NCBI GenBank assembly: GCA_964350165.1
Contig: CAYGJA010000001.1
Span: 248,377 to 312,376, forward strand
Reading direction: 5' to 3'
Length of the DNA: 64,000 nt
DNA from: an uncultured Candidatus Saccharibacteria bacterium
GTDB lineage: Bacteria; Patescibacteriota; Minisyncoccia; Phycocordibacterales; UBA1006
In this document: positions 1 to 64,000 of the stretch, piece by piece
Layout: every line of letters starts with the position of its first letter
Numbering within the stretch: the first letter of the stretch is position 1
Position numbers and translations under genes: made by a program
Notes under the pieces: generated by a model
What the model saw: the letters and a program-made list of their open reading frames with translations, nothing else
What the model was told of the DNA's origin: nothing
Database searches by the model: none

Positions 1-204
1 CAGATTGCTGACATCCTGCGTACACACTCGCTGACAATTGCCACCACAGTCTATTCCCCGCTCCAAGCCGTTCTGTTTGCCGTCAAAACACGTCGCCGGC
101 CGGGTAAAGTACCGATACGCTGTAATACCAATCAGTATCGTCGGCAGAATAGACAGGATACCGATATAGGTGAGTTTTCGCCGTTGTGACCAGGATAATG
201 CCAT
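1..204 (-). CDS. Hypothetical membrane protein, N-terminal part (gene runs off left edge)
   Basis: ATG at 204-202 on minus strand. Open frame to position 1 translates MALSWSQRRKLTYIGILSILPTILIGITAYRYF with one hydrophobic helix. Below the 60-aa ORF-track cutoff, found by manual translation. Confidence 0.3.
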   Translation of the reverse strand, partial: MALSWSQRRKLTYIGILSILPTILIGITAYRYFTRPATCFDGKQNGLERGIDCGGNCQRVCTQDVSNL

Positions 205-236
205 GGGTATATCATACCAGGATTTGTGCAGTGGTT

Positions 237-773
237 TTAATCATCTTTTTCCAGACCATGTAACCAAGCCAATATTCTGGTTGCGGTATACATAACCAAT
301 CCAACAACCAACAGCATCGCTAGCATTAACCCCGTCGGCATACTCACCGCTGGCAACAATGCTGTCCCCAACAATGCACTCATCAAAAAAACTTGCACCA
401 AATAAGGCAATCGTTGCCACCACTGACCTCGCTCCTTTTTTCCCAAAAAAACAATTCCCTCAAAAACAATCCCCACCGCCAACAACCCACCCTGCAATAC
501 AGCCACTAATTGTGCCAGCGTATACGTTCCCTCCAAAACCAAAACCGGCCGCAACACTGCCAAAGGTCGCACAAATCCCAGTTCTTGCAAATTAATAATC
601 ACAAGAATTAACAGCACCAACGCAGCCCCCAATTGCAGTGAGCGTACCCACCCCAATAACGCTGACCACAGTATCCTCCCCAGCAACAGAACGATTTTGT
701 TCGGTTTTTCTTGAATAGGGCTGGTTTTCATAGGTATATGATACCAGGCTTCGCCCCCAAAAAATCGCAACAC
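237..773 (-). CDS. Hypothetical integral membrane protein (multi-TM)
   Basis: 178-aa ORF with 4-5 hydrophobic helices (LVLLILVIINL, LLAVGIVFEGIVFLG, LLGTALLPAV, LVVGLVMYTA). No recognisable family. Confidence 0.45.
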   Translation of the reverse strand: MLRFFGGEAWYHIPMKTSPIQEKPNKIVLLLGRILWSALLGWVRSLQLGAALVLLILVIINLQELGFVRPLAVLRPVLVLEGTYTLAQLVAVLQGGLLAVGIVFEGIVFLGKKERGQWWQRLPYLVQVFLMSALLGTALLPAVSMPTGLMLAMLLVVGLVMYTATRILAWLHGLEKDD

Positions 774-829
774 CTGTTCCCACTAGCGACTATCTCTAAT
801 ATTTACAAAAAGCTATACTATTCTTGTAA

Positions 830-1705
830 TTGTTAGCTTTAATATACATATCTATGGAAATAATCCCATTTAATAAACCAGAGGAATCACGGGACGAAGG
901 ATCATTACCCAGAAGATCATTTCTAAAAAAAGCAGGGGTGGGATTCGTCGGAATGCTTCTTGGAGGGAATGCACTAGCTGGAACAGAAGGAATAGAATCA
1001 GACTGGACCATGCAACTGTTGGAGGATGAGGCCTCCCGCATCGACGGGATAAACCTGTATGCCATAGCTCAAAGTCTAAACGGAGGAGGTGCACTAGCAA
1101 CCTTCCGAAAGGAGATTCTAGAACCACTCGTCGGATCGTCAAATATGGATACTTCAGAGATTCGAGCAGCCATAAAGCAACGAATACTTAAAACGACAGA
1201 CCCCGACCTACAAGAAATCAAAGAGGCCTTTAAAGCCAAACTCCAGGAAAAAGAAACCATAACAGCAGAACGAGCAACAGCAGCAGACAATAGAACGGAA
1301 GCAGAGAGAGAAAAAGAAGAGTTAAAAGAACAATTAGAAAACTCGACTTTGGATGAACTTCCAGACGCACAGTTCATAGAATTCATTCGTCAGAAATTAA
1401 TCGAGAAAAAGAAAATCAGCGATATCGATTTCGAAGCAGGGGATAAATTTGAGCGCACCTACACCCCCGATGAACAAAAAATTTTCAAAGGCGCTGTGCA
1501 CCAAAAAGCTAAATATATTTGGGGCATAGACGAAGCAAGAAGAATACTAGACAGCCTAGAAGGAAAAAGTAGCCCACGCACAAAGGGAGACAGAGAGCGT
1601 GATGGCGGCTGGACAGAGAACACACAAAAAAGAGGCGCTGGTTCTGCTTATGGAAGGACTTGCGGAGAAGCGCTTGGTAAACTATACGAACTACTGCAGT
1701 GGTAA
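830..1705 (+). CDS. Hypothetical exported protein with twin-arginine-like signal (SLPRRSFLKKAGVGFVGMLLG), highly charged coiled-coil region
   Basis: 291-aa ORF (likely start at M854). S-R-R-x-F-L-K motif followed by hydrophobic h-region and AxA-like site. E/K-rich central segment. Followed by a rho-independent terminator. Confidence 0.5.
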   Translation: MLALIYISMEIIPFNKPEESRDEGSLPRRSFLKKAGVGFVGMLLGGNALAGTEGIESDWTMQLLEDEASRIDGINLYAIAQSLNGGGALATFRKEILEPLVGSSNMDTSEIRAAIKQRILKTTDPDLQEIKEAFKAKLQEKETITAERATAADNRTEAEREKEELKEQLENSTLDELPDAQFIEFIRQKLIEKKKISDIDFEAGDKFERTYTPDEQKIFKGAVHQKAKYIWGIDEARRILDSLEGKSSPRTKGDRERDGGWTENTQKRGAGSAYGRTCGEALGKLYELLQW

Positions 1706-1725
1706 CCCCAGAAACAGTCTCAATA

Positions 1726-1760
1726 AACCCCAGCCTTCCAATGGCTGGGGTTTATTTTTG
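1726..1760 (+). terminator. Rho-independent terminator (AAACCCCAGCC..GGCTGGGGTTT + T-run)
   Basis: 10-bp GC-rich stem, 7-nt loop, followed by TTTATTTTTG. Located 21 nt after stop of 830..1705. Confidence 0.7.
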
Positions 1761-2006
1761 GGTGATTTTTGAAAATTGGGTAAAAAAAAGACGGTGTCAT
1801 ACAGAGTACAACAACCGCCCTGCTTTGAGGCCCCACCTCTCACCTTTTACCAAACCATCTATTGGTGAGGCCTCTCTTCACTACTTCAAAAATTGCCTGC
1901 GTATCTTTTTCAAATCTATCACACCAAATAGTAGTGTCAATGGCTTGACAAGTGCTATTAAATAATGGTATAATATAAAAAGAAAGTATCTGGTTCTTTG
2001 ACAAAT

Positions 2007-2083
2007 GGTTGGTGAAACGGTGAATCTAGAGCATTCCCAGGCGGCAAGCCTGATGAATTAGACTCACCGTTTTACCAACCAAA
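2007..2083 (+). promoter_or_regulatory. Long imperfect inverted repeat (18-bp arms, 41-nt loop with nested 5-bp hairpin) immediately upstream of GC-rich gene start
   Basis: TGGTTGGTGAAACGGTGA ... TCACCGTTTTACCAACCA, one G-U wobble. 3' arm ends 9 nt before ATG 2093. No T-run, so not a classic terminator. Confidence 0.4.
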
Positions 2084-2092
2084 TCATCAATT

Positions 2093-3097
2093 ATGAAAAA
2101 AAGTATTTTTATCATCGCCACCACCCTGCTCCTGACCTTTTCTGTCCAGGCTCAGGACACAACCTGGACCTCTGTTACAGAGGTCCAGGGGGTAACCCTG
2201 GCCTCCTGGGTCAACCCAGCGGGAGACTGGGTGACACAGGTCACCGCACCCCTCCCGACGGGAGCGGTCGCCCTCCGCTGGGCGCCCGCTGACTCCTCGG
2301 CTGGGCGAGCACTGGCGCCCACCCAACACTACGAAATCGTGTCCTTGGAGGCACACCTTCCCCTGCTGGGGTGGGTGATCCTCCAAACAACGGAGGACCT
2401 GGCGGACTCGACTGAGTCCGCTAGGTCGGAACAATATTTGACCCCCCTCCCCGAGGGGACGGACTTCGTCAGGTGGAGTCACGGATTCCCGGCGAACCCG
2501 GGGGCGGTGGAAGTGAACAGCCTCCACGTGGAGGCTAAATGGGGCCTGGACCCCACCGCCTTTCCGGTCGAGTGGCTCTATTTTGAGGCCAAGACGACCG
2601 CCGAAGGGGTTGCGCTCAACTGGGCCACGGCTCAGGAGCTGAACTCCGACCGGTTCGAGGTGGAGCGCAGCGCCGACGGTACGGAGTGGGCTAACATCGG
2701 CCAAGTGGCCGCAGCTGGCTGGGCTGACTCCAAATCGGAGTATCGGTTCACCGACACCACCGCCTCCGGCCGGATGTACTACCGCCTCCGTCAGGTAGAC
2801 TTTGACGGCGCCACCGACTACAGCAGTGTGGTCGAGGCGGTCGTCGAGGCCCCCACCTCAGCCGGGCCGACCCTTCGGGTCACGAGCTGCGCGGGCAACC
2901 CGCAGGTCCACGGACTCGAGGTGGGGGCCACTGGCATGCTTCAAGTCTATGACCTGAGAGGCCAGCTGGTCTACACCAGCCAGGTGTACGGCACTGGGCA
3001 GCCAGTTACGGTCGCCCTGCCAGACCTGCCCGCCGGCCTCTACACCGCCACCATCACTGACGGCCACGGCGGAATCGGCAAGGTGCTGATAAAGTAG
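2093..3097 (+). CDS. Secreted protein with Bacteroidota-type signal peptide and C-terminal T9SS sorting domain (Por_Secre_tail-like)
   Basis: N-term MKKSIFIIATTLLLTFSVQAQ. C-term ...LQVYDLRGQLVYTSQVYGTGQPVTVALPDLPAGLYTATITDGHGGIGKVLIK matches the T9SS CTD pattern. About 64% GC with GC3-rich codons, unlike flanking DNA. Confidence 0.7.
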   Translation: MKKSIFIIATTLLLTFSVQAQDTTWTSVTEVQGVTLASWVNPAGDWVTQVTAPLPTGAVALRWAPADSSAGRALAPTQHYEIVSLEAHLPLLGWVILQTTEDLADSTESARSEQYLTPLPEGTDFVRWSHGFPANPGAVEVNSLHVEAKWGLDPTAFPVEWLYFEAKTTAEGVALNWATAQELNSDRFEVERSADGTEWANIGQVAAAGWADSKSEYRFTDTTASGRMYYRLRQVDFDGATDYSSVVEAVVEAPTSAGPTLRVTSCAGNPQVHGLEVGATGMLQVYDLRGQLVYTSQVYGTGQPVTVALPDLPAGLYTATITDGHGGIGKVLIK

Positions 3098-3225
3098 GGG
3101 CAACCCCTCCCCGCGTCGCATGAAGCACGACGTGGGGATGAAACAAAATATTTGCTTCTTTGTATAAAAAGGTCCCGCTCTGGAATTTTCCAGGGTGGGC
3201 CTTCATTTTTGGGTAATTTTTATTT

Positions 3226-4353
3226 TTATAATTCTTCGGTAATCACCTCCGCCGCAGCGTTGGCCCAATCAATCCGCAGGAACGTCAGACCAATCACCCG
3301 CCCATCGTCCGTCACGGTACGGATGCGCCAAGCGTCGCCCGGCAAATTGCTTTTGTACGAATATCCGCGATACCCACGATCGGCACCGCCAACGATGGTC
3401 ATAGGAATGCGGTCGGTGGTCACCCACTTGCCTTCTTTTTTGTACTGCCATTCGTGATAGATCCGAGCGGTAAATTTGTCCGGGGCAAACACACTGGTAA
3501 AGACATACGCCCGATCACCCGGCACCAGGGTCAATGTGTTGCTACGCTTGTCCCAGAACCGCCAAGCAGGATTGGCCTCGTAGTCAGCCTGGTACCCATC
3601 CCCCGCCCGCACCACGCGGTGATACACGGCGTCTAATTTGATAGACAGCGGTACTGGCGGCAAGACCTTGGCAAAATATGATCCGGCGATTACCACCAAG
3701 ACAGCGCCAATAATCCAACCCTTGCCCATAATCAGGCGCCTTTTTTGAATCCGTCCCAATCTGGCCAGCAGTACCAAATATCCAAAAGCAAGCACTAGCC
3801 AAATCCCCGTTGCAAGCAGGAACAACCCAGTGCTCATATCATGGAAAATCAGCGGAATTAGGATGGCCAGATATAAATACAAAGCAGTAAACAAAGCCAC
3901 TAGCTGGATAGACAGGGCTTTGAAATATCGCTTGGCAAACTCGCTCCCGAACAGAAAGACCACCAGAATAAGCAGGAGCGGCCAACTGTTCAGCAGACTG
4001 CCACTGCGTCCATAGAAAATAACCAGCCCGCTATAGATGCCACCAATAGAAAAAGCCATGGCCGTATACAGCCAGTTGACCCAGCGATCAGGTATCCGCG
4101 AGCGCTCTCCCAGACGATACCAACGGAAAATAGCCGCCATGGATACCGACACAATCAGGAGATGCACCACCAGCAGAGCTTGATCAAAAATCTGATCAAT
4201 CCGATTGAGGGTCAGATTGTCCAACACAAATCCAATAATCAACGCCGCCGGAGCAATCAGCTGGTGGTGGCGGTTGGTAAAGTTGCGGAGGTTTTGCAAG
4301 CGTCGATGAAAGGCTTTCATGGCGTTAGTATAGCGCAAAGTAAAAGACCGCAC
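3226..4353 (-). CDS. DUF2914-family membrane protein (N-terminal multi-TM + C-terminal DUF2914 domain)
   Basis: 375 aa with about 8 TM helices. C-terminal YHEWQYKKEGKWVTTDRIPMTIVGGADRGYRGYSYKSNLPGDAWRIRTVTDDGRVIGLTFLRIDW is typical of DUF2914. Confidence 0.6.
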   Translation of the reverse strand: MRSFTLRYTNAMKAFHRRLQNLRNFTNRHHQLIAPAALIIGFVLDNLTLNRIDQIFDQALLVVHLLIVSVSMAAIFRWYRLGERSRIPDRWVNWLYTAMAFSIGGIYSGLVIFYGRSGSLLNSWPLLLILVVFLFGSEFAKRYFKALSIQLVALFTALYLYLAILIPLIFHDMSTGLFLLATGIWLVLAFGYLVLLARLGRIQKRRLIMGKGWIIGAVLVVIAGSYFAKVLPPVPLSIKLDAVYHRVVRAGDGYQADYEANPAWRFWDKRSNTLTLVPGDRAYVFTSVFAPDKFTARIYHEWQYKKEGKWVTTDRIPMTIVGGADRGYRGYSYKSNLPGDAWRIRTVTDDGRVIGLTFLRIDWANAAAEVITEEL

Positions 4354-4401
4354 CCGGGGAGGGTACGGTCTGCTTTGGCGGCTGTTAGACCGCCCCAGAA
4401 G

Positions 4402-4812
4402 CTAGGTTTTTCTTAGGAAGCCATTCACAATCGCCTGGCGAACCTGGTTGACATATGCAGCTTTGGCATAGTCGTCTAGGCCGTCATACCAGCAGGCGTC
4501 ACCCGGCCAATCGAGACCAACAACACCATAGGCGCTGGCCAACTGGGCGGCGGACCGCACCCGACCACGCTTGATAGGGTTCTCGGCAATCCAGATGGAC
4601 CGCGGATCGTCCCGCCCCCATTCATCACACAAGGCTTTCGCCCAGCGCCGTCGAGGGTCGTGGTGGGTAAAGGTGTCGAGCAAAATGGGCCCAGCAATGA
4701 AATGCCTTAGCACTTCTGGCACCCCAGGCGGTAACTCGGACCACTTGGATGGGATTACCTGAACAACACGATCAACAGCAGCTAGGGCACTGAGATCAAA
4801 AATGTTTTTCAT
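4402..4812 (-). CDS. Hypothetical protein (136 aa)
   Basis: Clean ORF, about 57% GC, no recognisable motif. Confidence 0.4.
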   Translation of the reverse strand: MKNIFDLSALAAVDRVVQVIPSKWSELPPGVPEVLRHFIAGPILLDTFTHHDPRRRWAKALCDEWGRDDPRSIWIAENPIKRGRVRSAAQLASAYGVVGLDWPGDACWYDGLDDYAKAAYVNQVRQAIVNGFLRKT

Positions 4813-4860
4813 AAGAAAACCTAATTTATTTAATTAGACCACACTTTCACTTTTTTGTAC

Positions 4861-4900
4861 ATAAAAACCCGGGTGCGCAAAGCGCACCCGGGTTTTTATT
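4861..4900. terminator. Bidirectional rho-independent terminator (AAAAACCCGGGTGCGC-AAA-GCGCACCCGGGTTTTT)
   Basis: Perfect 13-bp GC-rich stem flanked by A-run and T-run. On minus strand it follows the 5S rRNA, so it is the rRNA operon terminator. Confidence 0.8.
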
Positions 4901-4922
4901 ATTTTTTCTACAAAAAAAGCCC

Positions 4923-5030
<108 letters not shown>

Positions 5031-5096
5031 CAGATTACAAAGCTTTTTCGAGCTTGGAATATCAATATATTGTTTATGAGTTTCAAAAAACACCTA

Positions 5097-5111
5097 GTTT
5101 TCTCACAATGA
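5097..5111 (-). other. 3' half of 23S processing stem (TCATTGTGAGAAAAC), complementary to leader segment 8653-8667
   Basis: Leader (minus) GTTTTCTCACAATGA at 8653-8667 is an exact 15-nt complement of trailer TCATTGTGAGAAAAC at 5097-5111, bracketing the mature 23S like an RNase III processing stem. Confidence 0.6.
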
Positions 5112-5357
5112 GAAAGAAAATGCTTAATGGTGTATATGATGTCCAGAGTTCCTAACTGGACAATGGGCAATTAGTACTTCTCCGCTCAACACATTACTGT
5201 GCTTACACGTAAAGCCTATCAACCTGATCATCTCTCAGGGCCCTAGGATTACTAATCTTAAAGTTGGCTTCCCTCTTAGATGCCTTCAGAGGTTATCCAT
5301 TCCCGACATAGCTACCCGACGGTGCCGCTGGCGCGACAGCCGGTAGACCAGAGGTCA

Positions 5358-5390
<33 letters not shown>

Positions 5391-5440
5391 CTTTTCAATA
5401 ATCGACGCCTGCAGTAGATAGGAGACCAACCTGTCTTACG

Positions 5441-5756
5441 CATGTGTAGCAATTAGTTGTTTAAAACTAATCACACCGCCATTACTGGCGGGATCGGACT
5501 GTATCTTTATTCGCAAAATGCGAATAGTTAACGTGCAGTCTCTACGGGCTTATATTTCTATAATTCCCTCGGTATTGCCCGCACGAATGCTAGGGTTCTA
5601 CCGATATGAGTTAACTTTTTCTTTCTAGACGAATCTAGAAGACCGCCGTAATTGGTTGGTTCTATCATTTTTCATTTTTGTTAAGACGAAAAGACTATGT
5701 CGTTTTTTTAGGATTCAGATTGGTTCATACTCCAATTCGTAAAAATTAGAATATGA
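5441..5756 (-). other. 316-nt ORF-less insertion in 23S domain V with group-I-intron-like boundaries (U before 5' splice site, terminal G)
   Basis: Flanks GGGTTCAGACCGT | insertion | CGTAAGACAGGTTGG reconstitute the conserved GGGUUUAGAACGU-CGUGAGACAGUU block (E. coli about 2590s). No ORF of 60 aa or more inside. Confidence 0.6.
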
Positions 5757-6418
5757 ACGGTCTGAACCCAGCTCGCGTACCCTTTTAATTGGCGAACAGC
5801 CAAACCCTTGGGACCTTCTCCAGCCCCAGGATAGGATGAGCCGACATCGAGGTGCCGAACATCGCCGTCGCTGTGGACGCTCGGGCGATACTAGCCTGTT
5901 ATCCCCGGGGTAGCTTTTGTCCTATGATCTTCTGCCGCATCTAAAGCGGTCAGTCGGTTCACTATGCTCTGCTTTCGCACCTGTTCGTCATGTCCGACTC
6001 ACAGTCAAGCTGGTTTATGCCATTACACTATCGGCACGGTTTCCATTCGCGCCTAACCAACCTTAGTAGGATCCTCCGTTACTTTTTGGGAGGAGAGCGC
6101 CCCACTCAAACTACCCACCACACACTGTCCCTCCTGGTTTTTGCCCAAGGGGTTAGAACATACATAACATGAGGGTGGTATTTCACTGGCGACTCCAGTG
6201 CAGCCAAAACCGCACCTTCAAAGTCTCCCACCTATGCTGCGCACAGGTCACGTATGCTCAATGTGAAGCTATAGTAAAGCTCCCGGGGTCTTTTCGTCTA
6301 ACTGCAGGTAACCGGCATCTTTACCGGTATTGCATTTTCACCGAGCAGGTCCTCGAGACAGTTCCCCAGTCGTTACGCCATTCGTGCACGTCTGAACTTA
6401 CCAGACAAGGAATTTCGC

Positions 6419-6614
6419 TCATGTATTCCTTTTAAATGCTCGACATGGACTCTATCTTATCCCTCCTTTGCAGGTAGGGCCGTGACGTTGGTCTCTATAT
6501 CATCACGTTTGGACTATGCTTACATTACTGTAAGTAAGGTAACTTGCGTATTCTATTTATCTACTTCTATAACAGTCCCAGTCCTACTGATTTCTAGTTT
6601 GCACTAAAAATCAG
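6419..6614 (-). other. 196-nt ORF-less insertion in 23S domain IV between CCTAAGGT and AGCGAAATTCC (L1917-L1923 intron-site region)
   Basis: Conserved UAAGGUAGCGAAAUUCC block is interrupted. Insertion begins ACTGATTTTTAGTGCAAACTAGAAATCAG (hairpin) and ends ...AATACATG (G terminus). AT-rich, no ORF. Confidence 0.5.
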
Positions 6615-6650
<36 letters not shown>

Positions 6651-7462
6651 CAGGGCTTATACAGATCAGCAAAACAAATAAATTTATTTCACCCTCCAGT
6701 ATTTAACCTTCTGGCATTGGTCAGGCGTCACCCCCTATACATCCTCTTTCGAGTTCGCAGGGAGCTGTGTTTTTGATAAACAGTCGCCAGGGAATCTTTC
6801 GCTGCGGCCCACATTGCTGTGGGCAGGCCTTATCCCGAAGTTACGGCCGCTTTTTTGCCGAGTTCCTTGAGGACCTCTCACTCGTTCGCCTTGGTCTACT
6901 CGACCTGACTACCTGTGTCGGTTTACGGTACAGGTTCCATATGTTTAACCTTAGAAGTTTTTCTCGAAAGGCTCTTCACATACCTCTCCCGGTCCGAAGA
7001 CCGGAATTGCTTGTATCCTCTCTGTTTGCCCGAGGGCCACTACCCGGATTTACCTAAGTAGCACAGATCGAATCCACGACACCAATCCGATAAGATGCGT
7101 ATGCTTATTTCCTTTGTCACTCCATCGAAACATAGGGAAGTTACGGAATATTAACCGTATGTCCATCGCCTGCGGTTCTCACCATCGGCTTAGGCCCTGA
7201 CTAACCCACGGTCGATCAACGTTGCCGTGGAACCCTTAGTCTTTCGGCGGGAGGGGATCTCACCCTCCTTGCGGTTACTTGTGCCAACATTCTTACTTCT
7301 ACACGCTCCACTATGGCTCACGCCTTTAGCTTCATCGCAGAGTAGAATACTCTCCTACCACTCGTATACGAATATACGAATCCTCAACTTCGGTACAATA
7401 CTTAAGCCCCGATTATTTGCGGCGCAGAATCTCTAGACCAGTGAGCTGTTACGCTATCTTTA

Positions 7463-7493
<31 letters not shown>

Positions 7494-8062
7494 TTGTCGG
7501 AGAAATTCTACCTCCTTAAGTGCACTGAGTATTGTTTAGGGACCTTAGTTTGAGATCTGGGCTGTTTCCCTTTTGTCCACGTGACCTTCGCGCCCCGGGA
7601 CTGACTGCCACGCTATTAACCGACTGGTATTCGGAGTTTGGTAAGTTTGGCGAGCCGAAGCCCTACTCAAACTATCCAGTGCTCTACCCCCAGCGGGAAC
7701 ACGTGACGCTATACCTAAATATATTTCGGAGAGAACCAGCTATTACCAAGTTCGATTGGCTTTTCACCCCTTACCACAAGTCATCCCCGCGTTTTGCACG
7801 GCGCGTGGGTTCGGGCCTCCATCTGTGTTTCCACAAACTTCACCCTGCTCATGGCAAGCTCACTTGGTTTCGGGTCGTATGCATGCTACATATTCGCGCT
7901 ATTCACACTCGGTTTCCCTGGGGCTCCGTCCGAAAAGGACTTAGCCAAGCAACATACATACACTCGTTGGCTCATTCTTCAATAGGCACGCCGTAGAGGA
8001 TGCAAGCACCCTCATCGACTCCTTGTAGACACACGGTTTCAGTTCTATTTCACTCCCCTTCC

Positions 8063-8108
<46 letters not shown>

Positions 8109-8863
8109 TGATGAAATATTTAGCCTTACCAGTTAGTACTGGCAGATTCCTCCAAGCTATTCATGTCTCGGAGTACTCAGGAACAGTAGTCAAGAAGGCG
8201 TGAGATTTTCGATTACGGGACTTTCACCCCCTTTGGTTAGGCTTTCCAGCCGTATTCATCTAACCTCACACTTTGTAACTTCTCGGGTAAACCCTACTAC
8301 TGCCCTACAACCCCACATCTCTTTACCGAAGTAAACAGACATGGTTTGGGCTTCTTCCGTTTCGCTCGCCGCTACTCAGGAAATAACATTTGTTTTCTTT
8401 TCCTCTAGGTACTGAGATGTTTCACTTCCCTAGGTAAACTCTTTTGGTCTCTTATGTACCAAAAGTGACTGTGGTTTACACAGCCGGGTTGCCCCATTCG
8501 GAAATTTCCGGATCAAAGCTCGATTATCAGCTCCCCGAAACTTATCGCAGATAGTCCACGTCCTTCATCGCTTTCATCAGCCAAGGCATCCACCGTGCGC
8601 CCTTGGACTCCAATTAGGAGATCCAAACATCAAGTAACACCGCATTTTGTTTTCATTGTGAGAAAACTCGATGTTCTTTGAAAAGACTCACACTTGGCAC
8701 ATACATATATATGTATGTGCCAAATATATTGATATTCAGCTATCAAAGGTCTCGACCTGTTTGCATTAAAAAATCGCCACTTGAGGCGATGCGGAGAACA
8801 ACCAAGGTTGGTCACTGCATCACGTAAGTCTCAAAGTCGAATTGATACGCATAAGGTGGTTGG

Positions 8864-8892
8864 AGTATAGGCGAAAAGGTTGGAAGCGTCAA
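8864..8892 (-). promoter_or_regulatory. Sigma70-type promoter for the 23S-5S operon (-35 TTGACG, 17-nt spacer, -10 TATACT)
   Basis: Minus strand reads TTGACGcttccaaccttttcgccTATACT, about 240 nt upstream of the mature 23S 5' end. No other gene between it and the rRNA. Confidence 0.55.
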
Positions 8893-8939
8893 GCAAACTT
8901 TTCAACAAAGAATACTGGTCAACAGAGTGCTCCAAAAAA

Positions 8940-8978
8940 CAAACAACCCCGCCGGCTTGACGAGGTTGTTTTCTGAAA
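8940..8978 (-). terminator. Rho-independent terminator after 8994..9689 gene
   Basis: Minus strand AAACAACCTCGTCAAGCCGGCGGGGTTGTTT followed by GTTTTTTGG. Confidence 0.6.
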
Positions 8979-8993
8979 AAAGAAGGGTGTTTT

Positions 8994-9689
8994 TTACTTC
9001 TTTTCGTGTCGTTCGACGGCCTTGGATACGCTACCGATTACTCGACTGGCGGCCTCTTTGCCTCCGAGACCAAAAGCGATTCCACCAGCAATTGCAAACA
9101 TCGCAATGATGCCAGTAAAGAGCGTGAACAAGAACTGTTCACCAATTCGTAATTGCGTTAGTGCCAAGAGAATGGCAAAAATCCAAATTGCCCAACGAGC
9201 AACGGAAGCCAAAAAATTAGCCGCGTCCATGCCAGCTGCTTTGGCGCTACCCAATACAATTTTGTGAGTGATATTTCCAATCACCGAAGCCAACATCAAC
9301 ACCACTACCGCAATGAATACGTTAGGAATATAGAGCAAGACTTCGTTGAGGAATTGATTCAGTTGTTGCAATCCCAAGACGTCGAGAGCCAACACCAAAA
9401 AGATAATCACAATAAACCAATCCAAAAGTGTGCCTAGAAATTTTGAAGCAGAGAATTCGATGTCTGCTTTTTTCAGTGCATCATGTAGGCCGGTTGCCTG
9501 CAATGCCCTATCTAATTTCAAATGTCCGATCACATGATAGACAGCCTTGCCTACTAGTGATCCAATGAGAAGCCCTATTAAAAAAACCGCAATTGCAATA
9601 ATCACCTGTGGCAAAAAAGACACGACGGTCCCCCATACCAATTGAGATGAATCTGCGAGCGGCTGTATAAGTTCAAATGATGAAGCCAT
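8994..9689 (-). CDS. Membrane protein with conserved TM-helix repeats (MscS-related / mechanosensitive-channel-like small family)
   Basis: 231 aa, 5-6 TM helices with repeated G/A-rich helix motifs (IGLLIGSLVGKAV, ASVIGNITHKIVLGSAKAAG, IAGGIAFGLGGKEAASRVIG) as in the TM_helix repeat family. Confidence 0.45.
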   Translation of the reverse strand: MASSFELIQPLADSSQLVWGTVVSFLPQVIIAIAVFLIGLLIGSLVGKAVYHVIGHLKLDRALQATGLHDALKKADIEFSASKFLGTLLDWFIVIIFLVLALDVLGLQQLNQFLNEVLLYIPNVFIAVVVLMLASVIGNITHKIVLGSAKAAGMDAANFLASVARWAIWIFAILLALTQLRIGEQFLFTLFTGIIAMFAIAGGIAFGLGGKEAASRVIGSVSKAVERHEKK

Positions 9690-9742
9690 AAATCAGTGGT
9701 TATGAATAAATCCTAGCCTCTTTTATTTTATCATGCATCTGA

Positions 9743-10405
9743 CTAGCGTTTGTAATTAAAACGCAATTTGTCGACCAACAGGTCATGTGGGTAGTCAAAA
9801 ATATTACGCACCAATTTGTCATACATTTCGAGGCGGTACTTGAACTCGCTGGTTTCAAAAATAGAATACCGGAGCTCTTTGCCAATTTCGGCTTCGATTT
9901 CTTGGATGGTTTTTTCTACACTGGCTTTTTTGATATTGTCTCCGACAATCAACAGGTCGGCCATGCTCTCCCCTTCGTCCAGGAACACTCCTGCCAAAAC
10001 CAAGACCTTGAGGCGGCCAGCTTTGGCAAAACGCTGGATTAGGTCCTTGCCCTTGATCAACCCAACATCAATCAGTAGATTGCGCAGTGGTTCGACCAAT
10101 GACATTTTTTTATTGAGAAAATAACCCAAGGCTTTTTTGTTTCGCACCGATACTTTGCCGGTTTTGGTTTTTGATTCTATCTCAAAAGTAGCCTGCTTTT
10201 TTTCCAAAAAATCAGCCTTGAACAAAGACAGTAATTCTTTTTGGGCAATGGCTTTGGTAACCCGACTGCGCTTGACCACATCGTCCACGCTGTAGATTTC
10301 GTTCTCGTTGAACAAGAACAAACGCATGATTTTTACCCGAGCGGCACTGCCAATTATTTTTGCTAGTTCATCCATATCGCGCAGAGTATACCATGCAGGC
10401 ACCAT
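9743..10405 (-). CDS. Hypothetical protein (about 210-220 aa)
   Basis: Clean ORF, probable start MDELAKIIG. No recognisable domain. Confidence 0.4.
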   Translation of the reverse strand: MVPAWYTLRDMDELAKIIGSAARVKIMRLFLFNENEIYSVDDVVKRSRVTKAIAQKELLSLFKADFLEKKQATFEIESKTKTGKVSVRNKKALGYFLNKKMSLVEPLRNLLIDVGLIKGKDLIQRFAKAGRLKVLVLAGVFLDEGESMADLLIVGDNIKKASVEKTIQEIEAEIGKELRYSIFETSEFKYRLEMYDKLVRNIFDYPHDLLVDKLRFNYKR

Positions 10406-10422
10406 TGACGATTACCTGGTTT

Positions 10423-12336
10423 TTATATTGTTTCGATGACTTGTTGGAGGCGTTCGTTCAACGCATCCCGAGCAGCTGGAGTAATCTGGCGCAGCTTGGT
10501 CATGAATTCGATATAGGAAAAATGCGAATGCAATTGTTGCAATATATTGTCGGTCATAATTTGACGGCGCAAAGATTGATCTTCGCCCAAACCACCTCTC
10601 TTTTCGATTTGTTGCAATCGAGATAAAAACGAGCGACGCAAAATATCTGCAGTGGAATTTTTTATCTCATCAGCTTGTTCGAGATTGTTTGTGACTTCGA
10701 TTAATTGCCGCAGTCGAACACCCGCATCCGCCTCGGGACCAACCACCGGAAGCGTACCGTAGACCTCTCCTTCAACAATCAACCCCTGCCCTATGGTTTC
10801 GACAACAAAACGATGTTCTTGTCCAAAGCTGGTATTACCCGCTATGGTGGGTACGATTAATTCTTCCGAGGAACCAATCGGTTCGGTAGATTCGGCAGTT
10901 ATCTTAATAACCCCCACGTGGAACTCGCCCTCTCCAGTACCAGTTCCTTTTATTTCATACGTACCAGCCTGTGGATTATTGATAATAATTACCTTTGGAC
11001 CAAGAGGATCACCATCATCAAAATATTCGGCCTGGCCTCCTATTTGATTTGTTGTTTTACTGATCTTTTTTCCATCGGGGGCAATTACCTCTGGTGCTAT
11101 TGGTGAAGCGATAGTAAAAGCCAGGATTTCTTCGGGTTCATCTTCGTCTTCATATACTGAGCCGGGAATATTTTTTTGATTCAACACCTCGTGAACAATG
11201 GGAATGGCTTTTGTCACCACACTGCGATGTCCCGCATTATAGATATATTCCTGACGAACAGCGTCCCAACCGGGTATGGATTCGGTACCATATTCGAATG
11301 TTACCAAATCACAAGCATGCGCTGTCGGTATCAACCAAGACAACACGGGCGGCGGCCCAATAAAACAATCAAAGTTGGGGCGCGGCAATGGAAACATCAC
11401 ACTGCGCCCCAATACCGAACCGTCGCCAATTGGAGAATAGGCCACTCCACCATCTATTGGTCGGCCGTCCTGCCAACGTGCCGACCCAACGGTGCTCGTG
11501 TCTACCGCGATTCGCTCGATGGTGTCGTAACCGCGACCAGCCAGAATGGTCAGTTGCCCTACTCTGTCAGCAACATTGAGAATGCCTTCGTCTGAGTGCA
11601 AATCATTCCAGGTTGGCAGGAGCGGGTTTCGAGCTTGCATACCCTCGATGGGCAAATCAAGGCCCGTGGCAAAATCAACGAGATAATCATTGGTCGGAAG
11701 TAGTTCCTGAGTAGAGGGAATATCTTGCTGAATTAACTTGCGACGAGAAAAAGCCAAGTCGGGGCCAGCATAAGTAAGACCACGGTAGAAAAGAAAGGCT
11801 GCGGCTTGAGATTTCTCTCCCGTTTTCATATTCGGCGGAAACTGACCACCGCTCCACAAATAATACGCATCAACCGAACCATAATTCGGCGTAGCGATCA
11901 TAATAAAGTTCCGAATATCGTCTCGATAATCGTCGCTCTGAATATATCCCCGAGTAAACAATCCTCCCATACTGTGGGCAACAATATCCACCCAGTCTTC
12001 GTCTGGATTATTGAATAGAGCCTGATCAATAACCGGCAACAAATACTGCTGATAATTATCCTGATTAGATTGTCGCCAATCATAAAACGCCACAAAGAGA
12101 TCCTGGCCTCGAACATAACCCTCGTCTTCAAAAGATTGAATAAGTTGATCGTAAGTGTCGTCACCTAATGAAAATTCCCATTTATTTTCTAGCCCATGCC
12201 CCACAAACAAACCCCAATTCCAAGAAGCCAAATATCCTGGGACAATAATTACAGGAATCTTGTCTTGAGCTTTTGCACCCAAAGGAAAAAACACATAAGA
12301 AAAAAATATTAGGCAAAAGAATATTATTATTTTCAT
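10423..12336 (-). CDS. Secreted alpha/beta-hydrolase (lipase/esterase; LCAT/PGAP1-like) with large C-terminal extension
   Basis: Signal peptide MKIIIFFCLIFFSYVFFPLGAKA. PVIIVPGYLASW and nucleophile elbow AHSMGG (GxSxG) typical of lipase-like hydrolases. 637 aa. Confidence 0.65.
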   Translation of the reverse strand: MKIIIFFCLIFFSYVFFPLGAKAQDKIPVIIVPGYLASWNWGLFVGHGLENKWEFSLGDDTYDQLIQSFEDEGYVRGQDLFVAFYDWRQSNQDNYQQYLLPVIDQALFNNPDEDWVDIVAHSMGGLFTRGYIQSDDYRDDIRNFIMIATPNYGSVDAYYLWSGGQFPPNMKTGEKSQAAAFLFYRGLTYAGPDLAFSRRKLIQQDIPSTQELLPTNDYLVDFATGLDLPIEGMQARNPLLPTWNDLHSDEGILNVADRVGQLTILAGRGYDTIERIAVDTSTVGSARWQDGRPIDGGVAYSPIGDGSVLGRSVMFPLPRPNFDCFIGPPPVLSWLIPTAHACDLVTFEYGTESIPGWDAVRQEYIYNAGHRSVVTKAIPIVHEVLNQKNIPGSVYEDEDEPEEILAFTIASPIAPEVIAPDGKKISKTTNQIGGQAEYFDDGDPLGPKVIIINNPQAGTYEIKGTGTGEGEFHVGVIKITAESTEPIGSSEELIVPTIAGNTSFGQEHRFVVETIGQGLIVEGEVYGTLPVVGPEADAGVRLRQLIEVTNNLEQADEIKNSTADILRRSFLSRLQQIEKRGGLGEDQSLRRQIMTDNILQQLHSHFSYIEFMTKLRQITPAARDALNERLQQVIETI

Positions 12337-12824
12337 CAGCCAAAAAATCTAACCCCCATATATCCAACAAACCAAATATACAGACCAAAAGCAATAAGAA
12401 AGCCACTACTTATTATTAAAATTCTTAAAAAATGTGAACCCTTTTTTTTGTGGCTAAAAAAAAGATTATAAAAATATACGGGAAGCGAGAAAAATGTAAT
12501 TATTTCTATAAAAAAATTTGAATTAAAAACCTCACGCATTGTCTCACCATTATCAAGCGTCAAACGATTTAAACACAAATACCCCCACCAAAAGAGGGCG
12601 AACAAAACAACAAAAACCAGAAAGACTCCTAGTCGCGCTCGCCAGGAAACATGTTCTTTTTTTCGATAATGCCAGCGGAACCAACCATACGGCCCCCACA
12701 ACATCACCACCGCCAGGATGTTGACGGCAATGGCCAAGGCAATCTGTTGCCCAGAGGAAAGCGAGATAATATCCATCACTGTTTTCAGTATACCTGTCCA
12801 CCCCCCTAATCTCGAACAGCACAC
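12336..12824 (-). CDS. Hypothetical small membrane protein
   Basis: 162-aa ORF with about 4 TM helices. Start ATG overlaps start of the hydrolase gene (operon). Confidence 0.4.
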   Translation of the reverse strand: MCCSRLGGWTGILKTVMDIISLSSGQQIALAIAVNILAVVMLWGPYGWFRWHYRKKEHVSWRARLGVFLVFVVLFALFWWGYLCLNRLTLDNGETMREVFNSNFFIEIITFFSLPVYFYNLFFSHKKKGSHFLRILIISSGFLIAFGLYIWFVGYMGVRFFG

Positions 12825-12916
12825 CTTTCTACCTGTGAATTTCTCGTTTTTGAAATACGAACGATAACCTACAGCTAGCTACTTTTTTTGGATAGCTAAT
12901 CAAAGTTAATCTGACA

Positions 12917-12947
12917 AAAGCCCCCGCCCGGGGCTTTTTTTGGAATT
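12917..12947. terminator. GC hairpin + T-run (AGCCCCCGCCCGGGGCT TTTTTT), possible terminator/insulator
   Basis: 7-bp GC stem with T7 on plus strand. No upstream plus-strand gene, so role is uncertain. Confidence 0.35.
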
Positions 12948-12976
12948 TTTTATAGTATTAGTGATATACTAGTGTC

Positions 12977-13429
12977 ATGAAAGTACGGGACGTCATGAGA
13001 ATCGACATCGTCACCGTTCCTCACGGTCACACCTACGAGGACACTGCCCGATTGCTCCGGGAACACAAATTGTTTGGTGCTCCTATCGTCGACGACAATG
13101 GAAAAATGATCTCGATGATTACGGAAAAGGACCTGTTACGGGTCCTTTATCCTTTTGCCAAGAGCTACTACGAACAACCGGAGCAATACACCAATCTCGA
13201 AGACCGCGAACAAAAAATCCTAGAAATCAAAGGCGATGTGATTACCAAATTTGCTCCCGCCAGACACATCAGCGCCCACCAAGACGACCCGGTGCTCCGT
13301 ATTGGTGGCAAAATGCTCGCTCGTGGTATCCACGCCATGCCGGTCGTAGACAATGACGACAATTTGATTGGCGTAATTTTTCGCAACGACATCTACAACA
13401 AAATCGCCGAGGAGTACCTGAATATCTAA
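12977..13429 (+). CDS. CBS-domain pair protein
   Basis: 150 aa. Two CBS motifs (VMRIDIVTVPHGHTYEDTARLLREHKLFGAPIVDDNGKMISMITEKDLL and IGGKMLARGIHAMPVVDNDDNLIGVIFRNDI). Confidence 0.75.
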   Translation: MKVRDVMRIDIVTVPHGHTYEDTARLLREHKLFGAPIVDDNGKMISMITEKDLLRVLYPFAKSYYEQPEQYTNLEDREQKILEIKGDVITKFAPARHISAHQDDPVLRIGGKMLARGIHAMPVVDNDDNLIGVIFRNDIYNKIAEEYLNI

Positions 13430-13488
13430 AAAATCTTTCTCTTGACCTACAAGGTTAAAGATTGTATGGTTTTTTAAATGTTTATGAT

Positions 13489-14253
13489 ATGAAATACTTC
13501 TTCACGCTCTTCTTGAGCTTGAGCGCGACCTTGTCGCTGCTCGCTCAGGAAACCTTTTCGAAAGAAGGGGTAGTTTTTTTAGCCTACGCTGAGGGCGGAG
13601 TCTGGACCTTCGCCGCCCAATCGGTCCCAGCCTGGGCCGACAAGGACCCAGACCACAACACCGGCTGGTGGTCGACGGCTTCCTCCTCCCCATGCTTTAA
13701 AGTCGAAGTGGAGGCGACTACGGTCTCCATCTACCGAGACAGCTCTGCCGCCGGTTACCTCCTAGTGTTAAAACTCGGGGACTATGGGTCCGTAAGTCCC
13801 AATTTCGTTCTTCGCGCCTTCTTTGAAAGGGCGCGGAATTTGCGCCATTTCAAAAAACTCTTGAAACAAGAGGAGCCCCGACTGCCCGAGGGAGTCAGTC
13901 AGTACTCGTATTACTACCGAGACAACGACCGAGGAAAAGGAGTTGTTACTGTAGTAATAAGCTATGCAGTAACGACCTTTCCCAAGGCGTTAAATCAGCT
14001 GGAGGGACGGGAGACATGGCCCCTTATTCATGGAAGCAAAAAAGGGGTCATAACCAAAAAGGTGACCTTGGGAGAGGTCGACATAGTTGTCGTCGGAGGA
14101 AGGGATTCCACCCCCCAAGAGATCGCGCGCAGTTTGGCTCTCCACCTCCCATACGGGATAGAGAAAAAGGCACCAGATCTAATCCGGACCCTCTACAGAA
14201 AAAAAACAATCAAGGGCCTTCGTCAGGCCTTTGACAAGATAATGAAGGAGTAG
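13489..14253 (+). CDS. Hypothetical secreted protein
   Basis: Start at MKYFFTLFLSLSATLSLLAQ (signal peptide) inside ORF 13462..14253. No known domain. Confidence 0.45.
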   Translation: MKYFFTLFLSLSATLSLLAQETFSKEGVVFLAYAEGGVWTFAAQSVPAWADKDPDHNTGWWSTASSSPCFKVEVEATTVSIYRDSSAAGYLLVLKLGDYGSVSPNFVLRAFFERARNLRHFKKLLKQEEPRLPEGVSQYSYYYRDNDRGKGVVTVVISYAVTTFPKALNQLEGRETWPLIHGSKKGVITKKVTLGEVDIVVVGGRDSTPQEIARSLALHLPYGIEKKAPDLIRTLYRKKTIKGLRQAFDKIMKE

Positions 14254-14284
14254 AGCAATCCTCCGCTCCCCGCTCCACCTCCGC

Positions 14285-14352
14285 CCTATGGTCTTTGTGA
14301 CCATGGGGTGTGTTTTTTTGCAACAAAAAAACCTCTTGCGAGGTGTTTTTGT
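14285..14352. terminator. Convergent terminator region (two hairpins with T-runs) between 13489..14253(+) and rplL(-)
   Basis: CCATGGTC-tttgt-GACCATGG + GTGTGTTTTTTT (plus strand). ACACCTCGCAAGAGGTTTTTTT on minus strand after the rplL stop. Confidence 0.6.
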
Positions 14353-14382
14353 TTTGGGGATTTGGGGGATATGGAATTAAAG

Positions 14383-14922
14383 TTATTTCAATTCTACCTT
14401 TCCACCAGCTTCTTCGATCTTGGCTTTGATCGCTTCGGCTTCTTCTTTCTTGACTCCTTCCTTGATCACAGCAGGAATTCCTTCCACCAATTCCTTGGCT
14501 TCCTTGAGGCCGAGACCTAGGATTTCCTTGACTGCTTTCATGGTTGGGATCTTGGCACCACCGTCAGAAACAAGCTCGACCGTGAACTCGCTCTGTTCTT
14601 CGGCGGCTCCACCAGCAGCTGGGCCAGCAACGGCAACAGCGGCAGCAGATACACCAAATTTCTTTTCTAGAAGTTTGACCAATTCATTCAATTCAAGAAC
14701 AGACATATTCTCTACTTGTTCTACTAGGTCCTTGAACTTGGCAGGAACTTCTACGTCTGCACCAGCGTCATCGCTAGCATCATCGGCAGAAGTATCTTCT
14801 GTCTTGGTTTCTTCTTTTGGAGCTTCCTCGGTTGCAGTTTCTTCTGCAGCAGCGGGAGCTTCAGTGGTTACCTCTGGAGCAACTTCTTCTCCTTCTGGTT
14901 TTGTTACATCTTCTGACATCAT
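14383..14922 (-). CDS. rplL: 50S ribosomal protein L7/L12 with about 60-aa acidic low-complexity N-terminal extension
   Basis: C-terminal 115 aa align to canonical L12 ([39 protein letters not shown] ... [44 protein letters not shown]). Preceded by [60 protein letters not shown]. No alternative in-frame start before helix alpha1. Confidence 0.85.
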
Positions 14923-14953
14923 AATACGTATGTGATTATTCTGTGATTAGTAA

Positions 14954-15442
14954 TTAAGCTTTTGCTTCGGCAATCTGTCCGAGAACCGATACAAAACCTT
15001 GGATAGGTGAATTGATGACATTTACAAACATTCCTCGCAATACTGGTACTGGTGGAATGGTTGCGATATCCATCATTTCGTCTTGGTTTTTGTACATTCC
15101 TTCGAAGACTCCTCCAACAATTGCAATTTTGCCCTTGTGGTCTTCTGAAAAGGTATACACTTCGCGAGCTGGAGCAATCAAATCATCTGCATAGGCAACC
15201 GCGATTTCCCCCTCGAGAGGTGGAAGTTCGCCGGTGTAGTTCATGTCAGACAATGCCAAACGAAGAAGAGTTTTTTTGAGTACTTTGTACCCAATGCCTT
15301 CTTCGTATAGTTTGCTACGCAAGCTATCGATGTGATCAACAGTTAGTCCGTGAAAATTCACAAACACTGCTGATTGAGAATTTTGCAAAGACGAAGTAAC
15401 TTCGTCCAAAATCTCTTTCTTTTTTGCTTTGGTAATTGCCAT
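14954..15442 (-). CDS. rplJ: 50S ribosomal protein L10
   Basis: MAITKAKKKEILDEVTSSLQNSQSAVFVNFHGLTVDHIDSLRSKL... matches the L10 family. Immediately upstream of rplL. Confidence 0.85.
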   Translation of the reverse strand: MAITKAKKKEILDEVTSSLQNSQSAVFVNFHGLTVDHIDSLRSKLYEEGIGYKVLKKTLLRLALSDMNYTGELPPLEGEIAVAYADDLIAPAREVYTFSEDHKGKIAIVGGVFEGMYKNQDEMMDIATIPPVPVLRGMFVNVINSPIQGFVSVLGQIAEAKA

Positions 15443-15575
15443 AGTTTTTTCTTCAAATAAAAAAGCGGCTATGCCGCCGAGAGACACTACCTCTCAGTAT
15501 TCTGGAGATAGCAACCGACCGCTCGGCAGGGCTTATGAATGCCTGCTGTCTCTACGGCTTGCCCCAAAAATGTAT
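15443..15575 (-). promoter_or_regulatory. Structured rplJ leader with terminator-like hairpin (CGGCGGCATAGCCGC + T6) abutting the start codon
   Basis: Minus strand GGGGCAAGCCGTAGAGACAGCAGGCATTCATAAGCCCTGCCGAGCGGTCGGTTGC...GTCTCTCGGCGGCATAGCCGCTTTTTTATTTGAAGAAAAAACT-ATG. Several mutually exclusive pairings possible. Confidence 0.4.
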
Positions 15576-15711
15576 CACGCAAGCAATGGTGTGTCAATTA
15601 CAGCTCATGACCGTAATCAATTTGCAATACTGAAAAATTACTTTTTTATTATTGTATACTATTAATACTAGAAGCCCTTGAGGTTCGAAAATTATTATTA
15701 AAAACCGAACG

Positions 15712-16200
15712 GTGAAAATTTCTAATCCCTTAGACCCAGTTAGCGAACCTCAATTTCGTTGCAAAAAATGTAACAAACTTCTTGGCAAGAATTTGATGAC
15801 CTGTCCAGGTATCGAAATAAAATGCCTGCGTTGTGGATCTTTCAATTCTTTTCTTGAAAGATCGGTAGACCAAATAATAATTACTGACCCGAATGGAGTA
15901 ATTTTGTTTGCCAACAAAGCCGTCTTCGCCAACACTCTTTACTCTGCAAAGGAAATCTTAGGCAAAACTCCAGCCCTGTGGGGCGGAAATATGTCAAAAG
16001 AATTTTACCAAAACCTTTGGCAAACTATCAAAAACGAGAAAAAAACTTTTTTAGGTGTCGTCAGAAATGTCAAAAAAAACGGTGAAAGCTATCTCGCTAA
16101 CCTCAGAATTTCTCCGGTAACAAATATTTCAGGAGAAATTCAATTTTTCGTAGGAATAGAAAATAAAATACCTCACCAAAAACAAATCACATCATTATGA
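15712..16200 (+). CDS. Sensor-type protein: N-terminal Com-like zinc ribbon (RCKKCNKLL...IKCLRCG) fused to a PAS domain
   Basis: CxxC...CxxC spacing and flanking residues resemble the phage Mu Com zinc finger. Remainder (IIITDPNGVILFANKAVFANTLYSAKEILGKTPALW...) fits the PAS fold. No output domain. Confidence 0.55.
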   Translation: MKISNPLDPVSEPQFRCKKCNKLLGKNLMTCPGIEIKCLRCGSFNSFLERSVDQIIITDPNGVILFANKAVFANTLYSAKEILGKTPALWGGNMSKEFYQNLWQTIKNEKKTFLGVVRNVKKNGESYLANLRISPVTNISGEIQFFVGIENKIPHQKQITSL

Positions 16201-16691
16201 AAAAAGCCCCTTTCGATAAAAACGAAGAAGCTCGAATTGAATTATTAAAATCAAAAGGTTTAGAGAATCCAACGAGCGATACTCACTTTAACAAAATAAC
16301 CCAAAAAGCAAAAAAAACCCTAAATGTCGCAATTTGCACAGTGGCCATTCTCAACAAACAAGAAGAGATATTTTTGGCATGTGCGGGCACTTCTGACTCA
16401 AGAGGCCCTCGAGATATTTCTTTTTGTGGGCACGCCTTATTACAAGAGGACGTTTTAATTATTGAAGATACGCTGGAAGATATAAGGTTTAAAGACAATC
16501 CTTATGTTATCGGGGTTCCATTCGTGCGCTTCTATGCCGGCATGAGATTGCTGGACAAAAACACAGGACTACCACTTGGTGTTTTTTGCGTTAAAGATAC
16601 CATCCCTCGAAAATTAACCATGGAAGAGCTAGGATTGTTTTTAGAATATGCATCAGAATCAGAGAGATTGTTGCAAGACTTATTAAAATAA
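16197..16691 (+). CDS. Stand-alone GAF-domain protein
   Basis: Start overlaps PAS gene stop (ATGA). SFCGHALLQEDVLIIEDTLEDIRFKDNPYVIGVPFVRFYAGMRLL matches the GAF core. No output domain. Confidence 0.6.
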   Translation: MKKAPFDKNEEARIELLKSKGLENPTSDTHFNKITQKAKKTLNVAICTVAILNKQEEIFLACAGTSDSRGPRDISFCGHALLQEDVLIIEDTLEDIRFKDNPYVIGVPFVRFYAGMRLLDKNTGLPLGVFCVKDTIPRKLTMEELGLFLEYASESERLLQDLLK

Positions 16692-16790
16692 AGTCACTAC
16701 AAAACCTCAACCAACAACATCGCCCCTACCCCAGCCAACAACAAAAGCCCGAATAGAAAAACGTGTTTAAAAAAATCTCGATTAAACATA

Positions 16791-18827
16791 TTATTGTGGT
16801 TCTTCGCCATCTTCTAGTGCCCGCAGTGTTCGCAATGACGTGAAATGAGCATCCTGCAAAAAAGTCGAATCCGGAGACGTTGCCAGCATAATATCGATGG
16901 TTTCGCGAGCTTTTTCATATTCTCCCTCCATCGTATATAACTCGGCCAGAGTAAGGTACGCCATGGCATTCTGAGGAGCAATCGCCACTGCCTGGTTGGC
17001 ATATTCGATTGCATCTTTCATTTTTCCTGTCTCTCCCATAAAGACTCGTAGCTGAGCCATTTTGGCAGCGGTAATGTATCCACGATAGTTATATGGTCGC
17101 TTTTCGGCTTCGTAGAGCAGTGCTTGTTCAAAAAATTCAGCTTCGGACCTAATGGCTGGAGCAGACTGAGGATTTACCAGTTCTGGTTGTTGACGAATAC
17201 TGTCGTACATCCGCGTAGCGACTGTCCGCAAAAACAACGTACGTCCAGCCGGTAAGCTGAAAGCCTGATCGTACAATTCCATGCGCTCCTGCGGAGTGTT
17301 CACCACCAGGCTGCGACTGACTGCCCAGGAAGCGTTCAAAATCCGAGTTGATGTCGCAAAGATAAGCACCAGTACAGATATAGCAATCAGGCCGTGCATG
17401 CTCTTCCAGGCAATTTCTTTTTCTGCACAAGGGGCCAATGAGGCCTGGTTGCGACGAGGAAGCCTGGAGGCAAGATACGTAAGAACAAAAAAGAAAGCTA
17501 CATAACTAACCGTCATGTCGAACACCGTCATCCCCTGCAAAAGATAAGCAAACATCAGCCCACCTAAAATAGCTGACTCCGCATCAGAAACTCGTCCCAT
17601 TTTTCGTAATCGAAAGACCACCAAAAAGAAGGCTGCAAAAAGTAAAGCGTATGCCAAAAGACCGAGCATACCGGTCGAAACCATCGTATCAACAACAATA
17701 TTATGAGCTCGGTCAAACCAAAGCTCTCCACCATAGGCATCGACATATAGCAACGGATCAAAAAATCGCTGATGCAACAAATCAAAAGATTCTGGCCCCC
17801 ACCCTAATAACGGTCGCTCAGAAAAAGCCTGCATTGATTCGTTCCAGGTCAGAAAACGTGCCCGAGCCGCCATGTCCCCAAAAGCCTCTCGCACTTGCGT
17901 GCCTGGCGTAAAGAGCATCACCAGAGCCGTCATGCTCGCTATCAAAATTCCAAAGGAGATCAGGGTGCCGGTAATTTTTTTCCAAGCCTGTTTTTGTCTC
18001 AGCAGCCATAATCCACCAGCGAGGAACAGTCCAATAAAAAGTGAAGCCGCAACGGCCCTAGCTTGACCCAAAATTAATTGAGGAGAAGACAGCAGTGTTC
18101 CAATCGAAACATCTCCGGAAAAAATTCCAAAATTAAAGATAGCTGGACTAAAAATCATGAGCACCAGTGCCGACCAGGAATAGATGCGTAATTTTTTTGA
18201 TTTTTTACCCTCTTGCACCAAAATCAACAAGGTTGCAAAAAAAGTAAACAATACGTACGTTCCCAAAAAAGAAGTGTTTCCAATCGTCGCCCCGCCGCGA
18301 GACAAATCAAGACCAGTAAAAATATTTAAACCATGCGGACCAAAAATCGTATACGCCGACACAATGACCCCAGTCAGACTAAAAACACCCAACAGTCGCT
18401 TCCAGATATGCTTTCCTCGCAACACCGCTGTCGAAACCGTGAGCCACATGGTCAGATGAAGTAACAACAAAATACCTGTCATGCGTTGATAGGTTGACCA
18501 AAAAGAAAGCGTCCAATCGGCTCCAAAAATACCAGAAACAGTCCACACCCCCAAAAGACCTAGCGTTGCTAGGATTATAGGATTCTTGAAATCAATACGG
18601 TATTTTTTTGGATTGAGATAATGCAAAACCGCCCAATTAATTACCAACAGATCCACGGTGATCATAAAGAATACTGATCTGGGGACAATAAAAGGAAAGA
18701 AGAATTTTTTGGCAACGAGGAGTGGCACAACAAAAACAACGACTGCGGTAAGTACTAGAAATATTTTTCTAGCCACTTTTTCTACGTCTGAAGCAAGGAT
18801 GTCGGGCAGGTCTTGTTGGTCATTCAT
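16791..18827 (-). CDS. O-antigen ligase/polymerase-family (Wzy_C) membrane protein with C-terminal TPR repeats; candidate O-oligosaccharyltransferase
   Basis: About 12 TM helices. Wzy_C periplasmic loop (AARARFLTWNESMQAFSERPLLGWGPESF ... DRAHNIVVDTMVSTGMLGLLAY). C-terminal about 200 aa TPR-like (YNYRGYITAAKMAQL..., AMAYLTLAELYTMEGEYEKARETID). Start taken at MNDQQ (18827) to avoid overlap with divergent 18885 gene. Confidence 0.65.
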   Translation of the reverse strand: MNDQQDLPDILASDVEKVARKIFLVLTAVVVFVVPLLVAKKFFFPFIVPRSVFFMITVDLLVINWAVLHYLNPKKYRIDFKNPIILATLGLLGVWTVSGIFGADWTLSFWSTYQRMTGILLLLHLTMWLTVSTAVLRGKHIWKRLLGVFSLTGVIVSAYTIFGPHGLNIFTGLDLSRGGATIGNTSFLGTYVLFTFFATLLILVQEGKKSKKLRIYSWSALVLMIFSPAIFNFGIFSGDVSIGTLLSSPQLILGQARAVAASLFIGLFLAGGLWLLRQKQAWKKITGTLISFGILIASMTALVMLFTPGTQVREAFGDMAARARFLTWNESMQAFSERPLLGWGPESFDLLHQRFFDPLLYVDAYGGELWFDRAHNIVVDTMVSTGMLGLLAYALLFAAFFLVVFRLRKMGRVSDAESAILGGLMFAYLLQGMTVFDMTVSYVAFFFVLTYLASRLPRRNQASLAPCAEKEIAWKSMHGLIAISVLVLIFATSTRILNASWAVSRSLVVNTPQERMELYDQAFSLPAGRTLFLRTVATRMYDSIRQQPELVNPQSAPAIRSEAEFFEQALLYEAEKRPYNYRGYITAAKMAQLRVFMGETGKMKDAIEYANQAVAIAPQNAMAYLTLAELYTMEGEYEKARETIDIMLATSPDSTFLQDAHFTSLRTLRALEDGEEPQ

Positions 18828-18884
18828 GGTTTTATACGTTGCAAATGTGTAACGCGAATAGTATAACATCGATACGCACCCACC

Positions 18885-20165
18885 ATGAAACAACCCCGCA
18901 TTGGACTATTATTGACCGGAGATTTGGCAGCAATGGCTATCGCTTTTGTGGCCACACTTATTTTTGGTTTTGGTGGCTCTGTGCCAACCGAAACAATCCT
19001 CATTCACGCCAGACCATTTAGTGTTTTGTATGGAGTTTGGATACTTATCTTTTATGTTTTTGAACTTTATGACGTCGAATATCATCGACATGGTATCCAG
19101 CTCTATGCCAAAATAAGCCAAGCTCTTCTGACTGCCCTCCTGGCCTCTATCGCCTTTTTTTACATATTGCCTTTTTATGGAATTTCTCCACGAACAAATC
19201 TAGCCATCAACATCACAGTGTTTGGTATCTTTTTTCTCTTGTGGCGATTGCTTTTTTCTCAGCAAATCGCAAAACGTTTTACAATCAAAACCAGCATCAT
19301 CGATCCTAAAAATAAACTACAAGAGTTGGAAAATCTTTTGGCAGAATCTCCTCAACTTGGCCTAGGTGCGCCGGTTCGTTTTTTGTCAGCCAGCCTTATT
19401 CCAGCCGACACTCAATTCGTGATCGTAGACGCCAATAGATTAGAAGCCGTTGCCATCGAAGACTTGCTCAATTCACCCAAACAAGTAATGAGCTCTGTTT
19501 CTGCTTATGAGCAATATTTTCAAAAAATACCACTTTCTCTTGTTGACACAGAATGGCTTGTTCACAACATAAAACCTCGGTCGAATCCTTTTTATCGACT
19601 GGTGCACGCGATACTTGACCCGATTGTGGCTATGGTAATCATTCTAATCACCCTACCCGTCACTCTAATTTCGGCGCTACTTATTTATCTAGAAGATCGT
19701 GGCCCTATCTTCTACACCCAAACTCGAACAGGTATCTATGGAAAGCCTTTTCTTATTTACAAATTCCGATCAATGCACAACGATGCAGAAAAAAATGGTG
19801 CTGAGTGGTCGGCGGGAAAAAAAGATTTGCGAATCACTAAAATTGGAAAAATATTACGCAAACTACATATCGATGAGATTCCGCAAATGCTTAATATTAT
19901 TAAAGGAGACATTGCCTTGATTGGCCCTCGTGCGGAACGACCAGAATTTGTTAACAAACTAGAACAAGAGATTCCTCATTATCGAACCCGACACATGGTA
20001 AAACCTGGTTTTACTGGTTGGGCACAGATCAAATTTCTCTACGCTCGCAGTGTTATGGACTCTTATGAAAAATTCCAATACGACCTGTATTACATCAAAA
20101 ACCGAAATTTAATCATGGACATGGCTATTCTGGTGCGGACAGCCTATATCATCATCAAACACTAG
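18885..20165 (+). CDS. Polyprenyl-phosphate hexose-1-phosphate transferase (WbaP/EpsE-type priming glycosyltransferase)
   Basis: N-terminal TM region plus C-terminal bacterial sugar transferase domain (PIFYTQTRTGIYGKPFLIYKFRSM...DEIPQMLNIIKGDIALIGPRAERPEF...KPGFTGWAQI). Confidence 0.85.
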   Translation: MKQPRIGLLLTGDLAAMAIAFVATLIFGFGGSVPTETILIHARPFSVLYGVWILIFYVFELYDVEYHRHGIQLYAKISQALLTALLASIAFFYILPFYGISPRTNLAINITVFGIFFLLWRLLFSQQIAKRFTIKTSIIDPKNKLQELENLLAESPQLGLGAPVRFLSASLIPADTQFVIVDANRLEAVAIEDLLNSPKQVMSSVSAYEQYFQKIPLSLVDTEWLVHNIKPRSNPFYRLVHAILDPIVAMVIILITLPVTLISALLIYLEDRGPIFYTQTRTGIYGKPFLIYKFRSMHNDAEKNGAEWSAGKKDLRITKIGKILRKLHIDEIPQMLNIIKGDIALIGPRAERPEFVNKLEQEIPHYRTRHMVKPGFTGWAQIKFLYARSVMDSYEKFQYDLYYIKNRNLIMDMAILVRTAYIIIKH

Positions 20166-21277
20166 CAATCGAGCACCTTTCTATAAATCTTTAGCGTCTC
20201 GTCAACCATGTGTTCTCGAGAAAATTTTTCTTTTGTTTGTTTTTCAAATTCTAATCCGGCTGTTTTTCGAGAATATTCGTCTTGGGCAAGAAAAGTATCA
20301 AGCGCTTTTGTTAAACCAACCACAGAACCTGGTTCAACAAGCCAGTCTTGATTAGTAACAATTTCTGGAACTCCACCAACCCGACTGGCCAACACGGGAA
20401 CACCCGCCAAACCAGCTTCGATAATTGTGTATGGTAGCCCTTCCTTCAAAGAAGGCAACATCAGACAATCAAAAGCCCTGAGATAAGAAGCAGCCCCATC
20501 GACATGACTCAAAAAAAATACCTTTTTATCTAAACCAAATCGGTTTACTTGTTTTTCTAATTCTGCACGTAGCTCCCCTTCGCCAACAAAAAAGAATTGG
20601 GCCTCTATGGACCGAGCGACTTCGAGCAAAAACCGATGCCCCTTGTTGGGATGAAGTTCAGCCACCACACCAATCCAAGGTTTTTCTCTGACTGGTTCTT
20701 TTTTTACTAAAGGAAGTAATCGTCTCCTCGAGGTTTCTCTATCAAAAAATTCCACTTCGCGACCAAGATATACCAACCGAGTTTTTCTCCCAACCAGCGG
20801 CATTTTTTGTGCCAACCGAAAATCATTCATGCTTGGAACAATTACCTGCGAAGAAAACAAGCCAGTCAACCAGCTGAGCAACCAAATAAGCACAGTGGCC
20901 AGTTTGTTTCTTTTTTCTTGGAAAGGCCAGCCATGAGCCGTAAAGACTGTTTTTTTCCGTAACAAAAAACCAACCACTGCTCCAATTCCACCAAGTTTTG
21001 AACTATTAACATGAATAATGTCGGCATTGGTTTTTTTGGCAAGTCGCGTCAATTCTAAAAAAGTTTTTATATCTTTTATCAGACTTACATCGCGTTGAGC
21101 GGAAGCAAAAGCATACGTGGACACACCTTGTTCTTCTAGTTTTTGCAACAAAGGGCCACCACCCCCAGCTGCCACCACAACAGAATGCCCTTTTTCTTTC
21201 ATTGCCACAGCCAAGTCATACACATAACGTTGGGCTCCACCCCATTTTGATTTTGTAATGACGTGCAATATCTTCAT
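20162..21277 (-). CDS. Glycosyltransferase family 4 (GT-B)
   Basis: MKILHVITKSKWGGAQRYVYDLA... N-terminal GT4 domain and C-terminal Glycos_transf_1 signature (EGLPYTIIEAGLAGVPVLASRVGGVPEIV). Confidence 0.8.
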   Translation of the reverse strand: MKILHVITKSKWGGAQRYVYDLAVAMKEKGHSVVVAAGGGGPLLQKLEEQGVSTYAFASAQRDVSLIKDIKTFLELTRLAKKTNADIIHVNSSKLGGIGAVVGFLLRKKTVFTAHGWPFQEKRNKLATVLIWLLSWLTGLFSSQVIVPSMNDFRLAQKMPLVGRKTRLVYLGREVEFFDRETSRRRLLPLVKKEPVREKPWIGVVAELHPNKGHRFLLEVARSIEAQFFFVGEGELRAELEKQVNRFGLDKKVFFLSHVDGAASYLRAFDCLMLPSLKEGLPYTIIEAGLAGVPVLASRVGGVPEIVTNQDWLVEPGSVVGLTKALDTFLAQDEYSRKTAGLEFEKQTKEKFSREHMVDETLKIYRKVLDC

Positions 21278-21279
21278 AT

Positions 21280-22086
21280 TTATTTCATCAAACGAAGCCC
21301 AGACAGAACTCGATACGCCACATATCTGACCAGACGACGCACCCAAGCAATATAGAAATTGGGATAATCTTTTTTGAATTTTTGAATAATACTCAATACG
21401 CCTTTCATAGCATTGGCTCGCCTCGCTACAATAATATTCCCTTGGTGAATGCGGTACCCCACCATATACCGAGGCAAGTTTACTAACTTTCCAATCCGAC
21501 CCAAACGCAAAAATAATTCATAATCTTCGGCGGTGGTTAGCTTGTTGTCATATCCCCCAAGGTCGAGCACCTGTTGAGTTCGAAACATTACCGAGGAGTG
21601 AACAAAAGGGTTTTTCTTGAGCATCGTGGCGCGAACATCTTTGTCGCTGATTGGATTTTTTAAATGCTCCAACCCTTCTCCATCCTTATCAATCGTGACA
21701 ACTCTTGTCCCAACAAGGGCCACCTCTGGTTTTTGCTCCAGGTATCTAACCTGTTTGCCTAATTTTTCAGGATCTAGCCAGATGTCATCACTATCAATAA
21801 CCGCCACGAACACACCTCGCACATAGGACAAGGCGGTATTGCGCGCTCGTCCAACATCTTGATTAACTGTGTTTTTGTAATAATGAATTCGGTTGTCCTT
21901 AAAACCAGCCACAATCTGTTCTGTATCATCAGTAGAAGCATCATCAACAATAATCATTTCCCAGTCTTGGTAACGCTGTTTTTGGACACTGGCAATCGCC
22001 GCACCAATCAAATCGGCTCTATTATACGTAACCATACAGACAGATACTGTCGGTTTTTTTACTGATTCTTGTTGATACGTGTCCAT
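21280..22086 (-). CDS. Glycosyltransferase family 2 (GT-A)
   Basis: VSVCMVTYNRADLIGAAIASVQKQRYQDWEMIIVDDASTDDT...VIDSDDIW: DxD and GT2 fold. Confidence 0.8.
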   Translation of the reverse strand: MDTYQQESVKKPTVSVCMVTYNRADLIGAAIASVQKQRYQDWEMIIVDDASTDDTEQIVAGFKDNRIHYYKNTVNQDVGRARNTALSYVRGVFVAVIDSDDIWLDPEKLGKQVRYLEQKPEVALVGTRVVTIDKDGEGLEHLKNPISDKDVRATMLKKNPFVHSSVMFRTQQVLDLGGYDNKLTTAEDYELFLRLGRIGKLVNLPRYMVGYRIHQGNIIVARRANAMKGVLSIIQKFKKDYPNFYIAWVRRLVRYVAYRVLSGLRLMK

Positions 22087-22934
22087 GTTTTTGGGATTAA
22101 ATCTTTAAAAAATTTTTCGTTCACTTCAAACCAGGGTTCGGGCGCAATAACAATTTTGCTTGGGTTTTGATTAAGCCAAGCACCCCACCAGCTAAAAGTG
22201 CTGTTGGCGATAATATTGTGCCGACACTTGCTCATCAAAATAATCTCTTCTGCGTCCGTCAGGCCTTGCCCGGAAACAAAGACCACTTTTTTTCCTATCA
22301 ATAAGTTTTCTTTTACCCAATCGATATCATCAGAAAAAATAAAGAAAACTGGATCTTTGGTTTTTGCTCGTACCATTTCGATGGCTGACTGATAATAACC
22401 AAGACCACACTCACCATAAGCCTTGTTCACAGAAGCATTAGCAACATAATCACCACGACGAACATGCAGAGCGATGCTTTCACTTCGAGATATCTGGTCC
22501 GAGAACTGCTCTGCTGTGGCAGACAAGCCCTTCTTTAAAGAAAAGTCAGCAAGCAAGACATCTCGAATACTTTCAAAATACTTTGGTGATTGCCAATAAC
22601 CATCTAGATATTTTGTACCCTTTGTTTTTAAGACAACAGGTTCCCAGCCTATGTGCATTTGCCGTAATATCTTGAAACGAAATTTTCGCAGTATTTTTGA
22701 AAATATTCCATACTGATTTTTATACTGCTGGATCTGCTGAGGGGTGGCGATATTTCCTGCAACTAAAAACTGTCCCAACGAAAAAGGGCGATAAATATCA
22801 CCAACCTGATTGGCTCGATCGAGACCACTCGTGTCTAGCAATAATTCATCATTGTTCTGCAACGAAAGCTTTCGTCCTAGTGCATACTGAAACATCTGAT
22901 TACCTAACCCTCCTTTTATGTTCACGACAATCAT
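22059..22934 (-). CDS. Alpha-1,2-fucosyltransferase (GT11 family)
   Basis: N-terminal GGLGNQMFQYA hallmark motif of GT11 fucosyltransferases. 291 aa. Confidence 0.75.
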   Translation of the reverse strand: MIVVNIKGGLGNQMFQYALGRKLSLQNNDELLLDTSGLDRANQVGDIYRPFSLGQFLVAGNIATPQQIQQYKNQYGIFSKILRKFRFKILRQMHIGWEPVVLKTKGTKYLDGYWQSPKYFESIRDVLLADFSLKKGLSATAEQFSDQISRSESIALHVRRGDYVANASVNKAYGECGLGYYQSAIEMVRAKTKDPVFFIFSDDIDWVKENLLIGKKVVFVSGQGLTDAEEIILMSKCRHNIIANSTFSWWGAWLNQNPSKIVIAPEPWFEVNEKFFKDLIPKTWTRINKNQ

Positions 22935-23881
22935 AATATGTATTCTGCCATATTTGATAACTTTTCTTTTGGAATGGCGACCAGATTATCATATCCATAA
23001 TTTTCCTGAGGAGTGTGCGCTTTGAGCAACCCGTCTACCGCAATCTCGAACAGCTGGTATTGATGATGTTGCAGCAATTGAAGTGCCTTACTCCTCCCCT
23101 CCGCCCAAGATTTACCACCAGCAACTTCAATAGACACCAGCGGTCTCAATTCCTCAGAGGACAATGTCTTGTCCAACCCCAACAAAACCTCATGTTCAAA
23201 ACCTTCGGCATCAATCTTGATTACATCGGCCGCTAGATTACCGTTCTTCAAATGATCATCCAGAATAACTGTTTCCACCTGGACACTTCGAGACTCCTTG
23301 GACAAATCGGCGGCGCCAGTAACATGAGCGCTATTATAAGCACCGTATCCTGGACCATAATCAGCCAAAGTGATTTCTCCACTAGTATCAGAAACCGCTT
23401 TTTGAAAAATTTTTACATTATCCATTTCTTTTGTGTTTTTTTTCAATAGCGCGTATGTCCAAGGGGTCGGCTCAAAAGCCAGCACTTTTCCCCGTGAGTC
23501 CACGAGACGAGCAAAAAGCATCGTGTAAAAACCAACATGAGCCCCCACATCAATACAAACCATGCCAGGCTGTACGTAGCGAAGAAAAAAGTTAGCGAGG
23601 TTTGCCTCACAATATCCGTAATAATAAAAAGTATTACCTTCGGGCAAATAGCTCTGCATTCTGTCACCCCAGAGTGTCTTGAACCGCAATTGATACGGCC
23701 GAAGGCGACTGAGGGCTGCTAAAAAATAAAAAGGAAGCGTACGCAAAGGTGCTCGCAGTAATCTTTTCCAGCGACTCAGGGGTCGTAATTTTTCTCGAGC
23801 GACAATAGTTGCTCTTATTTTTTTTCGTTCACTGTTATTCATTGGTTGCTGATGTTTGTTGATAGAGACGAAGGTAGGCAT
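22931..23881 (-). CDS. FkbM-family SAM-dependent methyltransferase
   Basis: VCIDVGAHVGFYTMLFARL...VLAFEPTPWTYALLKKN...IKIDAEGFEHEVLLG is the FkbM pattern. True start may be MNNSERKK (23842). Confidence 0.7.
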   Translation of the reverse strand: MPTFVSINKHQQPMNNSERKKIRATIVAREKLRPLSRWKRLLRAPLRTLPFYFLAALSRLRPYQLRFKTLWGDRMQSYLPEGNTFYYYGYCEANLANFFLRYVQPGMVCIDVGAHVGFYTMLFARLVDSRGKVLAFEPTPWTYALLKKNTKEMDNVKIFQKAVSDTSGEITLADYGPGYGAYNSAHVTGAADLSKESRSVQVETVILDDHLKNGNLAADVIKIDAEGFEHEVLLGLDKTLSSEELRPLVSIEVAGGKSWAEGRSKALQLLQHHQYQLFEIAVDGLLKAHTPQENYGYDNLVAIPKEKLSNMAEYIL

Positions 23882-25037
23882 TGGTCATATTGGAGACATC
23901 ATATTTTTCTCGAACCTTGCCGGCGGCAGACTGGGACAGTTTTGTTTTTTCTGAATTAGACAGAGCCAGCACCCACTGAACACCCCTTATCAAATCTGGG
24001 ACACTTTGATAAGGACCAACATAGCCTTGTTCTTTATGAACCAAGACTTCTTTGACGCCGCCAACGTCAAAGGTAACAACTGGCAAACCGCAACTCATGG
24101 CCTCGAGTATCACTAACGGAAAATTTTCGGCAATAGAAGTAAAAAGAAGCGCATCGGCGGCACTGTAGTATAGGGCAAGCTCCTGAGGAGAAGCGACATG
24201 GCCTCGATAAAGAACATTTTTTTCTTGCTCATGTTTCACCAAATTGCCAACACTGAGGAACACCGTATCTGTATCTTTAGAAAAATGATCAATAACCTTT
24301 TGAGTATATTTCCAACCTTTCCACGTATTGTTCTTGGCGTCCACGGCCAAAAACAAGATTATTTTTTTATCTAGCGGTAATGCAAGCTTTTTTCGTGCCT
24401 CAGTCTGATCGCTACCAACAAAAGCCTTGGTATCAATACCATTAGGAATGTGGTACTGAGTGTGACTTCCTAGCGGTGTTTTTTCAACTCGATGCTTAAG
24501 CCACAGTGAAGGAGAAACAACGTGTAAATTTTTTGCAGTCTGATAGACATAGAGGCGATCTGACGCCAGTTTTTTGGTATTGTTCCAAAGAATTCGAGGC
24601 TGTGTGTTAATGCTTGGACAAACATACAAACCGTTCTTCATCTTTGTACCCTCCAGAGTATAAGCACAATGGGGCGTAATCGCCCATTCATCATGCAGTG
24701 TCCAAATGATGGTTTTTTCTTGAGACATTTTTACCAAAGTGCCCAAATTAAAAAAACGACCATGTAGATTGTGGCAGTGAATGATATCTGCGTTTTTATA
24801 TTCTGGGGTATCGAGTATCCAGTCTGTTCTAGGTAATTTGTCGGTGCCCAACAAGAGCCCCACATATTTACGCCAGGTTTGCCTAGGTATTACTTGCACC
24901 GATGGATCATTGCTTCTCTTGTCCGCCACGAACATAGACACCGTGTGGCCCTTTTTTTCAGCAGCTTTTTTTATCTCCCAGGAAACCTTGGCTGCGCCAC
25001 CCAGAATATCGGTTGTACCTATGATTAAGATATTCAT
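23835..25037 (-). CDS. Glycosyltransferase family 4 (GT-B)
   Basis: MNILIIGTTDILGGAAKVSWEIKKAAEKKGH... and C-terminal ENFPLVILEAMSCGLPVVTFDVGGVKEVL (Glycos_transf_1). Confidence 0.8.
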   Translation of the reverse strand: MNILIIGTTDILGGAAKVSWEIKKAAEKKGHTVSMFVADKRSNDPSVQVIPRQTWRKYVGLLLGTDKLPRTDWILDTPEYKNADIIHCHNLHGRFFNLGTLVKMSQEKTIIWTLHDEWAITPHCAYTLEGTKMKNGLYVCPSINTQPRILWNNTKKLASDRLYVYQTAKNLHVVSPSLWLKHRVEKTPLGSHTQYHIPNGIDTKAFVGSDQTEARKKLALPLDKKIILFLAVDAKNNTWKGWKYTQKVIDHFSKDTDTVFLSVGNLVKHEQEKNVLYRGHVASPQELALYYSAADALLFTSIAENFPLVILEAMSCGLPVVTFDVGGVKEVLVHKEQGYVGPYQSVPDLIRGVQWVLALSNSEKTKLSQSAAGKVREKYDVSNMTNAYLRLYQQTSATNE

Positions 25038-25771
25038 TTCTTTGCAATGATTATGTAATCCATGGTTGGTCCAGATTTATCAAGCAACCAGTCTAGACCC
25101 AAAGACAGCGCCTGAATAGGCGCAAAGAGAAAAATAGCCAACAGAGCCTTGAGCACTGGCGCTCTAAACTTTATTGACTCAAAAACCCACACCACAAACA
25201 GTTGGCCAAACGTACCAAAAAATCCGGTAGTTTTCTGAATGGAAACATCCTGAAAACCATATTTTGAAAAAATACGCTTATGCTGAAAACTAGTATAACG
25301 GCGAAAATCATAAGGCACCTCGTGTTCGGGGTACATGAATGGCATCGAGAAAAAAGCTTTCCCACCCGGACGCAAGACTCGCGCCGCCTCGGCAACAAGC
25401 ATGTCGGCGTTATCAGCATGCTCGAGTACTTGGGTGCAAATCACAACGTCAAAAGAAGTATCCGGGTATGGCACAGTGCGACCATCGTAATAAACATCAA
25501 CAACCTTTGCCTGATCGCTGTGTCCCCCGCCTTCGATGTCGATACCGATATATTCTTTGGCAACAAAAAGTGAGCGGTAAGGTTTGAGGCCGCAACCAAT
25601 ATCCAGCACTCGGGCTTCTGCCGGCACTCCATCCGCAAATAATGATATATTCTGGAGCAACGACCACCGATTGATAAAATATGGATTGATAAAAATTGAA
25701 TACCAAACAGGACGAAAAAAACTTTCATCAATAATTTTATCTTTAATTTTTTTTATTCTAGAGAGCGTCAT
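25034..25771 (-). CDS. Class I SAM-dependent methyltransferase
   Basis: RVLDIGCGLKPY (motif I GxGxG) ... ADMLVAEAARVLRPGGKAFFSMP (post-II). Confidence 0.65.
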   Translation of the reverse strand: MTLSRIKKIKDKIIDESFFRPVWYSIFINPYFINRWSLLQNISLFADGVPAEARVLDIGCGLKPYRSLFVAKEYIGIDIEGGGHSDQAKVVDVYYDGRTVPYPDTSFDVVICTQVLEHADNADMLVAEAARVLRPGGKAFFSMPFMYPEHEVPYDFRRYTSFQHKRIFSKYGFQDVSIQKTTGFFGTFGQLFVVWVFESIKFRAPVLKALLAIFLFAPIQALSLGLDWLLDKSGPTMDYIIIAKK

Positions 25772-26538
25772 ATTCGATAACCATAGATATTAAGCTGCAG
25801 ATCCATGCCGTGGTCACTGTTTTGTGAAATATACGGAAAAGGAGAACGAATTCCAACGTGCTCTATATAATATCGAAAACCAGCTTCTTTCAATAGCAAA
25901 AGAATATTATCCAACCCCTGAGGCTGATTGGACTGAGAATGATATTCAACAAAAATATTTTTTACTTTTTTCAAATTTTCTCGACTACTTTCCAGTACTT
26001 CAAGCTCTGCCCCCTCGATGTCTAGTTTTAAAAAATCTACTGGTTTTGTAATGTAATCAGATAGAACAACAGCTGGTACTTCTATTTTCTTTGTAGCCTG
26101 TCCATGATTAATTTTTGATCCACCGTCAGAACCATCAGAGTAAAAAGTGACCGAGCCCTTTTCTGCCGCCAGACAAGCGCCGATACAAGTCACACCTTCT
26201 GCAACTCCCGCAGAAACAATGTTCTTCTTTAAGATTGCATAGATATCAGGATCGGGCTCAAAAGCCAACACTTCGGCCTCTGGAAATAGTTTTTTAAAAA
26301 AAACAACCGACAAGCCGATATTCGAGCCGCCGTCGATAATAAAAGGAGTTTTTGCATTGGTTTTGAATTTATATATCTCCTTACCAAAGATTTCATCGTA
26401 CATAAACAAAAAAGAAGATTTGTCCGCAACAGTACAAAGAAACCCAGGATATCGTGTTTGAAAAACAACAAATCTATCATGCAAGCGCACATTAATCCTG
26501 CGCAACAACTTTATTATCTTGTTTAAAAAGGAATCCAT
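25768..26538 (-). CDS. FkbM-family methyltransferase
   Basis: FIIDGGSNIGLSVVFFKKLFPEAEVLAFEPDPDIYAILKKN...LKLDIEGAELEVL. Confidence 0.75.
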   Translation of the reverse strand: MDSFLNKIIKLLRRINVRLHDRFVVFQTRYPGFLCTVADKSSFLFMYDEIFGKEIYKFKTNAKTPFIIDGGSNIGLSVVFFKKLFPEAEVLAFEPDPDIYAILKKNIVSAGVAEGVTCIGACLAAEKGSVTFYSDGSDGGSKINHGQATKKIEVPAVVLSDYITKPVDFLKLDIEGAELEVLESSRENLKKVKNIFVEYHSQSNQPQGLDNILLLLKEAGFRYYIEHVGIRSPFPYISQNSDHGMDLQLNIYGYRI

Positions 26539-26551
26539 GTCGGCATTAGCC

Positions 26552-27490
26552 TCATTTGCGAAGCTGTTTTATGTACTCAGTATAGCATAATCGCACCCTG
26601 TTCTGGATTCGTTGCCATAAGCTTTTTACAAATATTTTCTTCATAACAAGAGCATCCAACCCTTTATCTTCTTTCATCTCTCCAGCACACACTAAAGGAA
26701 ATTGCATTTTTTGAGCAAACGGAGATATGGAGGCTGCGCCATGTGTGTGAGTAGCTTCATCATCAAAACCAATGTTATAGACCATGTTTACAACCGGCGC
26801 CACACAAAAACCGCCGCGCCTCATGATTGAATACGTCCACGGCGTAGCCCAAGAATCTACGTTTCGACGAGAAACATGCTCAAACAGCCCAGGCCAATAA
26901 CGAGCGTGTTTCTTTTTAGAAAAACGAGAAAGATATTCTTTGTCTCCAAGTAATTGCTGGCGATATTTCATTTCCGAATCAAAGTGTTTCCAAGATCTTG
27001 CCCACGTTGCCCAACCCCAAACATGAGGAATTCTTGAAAAGTAATATGACCCCGCAACCCTCTGCAGATCATTTGATTCCAGAAAAACCGTTCCATTAAT
27101 GTGCATAACCCGATCGTCTGCTCGATATTTTTCAAGCAATTCCGCGCAGAACCTAAAAAAAGAAGGGTCCGGAATACAGTCATCCTCCAAGATGACGCCC
27201 TCTTGCTCGTGACTAAAAAACCAAGAAATACCACCTGAAACCCCCAGCTTGCAACCAAGATTTTTTTCTGAAAAATTGGTTATTACTTCGCAGGGCCAGC
27301 CAGGGTCTGTCGCTATCAGACGGGCCTGATTACATCGCTCAGCCTCACCCTTCCTATCAGAACGTGGACCATCCGCAGAAACATAAATTTTAGCTGGTCT
27401 TATCTTTTCTAGGGCACGCATTAATTTCCGGACTTTTTCTGGCCGGTTAAAAATGAGCAACAAAATGGCGGGTGGGTTATTCTGATTCAT
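26552..27490 (-). CDS. Putative GT-A-fold glycosyltransferase (HlpA/GNT-I-like), hypothetical
   Basis: N-term PAILLLIFNRPEKVRKLMRALEKIRPAKIYVSADGP resembles HlpA-like glycosyltransferases, plus EDDCIP acidic motif. Assignment tentative. Confidence 0.4.
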   Translation of the reverse strand: MNQNNPPAILLLIFNRPEKVRKLMRALEKIRPAKIYVSADGPRSDRKGEAERCNQARLIATDPGWPCEVITNFSEKNLGCKLGVSGGISWFFSHEQEGVILEDDCIPDPSFFRFCAELLEKYRADDRVMHINGTVFLESNDLQRVAGSYYFSRIPHVWGWATWARSWKHFDSEMKYRQQLLGDKEYLSRFSKKKHARYWPGLFEHVSRRNVDSWATPWTYSIMRRGGFCVAPVVNMVYNIGFDDEATHTHGAASISPFAQKMQFPLVCAGEMKEDKGLDALVMKKIFVKSLWQRIQNRVRLCYTEYIKQLRK

Positions 27491-29339
27491 GATTCTTTAC
27501 CCTATCGAAAAAACCTCGCTCCCAAAAATAAGGAGCAATCGCCATCCAGGCAGCTTCGGCCTGGTGAAAAGTCGCTTGTTCTGAATTCATCACAGATTCA
27601 ACCTGGGCACGAACAGCATCACTAGCAATCATCTTGCTCTTAGCAAAAGAGACTGAGTCGAGTGTTTGCTCAAAAAAACCACGCAAAGGGCCCCTAAACC
27701 AATCGACCATCGGTGAATTGAAACCTATTTTTATTTTTCTATTCACTACCTCTGGCGGAATAATGTCACGCAAGGCGTCTCGAATGATTGCCTTTGTGTA
27801 TCCGTTTCTAATTTTTGCATCCCAAGACAAAGAGAAGGCATATGTCACAATGCGATAATCCATAAAGGGCATCCTGATTTCTACGCCATTTATCATGCTG
27901 TAGCGATCATAATTCCTAAGCAAAGTTGGTAAAACTGTCTGATGAAAAGAGATATATAACTTCTGGGTGGCATAATCCAAGGTCTTCCATTTGGGATGGC
28001 TTGTATCTGGGTGAATGTTCCGGTGTCTCAAAATACGCTTACCCATATTTTTTATAAAATGCCTTAACCAAAAAATCCATTTGGCGGGTAATTTTGAAAA
28101 TTGTTTGCCATCTTGTGTCTGTGTTTTGTAATAGGTATCAATAATCTTTTTTGCGCGTCGAAAGTCAAAAGGTCGATTATATAGTGTGTGTAAAAAATCA
28201 AATCCATACCCACCAAATAATTCATCCGCTCCGTGGCCGTCCAGAGTGACACACACTCCCTCTTGGCGCATGGCTCCGTAGGTAGCAACAAACGGGATAT
28301 GTGGCGTAATATATAAATCTTCAAAAAGATATGTGTGCCAATCAAAATCAGATAAGTGTTTTGTGGGATTTACTTCCACAATTTTTATAGGAGAACCACA
28401 GTGTCTCGCCACCTGCCTGGCCCAATAAGCCTCGTCTATCGGAGACCCTGGAAAAGAAGCAGAGAATGCATGTTGCCAATCCTTACTCACACGGCCTTCA
28501 ACCCCCTCTTTGCTTATTTCTGACAATGCACAAAATACAGCGCTCGAATCCAAACCACCGCTCAAAGCCGTTCCGATTGGAACATCAGAACGCATTCGAA
28601 TACGACAAGCATCCATAAAAAGTTCTCGAAATTTTTGCACCTGTTCTTCGTAACTGTCAGGAACCTTTTCAATATGATCCAGAGTGTTCCAATAGCGATA
28701 ACAAGAAAGCTTCCCGTCAACCAAAAAAGCAGAATGACCAGCTGGAAAATGTTTTACCCCTTCAATAATGCAATCAGGAGTGCTTTCGTAATAAAAAATC
28801 TGTTTTAGATTATTAAAAATATTCATATTGGGTCGGACACGAGAAAGCAGTGGAGCAATTGCCTTCATCTCAGAGGCAAGCGCAAAGCCATTTTCTAGTT
28901 CTGCATAAAAAAGTGGCTTCTGTCCAAACCTATCCCTACTGATAAAGAGACTTTTTTCGACGTTATCCCAAATTGCCAAAGCCCACATGCCGTTAAACTG
29001 ATGCACACACTCTTCTCCCCATTCCACAAAAGCGGCCAGGATTACTTCGCTGTCAGATTGACTTACAAAAGAATGACCCTTTTTCTCAAGTTTTTCTTTC
29101 AGTTCAATAAAGTTATAAATCTCACCGTTAAAAACAAGCCAATACCTGTCCTCTGCGTACGGCATAGGCTGTCGCCCAGCATCTGACAAATCTAATATAG
29201 CCAAGCGCTTATGTCCCAGAAAAACATCTTTGGTGTGATACACGCCCTCCCCATCTGGCCCACGATGGTCAAGGGTTTGCAAACAAGCAAGTCCTTGTTC
29301 TTTTTCTATACTGCCTATGTATCCAAAAATTCCACACAT
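27477..29339 (-). CDS. asnB: Asparagine synthetase B-type glutamine amidotransferase (likely glycan amidation enzyme)
   Basis: N-terminal MCGIFGYIG (Ntn Cys2), LAILDLS, FNGEIYN. PP-loop SGGLDSS. 620 aa. Confidence 0.85.
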   Translation of the reverse strand: MCGIFGYIGSIEKEQGLACLQTLDHRGPDGEGVYHTKDVFLGHKRLAILDLSDAGRQPMPYAEDRYWLVFNGEIYNFIELKEKLEKKGHSFVSQSDSEVILAAFVEWGEECVHQFNGMWALAIWDNVEKSLFISRDRFGQKPLFYAELENGFALASEMKAIAPLLSRVRPNMNIFNNLKQIFYYESTPDCIIEGVKHFPAGHSAFLVDGKLSCYRYWNTLDHIEKVPDSYEEQVQKFRELFMDACRIRMRSDVPIGTALSGGLDSSAVFCALSEISKEGVEGRVSKDWQHAFSASFPGSPIDEAYWARQVARHCGSPIKIVEVNPTKHLSDFDWHTYLFEDLYITPHIPFVATYGAMRQEGVCVTLDGHGADELFGGYGFDFLHTLYNRPFDFRRAKKIIDTYYKTQTQDGKQFSKLPAKWIFWLRHFIKNMGKRILRHRNIHPDTSHPKWKTLDYATQKLYISFHQTVLPTLLRNYDRYSMINGVEIRMPFMDYRIVTYAFSLSWDAKIRNGYTKAIIRDALRDIIPPEVVNRKIKIGFNSPMVDWFRGPLRGFFEQTLDSVSFAKSKMIASDAVRAQVESVMNSEQATFHQAEAAWMAIAPYFWERGFFDRVKNHESE

Positions 29340-29342
29340 ATA

Positions 29343-30116
29343 CTATTTGGTGAAATAGAAGCATCCACAACCCCAGTCTTGTTTTTCTACCAGCGCCGGG
29401 TCTGCCCGCTCCAAAAAACCTTCTGCCCGGAAGTTGTCAGGAACCAACGAGAATTCTTTTAAGGTGAGTCTTGGGAACAGGTCGAGCACCTGTTGATACG
29501 AATAAATTCGATGCGCATTGAAAGCGATTTTTGGTTTTCCTACTGGCGTCACAAATATCAAAGTGCCCCCTGGAGCCAAAACTCTGGCCAACTCGGCGGC
29601 GGCCTTTTTGTCCCCTTTTGGATCAATGGGGTCGCCATACCTTCCCAAGCCAACGTGCTCGACCGTATGCATACAGGACAAAGATTCGATGCTGTCGGAC
29701 TCAAAATGCAGATTAGTTAAATCAGTGTGGCCAGAAGTATAACTGGAGAGATTTAATATAGCTGGACGATAATCATAGAATTCCACCGGCACAAAAGCGG
29801 ACACGATAGTACTGAATTGCAATATCGAAGCAATATCGATATGTTTTTCTGGTTTATTCTTGGCAATAATTCGAGCCGCCCAAGCCGGATGGTACACATA
29901 ATGAGGTTCAAATTGTGTCAGGTTTGTTTTATCTATTAGAACAGGTGTAATATCCCTAAGAGACATCACAAAACGGTCATCTCTGCTTAATGCTTTTTTA
30001 AAGGCTGAATAATCAGAAAAAAACCAAGGAAGTGCGAGCAGTCTTCGCATAAACATATACAGAGACACCGAACCTGGTATTTTTTTTATTGTTTTTTTTA
30101 TTGTGAATATGTTCAT
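29343..30116 (-). CDS. DUF268-like SAM-dependent methyltransferase
   Basis: SCMHTVEHVGLGRYGDPIDP...APGGTLIFVTP resembles the DUF268/methyltransferase family. Confidence 0.55.
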   Translation of the reverse strand: MNIFTIKKTIKKIPGSVSLYMFMRRLLALPWFFSDYSAFKKALSRDDRFVMSLRDITPVLIDKTNLTQFEPHYVYHPAWAARIIAKNKPEKHIDIASILQFSTIVSAFVPVEFYDYRPAILNLSSYTSGHTDLTNLHFESDSIESLSCMHTVEHVGLGRYGDPIDPKGDKKAAAELARVLAPGGTLIFVTPVGKPKIAFNAHRIYSYQQVLDLFPRLTLKEFSLVPDNFRAEGFLERADPALVEKQDWGCGCFYFTK

Positions 30117-30117
30117 A

Positions 30118-31320
30118 TTATTTTGTTAATTTTCTAAAGAAAAAAATTAGGCGATGCAACCACCCTGAATTCCAAATCATTTTTCTCCGTCTAGGTTGCT
30201 TATCTCCAGAAAAAGCGGCCTGCTCTTCAACGGTGACGTCCTTGCCATCTCCACTCAATGCGATTAGGCATCTTTGTATATTGTAAGCAATCACCACTGA
30301 ATCTGGTTTTTCTTTTTGGAGAACAAGAAACAAATTACGAGCATCCTCAAATTTGCCCAATCGATAAAAAGAAATGGCCTTGATAAAGCGATCAATAAAG
30401 GAATCTTCGGCTTGTTCGCTGTATGCAGTCAAACCATTCTTACCTGAATAAGATTGATACTCTTTTCTAAAGAAATCTTTTCCATATTCTTGGTACAAGT
30501 TCTCTAGGTGGCTTTTTATGTTATTTCGCCCAAGTTTATTTTGTGAAAAAATATCATAATCAATAATGGCACCAATTACCTGGTCACTAAACAACTGAAG
30601 CAGCTCCTCAAAAATTAGATAAAAATTTATTGAAAACATGCCTTGTTCATACACCCTCTGGAAATAAGACTTTCCTTTTGTGATTTGCCGATGATAAAAT
30701 ACGGCCCCAGGCACCGTGACGACCTTGTTCCCAGCCGATAAGAATCTAAACTCGAAACACTGCGTATCAAAACCATGACGCACAGGATAGCCAAGCGTCT
30801 TGTCATAAGCTTCTCTTGTAAAAAGAAAATTATCCAAAAGAAGACCGCTCCCATTAAGCAAGTCATCCAACACAAACGGCTGATCTTTGATTGTATTAAA
30901 GTGAGAAGTATAGCTTGCTGGATTTTTATCTTTAAAAAAACGCCGCTCATGAATCACGACACCGTCGATCTCTTTTTTTTCTAGCTCAACAAGCATTTTG
31001 CGCAAAGTTCCATGCGCAAAATAATTATCGCTATCAAGACAAAATATATATTTTCCCTGGGATTCTCTTATTCCAGTATTTCTTGCTTGTCCTCCCCCGA
31101 GGTTTTTTTCATGAAATAAAAACCGAATCTCTTTGTGTTTTTTGGCAAGTTCTTCAATTATATTTCTTGTCGTGTCCCGAGACCCATCATCTACAATAAT
31201 TATCTCAAACTCTTGAGAATCTAGTTCTTGGTTATAGCAAGACATAACCGCCTCAAACAGGGTATCTTCACTGTTATAACAAGGCATTATTATTGAAATT
31301 TTTTTATTTGACTGGCTCAT
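30118..31320 (-). CDS. Glycosyltransferase family 2 with about 150-aa C-terminal helical/TPR-like extension
   Basis: ISIIMPCYNSEDTLFEAVMSCYNQ...EIIIVDDGSRD...CLDSDN (GT2 DxD). C-term FKDARNLFLVLQKEKPDSVVIAYNIQRC. Confidence 0.75.
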   Translation of the reverse strand: MSQSNKKISIIMPCYNSEDTLFEAVMSCYNQELDSQEFEIIIVDDGSRDTTRNIIEELAKKHKEIRFLFHEKNLGGGQARNTGIRESQGKYIFCLDSDNYFAHGTLRKMLVELEKKEIDGVVIHERRFFKDKNPASYTSHFNTIKDQPFVLDDLLNGSGLLLDNFLFTREAYDKTLGYPVRHGFDTQCFEFRFLSAGNKVVTVPGAVFYHRQITKGKSYFQRVYEQGMFSINFYLIFEELLQLFSDQVIGAIIDYDIFSQNKLGRNNIKSHLENLYQEYGKDFFRKEYQSYSGKNGLTAYSEQAEDSFIDRFIKAISFYRLGKFEDARNLFLVLQKEKPDSVVIAYNIQRCLIALSGDGKDVTVEEQAAFSGDKQPRRRKMIWNSGWLHRLIFFFRKLTK

Positions 31321-31405
31321 TACATTAGGAAATACATCAGAATAGACTCAGTTTATCTTTTTTCGTAACGCTTGCACAGGGACAACGGCGAACGACTCAA
31401 TAAAA

Positions 31406-32722
31406 TCAATTATTTTTTTCGGAAGCAAATATTTGTGCTCCCCAAAAAACCAACGACACACCAGCCAGCGTTAAGAGTGTTGCGTAAGCTGCGCCCAAAA
31501 CCCCCCAAACTGGTATCAAAATAATGTTTAATACCACATTAAGAAGTGCTCCAAATAATGAATAGAACAAAAAATGAAGCTCCTTGCTTTCAGCTATTAA
31601 ATAATTCTGAATAAGCACCACAAAAATAGTTCCCACTGATGACCAGAGATAAACTCGCAATATCGCAACAGAAGGCAAGAAATCTTCGCCAAACAAAAAC
31701 TTTACCAATATCGGTGCAATCACAAACAGAACCAATGCCGACACGAGCGTTAACGAAACACACAGCAAGCTGAGCATTTTTAATCTTTTCTTGTATTCGA
31801 CCAAATCATTTTTGCGAGCATTGATTATAGCTGGGAACAATGACCCCACCAGAATTGCCGGAAAAAAAGTAAGCAGTTCCGACATGCGTACCGCAATGTC
31901 ATACCAACCAACAGATTCGGAATCAATCAGCCCCTGAATCATCACCTGATCAATACGTCCATAAATATATCCAGACAAGCTAGCCAGAGCCAAAGGCCAC
32001 GACCGCCGAAGCAACCACCAAAAGACGCGCTTGCTTACTTTCCATTCTCGCGGTGAATAACGAAAGACCCTCACATACAACCACCAATACCCCAGACTAA
32101 AGATAATTGCCTCTAATACCAACAAAAAAGCAAAAGCAAAAATATCAAAAGACAAATACACAAAAACAAGCTTGAGCAGTGGCAAAACAATAGCAATAGC
32201 AATGGTGATGTAGGTTACATATTTTGTTTTTACTTGAGCATTAAAAAAATGACTAATGGTGCTCATTGGCTGGAAAATAAGAGTAAGACCAACAACAAAA
32301 ACTAACCAGACAAGAACCGGATCAGATTGTGTGAACCAAGAAGTAGCTACGGCCACAACCAAGGTCAACAAGCCAAAAAAAGTTTTTGTGGCAATGCTCG
32401 TTCCCAACAATACATTTCTTTTTTCAGGATGAGCAATGAGTTCCCGATATACAACCTGATCAAGACCCAATACGGCAAACACAGAAAATATAGCGACAAA
32501 ATTCTGAGCATAGCTCAATTGACCGTACTGCTCTGGTCCCAAATATCTAACGACAATAGCGGCAGTTAAAAAAGAAATTGCAAAAGTAACAATTTTCCCA
32601 AAAAAAGCCCAGCCGGTATTTTTGGCATATTTTTCGACCCCAGCAATATCTTGAGCCAAAAAATGCTTGGAAAACCAAGATGGGGTGTGTTTTTTTATAA
32701 TTTTTAAAAATAACTGAACCAT
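31406..32722 (-). CDS. Wzx-type oligosaccharide flippase (polysaccharide biosynthesis protein, MOP superfamily)
   Basis: 438 aa, about 12 TM helices. N-terminal KNTGWAFFGKIVTFAISFLTAAIVVRYLGPEQYGQLSYAQ typical of Wzx/RfbX. Confidence 0.75.
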   Translation of the reverse strand: MVQLFLKIIKKHTPSWFSKHFLAQDIAGVEKYAKNTGWAFFGKIVTFAISFLTAAIVVRYLGPEQYGQLSYAQNFVAIFSVFAVLGLDQVVYRELIAHPEKRNVLLGTSIATKTFFGLLTLVVAVATSWFTQSDPVLVWLVFVVGLTLIFQPMSTISHFFNAQVKTKYVTYITIAIAIVLPLLKLVFVYLSFDIFAFAFLLVLEAIIFSLGYWWLYVRVFRYSPREWKVSKRVFWWLLRRSWPLALASLSGYIYGRIDQVMIQGLIDSESVGWYDIAVRMSELLTFFPAILVGSLFPAIINARKNDLVEYKKRLKMLSLLCVSLTLVSALVLFVIAPILVKFLFGEDFLPSVAILRVYLWSSVGTIFVVLIQNYLIAESKELHFLFYSLFGALLNVVLNIILIPVWGVLGAAYATLLTLAGVSLVFWGAQIFASEKNN

Positions 32723-32724
32723 TT

Positions 32725-33588
32725 TTATTTAGCCAGAATCATGATTCGACCATCTGCCTCCTCTTTTAAGACCTTTGTCTGGTAGCCATAATTATTGAGT
32801 AATTCCATACAAGCATAAGTGGAATAGATTGAATGAAATTCCACAATAATTATTGGGTGATGTTTTGTGATTGTTTTTTCAGCTCCCGCCAACACCAACT
32901 GTTCAGCGCCCTCAACATCAATCTTCATAAAGTCAGGTGGTAATATTTTTTTGTTTTGAATCAAATTATCAATTGTATCTACTGGCACAGCAGAAGCAGT
33001 AAAACCTGTTTTTTCAACAAAAACATGTTTTGGCCAAATTGTCTTGGCTGTCTTGATAAATCCCCCTGTGCTGGTTCCGTTTTCTACATTGTCCGTGCTC
33101 AAAAACTCAATAATTCCAACCTCATTTGAGAGAGCCAGGTTTAGTGGTGTAATATTCAGTTCACGATTACGGTTAAGCTCTACTATTTCTTGGGTTCTTT
33201 TTATGTTTGCTGGATTGGGTTCAAACGAATAAACATGCCCTTTTTGTCCAACATAAGTAGCAAAAGCAAGTGAATGATAACCAATGTGTGAGCCAATATC
33301 GTAGACAACTTTTCCATCAAGACTCATTTTCCTAACACAAGAAAATAATTCTTGGTCATAATCACCGTCAATCATTTCTTTTTGCCAATCTCCCTCTCCG
33401 CTCAGTTTTAATTTAAAACCAGCCAAATCACCTTTCACAATCGCTATTTCTTTTAGCGGTGTGGGTTTTTCAAAAAGCCTAAGCAAGCGAACAACGCCAC
33501 CATAGAGAGGACTTTTTCGAATCAATCGAAAAACAATTGGCGGGGTGATGTTTTCTACAAAACGATAGATGAGGAGTTTTAATTGCAT
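32725..33588 (-). CDS. FkbM-family methyltransferase
   Basis: VVYDIGSHIGYHSLAFATYVGQKGHVYSFEPNPANIKRTQ...MKIDVEGAEQLVL. Confidence 0.75.
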   Translation of the reverse strand: MQLKLLIYRFVENITPPIVFRLIRKSPLYGGVVRLLRLFEKPTPLKEIAIVKGDLAGFKLKLSGEGDWQKEMIDGDYDQELFSCVRKMSLDGKVVYDIGSHIGYHSLAFATYVGQKGHVYSFEPNPANIKRTQEIVELNRNRELNITPLNLALSNEVGIIEFLSTDNVENGTSTGGFIKTAKTIWPKHVFVEKTGFTASAVPVDTIDNLIQNKKILPPDFMKIDVEGAEQLVLAGAEKTITKHHPIIIVEFHSIYSTYACMELLNNYGYQTKVLKEEADGRIMILAK

Positions 33589-33589
33589 G

Positions 33590-34570
33590 TTACGATTTTC
33601 TAAGGCTAATTTGTGCGAGTTTGATTTTTTTTATCCAGAAATCCATATGTAGTGGTTCCCAAGATGCTTCTGTGATCATTTTTTTATATCTGGTTGCTAT
33701 TTCTTTTTCGGTAAGACCGTCTAATTCCTTCCAATCTCGAACAATCCAGACCGGCAACTCGAGAGACTTAAAGTATCGCACAGCCACAGAATCTTTGACT
33801 ATTGGAATAGTTCTCAGATACAACGCCTCCCAGGTCCGAATACAGTCTATTCCATTTCCCGGAGGAGAAGCAACAAATTTATAAGCTGTGAGTGTTTTTG
33901 CGTGACGAAACGGAGTCAAAAACCAGGCCGTCGTTTCCATGTGCGGATGTTCCAAAAAATACTTTTTGGCCGGTTCTCGTTCAGCGGGATTGGTTTCGAC
34001 GCTAAAACGAAAGAAAATTTTGTTTTTTCGTACCGGCGGTAGCTGTAACGTCTTTTTTTGTAGTCTCCGAAAAAGAAAAGTTGGACCATTGACATAATAA
34101 TGTAAGTCTTCCATTCCTATAGGAATGGGGGTTATTTTTTCATGTTCAATGACTGCATTTTGAGCAAAAAAATGACCAATCTTGTCGTCTAATCGGTCAG
34201 CAATAGCACCATCAATCGACGCATCACCGTTGTGACAAATCAGAATATACACTGCTTGGATATCCGGATGAATTTTTTCAAAATATTCACAAAGAAATTC
34301 CTGACCAACAAAAACAATGTCACCATTTTTTACCCGCAATGGATCACAACAAGACTGGTTGTCATATATATGGTCAGCAACTGCTCGAAATGAGTCTCCG
34401 GTCACATAAGGATAAGCGTCAGGTCTTGGATTTCCTGTTATTTTCATTTTTATCTGAAAAAGCCTTCTGGCGACTTTCCTAACAAGCAGACCGTACTTGT
34501 GTCGCACTTTTTCTGCGACAAATATAATATTCACGATTTTAAGTATAAAGCACAAGAAGTCCATCACCAA
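33590..34570 (-). CDS. Hypothetical protein in glycan cluster (possibly a glycan-modifying enzyme)
   Basis: 326-aa ORF (start may be internal MKITGNP). Conserved-looking HNGDASIDGA and PIGMEDLHYYVNGP patches, no confident family. Confidence 0.35.
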   Translation of the reverse strand: MVMDFLCFILKIVNIIFVAEKVRHKYGLLVRKVARRLFQIKMKITGNPRPDAYPYVTGDSFRAVADHIYDNQSCCDPLRVKNGDIVFVGQEFLCEYFEKIHPDIQAVYILICHNGDASIDGAIADRLDDKIGHFFAQNAVIEHEKITPIPIGMEDLHYYVNGPTFLFRRLQKKTLQLPPVRKNKIFFRFSVETNPAEREPAKKYFLEHPHMETTAWFLTPFRHAKTLTAYKFVASPPGNGIDCIRTWEALYLRTIPIVKDSVAVRYFKSLELPVWIVRDWKELDGLTEKEIATRYKKMITEASWEPLHMDFWIKKIKLAQISLRKS

Positions 34571-34623
34571 ACCTCTTTTTCCAAATTTTCTCTACTTTAT
34601 CTGGGTAGTTATGTGCTCTTTCT

Positions 34624-35433
34624 CTAAGAAATCTTCTTGAACACAAGCCCTTGCGAGATGGTCGTCAAGGAGTTTGCCCGCTGTCTCTTTTCTGACCAAA
34701 AGACGGTTTTGTCAAAAAAGAAAAACAACGCCTTGGCAAAAAACAACACCACCGGTCGCACTATTTTGTAGGGTGTTTTTTTGGACCAGCTTTTATCTCG
34801 GCGAGAAATTGCAAAAATAAATCTTTTCGCAATTTGTCGCCAGGGTCCTTCTTCGTAGAATATTGCTTCTAGGCTATAGCCAGTCAGAGCCATCTGCGTG
34901 GTTATTTCCCGGTGTGTGTAGTGCTTGATGTGGCCATCTTTTTTGCGTTCATGCCACAGCGCTGATTCTGGGGCTGGACCACAACGAAGCGGATTCGGAG
35001 TAAGTACGTATACAACTCCGCCAACAGTCTGCATTCTCCCTATTTTATCAACAAAAGCCTTTATGTCGGGAATATGTTCGTACACGTCTGCTAGTAAAAT
35101 AAAATCAGCTTTTTTATCCTGACGAAAAGTCTCAATATAGGAATTTTCAACCGAAAGATTGTCGTACCTCGCGAGAAATATTTTTTGTTCAGGCCATTCT
35201 TCTGGCTCCAGCAGTAATACTTCTTTGAACCGAGACGCCATGGCAACAGCATAATGACCACTCCCTCCCCCAATATCAACACAAAAGTCCCACTGCTCGC
35301 AAAGATTGATAGCTGCGTTCATATACCTCAGCGTGGTTCTCAGGGTGACATTAGGCAAGTCCTGAGAAAAATCTCGGAGCACCAAACGTTCTCGATAGGA
35401 TTGATATAGATTAACGTCTGGATACATCTTCAT
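34624..35433 (-). CDS. Class I SAM-dependent methyltransferase
   Basis: FCVDIGGGSGHYAVAMASRFKEVLLLEPEE (motif I) ... ILLADVYEHIPD. Confidence 0.65.
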   Translation of the reverse strand: MKMYPDVNLYQSYRERLVLRDFSQDLPNVTLRTTLRYMNAAINLCEQWDFCVDIGGGSGHYAVAMASRFKEVLLLEPEEWPEQKIFLARYDNLSVENSYIETFRQDKKADFILLADVYEHIPDIKAFVDKIGRMQTVGGVVYVLTPNPLRCGPAPESALWHERKKDGHIKHYTHREITTQMALTGYSLEAIFYEEGPWRQIAKRFIFAISRRDKSWSKKTPYKIVRPVVLFFAKALFFFFDKTVFWSEKRQRANSLTTISQGLVFKKIS

Positions 35434-35441
35434 GTTGGTTT

Positions 35442-36131
35442 TTATTCTTCGAGCAATTCGGCTCGTTCAACAAAAACACTAGCCCGTTCTGGATAACGCT
35501 CGGCAGTATCATTCCAGATATCTTTGGCTCGAGCAGTATCACCCTGCCGTTCTAGAAATTCGGCATAGGCGATCATAATGTCTACGTCGTAGTTAGTCTG
35601 GACGAGTGCTTGCTCAAAAACAGCGCTAGCACCAATTGGCTCTACTAGGAGCTTCTCTTCGAGTTCTGCACGCCACAACCATGGCAAATAACTAGTTGGA
35701 TCTAGAGCAATGGTGCGTTCCGCAACATCCAAGGACTCTTGATATCGCTCCTGAGTAAATAGCATTTCGGAATAAGTCTTGAGTACTGGCTGGCTATCTG
35801 GGGCCAGATCAGCAGCCTCGCTAATTACTTTGTCCATCAAGGCATACTCCCCTAGATTTCGATAATCAAAAGCCTGACCCACGAGATACGTAATCCTGTC
35901 AGGAGTAGAGAGATCTTCTTTGTCTAGCTCTATCTGATATTCAGCAATTCTATTTTCTAAAAATTCGACGCTCTCCGCGGTGATCCCAAGGTCAACCTGC
36001 TCGACACGCTCGACAGGAAAAGCAATGTATTCGTTGGTCGTCGGACTCTTTTCTCCAAAAATAGCCCAGCCAGCCAATCCGGCCACAATGACAATCAGCG
36101 CTACTATTGGGACAATGTATGTTTTCTTCAT
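35442..36131 (-). CDS. Membrane-anchored TPR-like repeat protein
   Basis: N-terminal TM (IVPIVALIVIVAGLAGWAIF), then helical repeat region with TPR-like spacing. Last gene of the co-directional cluster. Confidence 0.45.
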   Translation of the reverse strand: MKKTYIVPIVALIVIVAGLAGWAIFGEKSPTTNEYIAFPVERVEQVDLGITAESVEFLENRIAEYQIELDKEDLSTPDRITYLVGQAFDYRNLGEYALMDKVISEAADLAPDSQPVLKTYSEMLFTQERYQESLDVAERTIALDPTSYLPWLWRAELEEKLLVEPIGASAVFEQALVQTNYDVDIMIAYAEFLERQGDTARAKDIWNDTAERYPERASVFVERAELLEE

Positions 36132-36162
36132 AGAAATTCATTATATAGAAAAATCACCCAAC

Positions 36163-36192
36163 AAAAAACCCCGCCGAAGCGGGGTTTTTTGA
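36163..36192. terminator. Bidirectional rho-independent terminator (AAAAACCCCGC-CGAA-GCGGGGTTTTTT)
   Basis: Perfect 9-bp GC stem, tetraloop, flanking A/T runs. 38 nt downstream of the surface-protein gene stop. Confidence 0.8.
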
Positions 36193-36230
36193 GGAACAAG
36201 TAGTTCTAGTTACTTAGTCAGACTAAGAGA

Positions 36231-39200
36231 TTAGAATTGTGTCTTCCAGGTCTCGGTTCCGAGATCTAGATTAAGCACCTTGTATCCGTTCGTCCAGTCA
36301 GCTGATGAGCTGTCTCCCACATTAAACAAGTGAGTGATAGCTGATTGATCTGACCAGATGAAGTTTCTTGCCGTATCGTCACCAACATCACCGGTAGCGG
36401 TCGCAGAGTTGTGCAACTCGTAGAAGCCTTCGGTGGTGGTAGCTAGATACGTGTGGTTAGCATCCTGAGGGTCTGCATCTCCAACAAGTCTCAAAGATAC
36501 TGAATCCCCACTTTCTGCGAATCCACTAAACGTACCTTCTAGACGATAAGTGTTTGTCGCACCAGCGTTAACAGTTGATTCCTGAGTAGCATCCCAAACG
36601 ATGTACAAAGCAGTATCAGCTTCGGTTGCATTTGAGGCTTCCACACTGTTTCCGGCCTGGTCCATAATCGTCACCTTGTCGGTGATGTTTGATTCGTTTT
36701 CGTATAGCTTGAAGTTACCAAGACCAAGCGTGCTAGTAGCACCCGCATCAACCCAGCTAAGGTCTAGTCGGAATTGCTTGATCGAAAGTGAACCAGCAGC
36801 ATCGGCAGCAACGCTCCACTTGTAGACAGTTTTTGTGCTGTCAGGCTGTGAGCTTGATTCGCCGGTTGCTTGCTTGTTTACCGTAGGAATGCTTCGGTAT
36901 ACCAAGAGTGCGTTACCGCTTGCGTCAACCTCTGAGAATGGAGCAGCACTTAGTAGTGATTCCACTCCCTGGCTGGTAGCTACCTTGGTAGTACCAGTGT
37001 CAAGTTTTACAAAGGTATCAACACCAGAAGCGCCGTTGTTTCCACCGACAGCAACTAGGTTGTAACGAACTTCAACTGTTACAGAACCATTAGCAGGAAC
37101 TGCAATGTTCAATCCGGTGAAGAGAGCACGAGTGCCGCTGTTCAATAGGAATTGAGCTGAGTTTCCAACCTTGGCGCCATTTACGTACAATTCAGCTGAA
37201 CCCACGTTCTTGGCAGCAGTTGCGCTTGGTACTTCGACACCAAGTTCTTTGATGGTGTAGTTTTCGCTAACACCATTAAATCGGAATTTACCAGCGGTAA
37301 CAGTCTGGTTACCAGCTACGATTCGGCCTAGAGCTGAAGTACCGTCAAGTGTGACAGTAAGGTCTCCAGAACCAAAGGTAATGGTCTGTGCACCAGCGTT
37401 AACCATACCAGAAGCACTTGAACCAAGAGTGGTGTAAGAAACCTCAAGGTCGCTTACGGTCAAGGTTTCATCTGTAGAAGCATTGTTGGTGATTGATGAA
37501 AGAACATCAGCGTACACCGCAACCTCTACTGATTGTCCAGCTGGAACGTCAACGTTCACACTGAAGTTGTTACCAGTATCAGACACAGCTGACTTGATAG
37601 TAGAAGTGTATGAGCCAATAACTACATACAGGTTCTGCAAGTCATCTGAAGCGTCAGCGATACCAGCGTCTCCACCAGTAGTGAAGTCAATGTCAAGACC
37701 AGTAATGTTGATTCCTTCGGTTGAGTCAGCTTGCAAAGCAAAGTCTGCAATCTTGTACGCGGTCTTTGGAGCAACCGTAGTTCGGTCACCATAAGTCACG
37801 TCCTCAGCCAAAGTAGGAACACCAGTACCGATGGTCAATGAGTTAGCGGCTACTACTCCGGTAGGAGCAGATAGGAATCCGGCAGAACTCAATCGTTCGA
37901 CATTGCTTGAACCAGCAGTGATGCGAACCTGGAAGGCGTCACCAGTATCTGTTCCTTCTGATCCATTGTCATCGTAGATATCTCCGCGAAGTTCGATAAC
38001 TCGAGAAGTACCTGGATTAACAATGAAAGAAGAACCAAACTGGTAGGTGCTTCCTGACTGTGCCAATGAGGCAGTAGAACCAACCTGTACACCATCTACG
38101 AATACCGCAGCGTTACGTAGGTGGCTCAAAGCTGAACCAGTATCAGTTGAGGTAGCAAAGTCAAATCCAAGATTCTCGATCTTTACCTGCTCACCGAATG
38201 CACGTACTTCCCATCGTCCAAAGACAACAGATGAAGCGTCATCAACAACGGTTCCTGATGGTGAATCAGAAGCCTTGGTAAAGGTAAGGGTTCCCTGGTT
38301 AACAGTCTGAATGCCGGTATCAACCGTAGCAAAGGTAGAGCTGTTTTCCTGTGGAGTTACGAATACACCAAGCTGTGTGTCTTTTACAACAAAGTCAGCA
38401 GCTTCGCGGATCATAACTTGGATGGTTTCATTAGCGGTATCACCGGTAATGTCTCCAGTCAATTTCAATTCGCTGCTACCAGCCTTCAATAGAATTGGGC
38501 TTGAAGAGAAATCAAAGGTTACGTGATTGGTCATGTCGAATGAAGGCATGGTTGCCCCTTTCTGCTGACCTTTTACGTAGAACTTCAAGTTGGTTAGGTC
38601 ACCTGAGTCAGCTGATCCGGTTTGTCGGAAGGTAACGCTGTACAACATGACGTCTTCGTTGGTAACAGAAACAGTGTTCTGCCATAGTCGGAAGTTGTCC
38701 TGTGCATCAATCGTTGCAGCTGATGAAGGTGAAGTAGTAGCGCCGAAGTTAACGCCCGCGATGGTTGCCGTAGCAATCGTGTGAACGTTACCCATAAGGT
38801 TGACGGCCATAGCTGATCCACCCATAGAGGTGTAAGAAGCTAGGGATACGCCTAGGAACTGTCCAGCGGTACCAGCAGCAATGTTGGCTCGGAATGAGAC
38901 CGTCATAGCGCTGTTAGCTGGAACAGAGAACAATCCGTTAGGACTGTTGAAGGTGATCTTGCCCTGAGAAACAGTAGCAGAATCGGTTAGTCGCTTACCC
39001 ATAGCGTCAAAGATGTAAGCCTTTGAGATAGTGGTGTCGACTGATACACCGGTTCGGTTGAAGACAAGGTTAGTAACCTTTACTTCTGAACCAGTTCCGT
39101 TAGAGAAGGTAAAGTGTGCCAAGTCAGCAATTCCTGAACCAGCCACGATAGCGGTTGAAGCAGGAGTTGAAGCTGCCAAGGAAACACTTACGTTCCCGGT

Positions 39201-39707
39201 GGTTACTGGGGTTCCGGTAGAAGTACCGGTCTCAGTGGTGGTGGTACAAGTGCTTGAAGCGGTTGCTCCAGCAATCTTGTTACCAGTGTTTGGACCAACG
39301 ATGCCGTCCGCAGTCAAGCTGTTTGCTGACTGGAAAGCCATAACACCGTTTACGGTCATTCCCCCAAAGATACCATCGGCAGTACCGACGTTGTATCCAA
39401 GAGAGTTAAGGGTCATCTGTAGTTCGGTAACCTTGGCTCCGCGGCTTCCGCGTCGCAAGGTCGTTGTGTGAACATAAGATGTTGAAGTGGTCGTACAAGT
39501 TGTACCGGTGGTGGTGCCTGTTGAAACAACAGGTGTCCCGTTAAGGGCGCCCTCCACGCTAGCTTTTGTTGCGGCATCAACTCCAAAAGAGTCGAGCAGA
39601 GTCAAGATCGAATTGATCTGAACCTGCGTAAGCGCAGCAGAAGCTCCTGGGGCCATAGCCATGAACCCAGTTACAACTAGAAGACCAGCAATAATTTTTT
39701 TCATCAT
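36231..39707 (-). CDS. Giant surface protein: signal peptide + peptidoglycan-binding domain (PG_binding_1) + Thr/Ser-rich linkers + long beta-rich repeat body (S-layer-like)
   Basis: MMKKIIAGLLVVTGFMAMAPGASA. TTLRRGSRGAKVTELQMTLNSLGYNVGTADGIFGGMTVNGVMAFQSANSLTADGIVGPNTGNKI matches PG_binding_1. Thr-rich tracts (TTGTTCTTTSTSYVHTTT, TCTTTTETGTSTGTPVTTG), then about 1000 aa of S/T/G/A/V/N-rich repeats. 1158 aa. Confidence 0.7.
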   Translation of the reverse strand: MMKKIIAGLLVVTGFMAMAPGASAALTQVQINSILTLLDSFGVDAATKASVEGALNGTPVVSTGTTTGTTCTTTSTSYVHTTTLRRGSRGAKVTELQMTLNSLGYNVGTADGIFGGMTVNGVMAFQSANSLTADGIVGPNTGNKIAGATASSTCTTTTETGTSTGTPVTTGNVSVSLAASTPASTAIVAGSGIADLAHFTFSNGTGSEVKVTNLVFNRTGVSVDTTISKAYIFDAMGKRLTDSATVSQGKITFNSPNGLFSVPANSAMTVSFRANIAAGTAGQFLGVSLASYTSMGGSAMAVNLMGNVHTIATATIAGVNFGATTSPSSAATIDAQDNFRLWQNTVSVTNEDVMLYSVTFRQTGSADSGDLTNLKFYVKGQQKGATMPSFDMTNHVTFDFSSSPILLKAGSSELKLTGDITGDTANETIQVMIREAADFVVKDTQLGVFVTPQENSSTFATVDTGIQTVNQGTLTFTKASDSPSGTVVDDASSVVFGRWEVRAFGEQVKIENLGFDFATSTDTGSALSHLRNAAVFVDGVQVGSTASLAQSGSTYQFGSSFIVNPGTSRVIELRGDIYDDNGSEGTDTGDAFQVRITAGSSNVERLSSAGFLSAPTGVVAANSLTIGTGVPTLAEDVTYGDRTTVAPKTAYKIADFALQADSTEGINITGLDIDFTTGGDAGIADASDDLQNLYVVIGSYTSTIKSAVSDTGNNFSVNVDVPAGQSVEVAVYADVLSSITNNASTDETLTVSDLEVSYTTLGSSASGMVNAGAQTITFGSGDLTVTLDGTSALGRIVAGNQTVTAGKFRFNGVSENYTIKELGVEVPSATAAKNVGSAELYVNGAKVGNSAQFLLNSGTRALFTGLNIAVPANGSVTVEVRYNLVAVGGNNGASGVDTFVKLDTGTTKVATSQGVESLLSAAPFSEVDASGNALLVYRSIPTVNKQATGESSSQPDSTKTVYKWSVAADAAGSLSIKQFRLDLSWVDAGATSTLGLGNFKLYENESNITDKVTIMDQAGNSVEASNATEADTALYIVWDATQESTVNAGATNTYRLEGTFSGFAESGDSVSLRLVGDADPQDANHTYLATTTEGFYELHNSATATGDVGDDTARNFIWSDQSAITHLFNVGDSSSADWTNGYKVLNLDLGTETWKTQF

Positions 39708-40156
39708 AATTAATAGCTAATCTCTCACTAATGCATTAGAGACGATCCGAAGATCGCATAGAATTTAGAGTTGCCTAATTTTACAAAGGCAAACTCTAAC
39801 TGATAATTTTTGCCTCCCCCGCTGGTCAATTAGAGCAAGCTCTGATTGAGTCAGTGGGTTTGGCGGGTAAGTACTACCTTTGACCACTACCTACATTCAT
39901 TTAATAGTCTGTATTTGGTTGTCAAAGGTCTTCACAAAGGCAAGTACGCAAAACACGTACAGAGCCTCTGTTAATTATAGTACAGAGGTCGGAAGCTATC
40001 CTACATGCACTTTGTGGATAAGAGCGCACATTCCCCAAAAAGAAAATGTGCGGTCTTTGCTACCCACACACCATAATCATAGCAAAATCAAGGGCAAATC
40101 GCAATGATTATGGTGTCTACATACAAAGACGTTTGTGAACCAAAAAAGTTACAAAC
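39708..40156 (-). promoter_or_regulatory. 449-nt structured leader/promoter region of the surface-protein gene with repeated GTACAGAG boxes and several palindromes
   Basis: Direct repeats GTACAGAG x2 around palindrome ACAGAGcCTCTGT (about 39958-39995). Hairpins GCGCACATT..AATGTGCGG (about 40025-40057) and CCATAATCAT..ATGATTATGG (40069-40112). Candidate -35 TTGACC at about 39818 on minus strand. No credible ORF. Confidence 0.4.
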
Positions 40157-41080
40157 CTAGTTCAAAAAGTACTTTGTCCAGCGACGTTTACCTTCGGTTC
40201 GTACCTTGTTTTCTTCGATGAGTCGCGCCATGTCGCGCTGAATAGTTTTTTCGCTTACTCCCGGAAATTCATTAGCAATATCCTTAATATTGGCTTCACC
40301 TAATCGTGCCAAAAGACCAATTATTTTTGCGGTGCGCCCCACTGCGGGAGAGGCTTTGGTTGGGCTACCGACGGGAGCAACGGAAGCTATTTTTCGATCT
40401 GTTTCTGTGACCTCAAGCTCACGGTTCAGGCTAGACGCATTCGCCTCTTTTGTTGCTTCCTTTTCTGTCTCACCATTACGTTCACCAGAAAGAATTTGGT
40501 TGTTTTTTTGTGGCTTTGTGACCGCAAAAAAGTCTTCTGACAAGTACCGTTCTAATCGAGGCTGAAAGGCTGTTTTTGCAAAAGGCAAATCAACAACCAA
40601 TTGCCCAAGCAGTTCTTCGCAATAGTCTATGAGTTGAGAAATCTCAGCCTGAATGGTTTGGACATTGGCCACGCTTAGTCGGCCACTCAACCCCCCTACT
40701 CGCAACAAAGAAGCCAAGACCATCAGGTCTGATTGTCGCTCCAAAATCCGAGTTCGTGCATCCACACTGTCCATACCAGCAAAAACAATCGGTCGAGCGC
40801 TAGCGACCAAGGCCTGATCATGAATGACTTTTATAAAATCAGGATTGTCTTTTATGAGGTCGATAACGACAAAAATTGCCGCCACGATGCGTTCGGTTTT
40901 TTTCGAGACATACATCATGTCTTTTTTAAAAGACTCTTTAACAGCAAGCATTTCTTGGCCAGAAACGTGTCTTTTATTGGTGTCTTTTATGTTTTGTCCT
41001 TTATGAATAATCACGTTGACTTTTATAAATTTCGTGTCCTTATGTAAAAGACATAGTACGCTCTCCCAAGCAAAAAGCAA
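40157..41080 (-). CDS. Hypothetical DNA-binding protein with C-terminal winged-HTH (DeoR/MarR-like)
   Basis: C-terminal IKDIANEFPGVSEKTIQRDMARLIEENKVRTEGKRRWTKY is an HTH + wing pattern. N-terminal 250 aa unknown. True start may be internal. Confidence 0.45.
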   Translation of the reverse strand: MLFAWESVLCLLHKDTKFIKVNVIIHKGQNIKDTNKRHVSGQEMLAVKESFKKDMMYVSKKTERIVAAIFVVIDLIKDNPDFIKVIHDQALVASARPIVFAGMDSVDARTRILERQSDLMVLASLLRVGGLSGRLSVANVQTIQAEISQLIDYCEELLGQLVVDLPFAKTAFQPRLERYLSEDFFAVTKPQKNNQILSGERNGETEKEATKEANASSLNRELEVTETDRKIASVAPVGSPTKASPAVGRTAKIIGLLARLGEANIKDIANEFPGVSEKTIQRDMARLIEENKVRTEGKRRWTKYFLN

Positions 41081-41163
41081 GCGTTTTCAATGGTATCGAC
41101 TCACGGCTCCTGATGCATTGTGATAAAATTCATGTATTCAGTAATCGCTAAACATATATTCCC

Positions 41164-43395
41164 GTGGGCAAAAAAAAGAAACAAAAAAGATCACGTGCGT
41201 CTGGAGACGCCGGCACAACGCTGACGCCAGCAACTCGAAAAAAAATCCTCATGATTAGTCTGACACTGCTCGGACTACTCTTACTGCTTGGTGCCTTTGG
41301 TCTAGCTGGAAGTGTCGGGAACAAGCTCCATCACTTCAATTACAAAATTTTTGGCTTTGCTTTTTTCTTTACTCCCCTCCTCTTGATCGCCCTCCCTTTG
41401 CGCAAATATTTACAAAAAATCGCCGACCCAGACAAAAAAGAAATTGCTAGTTTTTTTGCCTTGCTTTTGTCTTCGATGGTTTTTATCGAACTCCTACTTC
41501 CGGGCCGAGAATATGGCGGTCTCATTGGCAGTAGTTTGGCTACTCCTACCAATCGACTTTTTGGGTCTATTCTCAGTTCGGTGGTTACGGGCGGAATAGC
41601 GGCTATCTCTCTGTTTGTTATTTTTGATGGCAAGTTCAGACTGCCGGAACGATTCAGAAAAAAAGAACAAGACATCGACATGGTAGTAGAAGCAGCGGTG
41701 ACCAATAGCGATTCTGATCTCGAAGAAAGCTCCGACGAATCTACCGAAACAATCCAGGATTCAAAACCAAAAGACTACACCATCACTGGCATGGACAAGA
41801 AAAAAAAGACCGAGGAAACAGATTTGGAAATGTCCTCCATTATTCATTCGCACCACGATCCTGACTATCAATTTCCACCCCTTAACCTGCTCAACAAAAG
41901 CAAAGGCAAGCCCGTCGTTGGCGACATCAAAGCAGCGGCAAACACCATCAAACGAACGCTTCAGAATTTCCGTATCGACGTAGAAATCGACGAAATCTCA
42001 ATTGGGCCGACTGTGACCCGTTTTGCTATCAAGCCAGCCGAAGGTGTCAAACTCTCTCGCATCTCTGGTCTCAAAAACGAACTTGCCCTCGCCCTAGCTG
42101 CTCACCCGATTCGTATCGAAGCACCTATTCCAGGCAAATCCCTGGTTGGTATCGAAATTCCAAACAGCGTCAAAACCATGCTTGGCCTTGGTAGTCTTTT
42201 GGGTGAAAAAGAATTTGTCACTGACCAACGACCCCTTTTGGCACACATGGGTCACGGAGTATCAGGAAAAACAGTAATGATGGACATCGCCAAAATGCCA
42301 CACATCCTGATTGCTGGTGCGACCGGAGCTGGAAAGTCAGGTACTGTACACGCCATCATTGCCTCGCTCCTCTACCGTAATGCTCCCGAGAATCTTCGCT
42401 TTATCATGGTCGACCCCAAGCGCGTCGAGCTGACACTATACAATGGTATCCCTCATCTACTCACCCCCGTCATCAAAGAACCTCAAAAAGCCATCACAGT
42501 TCTCAAATGGGCAGTAAAAGAAATGGAACGCCGTTATAACGTCCTCGAAGGAGAAGCCGTACGCGATATTTCTTCGTACCATGACAACATCGTCAAACCA
42601 GCCTACGAAGGCCGTAGCGCCGAGGAGGGCGACGATGTCAGTCTCCCAGAAAAGATGCCTTATATTGTGGTTATTATCGACGAATTGGCAGACATCATGC
42701 AGATGTATCCCAAAGAACTAGAAGCGGGCATTGTTCGCCTAGCCCAAATGAGCCGTGCGGTCGGAATTCACCTTATCCTCTCGACACAGCGCCCCGAAGT
42801 GAACGTCATTACCGGTCTTATCAAAGCCAATATCCCCGCCCGAGTCGCTCTGCGTGTGACCTCCCAAATCGACTCTCGCACCATTCTCGACGCCAGCGGT
42901 GCTGAGAACCTACTTGGAGCCGGAGACATGTTGTATCGAGGTGGAAACATGGGCAAACCAGTTCGAGTACAGTGTGGTTTTATGTCAGAAGACGAAGTGA
43001 AAAAACTAGTCAAATTCCTCAAGAAAAATCATGACAACGAACTGTACGACGAAATAAATCTCTCCGAGGTGGATACCAGCTCGGCCATGTTCAGCACAAG
43101 TACAGACGGCGGTGATGGTGACGATGATGAGCTTTACGAAGACGCTCGACAGACGGTGCTTCATGCCGGAAAAGCCAGCACTTCTTACCTGCAAAGAAAG
43201 CTACGAGTTGGTTATGCGCGAGCCGCCAGAATCATGGATATGCTCGAAGAAAACGGCGTTATTGGACCAGCCCAAGGCTCAAAACCACGTGACGTAATCG
43301 AACAAATCATACCCCAAGAAGCCAGCTTTGATTCCCCAAAAGAGGTTGATTATATCGAAGTAACCGAAGACTATGAAGAAACTGACGACTACTAA
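41164..43395 (+). CDS. ftsK: DNA translocase FtsK/SpoIIIE
   Basis: N-terminal TM segments, linker, motor domain with Walker A GATGAGKSG, Walker B IVVIIDELAD and C-terminal gamma winged helix (LYEDARQTVLHAGKASTSYLQRKLRVGYARAARIMDMLEENGVIG). Confidence 0.9.
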   Translation: MGKKKKQKRSRASGDAGTTLTPATRKKILMISLTLLGLLLLLGAFGLAGSVGNKLHHFNYKIFGFAFFFTPLLLIALPLRKYLQKIADPDKKEIASFFALLLSSMVFIELLLPGREYGGLIGSSLATPTNRLFGSILSSVVTGGIAAISLFVIFDGKFRLPERFRKKEQDIDMVVEAAVTNSDSDLEESSDESTETIQDSKPKDYTITGMDKKKKTEETDLEMSSIIHSHHDPDYQFPPLNLLNKSKGKPVVGDIKAAANTIKRTLQNFRIDVEIDEISIGPTVTRFAIKPAEGVKLSRISGLKNELALALAAHPIRIEAPIPGKSLVGIEIPNSVKTMLGLGSLLGEKEFVTDQRPLLAHMGHGVSGKTVMMDIAKMPHILIAGATGAGKSGTVHAIIASLLYRNAPENLRFIMVDPKRVELTLYNGIPHLLTPVIKEPQKAITVLKWAVKEMERRYNVLEGEAVRDISSYHDNIVKPAYEGRSAEEGDDVSLPEKMPYIVVIIDELADIMQMYPKELEAGIVRLAQMSRAVGIHLILSTQRPEVNVITGLIKANIPARVALRVTSQIDSRTILDASGAENLLGAGDMLYRGGNMGKPVRVQCGFMSEDEVKKLVKFLKKNHDNELYDEINLSEVDTSSAMFSTSTDGGDGDDDELYEDARQTVLHAGKASTSYLQRKLRVGYARAARIMDMLEENGVIGPAQGSKPRDVIEQIIPQEASFDSPKEVDYIEVTEDYEETDDY

Positions 43396-43738
43396 TTACC
43401 CCCTGCTCGTAAAAAGAATTCTGCTTGTTTTGTTTGGCTTTGGAATATTGGGATACATTGGTTATCAAATGCAAAATTTGGTTACCGGCCCCGATTTAGT
43501 TATAGAAAACCCCAAAAATGGCACGTCGGCTATCCAGATGGTGACCCTCGTGGGCTCAGCCAAGAGAGCCGAAGTGGTAACAGTTAACGGAGCTCAGATA
43601 GCCCTAAACGAAAGCGGCGATTTTAGCTTTCCTTTATTACTGCTCAGCGGTTATAATAGTATCAATGTGACGGCGACTGATCGGTTTGGCAAAAAAGCCT
43701 CAAAACAGATCACTATCGTTGGGCCAGCAAAAGAGTAA
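43373..43738 (+). CDS. Hypothetical membrane-anchored small protein
   Basis: 121 aa, N-terminal TM (ILLVLFGFGILGYIGY). Overlaps ftsK 3' end by 23 nt. Confidence 0.4.
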   Translation: MKKLTTTNYPLLVKRILLVLFGFGILGYIGYQMQNLVTGPDLVIENPKNGTSAIQMVTLVGSAKRAEVVTVNGAQIALNESGDFSFPLLLLSGYNSINVTATDRFGKKASKQITIVGPAKE

Positions 43739-43765
43739 CCTTATTCAACCTAATCAAATCCAGCC

Positions 43766-44824
43766 ATGCCTAAGAAAAAAACAACCACAAAAGAAAATCC
43801 AAAAGAGGATAATAATCTGCAAAACACCATCGACATGATCCAAACCAAATTCGGCGAAGGCGCCATCATGAAGCTTGGTGATTCACCAAAAGTAGACGTT
43901 GGGGTTATTCCCACCGGATCCTTGGGGCTGGATAATGCGCTCGGAATCGGTGGGCTGCCCCTTGGACGTGTCATCGAAATATATGGCCCTGAATCTTCAG
44001 GTAAAACAACCCTCACCCTTCACGTTATTGCCGAATCACAAAAACAAGGAGGTATTTGTGCCTTTATTGATGCCGAACATGCCCTAGATCCAGAATATGC
44101 AAAGAAACTTGGTGTTCAGACCAGCGACCTTCTTATTTCTCAGCCAGACACCGGAGAACAAGCGCTCGAAATTGTAGAAACTCTCGTTCGCTCAGGAAAA
44201 ATTGCTGTTATTGTTGTTGACTCCGTGGCCGCTCTGACCCCAAAAGACGAAATCGAGGGAGACATGGGTGCTCATCATGTCGGAAAACAAGCCCGCCTCA
44301 TGTCCCAAGCTTTGCGCAAATTGACCGCTATTACCGCCAAAAGCCATACTATGGTTATCTTTATCAACCAGATTCGTATGAAAATCGGGGTAATGTTCGG
44401 CTCTCCCGAAACAACCACTGGCGGAAAAGCCCTCAAGTTCTACAGCTCGGTTCGTATCGACATTCGTCGCATCGCCCAAATCAAAAAAGGCGAAGAAGTG
44501 GTAGGTTCGCGAACCAGAGTCAAGGTGGTCAAAAACAAAGTTGGGCCCCCTTTCCGAGTCAGCGAGTTCGACATCATCTACAACGAAGGTATTTCTCAGG
44601 AAGGAGAATTCTTGGCCCTAGGAGAAAAATACAAACTCATTAGTAAGTCGGGAGCCCACTTTAGCTATGACCCAGGAGAAGGCGCAAAGCTACCTGATTC
44701 GGTAAAACTTGGTCATGGTTACGACAATGCTCGCAAATTCTTGCGCGACAAAGAAAACAAAGCCATTCGCGCTCAATTATTGAAAGAAATTCAAGCAAAA
44801 ATGAAAGAAGAGAATGCTGCCTAA
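43766..44824 (+). CDS. recA: Recombinase RecA
   Basis: Walker [23 protein letters not shown]2 loop and overall collinearity with RecA. 352 aa. Confidence 0.95.
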
Positions 44825-44836
44825 CACCACATCACC

Positions 44837-45430
44837 ATGCTTAGCTACAACGAAATCAAAGAACGAAAATACATCATTGTTGATGACGAACCTTATGAGG
44901 TGCTGGAATCTCATATTTTCCGAAAACAACAACGAAAACCAGTCAACCAAACAAAACTACGCAACCTCATTACTGGACGTGTAGTCGAACAAACATTCCA
45001 GCAATCTGACAAAGCCAACGAGGCTGATCTCCGTTCCGAGACTGTTATTTTTCTATACCAGAACCCAAAAAATGGAGAAATCTGGTTTTCTCGTCTCGAT
45101 AATCCAAAAGACCGCTTTACCCTAGACAGTACTATTGTTGGGAATGCGACAAACTACGTTCCGGAACAAAGCAAAGTCGATGTACTTGTCTTTACCAGTC
45201 AAGGATCGGGCGATGAACAGATCATTGGCATCAAGCTTCCCATCAAAGTAGAGCTAAAAGTCGTCGAAGCCCCACCTGCCATCAAGGGCAACACCGCCAG
45301 TGGAGGTGACAAAAAAGTCGTTCTCGAGACTGGATATTCGGTCACTGTCCCCCTCTTTATTTCCGAAGGCGACATCCTCCGCATCAATACCGATACCGGC
45401 GAATATGTAGAACGGGCAGAGAAAGCATAA
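44837..45430 (+). CDS. efp: Translation elongation factor P
   Basis: Three-domain EF-P collinearity (…DDEPYEVLESHIF…TKLRNLITG…; C-term VPLFISEGDILRINTDTGEYVERAEK). 197 aa. Confidence 0.85.
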   Translation: MLSYNEIKERKYIIVDDEPYEVLESHIFRKQQRKPVNQTKLRNLITGRVVEQTFQQSDKANEADLRSETVIFLYQNPKNGEIWFSRLDNPKDRFTLDSTIVGNATNYVPEQSKVDVLVFTSQGSGDEQIIGIKLPIKVELKVVEAPPAIKGNTASGGDKKVVLETGYSVTVPLFISEGDILRINTDTGEYVERAEKA

Positions 45431-45452
45431 TTTACTCGAAAAGCTTCCCTCA

Positions 45453-45486
45453 TACAAAAAACTCCCCTATAAGGGGAGTTTTTTGT
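45453..45486. terminator. Bidirectional terminator (AAAAAACTCCCCTATAAGGGGAGTTTTTTG)
   Basis: 8-bp stem CTCCCCTA/AGGGGAG with flanking A6/T6. Sits between convergent efp and rpsR. Confidence 0.8.
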
Positions 45487-45499
45487 ATGAGGGATTCTA

Positions 45500-45724
45500 T
45501 TATCGCCCCTGGAGTGCCACGAATGGCAAAAGCCCCATCGTGCGAGAGCGTTTGATTGCTTTCGCGAGTTGGCGTTGATATTTTGCAGAAACACCCGTTC
45601 GTTTGCTAGCCATGATTTTGCCAGCGGGTGAGATGAATTTTTTTAGAATCTCAATGTCTTTGTAGTCAATGTGTTTGATGCCATTCTTCTTGAAGAAGCA
45701 GGCTTTCTTTACTTTTTTTGCCAT
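45500..45724 (-). CDS. rpsR: 30S ribosomal protein S18
   Basis: 74 aa. [29 protein letters not shown]...[25 protein letters not shown] is canonical S18. Confidence 0.9.
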
Positions 45725-45745
45725 AACAATGTTGTAGGTTATCGA

Positions 45746-46207
45746 TTAGAAAGGAATGTCCTCTGGATCGATATCATCATCGGGATACTCTATGGTTGGT
45801 GTATTTTGTTCCGGAGAACCCTGGTCATCTGAGCCTGAATCATTACCGGCACCTGATTGACTAGGCGCTGAGTCAGATGAACCCTTTTGACCAAATTGTA
45901 CGCGGTCAGCGACGATTTCGGTGCGGTAGTTTTTTTTGCCATCCTGGCCATCCCAGCTTCTGGTTTGAATTCTACCTTCAATAAGGACCTGGCTACCCTT
46001 GGTAAGATATTTGGCTGCATTGTCACCCTGCGGACCAAAGACCACAATATTGTGATAATCGGTTGCTTGTTGACGTTGACCGTTCTGGTCTTTCCAGAAA
46101 CGATTCGTGGCTACGGAGAACGAAGCCACTTTTTGTCCCGAAGGAAGTGATCGTAATTCTGGGTCTCTGGTTAAATTTCCGGCAATAAGAGCTTTGTTAA
46201 GATACAT
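45746..46207 (-). CDS. ssb: Single-stranded DNA-binding protein
   Basis: OB-fold N-terminus (NKALIAGNLTRDPELRSLPSGQKVASFSVATNRFW...), Gly/Ser-rich linker, acidic tip DDDIDPEDIPF. Confidence 0.9.
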   Translation of the reverse strand: MYLNKALIAGNLTRDPELRSLPSGQKVASFSVATNRFWKDQNGQRQQATDYHNIVVFGPQGDNAAKYLTKGSQVLIEGRIQTRSWDGQDGKKNYRTEIVADRVQFGQKGSSDSAPSQSGAGNDSGSDDQGSPEQNTPTIEYPDDDIDPEDIPF

Positions 46208-46247
46208 GTGATGATATCAGTTTAGACGACTAGTGGATAGTTTTATA

Positions 46248-46751
46248 CTACTCTTCACTTACCAGGTCGTCAATTTGCTGGTCGAGTTTTTTTTCATCAA
46301 CCTCTGCCTTGGCTTTCGTCTTGGTGTTAGTCTTTGATTTCTTCCCCTCTTTGTCTTCATCTGTTTTTTCAGTAAGACCAGGAATATCGCCAACCACCGT
46401 GTCTTCACGGACAGTTGAAAGGATGATGTAACGAAGCATGTTTGGATGTTCATCGAGCATTCGCTTCATGTCAGCAATAACTGCTGGCTGAATTGCGAAC
46501 TTTATCCAACCAAAGTAACCCTTATCGAATTCATTACGCTTGTTTTCAATGACCTTGGTCATTGGATAAGCAAGATCAATTAGACGTGGAGCTCCTTCTT
46601 TGATCAGTTCTCCTTCTTTTTCGGTAACGAAGGTTCTGATGAGATTGACCTCTGCGTCCAGATCAGCTTCTCCAACAATAGGAAGAATGTGGTACCCCAC
46701 TTCGTACACGCGGGGTTCTAGACTGTTTGTACTCATAGTTTTTTGAGTCAA
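46248..46751 (-). CDS. rpsF: 30S ribosomal protein S6 with Lys/Glu-rich C-terminal tail
   Basis: YEVGYHILPIV...LIRTFVTEKEGELIKEGAPRLIDLAYPM core. Classic rpsF-ssb-rpsR order. Confidence 0.8.
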   Translation of the reverse strand: MTQKTMSTNSLEPRVYEVGYHILPIVGEADLDAEVNLIRTFVTEKEGELIKEGAPRLIDLAYPMTKVIENKRNEFDKGYFGWIKFAIQPAVIADMKRMLDEHPNMLRYIILSTVREDTVVGDIPGLTEKTDEDKEGKKSKTNTKTKAKAEVDEKKLDQQIDDLVSEE

Positions 46752-46809
46752 TTTATAATCGAGGCCTTATAATAAGGCATCTTTACCCTACGCCAGGAGA
46801 ATCCGTGTG

Positions 46810-47664
46810 TCAAGCCAAAGACGGAAAGAATTTTTTTGTATTACGCAGAAGAATAGCTGTCATTTCGAATTCTTCTATTCCCTTTAGGCGTCCAATCTTG
46901 GCGGCAACCTCGCGCACATATAACGGTTCATTGCGCTGTCCACGGTGTGGATGCGGTGTGACATAGGGACAATCAGTCTCAGCCATAATGCGATCAAGAG
47001 GTACAAATTTGACTAGTTTTTCGTATTGCCGCGCAAAAGTAATCACACCAGTAAAAGAAATGGTGCAGCCCAAATCGAGAAATTTTTTTGCAATCTCCGT
47101 ATCCCCAGCAAAAAAATGAAGGTTGGCTATCAAGTCTCGCTCGAACTGGCTTCGATACGACATCAAAATATCATAGACATCGTAATAGGCGTCCATTGAC
47201 CCCTCACTAGCGCGAACATGAAGCATTAGGGGTAGATTATGAGTTATGGCAAATTCAATCTGGGCGAGAAAGGCTTTTGCTTGTAAAGCTTTTGAATCAG
47301 CGTTGTTACGAAAATAATCAAGGCCCGTCTCACCTACCCCTACAACCTTACCCGTGATTATTGTTTTAAATTTTTCATCATCAAAAGCCTCACCTTTCGT
47401 TTCGAAAGCTTTTGCCCCCTCCCCCAATTCATCAGCATCATGAAAACTAGGCACGGTATGGATGGGATGCAAACCAACGATGGCATAAACGCCTTCATAC
47501 TGCTCGGCTATTTCTACGGCCAAGCGTGATGTTTCAAATTTTGTACCCACATTAATCATTCCTATCCCTGCATTCAAAGAACGCTCGATAACTTCCGTTC
47601 GGTCTTTATCAAAGGCAGAAAAATTTACGTGGGAATGAATATCAAAAAGGTTAATTTCTTTCAT
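46810..47664 (-). CDS. tatD: TatD-family metal-dependent hydrolase (DNase)
   Basis: MKEINLFDIHSHVNF (HxH metal motif), later ...GLHPIH..., ETDCPY. Start at M47664 inside ORF 46810..47682. Confidence 0.8.
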   Translation of the reverse strand: MKEINLFDIHSHVNFSAFDKDRTEVIERSLNAGIGMINVGTKFETSRLAVEIAEQYEGVYAIVGLHPIHTVPSFHDADELGEGAKAFETKGEAFDDEKFKTIITGKVVGVGETGLDYFRNNADSKALQAKAFLAQIEFAITHNLPLMLHVRASEGSMDAYYDVYDILMSYRSQFERDLIANLHFFAGDTEIAKKFLDLGCTISFTGVITFARQYEKLVKFVPLDRIMAETDCPYVTPHPHRGQRNEPLYVREVAAKIGRLKGIEEFEMTAILLRNTKKFFPSLA

Positions 47665-48655
47665 GACGTAATTGCTCAACAATACTAGTGTACATTCTTT
47701 TTACCTTATCGTACTGAAGTTGCCCCAAAGAAGCGTAATGGTGCAGACCAGGGGTGTGTGCGACTTCTAATACCCAGTGTGCAGACATGGGTTCTTGAAT
47801 GGGACTAGCACAAATAATATCTATCCCCACCAAATTGAGATCCAGGGCCTTGGCTACTTTGGCTGCCAGCAAATGATAGTCGGCATGAACCTGATTAGAA
47901 ACATCAATCACGTCACCACCCGTAGACAAATTTGCATTGTCGCGCAGATGAAGCACGGTATCAATTGGCAAGACCGCATCAAGCCGGTAACCCAAACCAT
48001 GAAGACGTTCGGTTATAAAATCCATATGAGGCAAAATAACATCTCCTCGACCTCGCAAGATCTGCTCGGTTCTCTTGTCTTCGAGCAAAGCACCAACAGT
48101 AGACACACCGTCACCAATAACCCGCAACGGTGTTTTTTGATAGGCAGCCTGAAGTTGGCCCCGATACCAAACCAATCGATACTCTTCACCAACAACGCAT
48201 TCTTCTACCAGAACAACGCTACTTGTTTGCAAAACCAAATCAATGGCTCGGCCCAAGTCTCGATGATTGTGAACCTTGTATACGCTTCTCCCCTGAAAAC
48301 CCCTGTTGGGCTTCACTATTACTGGAAACAGATTTTCGTCTTCATAGAAAGCCATGGCTGCTTCTTTGGTGTCAGTCAAATCATAAGCAAGGCACCAATC
48401 TTCAGAGAAAATAACCTTACCAAAAGGAACTGACACCCCTGATCTTTCTAGAAAAAACTTGGTAAAAGCTTTGTCGACAGCACCAACCCGAGAAGCCGCG
48501 CCGTTGATATTAAGAGTTGAGGAATGAAACAATGTCGATGTCCCATTCGGAAAAGTAATGCGACACATGGAGGGCTGGGAGAAATGTCGCTCCAAAGAAT
48601 AACCTTGTTCTTCACAAATATTCCGCAATAATTCGGTTGTCCATGATGGCTCCAT
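47651..48655 (-). CDS. ATP-grasp domain protein (RimK/cyanophycin-synthetase-like ligase)
   Basis: FPVIVKPNRGFQGRSVYKV (ATP-binding lysine), VLVEECVVGEEYRLVWYRGQ, and C-terminal metal-binding region (IDIICASP) fit the ATP-grasp pattern. Substrate unknown. Confidence 0.5.
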   Translation of the reverse strand: MEPSWTTELLRNICEEQGYSLERHFSQPSMCRITFPNGTSTLFHSSTLNINGAASRVGAVDKAFTKFFLERSGVSVPFGKVIFSEDWCLAYDLTDTKEAAMAFYEDENLFPVIVKPNRGFQGRSVYKVHNHRDLGRAIDLVLQTSSVVLVEECVVGEEYRLVWYRGQLQAAYQKTPLRVIGDGVSTVGALLEDKRTEQILRGRGDVILPHMDFITERLHGLGYRLDAVLPIDTVLHLRDNANLSTGGDVIDVSNQVHADYHLLAAKVAKALDLNLVGIDIICASPIQEPMSAHWVLEVAHTPGLHHYASLGQLQYDKVKRMYTSIVEQLRHERN

Positions 48656-48675
48656 ATTTTTATGATGGGGCCACT

Positions 48676-49731
48676 CTACTTTGGTTGCTTGTGAGATGCA
48701 AGCTTTATTTTTTCGTAATCAGATAGTAGCTCCAGCATGAGCACCGCGGCCGGTATGCTTAGGAACAAACCCGAAAATCCAAACAACTTGACCCCGAAAA
48801 CAAGCGACAACAAAACAATAATCGAAGGCACTCCCGTGGCCCGCTGAATAATCAGTGGTTGGAAAAGATAATTCTCAAACTGTTGAATAATAATAAAAAG
48901 ACCTAGCACATAGAGCGTCATAGGAATTCCGCCGGCAGCATAGGCAATCAAAGCTGCAGGAATACCGGCAATAACATTTCCAAATGGAATAAGTGCAAAC
49001 ACCCCAGACAATAGCGATAACAATAATGCATAAGGAACCCCAATCAAGAGAAGACCCAAATACGTAAGCACGCCAATAATTAAAGCCAGCAAAAGTTGCC
49101 CCTGGAACCACAGTCCTATTTTTTTTCGAGTACGTCGCCAAACATCAATGACGTATTTCTCGTGATGATACGGGGTTACGATTCTCAAAAACTGCTCAAT
49201 TCCACGCTCCTGCACCGAGAGGTAAAAAGAAATAACCAGAATAAGGAGCAGGTTGATAATTCCACCAAACACCGAAGAAGTGCTTTGCAAGAAACCACCA
49301 GAAGAAGACTGGTATAGATCCCTGAATTGACCAATCACCGCCACAGGGTCTCCACTGGCCAAAGATCCACCACTCGAAAAAGCACCAAACAAAGCCGCGA
49401 TAGTAGAGTCAGGAGGCAGTAATGCTAATACCCCTGAAAGTTCTTCAAAAAAGATAGGCAAAAACATATAGGCGATTCCACCAAATACACCAATAGTAAT
49501 CGCGTAAATAGACAGTACTGATATTGTTCTAGGGATTTTTTTTACCTGTAGCCATTCGGTCATACCCTCGATAAACGAAGCCAAAACCACTGCCACCAGA
49601 AGAACCAGCACAAAACTGCGCACCATCCAAAAACCATACAAAAGAACCACAATCGAAACCAGCGGCAATAAGCCGGCAATGCTTGTTTTGATATGTAGCG
49701 TCTTGTTTTCTTGATTAGAAGAAGGTTCCAT
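48676..49731 (-). CDS. AI-2E family transporter (PerM/UPF0118)
   Basis: 351 aa, about 8 TM helices with characteristic architecture (LLLVAVVLASFIEGMTEWL...IIQQFENYLFQPLII). Confidence 0.7.
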   Translation of the reverse strand: MEPSSNQENKTLHIKTSIAGLLPLVSIVVLLYGFWMVRSFVLVLLVAVVLASFIEGMTEWLQVKKIPRTISVLSIYAITIGVFGGIAYMFLPIFFEELSGVLALLPPDSTIAALFGAFSSGGSLASGDPVAVIGQFRDLYQSSSGGFLQSTSSVFGGIINLLLILVISFYLSVQERGIEQFLRIVTPYHHEKYVIDVWRRTRKKIGLWFQGQLLLALIIGVLTYLGLLLIGVPYALLLSLLSGVFALIPFGNVIAGIPAALIAYAAGGIPMTLYVLGLFIIIQQFENYLFQPLIIQRATGVPSIIVLLSLVFGVKLFGFSGLFLSIPAAVLMLELLSDYEKIKLASHKQPK

Positions 49732-49754
49732 ATCTCAATCCTAGCACAGGATTG

Positions 49755-51026
49755 CTATATGAATTTTTTTATCACTTTTGTGAACTGGACATCGCTTTTG
49801 TGAGGACCAACTATCGATAGCACCATGTTTTTGGGTTGAAAAATCTGCTGAGCCACCATTTGGATATCTTCGGCGGTAATGGCTCTAATTTTTTCATCAA
49901 AAGCCTGTGGAGTAAGAACTGCTTCTTGGAAAAGAGCCTGTGTTCCCAAAAACATTGCCAGAGAGCTTGATGATTCTAGGTCAAGCGCTAGATTTCCCAA
50001 AATATACTCTTTGGCTTTGTCCAGCTCCCCTAGCCAAACAAGATCGTCTCTTATTTTTTGTGCTTCTTCTAAAAGGGCTTCTATCACTTCGACCGGGCGT
50101 TTTTTGTCTACTCCAGCGTACAAGGTTAATGCTCCATGGTCGCTATTTATTTCTGGATACGCACCAACATAATAAGCAACCCCCATTTCTTCTCGCAATC
50201 GAGCAAACAATCGAGAACTCATGTTGCCCCCTAATATATTAGCCAGTACTCGCAAAGACAAAGCGTCTTTGTGATCTCGACCAAAAGCCTTAAAGCCGAG
50301 CATCAAATGCGTTTGTTCTGTTTTTTTATAAAAAACTTTTACTTGCGGTTCGGTCTGTTTTGTTTTACTGCTCGGTGCTTTTTTTGGTTTTCGAGAAGCA
50401 ATATCTTTAAAATTATCAGCAATTAATCGATACACTTCTTGTTTTTCTACTGCCCCCGATACCACAATCACCGTATTGCCCCCCTGATACTGACGATGAA
50501 AATTCTGCAGATCAGATCGAGAAAAATCACGAACCGATTCGACTGTACCAGCAATTGGCCTTCCTGCCGGAACTTCAGGATACATGGCGCCCAAATATTG
50601 TTCATGCACAATCGACTGAGGGTCGTCATTCATCATCCTGATTTCTTCTATTACCACCCCCTTTTCTTTTTGCATTTCTTCTTCTGGAAAAGTTGAGTTG
50701 AGATAAATGTCAGCAATAATATCCACAGCGCGAGCCAGATGATCTTTTTTGATGGTTACGTAATAACCGGTTTTTTCATGACCAGTAAAGGCATTGTATT
50801 GTGCCCCCAAACCATCAAGCTCAGAAACAATATCCATTGCTCGCGGACGACGCTTGGTACCCTTGAAACACATGTGCTCCAAAAAATGAGCCAACCCATA
50901 CTGTCCCGGTTTTTCGTGATCAGAACCAACTCCAATAAGTATCAGAATGGTTGCAGCTTGAGTGTCTTCTCTTGGGGCCACGAACAAACGCAACCCAGAA
51001 TCATACTCCTGATAGTGAAATTTCAT
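49755..51026 (-). CDS. M16-family zinc peptidase (pitrilysin/insulinase-like)
   Basis: Inverted zincin motif HFLEHMCFKGT (HxxEH) and downstream E. 423 aa. Confidence 0.85.
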   Translation of the reverse strand: MKFHYQEYDSGLRLFVAPREDTQAATILILIGVGSDHEKPGQYGLAHFLEHMCFKGTKRRPRAMDIVSELDGLGAQYNAFTGHEKTGYYVTIKKDHLARAVDIIADIYLNSTFPEEEMQKEKGVVIEEIRMMNDDPQSIVHEQYLGAMYPEVPAGRPIAGTVESVRDFSRSDLQNFHRQYQGGNTVIVVSGAVEKQEVYRLIADNFKDIASRKPKKAPSSKTKQTEPQVKVFYKKTEQTHLMLGFKAFGRDHKDALSLRVLANILGGNMSSRLFARLREEMGVAYYVGAYPEINSDHGALTLYAGVDKKRPVEVIEALLEEAQKIRDDLVWLGELDKAKEYILGNLALDLESSSSLAMFLGTQALFQEAVLTPQAFDEKIRAITAEDIQMVAQQIFQPKNMVLSIVGPHKSDVQFTKVIKKFI

Positions 51027-51035
51027 AATAACAAA

Positions 51036-52406
51036 CTAGATTGTTAATTTTTCAACAAAATACTCTTCCAGCTCAGACAATTTTACTCGCTCCTGATTCA
51101 TGCTGTCTCGATGACGAACAGTAACGGCTCCATCCTCCAGAGACTCAAAGTCAAATACCACACAAAAAGGCGTACCGATTTCGTCTTGTCTTCGATATCG
51201 TTTCCCTATATTTCCGTTATCATCCCAAAGCACGGCTCCAAAGCGAGCTTTTAGGTTACGGAACACCCCTTCGGCCCCCTCTACCAAATCAGACTTGTTT
51301 TTCAACAGTGGAGAGACGGCAATTTTGTACGGAGCCACATGAGGAGGAAAAGCCAGGTACACCCGCTCTTCGCCTTTTTCGTCTAGCTCGGTTCGATATA
51401 CGCTTTCCAAAATAGCCAAAATCGTACGATCTAGCCCCATAGAAGGCTCGATCACGTGCGGAGTGATTAACTGATTGGTTTCTGGGTCTTCAATCTGAAG
51501 TTTTGTTTTACTTTTTTCGGCGTGCTTGGTCAAATCATAGTTTGTTCGATACGCCAAACCATAGAGTTCTTTTTGGCCAAATGAATAATCAAATTCAAAA
51601 TCTATTGTGCGCTTGGAATAATGAGCTCGGTCTTCCTCGCCAACCTCTACTTCATGAACCTTGTTCATATCAACCCCAATCCACTCGAGCCATTCGAGCA
51701 TTTCGTCTTTCCAATATTGAAAGTATTTTTCCCAATCACGTTCGGCAATAAAATACTCTATTTCCATTTGTTCAAATTCGCGAACCCTAAAAATAAAATC
51801 CCGAGGTGTTATTTCGTTTCGAAAGGCTTTTCCAATTTGAGCAATTCCGAACGGAAGCTTGGGACGAATGGTATCTACTACGTTTTTAAAGTTTACAAAA
51901 ATCCCCTGGGCGGTTTCGGGACGCAAATACGTCGTGTTTGAGGTATCAGCCACTGCGCCAATCTGAGTGGCGAACATCATGTTGAACGTTCTCACCTCTC
52001 CCAGCTTGTTTCCTTCGGGCGACAAAATTCCTTTTTCCTGTATAGCCTGACTCATAGCTACAATATCCATCCCCAGAGGGTCAACACCATTCTCTTCGAG
52101 CAAGTGATCGGCTCGATAACGCTTTTTTGTTTTTAAGTCTTCTACTAAAGGATCAACAAAACCAGCCACGTGACCGCTAGCCTCCCAAACGCTGGGGTTC
52201 ATCAACAAAGCAGCATCTAGTAACTGCATGTCGATTCGAGTATCAACAAATTTTTGCAACCATAAATTTTTAATATTATTTTTCAACCGAGAACCCAAAG
52301 GGCCATAGTCATAGGTTCCCCCCAATCCTCCATAAATATCCGATCCTGCAAAAATAAAACCTCTTCGTTTCGCCAATGAAACAATATTCTGTATCTGTTC
52401 ACTCAT
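51036..52406 (-). CDS. glyS: Glycine--tRNA ligase (class II, alpha2 homodimeric type)
   Basis: N-term QNIVSLAKRRGFIFAGSDIYGGLGGTYDYGPLGSRLKNNIKNLW is characteristic of alpha2 GlyRS. Class II motifs and C-terminal anticodon-binding domain. 456 aa. Confidence 0.9.
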   Translation of the reverse strand: MSEQIQNIVSLAKRRGFIFAGSDIYGGLGGTYDYGPLGSRLKNNIKNLWLQKFVDTRIDMQLLDAALLMNPSVWEASGHVAGFVDPLVEDLKTKKRYRADHLLEENGVDPLGMDIVAMSQAIQEKGILSPEGNKLGEVRTFNMMFATQIGAVADTSNTTYLRPETAQGIFVNFKNVVDTIRPKLPFGIAQIGKAFRNEITPRDFIFRVREFEQMEIEYFIAERDWEKYFQYWKDEMLEWLEWIGVDMNKVHEVEVGEEDRAHYSKRTIDFEFDYSFGQKELYGLAYRTNYDLTKHAEKSKTKLQIEDPETNQLITPHVIEPSMGLDRTILAILESVYRTELDEKGEERVYLAFPPHVAPYKIAVSPLLKNKSDLVEGAEGVFRNLKARFGAVLWDDNGNIGKRYRRQDEIGTPFCVVFDFESLEDGAVTVRHRDSMNQERVKLSELEEYFVEKLTI

Positions 52407-52433
52407 ATGTTGTATTGTATACCACCCAAAAGC

Positions 52434-54377
52434 CTACTCTACAATACGCCCACCTGACTGACTGGTGTTGGCACCATCATTGAGTAACCTAGTAGTAGCG
52501 GCCCTGGCCTGGGTCGACAATTCGCGCTTGGTATAAGCATCAATACCAGTAGCACTAACACGCGACGTCAAATCTGCGGTTTCTCCAATCTGACTCAATG
52601 ATGGGGTGATGCTTACTTGGAAATAGGCTGTCTTGCCTGCACCACCAAAACCAGCTCCAGGATTAATTGCTCCAACATCCCAAATAACCGTTCTTGAAGT
52701 TGGCTCGTAACGAATATTTTCGCTAGCTGGCGACGTCTGACCTGCCCACTCGACATAAGGTGGCAAGGTGGCTGTAATACGCCCCCTCTCAACTGCATTA
52801 GAAGAATTTGTGACAGTCCATTTGACAGTATAATCTGTGGCTCGACCAACTTGTGGTGGCACGGCGCCAGTATTATCAAAAGGCCCAGTATAGTGCAGTG
52901 ATTCTGCCAAAACGTCCAGCACGGTTCCGATTTGAATTTTTATGGTGTCAGTCTGTTCGGCTGTTCGCAATTGCCCACTAGCATCAACCCCTTTCACACC
53001 AACTCGCAAATTAACCTCAGGACTACCAAAACCAACTCCGCTAAGCAGTCGCGGTGTCAACGTAAACCGCACCGTTCCTGATTCTCCTGGTTCAACCACA
53101 GCCAACGAATCGAGGGTTTCTTTGCTCCAAATAATGCGACTATCAGAAGAACTATAAAAACCAGATTGTGGCTCGACGGCTTCTTTATCAAAAGCTCCTC
53201 CCGACATAAACAGCAAAATCTCCGGGCTCTTGATTGCTTCATCAAGAGTATTCTTCCACTCAATCGTTCCCGAGATTTTCTGCCCGGCAACCACCGACAC
53301 AGTGTCGTCGCTGGAACGATTAACAAAAATATTAGCCTGCAAAAACGGCTGGACAATATCAACAGTCTTGCTCAAAGAATTAAAAACAGTAGCAATAGCG
53401 CCGTTTTGGCTAGAACTGCCAGAACCAACATAAGCCCTAATTGTCTTGGACTGCCCTTCTTGGCCACTCAAAATCCCCGTAATGGTAATTGTTTTTTCTT
53501 CAAGTGGATCAAGTGTTCCAAGCAACCAGGTGTCATTGCCAAACAAAGAAATCGGTGTTGCTTTTGTTACATTAAATCCAGGTGGCAAATCCAGTTGCAA
53601 CACAAGGTTTGGAAGAGGGTCTTCTGATTGAGATATGACAGAAAAAGTATAGGTCTCTTCTTGGCTTCCTATTATTTCATCTCTAGATTCCAAAACAATA
53701 TCAACTGGCGTAGATCGCAAGGTCACCAAAGAGCCTTGTCGTTTTTCAAACGTAGCGTTAGAGCCTTCCACCTGATACTGAAAGATTGTTTCTAAAGGGT
53801 TTTGTGTGCCCTGTTCGCCGTAAAGCACAACGGTAAATTCGGCTGTTTTTGTTTCCCCTGGCCGAAGCGTATCAAGCGGGTAATCCAATCTTCCCACTCC
53901 GTTCTCGTTCAGAGCGGTAACGCTTGGATATTCCAGCACCACGTTGGTAAACACCAAAGGGGCGTTGTTTTTGTTTGTTACATCTATAGATACCTGTAAT
54001 TCCTCTCCGCCATCAACAAAAGCCACATGATCAAATACGACCTCGATATTCTGGCTCGAAACGGTATTTTTGTTCTGATAAAAAGTAACAAAAGCAAAAC
54101 CAGCAGAAAACAAAAATATCAAGAAAGAGAACAAAAATATTTTTTGCCCTAATGAAAATCTTCCTAATGCTGTTTTTTTGCGTTTTTTCATCTCAGTATC
54201 GGCAGTATTCCTGGGTTGTCCCCAACGAGAAGGAACTTCTACCCGCTGAGGCCTTAGATAAGACCTGCCCCTAATTTTTACCCCGGTGGCTCCTGGCTGG
54301 TACAAATCCTGCCGCAGAGACTCAACCGAAGACTCTTCTTCTCTTTCGGGGTTTGGGTTAGCCTTCTTTCCTACCAT
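52434..54377 (-). CDS. Hypothetical type-II membrane protein with large extracytoplasmic beta-rich domain
   Basis: About 85-aa basic cytoplasmic N-terminus, one TM (IFLFSFLIFLFSAGFAFVTF), about 540-aa extracellular region with repeated Ig-like/DUF11-like segments. Confidence 0.45.
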   Translation of the reverse strand: MVGKKANPNPEREEESSVESLRQDLYQPGATGVKIRGRSYLRPQRVEVPSRWGQPRNTADTEMKKRKKTALGRFSLGQKIFLFSFLIFLFSAGFAFVTFYQNKNTVSSQNIEVVFDHVAFVDGGEELQVSIDVTNKNNAPLVFTNVVLEYPSVTALNENGVGRLDYPLDTLRPGETKTAEFTVVLYGEQGTQNPLETIFQYQVEGSNATFEKRQGSLVTLRSTPVDIVLESRDEIIGSQEETYTFSVISQSEDPLPNLVLQLDLPPGFNVTKATPISLFGNDTWLLGTLDPLEEKTITITGILSGQEGQSKTIRAYVGSGSSSQNGAIATVFNSLSKTVDIVQPFLQANIFVNRSSDDTVSVVAGQKISGTIEWKNTLDEAIKSPEILLFMSGGAFDKEAVEPQSGFYSSSDSRIIWSKETLDSLAVVEPGESGTVRFTLTPRLLSGVGFGSPEVNLRVGVKGVDASGQLRTAEQTDTIKIQIGTVLDVLAESLHYTGPFDNTGAVPPQVGRATDYTVKWTVTNSSNAVERGRITATLPPYVEWAGQTSPASENIRYEPTSRTVIWDVGAINPGAGFGGAGKTAYFQVSITPSLSQIGETADLTSRVSATGIDAYTKRELSTQARAATTRLLNDGANTSQSGGRIVE

Positions 54378-54398
54378 AACACTTTTAGTATAACGCTT

Positions 54399-54947
54399 TT
54401 ATTCATAAGCCGCCTCCAGACTCTGATTAACAACCTGGACAAAATCTCGTGGCGGAACACCAGCCTCGATTGTTTTCTTTACCGACAGCTCCCCGCGCCA
54501 CCAACCGAGTACCTCTAGCATTTCGGCTACGATTCTTGCTTCCACCAAAGAAGCTTCTTTGGTGGAAGCAAGAGAATCGCTATTCTGAAACATTTTTTCT
54601 AACAACTCAAACAAAATCACCTCTGGCTGTTCAATCGGCGTCAAATCACCAATGATTCTAATCACTCTTCCCCACAGAGATTCCCGAACCAGATCTTGTT
54701 TCGTCCACCAGCTTTTTAACTGGGAACTTCCTGTAAGCCTCCACCCATGTCTTCCCCGGACCACGTCAATTTGGACCAAGGACAAGGGTTGTAGGTTTTT
54801 GCGATGCTTGGCAGAAAGCTTGCGAACACTTTTTGCTTGCACGTACACCTTGCCCATTTCCTGGGTATACACCAAAAAACTACTGTCATCTTCGGCCTGA
54901 TGATACTCCCTCAAGACAATGCCTCGAAGCGAAACAACAGAATACAT
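54399..54947 (-). CDS. recO: DNA repair protein RecO-like (short form)
   Basis: N-terminal OB-fold aligns with RecO (GIVLREYHQAEDDSSFLVYTQEMGKVYVQAKSVRKLSAKHRKNLQPLSLVQIDV vs E. coli [52 protein letters not shown]). Lacks C-terminal zinc finger. Confidence 0.55.
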   Translation of the reverse strand: MYSVVSLRGIVLREYHQAEDDSSFLVYTQEMGKVYVQAKSVRKLSAKHRKNLQPLSLVQIDVVRGRHGWRLTGSSQLKSWWTKQDLVRESLWGRVIRIIGDLTPIEQPEVILFELLEKMFQNSDSLASTKEASLVEARIVAEMLEVLGWWRGELSVKKTIEAGVPPRDFVQVVNQSLEAAYE

Positions 54948-54948
54948 G

Positions 54949-57900
54949 CTACTGCAGGGTGACCGCGAACAAAGCTTCGTGAGCCACTACTTCAGCCTCG
55001 GCTTCTTTTGCCAAATCAGCAATTTCTAATCCATTAGCATTAACGGTATTTGTAATGTGCTCTTGGTAATTGGCCAACACTTCTTTTCCGGCATCATTAG
55101 TTGCAATTAGAATATTGACAGCATCGGCAGGTTCTAATCCGGCCGTCTTGCGCAGACCCTGGATATGTCGAATGAGCTCTCGTGCGCCCCCCTCCTGCTT
55201 GAGCTCTTTGGTTAAATTAGTGTCAAACCTACAAGGAGAGCCGTCTTGGTCACCTTGTTCGACAACAATTTCTTTGACGTTCAGCTCGTCTTTTAATAGA
55301 TACTCGCACTCCTGCCAATATTTTGGCACGACAGAAGATTTTATAAAGAATGACTGTAGAGGTTGTCGGACGTTAATTTGTTCTTGTTTGCGGATATTGA
55401 GACCCATCGTCACAAAATTTCGAATCTGGAGCATTGTGCTCAATAATTCAGAGTCTACCGGCTTGTTCGAGTCGGGCCAGGTGCACAGGTGCACGCTTTC
55501 GATATCTTGTTGTTTTCTAAGAGCTTGCCAAATTTCCTCAGCTACAAAAGGCACAAATGGAGCCAATATCTTGGAAGATTCGAGTAATACGTGTCGAAGT
55601 GCTCCTCGAGCCATCGCCGCGTCTTTACTTTCTCCATCTTTAAAACGATCCCGACTACGTCGCACATACCAAGTAGACAAATCGTCCACAAAAGCAAAGA
55701 TAGCGCGCGCGCTCTGATCCAAAGCATAACCATCCAAACTCGCAGTTACTTCATTTGAAAAATCTGCCAAACGAGCGCTCATCCAATGATCCAGAATATC
55801 TTCACTGTTGTTGATGTCGACATGCTCTCCCTGACTATAGAGCTGATAAAAAGAAAGCACGTTGCGCAATCGTCGCATTACTTTGTTTCCAGCGTCCTGT
55901 ACGCCTTTTTCGGTAAAACTACTGCTCTCTCCTCGAACCACGGGCAGGGACACCATAAACAACCGAAAAGCATCAGCGCCATACGCATCAAACACCTCTC
56001 GCGGATCAGGATAATTTTTGAGGCTCTTGGACATCTTTCGTCCGTCTTCGGCCAACACGAGACCGTTCACCACCACTTGCTGGAAAGCAGGCTTGTCAAA
56101 CAATGCGGTAGCCAATACCATCAACACATAAAACCACCCCCTGGTCTGGTCCAACCCTTCGGCAATAAAGCTCGCCGGAAAACGAGATTCTTCAAATAAT
56201 TGTTCGTTTTCGAATGGATAATGCAGTTGTGCATAGGGCATCGAACCAGAATCAAACCAAACATCAAAGACGTCTTCGATGCGCTGATATTCATTCCCTT
56301 CTGCGTCTTTCAGGACAACTTCGTCGATATACGGACGGTGCAAATCCAAATCATAATTATTGTTATGAGGAATGGGAACAAAAGGCAATGGTCTAAGTTC
56401 AGCATTTTTAAACGGAACAAAATCCGCTACAAAAGCCATATCATTGGTGTCTTTTTTGTATTCTTGGTTTTTGGGCAAATGCTCCATCGCCAGGACATTG
56501 AGCAACCAACATACACCACCATGTGTCACAATGACTATTTTTTTATCGGTATGAGTTTTTTCTATTTCATAAAGAAAATCTCCTAGCCTGTTTTTGACGT
56601 CTTGATAGGATTCTCCTCCCGGAACCGGCGTAGCAAACCAATCTTTCTTTGATTGGCTGGCAATATAATCATGATAATCAGACCACGCTCCCCCTTCGAA
56701 TTCTCCGGGCTCTTGCTCACGCAAACGCTCATCCACAATGATGGACTCCTTTGCTAGCCTCAGTTCAGTGGCCAAGACTTCGGCGGTTCCTCGTGTTCGC
56801 AACAATGGAGAAGTAATAATCAAATCAATATCCTGATCCTTGAGGTCATGCGCGGTCACGACTGTCTGTTCCTTGCCCAAATCAGTAATAGGATGAATGG
56901 TGTTGTCATAAGCACTAATCACACCCAAAGCATTTGATTCGGCTTCACCGTGACGCATTACATAGTAGGTATTCTTGGCAGACGGAACGTGTTGTTTTAG
57001 CTCGGCTATCGAACCAATCACGATTTGTTTGCCTGTTTCTTTGTTTTCCCACACCGGCAATGGTGTTCCCCAAAAACGACTACGAGATACTGCCCATTCG
57101 CGAGCACCCTCTAGCCAATTGCCAAATCTCCCGTCTCGCAAATGCTCTGGCACCCAATTTGTTTTGGCATTGTTGGCTAACAAGCGGTCTTTGATAGCGG
57201 GCACATCAACGAACCAAGACTTGGTTGCATAATTAAGGAGCGGTGTGTCACAACGCCAACACAATGGATAGCTGTGTACGTATTTGTATTTTGAAAATAA
57301 TTTTTCGTTATGGGCAAGCCATTTGACGATTTCGATATCGGTCGACATGGTGTCTCCTTTTTTCTTTACCAACAGACCAGCAAAGTCTGTTACTGGTTTC
57401 AAGAATTTTCCACCAATATCTACGTGTTGAATAAAAGGTAGCTGGTATTGCTTGCCAAGCTCCATATCATCGGAACCAAAAGCCGGCGCTATATGCACAA
57501 TACCAGTTCCTTCTTCGGTAGTAACAAAATCAGCAGCGTAGACCTTCCAGCCATTCTCTCGGTTCTCTAGTGTTTCGTCATTGGTGTAATAATCAAAAAC
57601 AGGCACATAAGATTTGCCCACTAATTCCTTGCCAGAAATTTCTGATTCAACCTGGTGTTCTTTGTCTTTGAACACTTCCCCAGCCAAATCCTTGGCGACA
57701 ATATAGCTATGGTCTTCAAATGAAATTTTGACATAGGAAATTTCTTCCCCAACCGCCAGCGCCACGTTTCCTGGCAATGTCCAGGGCGTGGTAGTCCAGG
57801 CGAGCAAATAAGTCCCCGGCTCGTCTACCAGTTCGAATTTTGCAGTGACCGTAATATCGGTAACATCTGCATAGCCCAAATTAACCTCAAAGTTCGCCAG

Positions 57901-58476
57901 TGGCGTCTCGCAACGGGGACAAATATGCATTGGCTTAAAGCCCTGATTTACTAGCCCCTTGTCGTGCAATTGCCGGAACACCCACCAAACCGATTCCATA
58001 TAACTAGCCTGCATGGTCATATACGGATCCTGCATATCTACCCAACGCCCGGTACGCGGGACCAACCCCTCCCAATCGGCCGCATAGCGCAAAACACTGG
58101 CCCGAGCAGCGTCATTAAATTTGTCGATACCGTATGCCTCGATGTCTTTTTTTGATTTCAGATCAAGTTCTTTTTCTATCAAATTCTCGATTGGCAATCC
58201 ATGACAATCCCAACCCCAGCGGCGCGGCACACGATAGCCCTGCATGGTTTTGTAGCGTGGAATAATGTCCTTGATCGTACCAGCCAAAAGGTTACCCAGA
58301 TGAGCAGTACCGGTACCATAAGGAGGGCCATCATAAAACACAAATTCTCCCTGGGGTGCTTCTTTTTCTAGGCTTTTTTCAAAGATTTTTTGTTCTTGCC
58401 AAAAACGTAGGATTTGCTCTTCGCTTTCCGCCACATCGCTTTTTTCTATTTTTTTGGGAGTTTTAGCATCGCTCAT
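54949..58476 (-). CDS. ileS: Isoleucine--tRNA ligase (eukaryote-like type) carrying an in-frame histidine-phosphatase (PGAM-family) domain insertion
   Basis: HIGH-region PPYGTGTAHLGNLLAGTIKDI, CP1 editing domain, KMSKS (DGRKMSKSLKNYPDP), anticodon-binding domain. About 190-aa inserted domain YYVMRHGEAESN...ITSPLLRTRGTAEVL...VIVTHGGV between WGTPLPVW and DLHRPYIDE. ORF track starts at GTG 58494; ATG 58476 (MSDAKTPKK) preferred. Confidence 0.9.
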   Translation of the reverse strand: MSDAKTPKKIEKSDVAESEEQILRFWQEQKIFEKSLEKEAPQGEFVFYDGPPYGTGTAHLGNLLAGTIKDIIPRYKTMQGYRVPRRWGWDCHGLPIENLIEKELDLKSKKDIEAYGIDKFNDAARASVLRYAADWEGLVPRTGRWVDMQDPYMTMQASYMESVWWVFRQLHDKGLVNQGFKPMHICPRCETPLANFEVNLGYADVTDITVTAKFELVDEPGTYLLAWTTTPWTLPGNVALAVGEEISYVKISFEDHSYIVAKDLAGEVFKDKEHQVESEISGKELVGKSYVPVFDYYTNDETLENRENGWKVYAADFVTTEEGTGIVHIAPAFGSDDMELGKQYQLPFIQHVDIGGKFLKPVTDFAGLLVKKKGDTMSTDIEIVKWLAHNEKLFSKYKYVHSYPLCWRCDTPLLNYATKSWFVDVPAIKDRLLANNAKTNWVPEHLRDGRFGNWLEGAREWAVSRSRFWGTPLPVWENKETGKQIVIGSIAELKQHVPSAKNTYYVMRHGEAESNALGVISAYDNTIHPITDLGKEQTVVTAHDLKDQDIDLIITSPLLRTRGTAEVLATELRLAKESIIVDERLREQEPGEFEGGAWSDYHDYIASQSKKDWFATPVPGGESYQDVKNRLGDFLYEIEKTHTDKKIVIVTHGGVCWLLNVLAMEHLPKNQEYKKDTNDMAFVADFVPFKNAELRPLPFVPIPHNNNYDLDLHRPYIDEVVLKDAEGNEYQRIEDVFDVWFDSGSMPYAQLHYPFENEQLFEESRFPASFIAEGLDQTRGWFYVLMVLATALFDKPAFQQVVVNGLVLAEDGRKMSKSLKNYPDPREVFDAYGADAFRLFMVSLPVVRGESSSFTEKGVQDAGNKVMRRLRNVLSFYQLYSQGEHVDINNSEDILDHWMSARLADFSNEVTASLDGYALDQSARAIFAFVDDLSTWYVRRSRDRFKDGESKDAAMARGALRHVLLESSKILAPFVPFVAEEIWQALRKQQDIESVHLCTWPDSNKPVDSELLSTMLQIRNFVTMGLNIRKQEQINVRQPLQSFFIKSSVVPKYWQECEYLLKDELNVKEIVVEQGDQDGSPCRFDTNLTKELKQEGGARELIRHIQGLRKTAGLEPADAVNILIATNDAGKEVLANYQEHITNTVNANGLEIADLAKEAEAEVVAHEALFAVTLQ
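56395..56970 (-). other. Histidine phosphatase (phosphoglycerate-mutase-like, branch 1) domain embedded in IleRS (about aa 509-700)
   Basis: RHG motif (VMRHGEAESN), conserved Arg (LLRTRGTAE), glutamate (EQEPGEFEGG), distal His (VIVTHGGV). Flanked both sides by conserved IleRS catalytic-core sequence. Confidence 0.75.
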
Positions 58477-58484
58477 ATTGCCCC

Positions 58485-58495
58485 ATATTAGCACA
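58485..58495 (-). promoter_or_regulatory. Extended -10 promoter element (TGTGCTAATAT) 8 nt upstream of ileS ATG; near-leaderless transcript predicted
   Basis: Minus strand TGTGCTAATAT-ggggcaat-ATG. TGnTAATAT fits extended -10. No SD sequence. No T-box leader. Confidence 0.35.
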
Positions 58496-58552
58496 AAAGC
58501 CTTGCACGACTAGCCCCAGAGTCTTGTTTCGGAACGCTTTTCGAAACACAGA

Positions 58553-58933
58553 TTAGTCTAGAATTTTTTTATTTTTTAACGTTTTTTGCCACCAGGCTGT
58601 TTCTTTTGTGCCTTTAATATGGTTTTTGTGATAGACCAATAACACTTCGGCACTCTGCCGATTATCGTCAAGCCGAGCAATAAAACGATGACCAGACTTT
58701 AGGGCTGAGGTTTTTTCACCAAAAATCTTAAAATAACCTTTCACTATACGAGTATTTCCCTCGTGAATAATGGTCTCCAAAATACTTGTTTCTTGAATGG
58801 TTTTATCGGGCAACTGCAAAAGCCGTATTATTGCCTCTCTAGTCAGTGGCCATCTCTTTTTATGTTTTTTTGCCAAATCCTTGCAATAGTGTTTTTCCGC
58901 AAAGGTATGAATAACAACACGATACGTCGACAT
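58553..58933 (-). CDS. RelE/ParE-superfamily-like toxin (putative)
   Basis: 126 aa. YRVVIHTFAEKHYCKDLAKKHKKRWPLTREAIIRLLQLP ... GHRFIARLDDNRQSAEVLLVYHKNHIKG follows the RelE/ParE pattern. Starts 6 nt after the upstream antitoxin-like gene. Confidence 0.45.
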   Translation of the reverse strand: MSTYRVVIHTFAEKHYCKDLAKKHKKRWPLTREAIIRLLQLPDKTIQETSILETIIHEGNTRIVKGYFKIFGEKTSALKSGHRFIARLDDNRQSAEVLLVYHKNHIKGTKETAWWQKTLKNKKILD

Positions 58934-58938
58934 AACCC

Positions 58939-59637
58939 CTAGAACACATTGTCATGGTCTTCTTGACCAATCAAAGCATAGCTGATGAGCTCACCGTCTC
59001 CGGCCAGCTTGTAGGGCAGCTGTCCGTGTGTAAAAGCCACGATTTCATTAGTGCTGACATCGTGCCACTTCTTCTCGATATCATTCATCAATGTAATTTG
59101 TTCACTCGACAAATGGGCAGACTGATACAGATTTCCAGGACGCGTCGCACGGAGTAGATATACCGGCCCCTTGTCGGTGGTCTTGTGCTCGACCTCAATC
59201 AGGCCTTTTTCTTCCAACTCGTCTATCATCCGAAAATACGTGTCCGGTACGGGGCCAAATTGGATTTTGCGGTAGCCAAGCCCACTCATGCTGTCCATAT
59301 GTTCATAAAACCAAGCAAAATCAGCCAAATATAAAAGTTTGGCCAACTTTGTTTTTGGCACCTTGCCGTCGCCCGCTCCGCGGGCGACGGCCTGCAACAT
59401 TGCAATAATCATATCGCGGTAGACGTCTAATCGCGGCGCAATTCCCGCCACCAATTCTTCGACGGTTACGCCCAATACTCGCGCCAGCCGTTCGGCCTCC
59501 TGAATCGAAACATCGCGCGCGCCTTTTTCGATCGCAATATACGACGGACGCGAAAGTCCGACCGCCTCCGCCATCGAGACCTGTGTCAGCTTTTTTTCTT
59601 TTCGCAGCGTCAACACTGCATCACCTAATGTAGCCAT
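58939..59637 (-). CDS. HTH-XRE + Panacea (DUF4065/SocA-like) domain protein, putative antitoxin
   Basis: N-term LRKEKKLTQVSMAEAVGLSRPSYIAIEKGARDVSIQEAERLARVLGVTVEEL (Cro/C1 HTH). C-term KLAKLLYLADFAWFYEHMDSMSGLGYRKIQFGPVPDTYFRMIDELEEKGLIE matches the Panacea core. Confidence 0.6.
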   Translation of the reverse strand: MATLGDAVLTLRKEKKLTQVSMAEAVGLSRPSYIAIEKGARDVSIQEAERLARVLGVTVEELVAGIAPRLDVYRDMIIAMLQAVARGAGDGKVPKTKLAKLLYLADFAWFYEHMDSMSGLGYRKIQFGPVPDTYFRMIDELEEKGLIEVEHKTTDKGPVYLLRATRPGNLYQSAHLSSEQITLMNDIEKKWHDVSTNEIVAFTHGQLPYKLAGDGELISYALIGQEDHDNVF

Positions 59638-59718
59638 ATGCCTTTACTGTACAGAATGGGTGTAAAAAGTAAAGACAGGGTGTGTATTAACTTTTTACAT
59701 AACTCATTCTTTTGCGCC

Positions 59719-60522
59719 TCATTCGCTACTTTTTCGAGGCCCCAGTGGACGGAACCAAATCGAAGGGAAGGTTTTGTTATAGTTTTGCTCAAAATAAGCA
59801 ACACCCTTCTGAAGTTTGCGATACATGGCACTAAGCTCGGTGTACTCATTTTCTGAACCGATAAGCTGGATATGAAGAACTTCATTGGCTTTATAGAGCG
59901 CAAAAGCTAGCAGAATTCTCTCGTCCAGATTTTCCACTTGGTTGTCACAGCACTCATATGTGCGCATTCGATTATTAAAATAAAAAAACAAATTAGTCTT
60001 TTTATCTTTTTCTCTACCCCCGCACTTCTCTGCGGCACGCTCTTGCTGCCTATATAAAATCCACAATTTCTCTGCCAACACACTATTGGACGCTACAATC
60101 GCATGGATATGGTCTACTTGTCGATTAAATGCTTCTGCCCTCTCTAAAAACCTGGCCAAGGTATCCACAATTTTTTTTTGCTGCACAATTTTTGCACCAA
60201 ATGCTGTGCGGGCAAACCCGCCTATTTTCAAGAGTTCTGGGCCAGCAGTAAAATGGAGCGGGTATACCTGCTTATGTGGATTCCACCACTCAGCATCATG
60301 ATAATTCGCTGGATAGCGCGCCCCAATCCAGTTTTTGGCATAATCTAACTCTGCCTGAAATGCCCTCACCACAGATTTTAAATTCTGATACCGCGCAATA
60401 ATAGATTGCTGATAAGCAAGAATCGCAATAACGACAGCAATAAACGTCAGAAAAAAGGTCGCTGTATCAGCTTGAAACAATATATATTCACCTACCGGCG
60501 TCAAAATCCTGCTTATAACCAT
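59719..60522 (-). CDS. Hypothetical membrane-anchored protein (N-terminal TM, helical cytoplasmic domain)
   Basis: 267 aa. TM FFLTFIAVVIAILAY. Start overlaps stop of upstream HsdR_N-like gene by 10 nt (operon). Confidence 0.4.
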   Translation of the reverse strand: MVISRILTPVGEYILFQADTATFFLTFIAVVIAILAYQQSIIARYQNLKSVVRAFQAELDYAKNWIGARYPANYHDAEWWNPHKQVYPLHFTAGPELLKIGGFARTAFGAKIVQQKKIVDTLARFLERAEAFNRQVDHIHAIVASNSVLAEKLWILYRQQERAAEKCGGREKDKKTNLFFYFNNRMRTYECCDNQVENLDERILLAFALYKANEVLHIQLIGSENEYTELSAMYRKLQKGVAYFEQNYNKTFPSIWFRPLGPRKSSE

Positions 60523-60800
60523 ACTTCGTCAATCTCCTTCATAATCCGATCAGTTTCCACCAACACCGTGGTGATGCCCTGATAGTTAGATATTTTATTT
60601 TTGAGAACAACAAAGTCAGGCTTGTTGCCGCCCACCGCCCTGGCGTCGTGATGAATATGATAGCCAGCATCTTTTGGAAAGAATGTTCCAAGAAAGTTTT
60701 CGAACTCGGTACGGAAACCCATCTCTGAGTTTTGAGGATCTTTGAATTTATTTGCAATAGCAATAATATAGTCCCGCATATACGCCCTACTATAACCCAA
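60513..60800 (-). CDS. Small stand-alone HsdR_N-like (restriction-endonuclease-fold) protein
   Basis: 95 aa. FRTEFENFLGTFFPKDAGYHIHHDARAVGGNKPDFVVLKNKISNYQGITTVLVETD follows the HSDR_N topology (E..F...L...GY ... kPDfVvl ... hydrophobic strand + E). Tentative. Confidence 0.35.
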   Translation of the reverse strand: MGYSRAYMRDYIIAIANKFKDPQNSEMGFRTEFENFLGTFFPKDAGYHIHHDARAVGGNKPDFVVLKNKISNYQGITTVLVETDRIMKEIDEVWL

Positions 60801-60842
60801 ACAAGTGGCTTTGCCAGCAAAAAAAGTAATTGGTACCTAAAA

Positions 60843-60936
60843 CCCACCCTGCCTAATATAGATATTGATAAAATCGACAGCACTTTGTCGCAGGCAATTA
60901 CGCCGGGTATTTTTTGGCTGGCAATTATTCTGGCAC
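60843..60936 (+). pseudogene. Truncated duplicate of the 5' region of gene 62074..62382 (left copy of 94-bp direct repeat)
   Basis: 94 nt about 96% identical to 62119..62212, encoding PTLPNIDIDKIDSTLSQAITPGIFWLAIIL. Reading frame terminates right after (…AHKTRSH*). Confidence 0.6.
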
Positions 60937-60992
60937 ACAAAACCAGGTCGCATTAAAAGAATTCAAAGCCAGACATCAAGTCTAAGATTGTT

Positions 60993-61982
60993 CTACGCCT
61001 TGACTGGCAACATGTTTAATATACGCCTACGACCCGCTTCCCATTTTTTTTTACGTTCTGTTTTCTTGGGTTGATGCCTCGGATCTGTTTCAGCAACGGA
61101 TCCCAGGGTTGCCGCCATCAAGTTAACCATTGCTTCATCTATTTGTTTTATTGCACCGGCTGACGGGCTCTCCTCCCGTATGGGCAGCCCAAAATCCCAC
61201 CGGCCCGCATCCATTTTTTCAGTCAAAGAACTACTGCTTGGTGGTGCTTCATAATTCAGCAGGCCCCCTAGGTTTTGTGCAATACGAGCTGCTGCAATCA
61301 TTTCTAGGGTAGCTTTAGGAATAGTTCCGTCAGCTGTGGATAAACCATCAAACCATGTTTCAGCCAGAAAAGCATATTCTTCTGCTCTTGTTTTAACTTC
61401 TTGAAACCCACCATCAATCGAGGCGCGACGAGCAGCTTGAAGTGGATGAGTATCAATTTCTTTAAGACGATTCCGAACTAAATCGATTTCTTTTGTTAGT
61501 TCTTCGCCATTTTTTTGTCGCGCAATCAAACCACGAAGTTCTCTCTCTAGACGAGCGATATAGCCTAATTGATCAGCGTCTGTTTTTTCCATGGACCGCA
61601 GACTGGGGAGGTTAGCGCCTTCTTGGGCGTTCCTAAAATCTCTATACACTTCAAGCACCTCATTCATAGGGTCAATGACTTGACGCCAGAGCGACAAAGG
61701 TTTGTACCAATCTGGAAGACTCTGACTGTTGTTTTCGGCTAGTTGTTTCTCATGGTTGCGTACAGCGGGCAAATTTTCTTTGATGTATTGCAACCACTTT
61801 TCTTTTAATCTTGAAAGATTCTGGCCATCTATCTCGAGTGAACCTCCTTCGAAGTAATACTTAAATCCCTCTAAAATTTTTTTTTGTTCCTCGGGTAATA
61901 CTATCTTTCCGGGTGCTTCGACCAGGGAAGGGATTTCTATTTTTTTACTAAAAATATTTTTTATACCATCTAGATTAAACAT
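60993..61982 (-). CDS. Hypothetical protein (329 aa) on the segment bracketed by the 94-bp direct repeats
   Basis: Helical/coiled-coil prediction. Basic C-terminus KKTERKKKWEAGRRRILN. No integrase/transposase motifs. Confidence 0.45.
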   Translation of the reverse strand: MFNLDGIKNIFSKKIEIPSLVEAPGKIVLPEEQKKILEGFKYYFEGGSLEIDGQNLSRLKEKWLQYIKENLPAVRNHEKQLAENNSQSLPDWYKPLSLWRQVIDPMNEVLEVYRDFRNAQEGANLPSLRSMEKTDADQLGYIARLERELRGLIARQKNGEELTKEIDLVRNRLKEIDTHPLQAARRASIDGGFQEVKTRAEEYAFLAETWFDGLSTADGTIPKATLEMIAAARIAQNLGGLLNYEAPPSSSSLTEKMDAGRWDFGLPIREESPSAGAIKQIDEAMVNLMAATLGSVAETDPRHQPKKTERKKKWEAGRRRILNMLPVKA

Positions 61983-62073
61983 ACTACACAGAGGTTATTT
62001 TTTGTCGTGTGACACTATAATTATATCTCATCCTTGAACCTATGTTTTTTTCTCCTTTTGTAAATAGCGTATA

Positions 62074-62382
62074 ATGAGAAGCATGGAACCAGTAGCAATG
62101 ACTACACAAATCCCTAGACCCACCCTGCCTAATATAGATATTGATAAAATCGACAGCACTCTGTCGCAAGCTATTACGCCGGGTATTTTTTGGCTGGCAA
62201 TTATTCTGGCACTGCTTTTTGTGGCCATCATGACAGCGGTGCTTCGCTGGCACTGGCGACGTTACGCCCTCAACACAAAAACCGAAAAAAAGATGATTCG
62301 CATGTATTACCTTGGTATGTTTGTTGGTGTATCTGCGCTGATTATTAGCGGTATTATGTACACCCTAAATTACTCATCATGA
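62074..62382 (+). CDS. Small two-TM membrane protein (intact copy carrying right repeat)
   Basis: 102 aa with TM GIFWLAIILALLFVAIMTAVL and YYLGMFVGVSALIISGIMY. Stop overlaps start of downstream bPH_2 gene (ATGA). Confidence 0.5.
   Translation: MRSMEPVAMTTQIPRPTLPNIDIDKIDSTLSQAITPGIFWLAIILALLFVAIMTAVLRWHWRRYALNTKTEKKMIRMYYLGMFVGVSALIISGIMYTLNYSS
62119..62212 (+). repeat. Right copy of 94-bp direct repeat (pairs with 60843..60936)
   Basis: CCCACCCTGCCTAATATAGATATTGATAAAATCGACAGCAC...TGGCAC. About 4 mismatches versus left copy. Confidence 0.8.
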
Positions 62383-63005
62383 TTCAAATCCCCCGCGATG
62401 AAAAAATAATCCTCGTACTCCGCAAGCACTGGTTTGTGCTCCTGGTGGAGTCCTTGGTCTTTGTTGGTTTGGCTGTGGCGCCTGCTTTGGCGCTGAGTGC
62501 GGGAGCTTTTTTCTTTAAACCAGACCTGGCCTCTTCTCTGACTATTCTGGTGGGAGGGGCGTATATTATCTGGTTACTGGCGCTGTGGATTGGTTTTTTT
62601 GTATTTTGGACTGACTTTTATTTAGACATCTGGATTATTACCGACAAGCGCATTGTGGACATCGAACAACAAGGGCTCTTTTCTCGCACCACCTCTGCCC
62701 TGCGTCACGAAAACATCCAAGACAGCACCATTAGCGAAGGCGGCGTGGTGGCATCATTGCTTGGCTTTGGAACGGTAAAAGTCCAAAGCGCCGCGGCTGA
62801 TGTTCAGATTGTCATCCCTTATGCTCGATCTCCTCGCAAGGTAAAAGAGCTGATTATGCACCTGCATGACACCACTCTGGAAAAAACAAAAACCGTCCGG
62901 CTGGCCAAAGAAGACATTGTCGCCCTCCGCGAAGCCATGGACGACCAGGAAGATCTCGAAGACCTCTTCCCTGCTCATCACAAACGGAAAAAATCAGACA
63001 AATAA
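62379..63005 (+). CDS. Bacterial PH-domain (bPH_2/YdbT-like) membrane protein
   Basis: ILVLRKHWFVLL... two TM helices then PH-like domain (IWIITDKRIVDIEQQGLFSRTTSALRHENIQDSTISEGGVVASLLGFGTVKVQS). Confidence 0.65.
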   Translation: MIQIPRDEKIILVLRKHWFVLLVESLVFVGLAVAPALALSAGAFFFKPDLASSLTILVGGAYIIWLLALWIGFFVFWTDFYLDIWIITDKRIVDIEQQGLFSRTTSALRHENIQDSTISEGGVVASLLGFGTVKVQSAAADVQIVIPYARSPRKVKELIMHLHDTTLEKTKTVRLAKEDIVALREAMDDQEDLEDLFPAHHKRKKSDK

Positions 63006-63039
63006 AAAAGGCCCCTGCTTGTGCAAAGGGGCCTTTTTC
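63006..63039. terminator. Bidirectional terminator (AAAAAGGCCCCTGCTTGTGCAAAGGGGCCTTTTT)
   Basis: GGCCCCT/AGGGGCC stem with A/T runs. Between convergent bPH_2 gene and minus-strand genes. Confidence 0.75.
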
Positions 63040-63040
63040 C

Positions 63041-63202
63041 TTACTTAGAGATCCCGGCGAGAAAACTCGCCAAAATACAAAGGGCCGTTGCTGGAACGAA
63101 CCCGTATCCCGTTTCAAAGAAAAACAGGATCTCTAATATTACGCAGAAAATGGCGATAACCCCAAACCAGAGAGCAATCTGGATTGGTTGAATTTTCTGC
63201 AT
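63041..63202 (-). CDS. Possible small hydrophobic protein (53 aa) downstream of argS
   Basis: Manual translation: MQKIQPIQIALWFGVIAIFCVILEILFFFETGYGFVPATALCILASFLAGISK. Below ORF-track cutoff. Two putative TM helices. Confidence 0.25.
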   Translation of the reverse strand: MQKIQPIQIALWFGVIAIFCVILEILFFFETGYGFVPATALCILASFLAGISK

Positions 63203-63214
63203 CTATTAATTATA

Positions 63215-64000
63215 CTACATTTCAGAAGGTGTGTCTATAGCGAGCAATGCGAGCCCATTGTGCAGTACCTGGCCCACCGCGGCCACAATTGCCAAGGAAT
63301 GGCTGGCCTGTTCGCTGTCCAAGATGCGCTCACGCCCATACCAAGAATTAAATTCCCGAGCCAATTCGAGCAAATACCCCACCACGTGATGCGGTGCATA
63401 CGCCTGCTGGGACTTGGCCACAATCTCTGCATAGTGCAGGAGTTTTCGTTCTACCAGCCCAACCTCTCCCGCAGTCATATCTAGGATTGGCCCAATCCCC
63501 TGTTCTTTGCCTTTTCGCAATAGGCTCTGTGTACGTGCATAAGTGTACTGCAGGTACGGACCCGAATCCCCCTCGAAGGACAGCGACGTATCAGGATCAA
63601 AGTTAATATTCTTTCCAGCCTCGCTTTTGAGGATGGCGAATTTGAGTGCGGCAATGGCCACCTGGTCCAGAGTAGATTCTGGCAGATTGCGGTCTGCGGC
63701 TCGCTCGACGACTTCTTCGTGCACCACCGCCAGAATGTCCTCGGCCAGAGGGACGCCGCCCAACCGAGAAGACATTTTTTTACCCTTGAACTGCATGCGA
63801 CCATGCGGAACATGAACAAAATTCTGCTCCCAAACCGGATTTATTTTTCCCGCTGCTTTGGCTACTACTTTGAAATAAGCCGCTTGTTCATGATCGGTAA
63901 CCGTAATCGAAATATCCGGCTGATAGCGCTCATTCTTGATGCTCATCAGGCCAATATCCTTGGCTTCGTAGGTTGGGTTGCCTTCGGAGTTAATAAATAC
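63215..64000 (-). CDS. argS: Arginine--tRNA ligase, C-terminal two-thirds (gene continues beyond right edge)
   Basis: KMSKS-type motif (FKGKKMSSRLGGV) and DALR anticodon-binding domain (…YAPHHVVGYLLELAREFNSWYGRERIL…). Frame stays open from 63946 to 64000 (…NPTYEAKDIGLMSIKNE…). Confidence 0.85.
   Translation of the reverse strand, partial: VFINSEGNPTYEAKDIGLMSIKNERYQPDISITVTDHEQAAYFKVVAKAAGKINPVWEQNFVHVPHGRMQFKGKKMSSRLGGVPLAEDILAVVHEEVVERAADRNLPESTLDQVAIAALKFAILKSEAGKNINFDPDTSLSFEGDSGPYLQYTYARTQSLLRKGKEQGIGPILDMTAGEVGLVERKLLHYAEIVAKSQQAYAPHHVVGYLLELAREFNSWYGRERILDSEQASHSLAIVAAVGQVLHNGLALLAIDTPSEM

Follow-up and report, generated by a model that had tools for sequence, protein, structure and literature searches.

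An isoleucyl-tRNA synthetase from a Patescibacteria bacterium with a histidine phosphatase domain nested in its catalytic core

The ileS locus and the host enzyme

The window, the 64,000-nucleotide stretch of DNA analysed here, comes from an ultra-small Patescibacteria bacterium and carries on its minus strand a gene for isoleucyl-tRNA synthetase (IleRS), an essential enzyme of protein synthesis. The ileS open reading frame has no interruption and, read from a GTG start, gives a protein of 1181 residues. The probable start is the ATG at nucleotide 58476 (residue 7), giving 1175 residues, because the identical database protein (P0001) is of this length and Met7 is invariant in the family alignment. 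The recO-like gene directly downstream belongs to a conserved argS...ileS...recO backbone, which is common to loci in which the phosphatase described below is a separate gene (synteny in L083 and L084). Upstream, argS lies on the same strand, with an accessory island of ∼4.7 kb between it and ileS; its position is comparable to the argS–phosphatase–ileS order in L020, L083 and L084. The features are listed in Table 1.

Table 1. Features of the ileS locus in window coordinates; conservation is counted over 121 sequences (the window protein and its 120 best database homologues)
Feature	Coordinates	Strand	Remarks
recO-like gene	54399..54947	-	Directly downstream of ileS; RecO_N match
ileS, type-2 isoleucyl-tRNA synthetase with nested phosphatase	54949..58494	-	Maximal ORF
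IleRS N-terminal part, residues 1–503	56986..58494	-	Aligned with 8c8u residues 10–478
Class I signature HLGN, residues 65–68	58291..58302	-	N at position 4 of H-x-G-H
Inserted segment, residues 504–713	56356..56985	-	Gap in 8c8u alignment
Pfam His_Phos_1 (PF00300), residues 511–670	56485..56964	-	E = 2.2e-31
RHG motif, Arg514 and nucleophile His515	56947..56955	-	Arg514 and His515 121/121, Gly516 119/121
Arg566, second phosphate-binding arginine	56797..56799	-	121/121
Glu593, predicted general acid	56716..56718	-	121/121
His658, distal catalytic histidine	56521..56523	-	120/121
IleRS C-terminal part, residues 714–1181	54952..56355	-	Aligned with 8c8u residues 484–854 and beyond; Pfam
KMSKS, residues 820–824	56023..56037	-	Lys820 and Lys823 121/121
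argS, C-terminal part	63215..63946	-	DALR_1 domain; ORF extends towards window end

The protein scores 880.6 bits against the NCBIfam ileS model TIGR00392 (cut-off 621.4). Pfam tRNA-synt_1 matches it in two stretches (E = 1.4e-131), the better of which, residues 27–503, stops at the insert, and Anticodon_1 and DUF5915 are also matched. The best sequence matches in the PDB are to IleRS2, the yeast and human cytoplasmic enzymes and Thermus thermophilus IleRS (E ≤ 1e-203), compared with about 3e-93 for a type-1 enzyme (1ffy). The closest solved structure is IleRS2 from Priestia megaterium (8c8u; E = 3.6e-225), and superposition of the model on IleRS2 structures gives TM scores of 0.80–0.89. The host is thus a type-2 (eukaryote-like) IleRS, as an earlier note on this DNA had held. 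With the bacterial IleRS2 enzymes (P. megaterium, 8c8u and 8c8v; T. thermophilus, 1ile) it shares the Rossmann fold, CP1, KMSKS, the anticodon-binding domain and DUF5915. Residues 1–503 comprise the first half of the Rossmann fold, the CP1 editing domain and the proximal half of a hairpin (WGTPLPVW...GSIAELKQHV), while the distal half of the hairpin (YDLDLHRPYID...DVWFDSG), the second Rossmann half, KMSKS, the anticodon-binding domain and DUF5915 follow the insert. Two other identities were rejected: the resistance IleRS enzymes MupA and MupB (scores of 688 and 736, each against a cut-off of 1900) and the GNAT-containing IleRS of NF040702 (319 against 1999), the GNAT domain being absent from the window protein.

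The CP1 editing motif WTTTPWT, His334 and Asp343 are invariant in a family alignment of 116 sequences, as are the CP1-hinge cysteines Cys192, Cys195, Cys412 and Cys415 in the family alignment. The earlier note had drawn attention to HLGN and KMSKS, both of which are present, but HLGN is not a trait of the family: 117 of the 121 homologues have H-[YF]-G-H, and asparagine at the fourth position is confined to the window protein and three close relatives. The signature differs both from HxGH and from the G/AxHH variants described for IleRS. The synthetic, editing and anticodon-binding parts of the enzyme appear intact.

The inserted phosphatase domain

In the alignment with 8c8u, residues 21–503 of the window protein pair with residues 10–478 of the chain and residues 714–1083 with residues 484–854. 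The ∼210-residue segment in between takes the place of a loop of ∼5 residues (8c8u residues 479–483), close to the earlier estimate of residues ∼509–700. The insertion point is in the loop of a small, ancestrally zinc-binding hairpin that runs from WGxPxPxW to DLHRPYID...DVWFDSG; the window enzyme has lost the flanking CxxC...CxC zinc-knuckle cysteines, which about a third of the insert-bearing homologues retain. The distance from WGxPxPxW to DVWFDSG is 50–72 residues in insert-less IleRS2 from many phyla (the 60–90 proposed earlier was about right), compared with 243–266 residues in insert-bearing genes and 430–439 where the domains are in tandem.

The insert consists of a histidine phosphatase domain with N- and C-terminal linkers and ends in a conserved F-x-P-x-P-H-N. 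Its match to His_Phos_1 is significant, at 109.5 bits against a gathering cut-off of 21.7. The phosphatase motifs quoted in the earlier note are all present at verified coordinates. With the catalytic residue Asn521 (conserved in 120 of the 121 sequences) they give the insert the full catalytic set of a branch-1 histidine phosphatase, and the domain is complete. The family also has conserved traits of its own, an N-x-Y ahead of strand 1 and the F-x-P-x-P-H-N at the re-entry linker, and the boundaries of the insert are those of a free-standing homologue in L020. An AlphaFold model of the insert alone (pLDDT 90.4, pTM 0.89) indicates that the domain would fold independently; its N- and C-termini meet, and it therefore fits within a loop. 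With a complete domain and a catalytic set under strict conservation, the phosphatase is apparently active.

According to Foldseek, the insert is most similar to PspA, PhoE, CobC, GpgP and TIGAR (E ∼ 1e-13, probability 1.00, 20–28% identity), with weaker matches to the true mutases; its closest solved relatives are small-molecule phosphatases, namely PspA, HFP, PhoE, CobC, GpgP, TIGAR and Shb17. With PhoE/YhfR, PspA (4ij5), CobC, GpgP (Rv2419c) and the HFP of the riboflavin pathway (9mmh) it shares the fold, the RHG...R...E...H arrangement and a length of ∼190–200 residues, but unlike these it is nested within, or encoded beside, an aminoacyl-tRNA synthetase. The insert belongs to no characterized phosphatase subfamily, as it lies below every NCBIfam equivalog cut-off: it is rejected as CobC, the α-ribazole phosphatase (TIGR03162, 90.6 against 162.9), as the phosphoserine phosphatase PspA (NF045917, 60.2 against 350) and as a dPGM (dPGM_arch, 73.8 against 225; GpmB, 49.2 against 261; PRK01295, 33.2 against 316).

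Branch-1 domains are likewise joined to enzymes of nucleic acid or nucleotide metabolism in the RNase H/acid phosphatase of the Rv2228c type (NF005567) and in MutT1 (Nudix and RHG), although these are terminal fusions whereas the phosphatase of IleRS is nested. NF005567 matches the insert with E = 2e-20 but below threshold (73.4 against 326), and in MutT1 the role of the RHG domain itself is reported to be unclear. Accessory catalytic domains of aminoacyl-tRNA synthetases (editing domains, YbaK and AlaX) offer a general precedent, and NF040702 (ileS_w_GNAT) shows that IleRS can harbour a foreign catalytic domain, there with a different domain family, a different chemistry and CP1 in place of the hairpin loop. 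We found no description of a phosphatase-bearing aminoacyl-tRNA synthetase in the searchable literature, and two recent papers on IleRS evolution are also silent, in line with the earlier statement that no PGAM-family insertion in such an enzyme had been described.

Distribution, insertion sites and other hosts

All of the 120 best database homologues (50–100% identity) have the insert architecture, and those with names are nearly all from Patescibacteria. Among 80 species-genome loci the insert is found in 18, the named carriers being Paceibacteria/Minisyncoccia, Saccharibacteria, Peregrinibacteria/Peribacteria, Spechtbacterales and Yanofskybacteria; in the same comparison it is absent from other phyla. 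At least 120 protein clusters, drawn from independent assemblies in NCBI, JGI, ENA and Logan, have the identical in-frame architecture, with contigs as long as 611 kb, and it recurs in GTDB species genomes; the composition over the junctions is unremarkable and the junction residues are conserved. A mis-assembly, a chimeric contig or a frameshifted gene pair read as a single frame is effectively refuted by these observations: nothing was found in its favour, and the embedded in-frame domain proposed earlier stands on the 120 top homologues and the 18 species-representative genomes alike.

The same phosphatase family occupies three different IleRS loops (sites A, B and C). Lineages with site A all use one loop, and where there are two tandem copies both are catalytically intact. 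An IleRS has between one and three copies, and one ValRS, a truncated protein, has four. Site B alone is used in Abawacabacteria, whose closest relatives (62–63% identity) are without the domain; the use of different sites in different IleRS2 lineages suggests separate gains. Two other kinds of insertion were seen in the IleRS of these lineages, a GNAT domain and a further insert of 182 residues in CP1; one protein (P0093) carries GNAT in CP1 together with the phosphatase.

In Staskawiczbacteria the phosphatase is a gene of its own, which in three contigs precedes, by 4 nt, an ileS that has no insert; the order in this split form (L020, L083 and L084) is argS, phosphatase, ileS, recO. Separate phosphatase proteins of ∼190 residues make up at least 120 clusters and keep the catalytic residues. 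In neighbour-joining trees, built on short alignments and unresolved at the deep nodes, the standalone clade is nested among the inserts (standalone monophyly in 100 of 100 replicates; inserts monophyletic without the standalones in 0 of 100). Two further hosts, TsaC (P0358; TIGR00057, 146.8 bits against a cut-off of 123.2) and a QueC-like PP-loop enzyme, carry the domain as a C-terminal fusion; in the tree, the domains from TsaC fall within the main family. Coupling to ileS is not obligatory, because at least one free-standing family member (P0312) does not adjoin ileS and many Patescibacteria IleRS are without the domain. The nested insert is one state of a much larger mobile association, with three sites, one to four copies, a split form and ValRS, TsaC and QueC-like partners. 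This association is both ancient and plastic.

Possible functions and significance

Among the 150 best representatives, every fusion host is an enzyme that converts ATP to an adenylate and PPi, a pattern recognized post hoc among hits that are skewed towards IleRS-like inserts. These fusion-host data favour, without settling, a link to adenylate/PPi chemistry. The best overall explanation, which we consider probable, is a type-2 IleRS with an autonomous branch-1 phosphatase in a surface loop that works with adenylate- and PPi-forming enzymes. The phosphatase would act as a phosphohydrolase through a phospho-His515 intermediate, with Glu593 as the acid, whatever the exact geometry of its attachment; the selected trait would be co-localization or co-expression with enzymes that turn ATP into an (amino)acyl-adenylate and PPi, and the role would be to clear some phosphorylated compound that these reactions have in common as a product or by-product.

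As a class, a product or by-product of adenylate-forming chemistry is a plausible substrate, at somewhat less than even chances. Within this class PPi is an unlikely candidate. A built-in pyrophosphatase would make amino-acid activation irreversible; however, branch-1 histidine phosphatases are classically phosphomonoesterases, and we found no documented branch-1 pyrophosphatase in the literature. The C-terminal domain of mycobacterial MutT1 was considered as a precedent, which a paper on MutT1 does not support. Peribacteria, some of which have tandem inserts, are moreover reported to possess an inorganic pyrophosphatase. Less likely still is a nucleotide monoester, for example AMP or a 2'/3'-phosphonucleotide; the earlier note had suggested a phosphorylated nucleotide among its possible substrates.

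The phosphatase might instead be a general small-molecule enzyme of the PhoE/PspA/CobC kind, unrelated to aminoacylation, with IleRS as a tolerant carrier that secures its expression; in streamlined genomes it would have been fused into tolerant loops of essential genes whose expression is constitutive. The broad or metabolic phosphatases that are its closest solved relatives, the free-standing members away from ileS, the three insertion sites (the attachment geometry being evidently unimportant), the acceptance of other inserts (GNAT and the 182-residue CP1 insert) by IleRS in these lineages and the mutual divergence of tandem copies, as expected of diversified specificities, are all consistent with this. 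We nevertheless hold it to be unlikely: the fusion hosts found (IleRS, ValRS, TsaC and QueC-like) are all adenylate-forming and related to translation, which would be an improbable set of random carriers (by a rough estimate, ∼5% of a small proteome is adenylate-forming, and three independent host families are involved). The separated gene, too, still lies 4 nt from ileS (three contigs, one lineage), and the suggested separate gains at different sites also speak against a mere carrier.

Repair of tRNA ends, one of the functions suggested in the earlier note, is a more doubtful proposal, in which a 2'-, 3'-, 2',3'-cyclic-derived or toxin-added phosphate or pyrophosphate would be taken off the 3' end of tRNA(Ile), enabling charging. 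IleRS and ValRS do bind tRNA 3' ends, but TsaC and QueC do not handle them. The free-standing forms are basic, at +6 to +17 charges per 100 residues, like the RNA-binding IF3 and SmpB of the same contigs, whereas the inserted versions are mildly acidic, matching their host; the basic charge stems largely from the AT-rich, lysine-rich proteome of the lineage, where it is shared by a UMP-kinase-like protein and by unknown neighbours. An end-repair enzyme would not be expected to occur in arrays of two to four domains, the restriction to the Ile and Val synthetases would be left without explanation, and we know of no RNA-end phosphatase in the PGAM family.

A regulatory role, also raised in the earlier note, as a protein phosphatase acting on IleRS or a partner (reversing a Hip-like kinase by which the synthetase is inactivated, or resembling SixA) or as an allosteric metabolite sensor, seems to us more improbable again. 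The PGAM superfamily does contain protein phosphatases, published papers discuss both SixA and the mycobacterial MutT1 system as phosphohistidine phosphatases, and NCBIfam sixA gives weak matches of a sub-threshold type to related domains. No kinase partner was found in the ileS neighbourhood, however, and we found no core IleRS position that is fixed differently in enzymes with and without the insert. Wide, ancient and housekeeping-like conservation would be atypical of toxin immunity, and strictly conserved catalytic residues argue against a purely sensing or structural part.

We put forward tentatively, at rather less than even chances, that the phosphatase is a dedicated new accessory activity of the adenylate-forming translation enzymes of Patescibacteria, acting on an activation product or by-product or on a phosphorylated tRNA end. 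Selection for this coupling would then account for its repeated capture, at three IleRS loops, in ValRS, TsaC and a QueC-like enzyme and as an operon partner. Few enzymes have been studied as thoroughly as the aminoacyl-tRNA synthetases, whose known accessory domains serve in the editing of mischarged tRNA, in RNA binding or in protein contacts; a conserved phosphatase, catalytically intact as far as its residues tell, nested in the core of an essential synthetase falls outside this picture. The proteins are named 'class I tRNA ligase family protein' or 'hypothetical protein' in public databases, and their annotation can be improved immediately. The lineage with the split form offers a natural experiment for comparing the phosphatase in cis with its counterpart in trans. 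If the domain is only a passenger, it would be a striking natural case of tolerance to domain insertion, with three permissive IleRS loops mapped that would be useful for engineering. If it is a dedicated accessory activity, it would constitute a new functional class of synthetase accessory domain beyond the editing and tRNA-binding modules; and if it serves activation, it would show how cells whose genomes are minimal and whose energy metabolism is unusual cope with the thermodynamics of adenylate chemistry or with its by-products.

The host enzyme and the inserted domain

The earlier note had proposed that ileS in this window carries a histidine phosphatase within a continuous reading frame, and this is borne out: the ORF is uninterrupted and encodes 1181 aa counted from its GTG codon, the numbering used here. 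The identical database protein has 1175 aa and Met7 is kept throughout the family alignment, so that the ATG at 58476 is the probable real start. The whole protein is identified as ileS by NCBIfam TIGR00392 (880.6 bits; cut-off 621.4). Pfam tRNA-synt_1 (E = 1.4e-131) matches in two stretches, the best of which (aa 27-503) stops at the insert, and Anticodon_1 and DUF5915 are also matched. The closest solved structure is that of Priestia megaterium IleRS2 (8c8u), of which chain residues 10-478 align with 21-503 of our query and 484-854 with 714-1083; aa 504-713 (~210 residues, nt 56356-56985) therefore replace a loop of about five residues.

Coordinates of ileS, its signature motif and neighbouring genes in the window
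Feature	Position	Strand	Remarks
ileS ORF	54949-58494	minus	uninterrupted, 1181 aa counted from GTG
Class I signature motif HLGN (fourth His to Asn)	58291-58302	minus	coordinates checked by translation
126-aa ORF without Pfam match	58553-58933	minus	between the HTH_3/Panacea gene and ileS
HTH_3 and SocA/Panacea antitoxin-like gene	58939-59637	minus	upstream of ileS
DUF11-repeat protein, 647 aa, probably cell-surface	52434-54377	minus	downstream of recO
Class II aaRS with HGTP anticodon-binding domain	51036-52406	minus	downstream of recO

Judged by its motifs and its predicted structure, the host IleRS looks intact. Lys820 and Lys823 of KMSKS are invariant in the family, as are the editing-domain motifs WTTTPWT, His334 and Asp343 and the four CP1-hinge cysteines; all motif coordinates were confirmed by translation. 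AlphaFold models the full-length protein with confidence (pLDDT 91.9, pTM 0.86), and the body of the model can be superposed on structures of type-2 IleRS at TM scores of 0.80-0.89. By sequence the host is a member of type-2 IleRS with an atypical signature motif, in which, as the note had read it, HLGN stands in place of HxGH while KMSKS is kept. Asn at the fourth position is found in only four of 121 family members; the other 117 have H-[YF]-G-H, making it a local peculiarity that is not linked to the insert. It also differs from the non-canonical variants described for IleRS2, which are G/AxHH and are tied to mupirocin hyper-resistance (PMC10485003).

The inserted segment matches Pfam His_Phos_1 (PF00300) at aa 511-670 with E = 2.2e-31 and 109.5 bits (gathering score 21.7). 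Arg514, His515, Arg566 and Glu593 are invariant in 121 of 121 sequences and Asn521 and His658 are kept in 120, in what is otherwise the least conserved region of the protein (mean identity to the query is 41% here and 60-70% in the catalytic core). Modelled alone, the domain again gives a confident prediction (pLDDT 90.4, pTM 0.89), and its fold matches are to PGAM-fold proteins of the phosphatase subgroup: PspA, a riboflavin-pathway histidine phosphatase, PhoE, CobC, GpgP, TIGAR and Shb17 (E ~ 1e-13, 20-28% identity). No characterised subfamily, true mutases included, is matched by the insert above its cut-off; the insert is assigned to His_Phos_1 and to none of these subfamilies. Given the conserved catalytic residues, the confident fold and the match to the phosphatase subgroup, we treat it as a predicted active phosphohydrolase.

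Site A and its distribution

Site A, where the insert lies, is a hairpin loop; the hairpin is small and lies between WGxPxPxW and (E)LDLHRPYID...DVWFDSG. The insertion point is identical across all site-A lineages examined. In insert-less IleRS2 and in about a third of the insert-bearing homologues the hairpin carries CxxC...CxC, which we equate with the second zinc site in the T. thermophilus enzyme and, in LeuRS, with the 'ZN-2' module; the window protein has Asn484, Thr487, Asp730 and Glu732 in place of these cysteines.

A homologue search of a 5.8-billion-protein collection rules out an artefact, since all of the best 120 matches, which were examined and come from several assembly sources (NCBI, JGI, ENA and Logan), carry both the IleRS domains and PF00300. 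Their identities run from 100% to about 50%, their contigs reach 611 kb, and those that are named are nearly all Patescibacteria, Pacebacteria or Nomurabacteria. No discontinuity in base composition was seen at the insert junctions in the window. A second scan, of one genome per GTDB species and seeded with the full-length alignment, gave 80 best loci that were measured at the site. The phosphatase is present in 18, of which 17 have a measurable gap: 243-266 aa with the insert and 430-439 aa with tandem domains. Informative titles among the insert-bearing loci are Paceibacteria/Minisyncoccia, Saccharibacteria, Peregrinibacteria/Peribacteria, Spechtbacterales and Yanofskybacteria. One insert-bearing contig with a Patescibacteria-type IleRS, L013 (CAYOXM010000018.1), is labelled 'uncultured Gammaproteobacteria' and is probably mis-binned. 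Every IleRS2 from another phylum with a measurable site among the 80 loci has the normal gap of 50-72 aa, which is also found within Patescibacteria, in Falkow-, Uhr- and some Sacchari- and Peribacteria; the Moranii-, Magasanik- and Gottesmanbacteria loci of this set have no phosphatase match.

No position of the IleRS core is differentially fixed between insert-bearing and insert-less proteins at an 80% threshold, and the insert-bearing cores were not recovered as monophyletic in crude neighbour-joining (NJ) trees. Site A may reflect one ancient insertion followed by many losses, or several gains. The architecture is widespread in Patescibacteria and apparently undescribed. The public-database names of these sequences are generic (for example 'class I tRNA ligase family protein' or 'hypothetical protein'). 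In agreement with the note, which knew of no aaRS with a PGAM-family insertion, we found no description of a phosphatase-bearing aaRS in the full-text-searchable literature, and none is mentioned in two papers on IleRS evolution (PMC10485003; bioRxiv 10.64898/2026.02.03.703510). The nearest conceptual precedent is NCBI family NF040702, an IleRS with a nested GNAT domain. One homologue (P0093) has the phosphatase and also a GNAT acetyltransferase (aa 285-415) nested within the CP1 editing domain; another (P0074) combines the phosphatase with a 182-aa CP1 insert at query position ~261, which contains 'VHSLGAS' and shows only sub-threshold similarity to alpha/beta-hydrolases (E ~ 0.02).

Further copies, sites, hosts and the split form

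At site A of two Peribacteria/Peregrinibacteria loci, L012 (ORF of 1472 aa) and L015 (1487 aa), there are two phosphatase domains, both catalytically intact. The first and second copies each pair across the two genomes, and the duplication therefore predates their split. In these tandem proteins the hairpin lacks its distal half (DLHRPYID...CxC) or has something else in its place, and the second domain passes almost straight into ...KRIPDVLDCWFESG. A further protein, P0288, has three copies.

Searched exhaustively by HMMER against 1.84 billion cluster representatives, the insert had 1,373 matches at E <= 1e-10, and direct alignment of selected long matches to the window protein located two more sites in IleRS. 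Site C, in P0342 and P0294, lies immediately past DVWFDSGSMPYA, ahead of DQTRGWF. Site B lies between the helix that follows KMSKS and the anticodon-binding domain; it holds the sole copy in P0378 and a second copy in P0342, P0294, P0296 and P0344, proteins of the P0342 type being found on contigs of up to 1.06 Mb. The site-B-only form comprises nine clusters from Candidatus Abawacabacteria/Gracilibacteria. Its closest relatives (62-63% identity) have no phosphatase, which suggests a separate gain in another IleRS2 lineage. The core NJ tree and the neighbours had raised the idea that the forms with sites B and C lie outside Patescibacteria; for site B this was rejected, as its relatives are named Abawacabacteria/Gracilibacteria.

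The phosphatase is not restricted to IleRS. P0242 (1161 aa, truncated, on a 3.9 kb contig) consists of the N-terminal part of a ValRS and, behind it, four tandem His_Phos_1 domains, an array that begins ~10 aa past the post-CP1 'QWFI' strand. Two TsaC/YrdC threonylcarbamoyl-AMP synthases, P0358 (L087 977-2140) and P0381, have a C-terminal phosphatase; for TIGR00057 (cut-off 123.2 bits) the former scores 146.8 bits, and the latter falls under the cut-off with 110.4 bits but matches PF01300 with E = 1.9e-36. Their phosphatase domains nest within the main insert/standalone family (pair support 83%). P0382 (L088 3361-5100) is a PP-loop protein that likewise ends in a phosphatase belonging to this broad family, and for which the QueC-like assignment is weak; ThiF-like, GNAT and glycosyltransferase genes lie nearby.

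In Candidatus Staskawiczbacteria the IleRS is insert-less with an intact Zn knuckle, and a gene for a ~190-aa phosphatase, with boundaries exactly those of the inserted domain, lies directly upstream of ileS at a distance of 4 nt, in the order argS-phosphatase-ileS-x-recO. In one Staskawiczbacteria genome (L081/L082 5678-7686) an RHH/YafQ-like toxin-antitoxin pair and two genes without a known role split the phosphatase from ileS. Standalone phosphatases of ~190 aa make up at least 120 clusters; at least one single-domain gene (P0312) lies away from ileS, and free-standing proteins with two phosphatase domains exist. The standalone clade is monophyletic in 100 of 100 NJ bootstraps, and the inserts are monophyletic without it in 0 of 100; since it is never excluded from the inserts, the standalone phosphatase most likely derives from an insert.

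The window and the split-form loci have an argS...ileS-recO backbone in common, and with argS, ileS and the class II aaRS in the same region several translation genes are clustered. In the window the HTH_3/Panacea gene and the 126-aa ORF, which may form a toxin-antitoxin pair, lie between argS and ileS in an accessory island of ~4.7 kb. The island is absent from related loci, and the HTH-Panacea gene was therefore treated as coincidental and not as a functional clue (toxSAS/tRNA pyrophosphorylation). Elsewhere in the window, the 23S rRNA gene (5151-8616, minus strand) exceeds the bacterial model by ~540 nt and includes a group-I-intron-like element (5475-5726, minus strand; Rfam RF00028, E = 2e-8, sub-threshold at 41.5 bits, the gathering score being 50); a 5S rRNA lies at 4927-5034, and no tRNA genes were found within the 64 kb.

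Possible roles of the phosphatase

The comparisons and models show an autonomous and conserved phosphatase that is, by its residues and predicted fold, catalytically equipped. Its linkage to IleRS, physical or genetic, appears to have been maintained, re-invented and remodelled. Three loops, and attachment in cis or in trans, are all compatible with function, and an exact placement with respect to the synthetic site is therefore probably non-essential; co-localisation or co-expression would be what is kept. A metabolic phosphatase might simply hitch-hike on permissive, constitutively expressed genes, an explanation that we regard as rather unlikely.

The sole property directly common to all of the fusion hosts found (IleRS, ValRS, TsaC and QueC-like) is the reaction of ATP and a substrate to an adenylate and PPi, with AMP as the final product; 'tRNA-related' also covers them, more loosely. 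Three independent adenylating host families would be unlikely by chance, as such enzymes are, on a rough estimate, ~5% of a small proteome, with the reservation that the pattern was spotted post hoc, among matches whose selection favoured IleRS-like inserts. We tentatively prefer the possibility that adenylate-forming reactions yield a phosphorylated product or by-product which the domain clears. PPi would be the most attractive candidate substrate, because its hydrolysis would render activation irreversible, and a nucleotide monoester the next. Against this reading, branch-1 enzymes are classically monoesterases, and we found none that is documented as a pyrophosphatase. The C-terminal RHG domain of mycobacterial MutT1 was considered as a precedent for phosphoanhydride cleavage and is unsupported by PMC11784022, which describes this domain as 'of unknown activity' and assigns the chemistry to the Nudix domain. 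The notion that Patescibacteria lack a pyrophosphatase is likewise unsupported, since Peribacteria are reported to encode an inorganic pyrophosphatase (PMC4736985), a further point against this reading.

Repair of phosphates at tRNA 3' ends seems improbable to us: the free forms carry a basic charge that is suggestive of it, but largely proteome-wide. A control with neighbouring proteins shows an AT-rich lineage with a generally basic proteome, so the charge is suggestive only, and the step from a very basic standalone phosphatase to an RNA binder was rejected. A regulatory or protein-phosphatase role we consider very improbable.

The finding of the earlier note is thus confirmed and considerably extended, to a multidomain aaRS with an accessory catalytic module. 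The association is far more plastic than was visible from the one sequence, and it makes available unusually informative natural variants for working out the role of the phosphatase.

Follow-up and report, generated by a model that had tools for sequence, protein, structure and literature searches.

A Panacea-domain antitoxin gene and a RelE/HigB2-like toxin gene form a probable toxin-antitoxin operon in Candidatus Saccharibacteria

The 64,000-nt stretch of a Candidatus Saccharibacteria contig analysed here (the window) carries two adjoining genes on its minus strand, panA (58939..59637) and panT (58553..58933). Together they probably make up a PanAT operon, a chromosomal toxin-antitoxin system of type II, whose toxin would be an mRNase of the RelE/HigB2 type.

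A gene pair conserved in Patescibacteria

panA encodes a 232-aa protein with an XRE-type helix-turn-helix (HTH) domain and a Panacea domain, the predicted antitoxin and repressor, and panT encodes the 126-aa RelE/HigB2-like candidate toxin. Both open reading frames begin with ATG and were found on the minus strand where the original prediction had placed them, and the peptide strings it had quoted occur in their translations. It had also put panT six nucleotides downstream of panA. The close succession was borne out, but the distance from the panA stop codon to the panT ATG is 5 nt (58934..58938, minus strand). Such a short spacer suggests translational coupling. The predicted isoelectric points (5.6 for PanA, 10.0 for PanT) make an acidic/basic pair.

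More than 1,400 homologues of PanA were found at E<=1e-5, and PanA-based searching of GTDB species genomes gave 420 hits, almost all in Patescibacteria MAGs. With PanT as the query, a word-indexed homologue search returned only 2 proteins; an exhaustive HMMER search returned 155 cluster representatives at E<=1e-3, the clusters being drawn at 50% identity, and 95 of them at E<=1e-10. Related loci were then collected via PanA, yielding 80 GTDB loci from Patescibacteria, 78 of which reach far enough downstream to be judged. The toxin gene lies directly downstream of panA on the same strand in 74 of these 78. As a check on the bias of this PanA-based sampling, four look-ups were started from the toxin, and all four showed an HTH-Panacea gene directly upstream. 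The spacing between the two genes always falls between -14 and +11 nt in 75 related loci, with -11 in 32 and +5 in 17. Three related genomes carry PanA without the toxin, and one locus (L085) retains a decayed toxin copy. Overall, the panA-panT pairing is common in ultra-small Patescibacteria. Given the homologue counts of both proteins and their kept adjacency, panA and panT are genuine genes, and their conservation rules out a reading as chance open reading frames.

Around the pair, the window holds IleRS, RecO and unannotated open reading frames, and no defence genes. Two upstream open reading frames of 267 and 329 aa were considered as further parts of the module and rejected, since the syntenic relative L006 and the other loci lack them.

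Domains of PanA and predicted fold of PanT

The Cro/C1 HTH and the Panacea domain that had been proposed for the 232-aa protein were both confirmed by HMM search. The HTH (aa 4-64; 59446..59628, minus strand) matches Pfam HTH_3 above its cut-off (49.1 bits, aa 11-62). The AF2 model of PanA (pLDDT 91.7) has five helices across this segment, which superposes in Foldseek on SinR, DdrO, C.AhdI and P22 c2 to about 1 Å over about 61 residues. The Panacea (DUF4065/SocA-like) domain, delimited by the PF13274 match and the secondary structure of the model, covers aa 70-232 (58942..59430, minus strand). Its match to PF13274 SocA_Panacea (46.8 bits; gathering cut-off 25.7 bits) spans aa 98-209, or profile positions 1-112 of 113; a helix and a beta-hairpin are inserted at aa 133-164. 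The residues invariant in the PanA family are K95-K100, Y103, D106, F107, G128-P129-V130, W191, H204, Q206 and P208. The matches of the PanA fold search were confined to the HTH domain, with no solved Panacea structure among them. The model as a whole contains nothing but the HTH and, from about aa 70, a single compact Panacea fold, and neither Pfam nor the model revealed a recognisable extra neutralising domain.

PanT has no match among the models of Pfam, NCBIfam, PADLOC (none at E<=1) or PHROG. The RelE/ParE/HigB sequence HMMs of Pfam, NCBIfam and PADLOC match neither PanT nor 83 of the 84 aligned relatives, and the single exception among these 84 family members touches PF06296 RelE at E=0.014. 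Since no RelE/ParE sequence HMM matches, the assignment of PanT to RelE/HigB2 rests on its fold and on profile-profile comparison. The AF2 model (pLDDT 94.3, pTM 0.87) has the topology b-a-a-a-a-b-b-b-b-a. When it was searched against the PDB with Foldseek, the first 38 matches were RelE, HigB2, YoeB, HigB, YafQ and PrpT toxins, and the significant matches were RelE/HigB/YoeB-type toxins only. The best match is the RelE chain 1wmi_A (E=2.7e-5, probability 1.0, target-normalised TM 0.68), and HigB2 is matched at E=8.2e-5. Judged by this model, PanT has a RelE/ParE-superfamily fold. The fold thus agrees with the RelE/ParE-like toxin of the original prediction, whereas the HMM search does not; the predicted structure also keeps residues of the HigB2/RelE catalytic type.

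At the sequence level, the link to HigB2 is borderline to moderate. In an hmmsearch of PDB sequences with the PanT family profile, five HigB-2 chains rank top at E of about 0.06, and hhalign aligned PanT with Vibrio cholerae HigB2 (VcHigB2) at 72% probability and E=3.3e-5, the template being a single sequence. The residues paired in this alignment are R83/Arg64, Y101/Tyr82, K103/Lys84 and K69/Arg51. The active site of E. coli RelE comprises K52/K54, R61, R81 and Y87. That of VcHigB2 comprises Arg51, Arg64, Tyr82 and Lys84, and alanine substitution at the last three lowers activity 170- to 3000-fold (PMC5416850). Over the 84 aligned PanT sequences, conservation is 83/84 for K65, 83/84 for R83, 82/84 for Y101, 83/84 for K103 and 84/84 for E111, and the toxins from the GTDB loci keep each of the five in 72/72. 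Like E111, T112 is invariant. The counterpart of VcHigB2 Arg51 is ambiguous: K69 is variable (K or R in 42/84), K65 is near-invariant, and a gap falls at this place in the alignment. On this comparison, K65 or K69, R83, Y101 and K103 are the putative catalytic residues. In practical terms, the toxin now has a high-confidence structural model and a few defined residues as targets for mutation.

We also considered whether PanT might be a ParE-type poison of DNA gyrase instead of an mRNase. ParE shares the RelE fold, Foldseek also listed ParE2 (5cw7) and PrpT, and the PanT partners known so far include ParE domains (PMC8832971). Nevertheless, 5cw7 appears at E=0.16 to 0.19 and at rank 47 or lower, after about 38 RelE/HigB/YoeB matches, and the family keeps the basic and aromatic residues of the RelE/HigB2 RNase site, which ParE does not need; we regard a gyrase poison as extremely unlikely. 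The near-invariance of catalytic-type residues over 84 diverse sequences also makes it very unlikely that PanT is a non-toxic RelE-fold partner, such as a co-repressor or an RNA-binding factor, within a transcription-factor operon. Such an operon would fit the housekeeping genes adjoining the pair and the occurrence of PanA alone in some genomes, but the coupling of the operon with an acidic partner is strict, the decayed toxin and the orphan antitoxins follow the usual pattern of toxin-antitoxin decay, and Panacea has been established by experiment as an antitoxin domain (PMC8832971, PMC10440598).

Searches for mobile relatives of the pair gave no significant match of PanT among the viral folds of BFVD and no tblastn match of PanT in phage and plasmid collections. 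PanA found only distant MqsA-Panacea or bare HTH matches in the plasmid collection.

Upstream region and proposed mode of action

Upstream of panA, a putative sigma-70-type promoter (59646..59673, minus strand) was identified from the matching position in a consensus of 79 upstream regions. It consists of a -35-like TTTACT (59668-59673) and a -10-like TACAGT (59646-59651), both on the minus strand and separated by a 16-nt spacer. The consensus reads ...cTTGACTTTTTTACA...TATAcT and ends 6-8 nt before the ATG; the -10-like hexamer of the window ends 8 nt before the panA ATG, so the panA-panT mRNA may be leaderless. A generic promoter scan did not call the promoter of panA, whose weak hexamers match at 8/12 positions, below the threshold of 9. 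A repeat search found a perfect 10-nt inverted repeat, TGTAAAAAGT / ACTTTTTACA, as a putative operator (59661..59699). Its arms (59661-59670 and 59690-59699) flank and overlap the -35 element. When the 81-nt intergenic region was shuffled 5000 times, a repeat of this quality arose in only 9 of the shuffles. Dyad-symmetric motifs (ATGTCAA...GACA / TTGAC) occupy this position in related loci too, and the block of promoter and dyad is conserved across the 79 loci in the alignment-based consensus. A generic scan for 12-nt palindromes in the 79 upstream regions gave a mean of 9.3 compared with 8.6 in shuffles and was too noisy. From this arrangement we infer that the HTH of PanA binds the inverted repeat.

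In the mechanism that we propose, one promoter would drive panA and panT as a tightly coupled bicistron. Most likely, the N-terminal XRE-type HTH of PanA would repress the operon from the promoter-overlapping inverted repeat, and the C-terminal Panacea domain would bind the toxin directly and thereby neutralise it. Panacea is taken as the neutralising part because PanA has no other candidate neutralising domain. PanT would be a ribosome-dependent mRNA endonuclease, with K65 or K69, R83, Y101 and K103 on its beta-sheet core. If PanA were lost, degraded or triggered, free PanT would enter the ribosomal A site and cut the mRNA, and translation and growth would stop.

Which part of PanA faces the toxin deserves separate attention. 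At the DNA level, the window pair and L006 are 94% identical in the Panacea segment and 99% in the toxin, and about 54% in the HTH segment and the upstream region. This comparison indicates that the HTH module is exchangeable, with Panacea and toxin staying together. It amounts to a natural swap of HTH and operator on a near-identical Panacea-toxin core, and it bears on the role of Panacea in multidomain antitoxins. Toxins of the published HigB-2-like group T14 also pair with 'noNTD' PanAs, which are without any N-terminal domain (PMC8832971, Dataset S1), and standalone Panacea neutralises directly (PMC10440598). The L006 identity split, the T14 'noNTD' pairs and standalone neutralisation point indirectly to Panacea as the toxin-facing part.

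It is quite unlikely, in our view, that another segment of PanA (the linker helix at aa 65-95 or the C-terminal tail) neutralises the toxin while Panacea serves as an accessory or sensor platform. PanA would then be likened to the PanAs that contain MqsA, PAD1 or Phd-C. In some multidomain PanAs, Panacea indeed does not neutralise: in those of B. fungorum, B. subtilis Ia1a and C. doosanense, the extra domains do so (Ernits et al. 2023, PMC10440598). In addition, the usual neutraliser of RelE-family toxins is a short helix displacing the C-terminal helix of the toxin (PMC5416850). However, the PanA of the window has only the HTH and the compact Panacea fold, and both the 'noNTD' pairs and the swapping of the HTH module away from a constant Panacea-toxin pair argue for direct neutralisation by Panacea.

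The toxin-antitoxin operon could, as a tentative possibility that extends the main reading, have an anti-phage role by abortive infection, in which the same Panacea domain would sense a phage cue and free or activate the HigB2-like mRNase. A sensory role for Panacea has been proposed (Ernits et al. 2023, PMC10440598). Homologous pairs often adjoin defence genes: raw counts among 123 flanking open reading frames are ResIII 10, Methylase_S 6, EcoEI_R_C 5, Schlafen-like helicase domain 5, Fic 3 and MmeI/Type ISP 2. The four loci L006, L087, L089 and L093 have Type ISP or type I restriction-modification genes, or an EcoRI methylase plus GmrSD, as neighbours. On the other hand, the neighbours of the window pair are IleRS, RecO and unannotated genes, PADLOC models do not match the toxin, and PanA matches generic HTH models only. 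We know of no phage trigger.

A wider reading, which we hold to be rather doubtful, would see a Patescibacteria-wide clade of HigB2-like mRNases joined with a Panacea sensor as an abortive-infection module in the restriction-modification islands of ultra-small episymbionts, with recombination exchanging the HTH-operator cassette separately from the Panacea-toxin core. Such a clade may be invisible to current sequence models and would be recognised by an N-terminus extended to four helices and by an invariant E-T/W motif. If true, HTH-operator exchange would allow near-identical modules to be re-addressed or insulated.

Comparison with known toxin-antitoxin systems

The original prediction took the joining of a Panacea antitoxin to a RelE-like toxin for a new PanAT combination, which it is not. 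Dataset S1 of Kurata et al. 2022 (PNAS 119:e2102212119, PMC8832971) already contains the PanT group T14 (pT15), which is HigB-2-like and paired with HTH-PanA in the order antitoxin then toxin. The T14 representative has an HHpred match of 99.7% to HigB-2. The group has 16 members from RefSeq (among them WP_015641600.1, WP_129619247.1 and WP_067091868.1) and is marked 'notest', and its HTH-PanA hosts include Ca. Saccharimonas aalborgensis and a TM7 strain (PMC8832971, Dataset S1). Further PanT partners are group T28 (YoeB/ParE-like), MqsR-like toxins and ParE (PMC8832971). Compared by its published description only (architecture, order, -11 overlap, lineage and HigB-2 as nearest structure), T14 shares with our pair an HTH-Panacea antitoxin upstream of a small 'hypothetical protein', HigB-2 as the nearest structure, and an origin in Saccharibacteria/Patescibacteria. 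The -11 nt spacing of the pairs from Ca. Saccharimonas aalborgensis and TM7 is the commonest one in the family studied here (32/75), whereas the window pair has a gap of +5 nt. Set against the 16 RefSeq members of T14, our family numbers at least 155 of the 50%-identity clusters, with 420 genome hits.

The pairing of PanA with RelE-superfamily toxins was thus catalogued in 2022, including a HigB-2-like group in Saccharibacteria, and panA-panT is a further example of it; the conceptual gain is therefore small. The toxin family, with its at least 155 clusters, is missed by Pfam, NCBIfam and PADLOC, suggesting that the toxin-antitoxin and defence content of Patescibacteria is under-annotated.

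The HigB2-HigA2 system of Vibrio cholerae (PDB 5ja8, 5ja9, 5jaa and 8a0x; Hadzi et al. 2017) has the same toxin fold as that predicted for PanT, at a sequence identity of about 16-20%. The two toxins have a common core motif, SG-x-R...LL-x-Y-x-KN, and a similar N-terminal strand and helix (VFVESTIFEKY in VcHigB2, RVVIHTFAEKHY in PanT), and both antitoxins carry an XRE-type HTH. Two additional helices at the N-terminus, together with a lysine-rich insert (aa 17-48), distinguish the PanT family from VcHigB2, as does the invariant E111-T112 plus W115 of its C-terminal helix. The antitoxin gene comes first in panA-panT, unlike in HigB2-HigA2, and the neutralising part would be the Panacea domain of PanA, whereas in HigA2 it is an intrinsically disordered N-terminal segment.

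The MqsR:PanA pair of Burkholderia fungorum (Ernits et al. 2023) likewise combines a RelE-superfamily mRNase with a multidomain PanA that has an HTH and a C-terminal Panacea domain. There, a zinc-binding MqsA domain neutralises and HTH-Panacea alone is insufficient, whereas the PanA of the window has no zinc-binding domain; the toxin is MqsR-like in B. fungorum and HigB2/RelE-like in the window. E. coli RelBE and archaeal aRelE-aRelB (PDB 4fxe and 1wmi) resemble the pair in toxin fold, 1wmi_A being the best Foldseek match, and the PanT model places its equivalents of RelE R61 and K80/R81 on matching strands. These systems are autoregulated antitoxin-toxin bicistrons, which the organisation proposed for panA-panT would resemble. 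The RelB antitoxins, however, bear no relation to HTH-Panacea, being ribbon-helix-helix proteins or wrap-around peptides, and PanT is about 30 residues longer than the RelE toxins.

A Panacea antitoxin and its downstream partner

The locus is best described, from sequence and structural models, as a PanAT-type type II TA operon with a putative HigB2/RelE-like mRNase. It consists of two ORFs on the minus strand, panA (58939-59637, 232 aa) and the downstream toxin gene (58553-58933, 126 aa). Both ORFs are real, and the peptide strings cited from them in the original prediction were found in their translations; the gap between them, previously put at 6 nt, is 5 nt (58934-58938). The proposed HTH-plus-Panacea composition of the 232-aa protein, PanA, was confirmed in Pfam, where both domains scored above the curated cut-offs: HTH_3 at aa 11-62 (49.1 bits, cut-off 23) and SocA_Panacea at aa 98-209, covering nearly the full profile (PF13274, the HMM suggested as a check; 46.8 bits, cut-off 25.7). 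NCBIfam and PADLOC matched PanA as a generic HTH only. The AlphaFold model of PanA, built on an alignment of 43 homologues, reached a pLDDT of 91.7. An HTH of five helices (aa 4-64) is joined by a short hinge of lower confidence to a single compact domain, which begins near aa 70 and runs to the C-terminus. In a Foldseek search of the PDB only the HTH part found counterparts, namely SinR, DdrO, R-M controller proteins and P22 c2, at about 1 Å. More than 1,400 PanA homologues were found at E<=1e-5. The 120 best-scoring ones listed all combine HTH and Panacea in the same way and are about 230 aa long, and the organism is from Patescibacteria wherever the source names one. PanA is predicted to be acidic (pI 5.6) and the toxin basic (pI 10.0).

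The putative toxin family and its predicted active site

The 126-aa protein had been assigned to the RelE/ParE toxins, an assignment that family sequence models did not bear out: there was no match in Pfam, NCBIfam, PADLOC or PHROGs, and nothing significant among PDB sequences. A word-indexed homologue search returned only the protein itself and one relative with 61% identity. A real family emerged from an exhaustive HMMER search over 1.84 billion cluster representatives: 155 proteins reached E<=1e-3, 95 of them E<=1e-10, and most are 125-140 aa long. Searches of phage and plasmid collections gave no homologue of the toxin, and a fold search of viral predicted structures gave no significant match.

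The part of the assignment that stood was the fold. The AlphaFold model, computed from an 84-sequence alignment, is very confident (pLDDT 94.3, pTM 0.87). It starts with a strand and four short helices, continues with an antiparallel sheet of four strands and ends in a helix at the C-terminus. The first 38 Foldseek matches in the PDB were all toxins of the RelE superfamily. The best was archaeal RelE (1wmi_A, E=2.7e-5, probability 1.0). Vibrio cholerae HigB2 (8a0x) followed with E=8.2e-5, and the list also included M. tuberculosis RelE2 and RelE1, T. thermophilus and E. coli RelE, YoeB and HigB. When the family profile was compared with PDB sequences, the top five matches were HigB-2 chains, at a borderline E of about 0.06, and these matches fall over the motif SGNRcIv...iLLvYsKn.

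Eleven positions are near-invariant in the 84-sequence alignment: K22, K65 (83/84), F68, S76, S80, R83 (83/84), L98, Y101 (82/84), K103 (83/84), E111 (84/84) and T112. We checked the sequence of V. cholerae HigB2 against PDB 5ja9_C and aligned the family profile with it by hhalign (72% probability, E=3.3e-5). HigB2 becomes 170- to 3000-fold less active when Arg51, Arg64, Tyr82 or Lys84 is replaced by alanine (Hadzi et al. 2017, PMC5416850). Because hhalign paired the conserved R83, Y101 and K103 with Arg64, Tyr82 and Lys84, near-invariant residues match three of these four. Arg51 was paired with K69; its counterpart is a basic residue whose identity is uncertain between the variable K69 and the invariant K65 of the same strand. 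A ParE-type gyrase poison would be the other reading within this superfamily, and ParE2 does occur in the Foldseek list, at E of about 0.16-0.19 only. Judged by its fold and by the pattern of its active site, the protein is more likely a RelE/HigB2-type mRNase than a poison of the ParE type.

The pair as a conserved unit among PanAT systems

Scanning the PanA alignment against one genome per GTDB species gave 420 relatives, of which we analysed the best 80 loci. Nearly all of these were MAGs labelled Patescibacteria, Saccharibacteria, Paceibacteria, Nomurabacteria or similar, and the few other labels probably reflect binning. A toxin homologue lay directly downstream of PanA on the same strand at 74 of the 80 loci. 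The remaining six comprise two that end too early, one remnant (L085, 1517-1786, where only an N-terminal part of the toxin is kept) and three with PanA alone (L029, L050 and L086). Another locus, L028, carries a second Panacea-like ORF (2363-3094) directly after the toxin. The remnant, the solitary PanAs and the extra ORF are signs of module decay and rearrangement among the relatives. To guard against ascertainment through PanA alone, we added four lookups from the toxin side, and all four had an HTH+SocA_Panacea gene directly upstream. The 61%-identical toxin, the sole close relative from another sample, is also preceded by a Panacea C-terminus. The distance from PanA stop to toxin start ranged from -14 to +11 nt in all 75 loci measured, most commonly -11 (32/75) or +5 (17/75), the latter being the spacing in the window. 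On this sequence evidence, the pair is part of a large Patescibacteria-centred family that current sequence models miss.

Panacea was defined as a hyperpromiscuous antitoxin domain by Kurata et al. (2022, PMC8832971), who counted 343 PanAs with an HTH at the N-terminus and listed MqsR-like (n=90), PemK and ParE domains among the toxin partners. The original prediction held that Panacea with a RelE-like partner would be a new combination. This claim fell, as the same work had catalogued two such toxin groups in its Dataset S1, the HigB-2-like T14 (pT15) and the YoeB/ParE-like T28. T14 has 16 members, all flagged 'notest'; its representative matches 'Toxin HigB-2' in HHpred with 99.73%, and the antitoxin precedes the toxin. 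HTH-type PanAs accompany T14 in Ca. Saccharimonas aalborgensis, a TM7 strain, Ca. Cryosericum, Flexibacter and Pedobacter, and PanAs without an N-terminal domain do so in Methanobrevibacter and Methanosphaera. T14 and our pair are alike in architecture, gene order, lineage and nearest solved structure, and the -11 overlap of T14 in Ca. Saccharimonas aalborgensis and the TM7 strain is a typical spacing in the family of our pair. Compared by description, T14 being given as accessions only, the pair quite probably belongs to T14 or a sister group. Whether or not it does, the combination is already known.

Standalone Panacea can neutralise a toxin directly, and in PanAs with an MqsA zinc-binding domain, PAD1 or Phd-C it is these domains that neutralise, with Panacea possibly a sensor (Ernits et al. 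2023, PMC10440598). Since PanA of the window, by contrast, has the HTH alone besides Panacea, direct neutralisation by Panacea is favoured by analogy.

Promoter, mosaic structure and neighbourhood

Upstream of panA lies an intergenic region of 81 nt with a perfect 10-nt inverted repeat, TGTAAAAAGT / ACTTTTTACA (59661-59670 and 59690-59699); when the region was shuffled 5000 times, a repeat of this length arose only 9 times. The conserved block in an alignment of 79 upstream regions, ATGTCAA..gACA..cTTGACTTTTTTACA..TATAcT, ends 6-8 nt before the ATG. We interpret it as a promoter with -35 and -10 elements and with dyad-symmetric sequences around the former. The counterparts of its hexamers in the window, TTTACT and TACAGT, are weak and were missed by a generic promoter scan. 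We infer that the HTH of PanA binds the putative operator dyad. In the family consensus the -10-like hexamer (window region 59638-59651) leaves no more than 6-8 nt to the start codon, so the panA mRNA may be leaderless.

In locus L006, from a related organism, synteny is the same and IleRS again follows the pair. There the toxin differs from ours at 1 of 126 residues, but PanA is only 82% identical. At DNA level (window 58450-59760 against L006 3880-5240), identity is 53% upstream and 55% in the HTH segment but rises to 94% in the Panacea segment and 99.2% in the toxin; IleRS, the housekeeping gene next to the pair, is at 80.5% and so less conserved than Panacea and toxin. From these identities, the promoter-operator-HTH cassette appears to have been swapped as a unit by recombination at the HTH/Panacea junction (about 59407-59430), with Panacea and toxin kept together. 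The pattern fits, but does not prove, HTH-operator specificity and Panacea, rather than the HTH, as the toxin-facing part. The GC content changes sharply within the module, from 37% in the toxin (GC3 35%) to 51% in panA (GC3 about 57%), against 44.5% in the whole window; the two genes may differ in origin or in codon-usage constraints.

The neighbours of the pair in the window are IleRS, RecO and unannotated ORFs, and an ARAGORN scan of the full 64 kb detected neither tRNA nor tmRNA genes. Two upstream minus-strand ORFs (59719-60522, 267 aa; 60993-61982, 329 aa) matched nothing significant in Pfam, NCBIfam, PADLOC or PHROGs (no hit with E<0.07); as both are absent from the syntenic L006, they were ruled out as parts of the module. 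In other genomes, restriction-modification and other defence genes often flank related pairs (L007-L095): type I R-M S and R subunits, Type ISP/MmeI, EcoRI methylase with GmrSD, Schlafen-like helicase and Fic. Among 123 flanking ORFs we counted ResIII (10), Methylase_S (6), EcoEI_R_C (5), Schlafen-like helicase (5), Fic (3) and MmeI/Type ISP (2). As raw flank counts, these are suggestive of an association with defence islands. The IleRS adjoining the toxin (54949-58494, minus strand, 1181 aa) carries a histidine-phosphatase insert (His_Phos_1, PF00300, 109.5 bits, aa 511-670) between the halves of its class I catalytic domain, and the IleRS of L006 has the same insertion.
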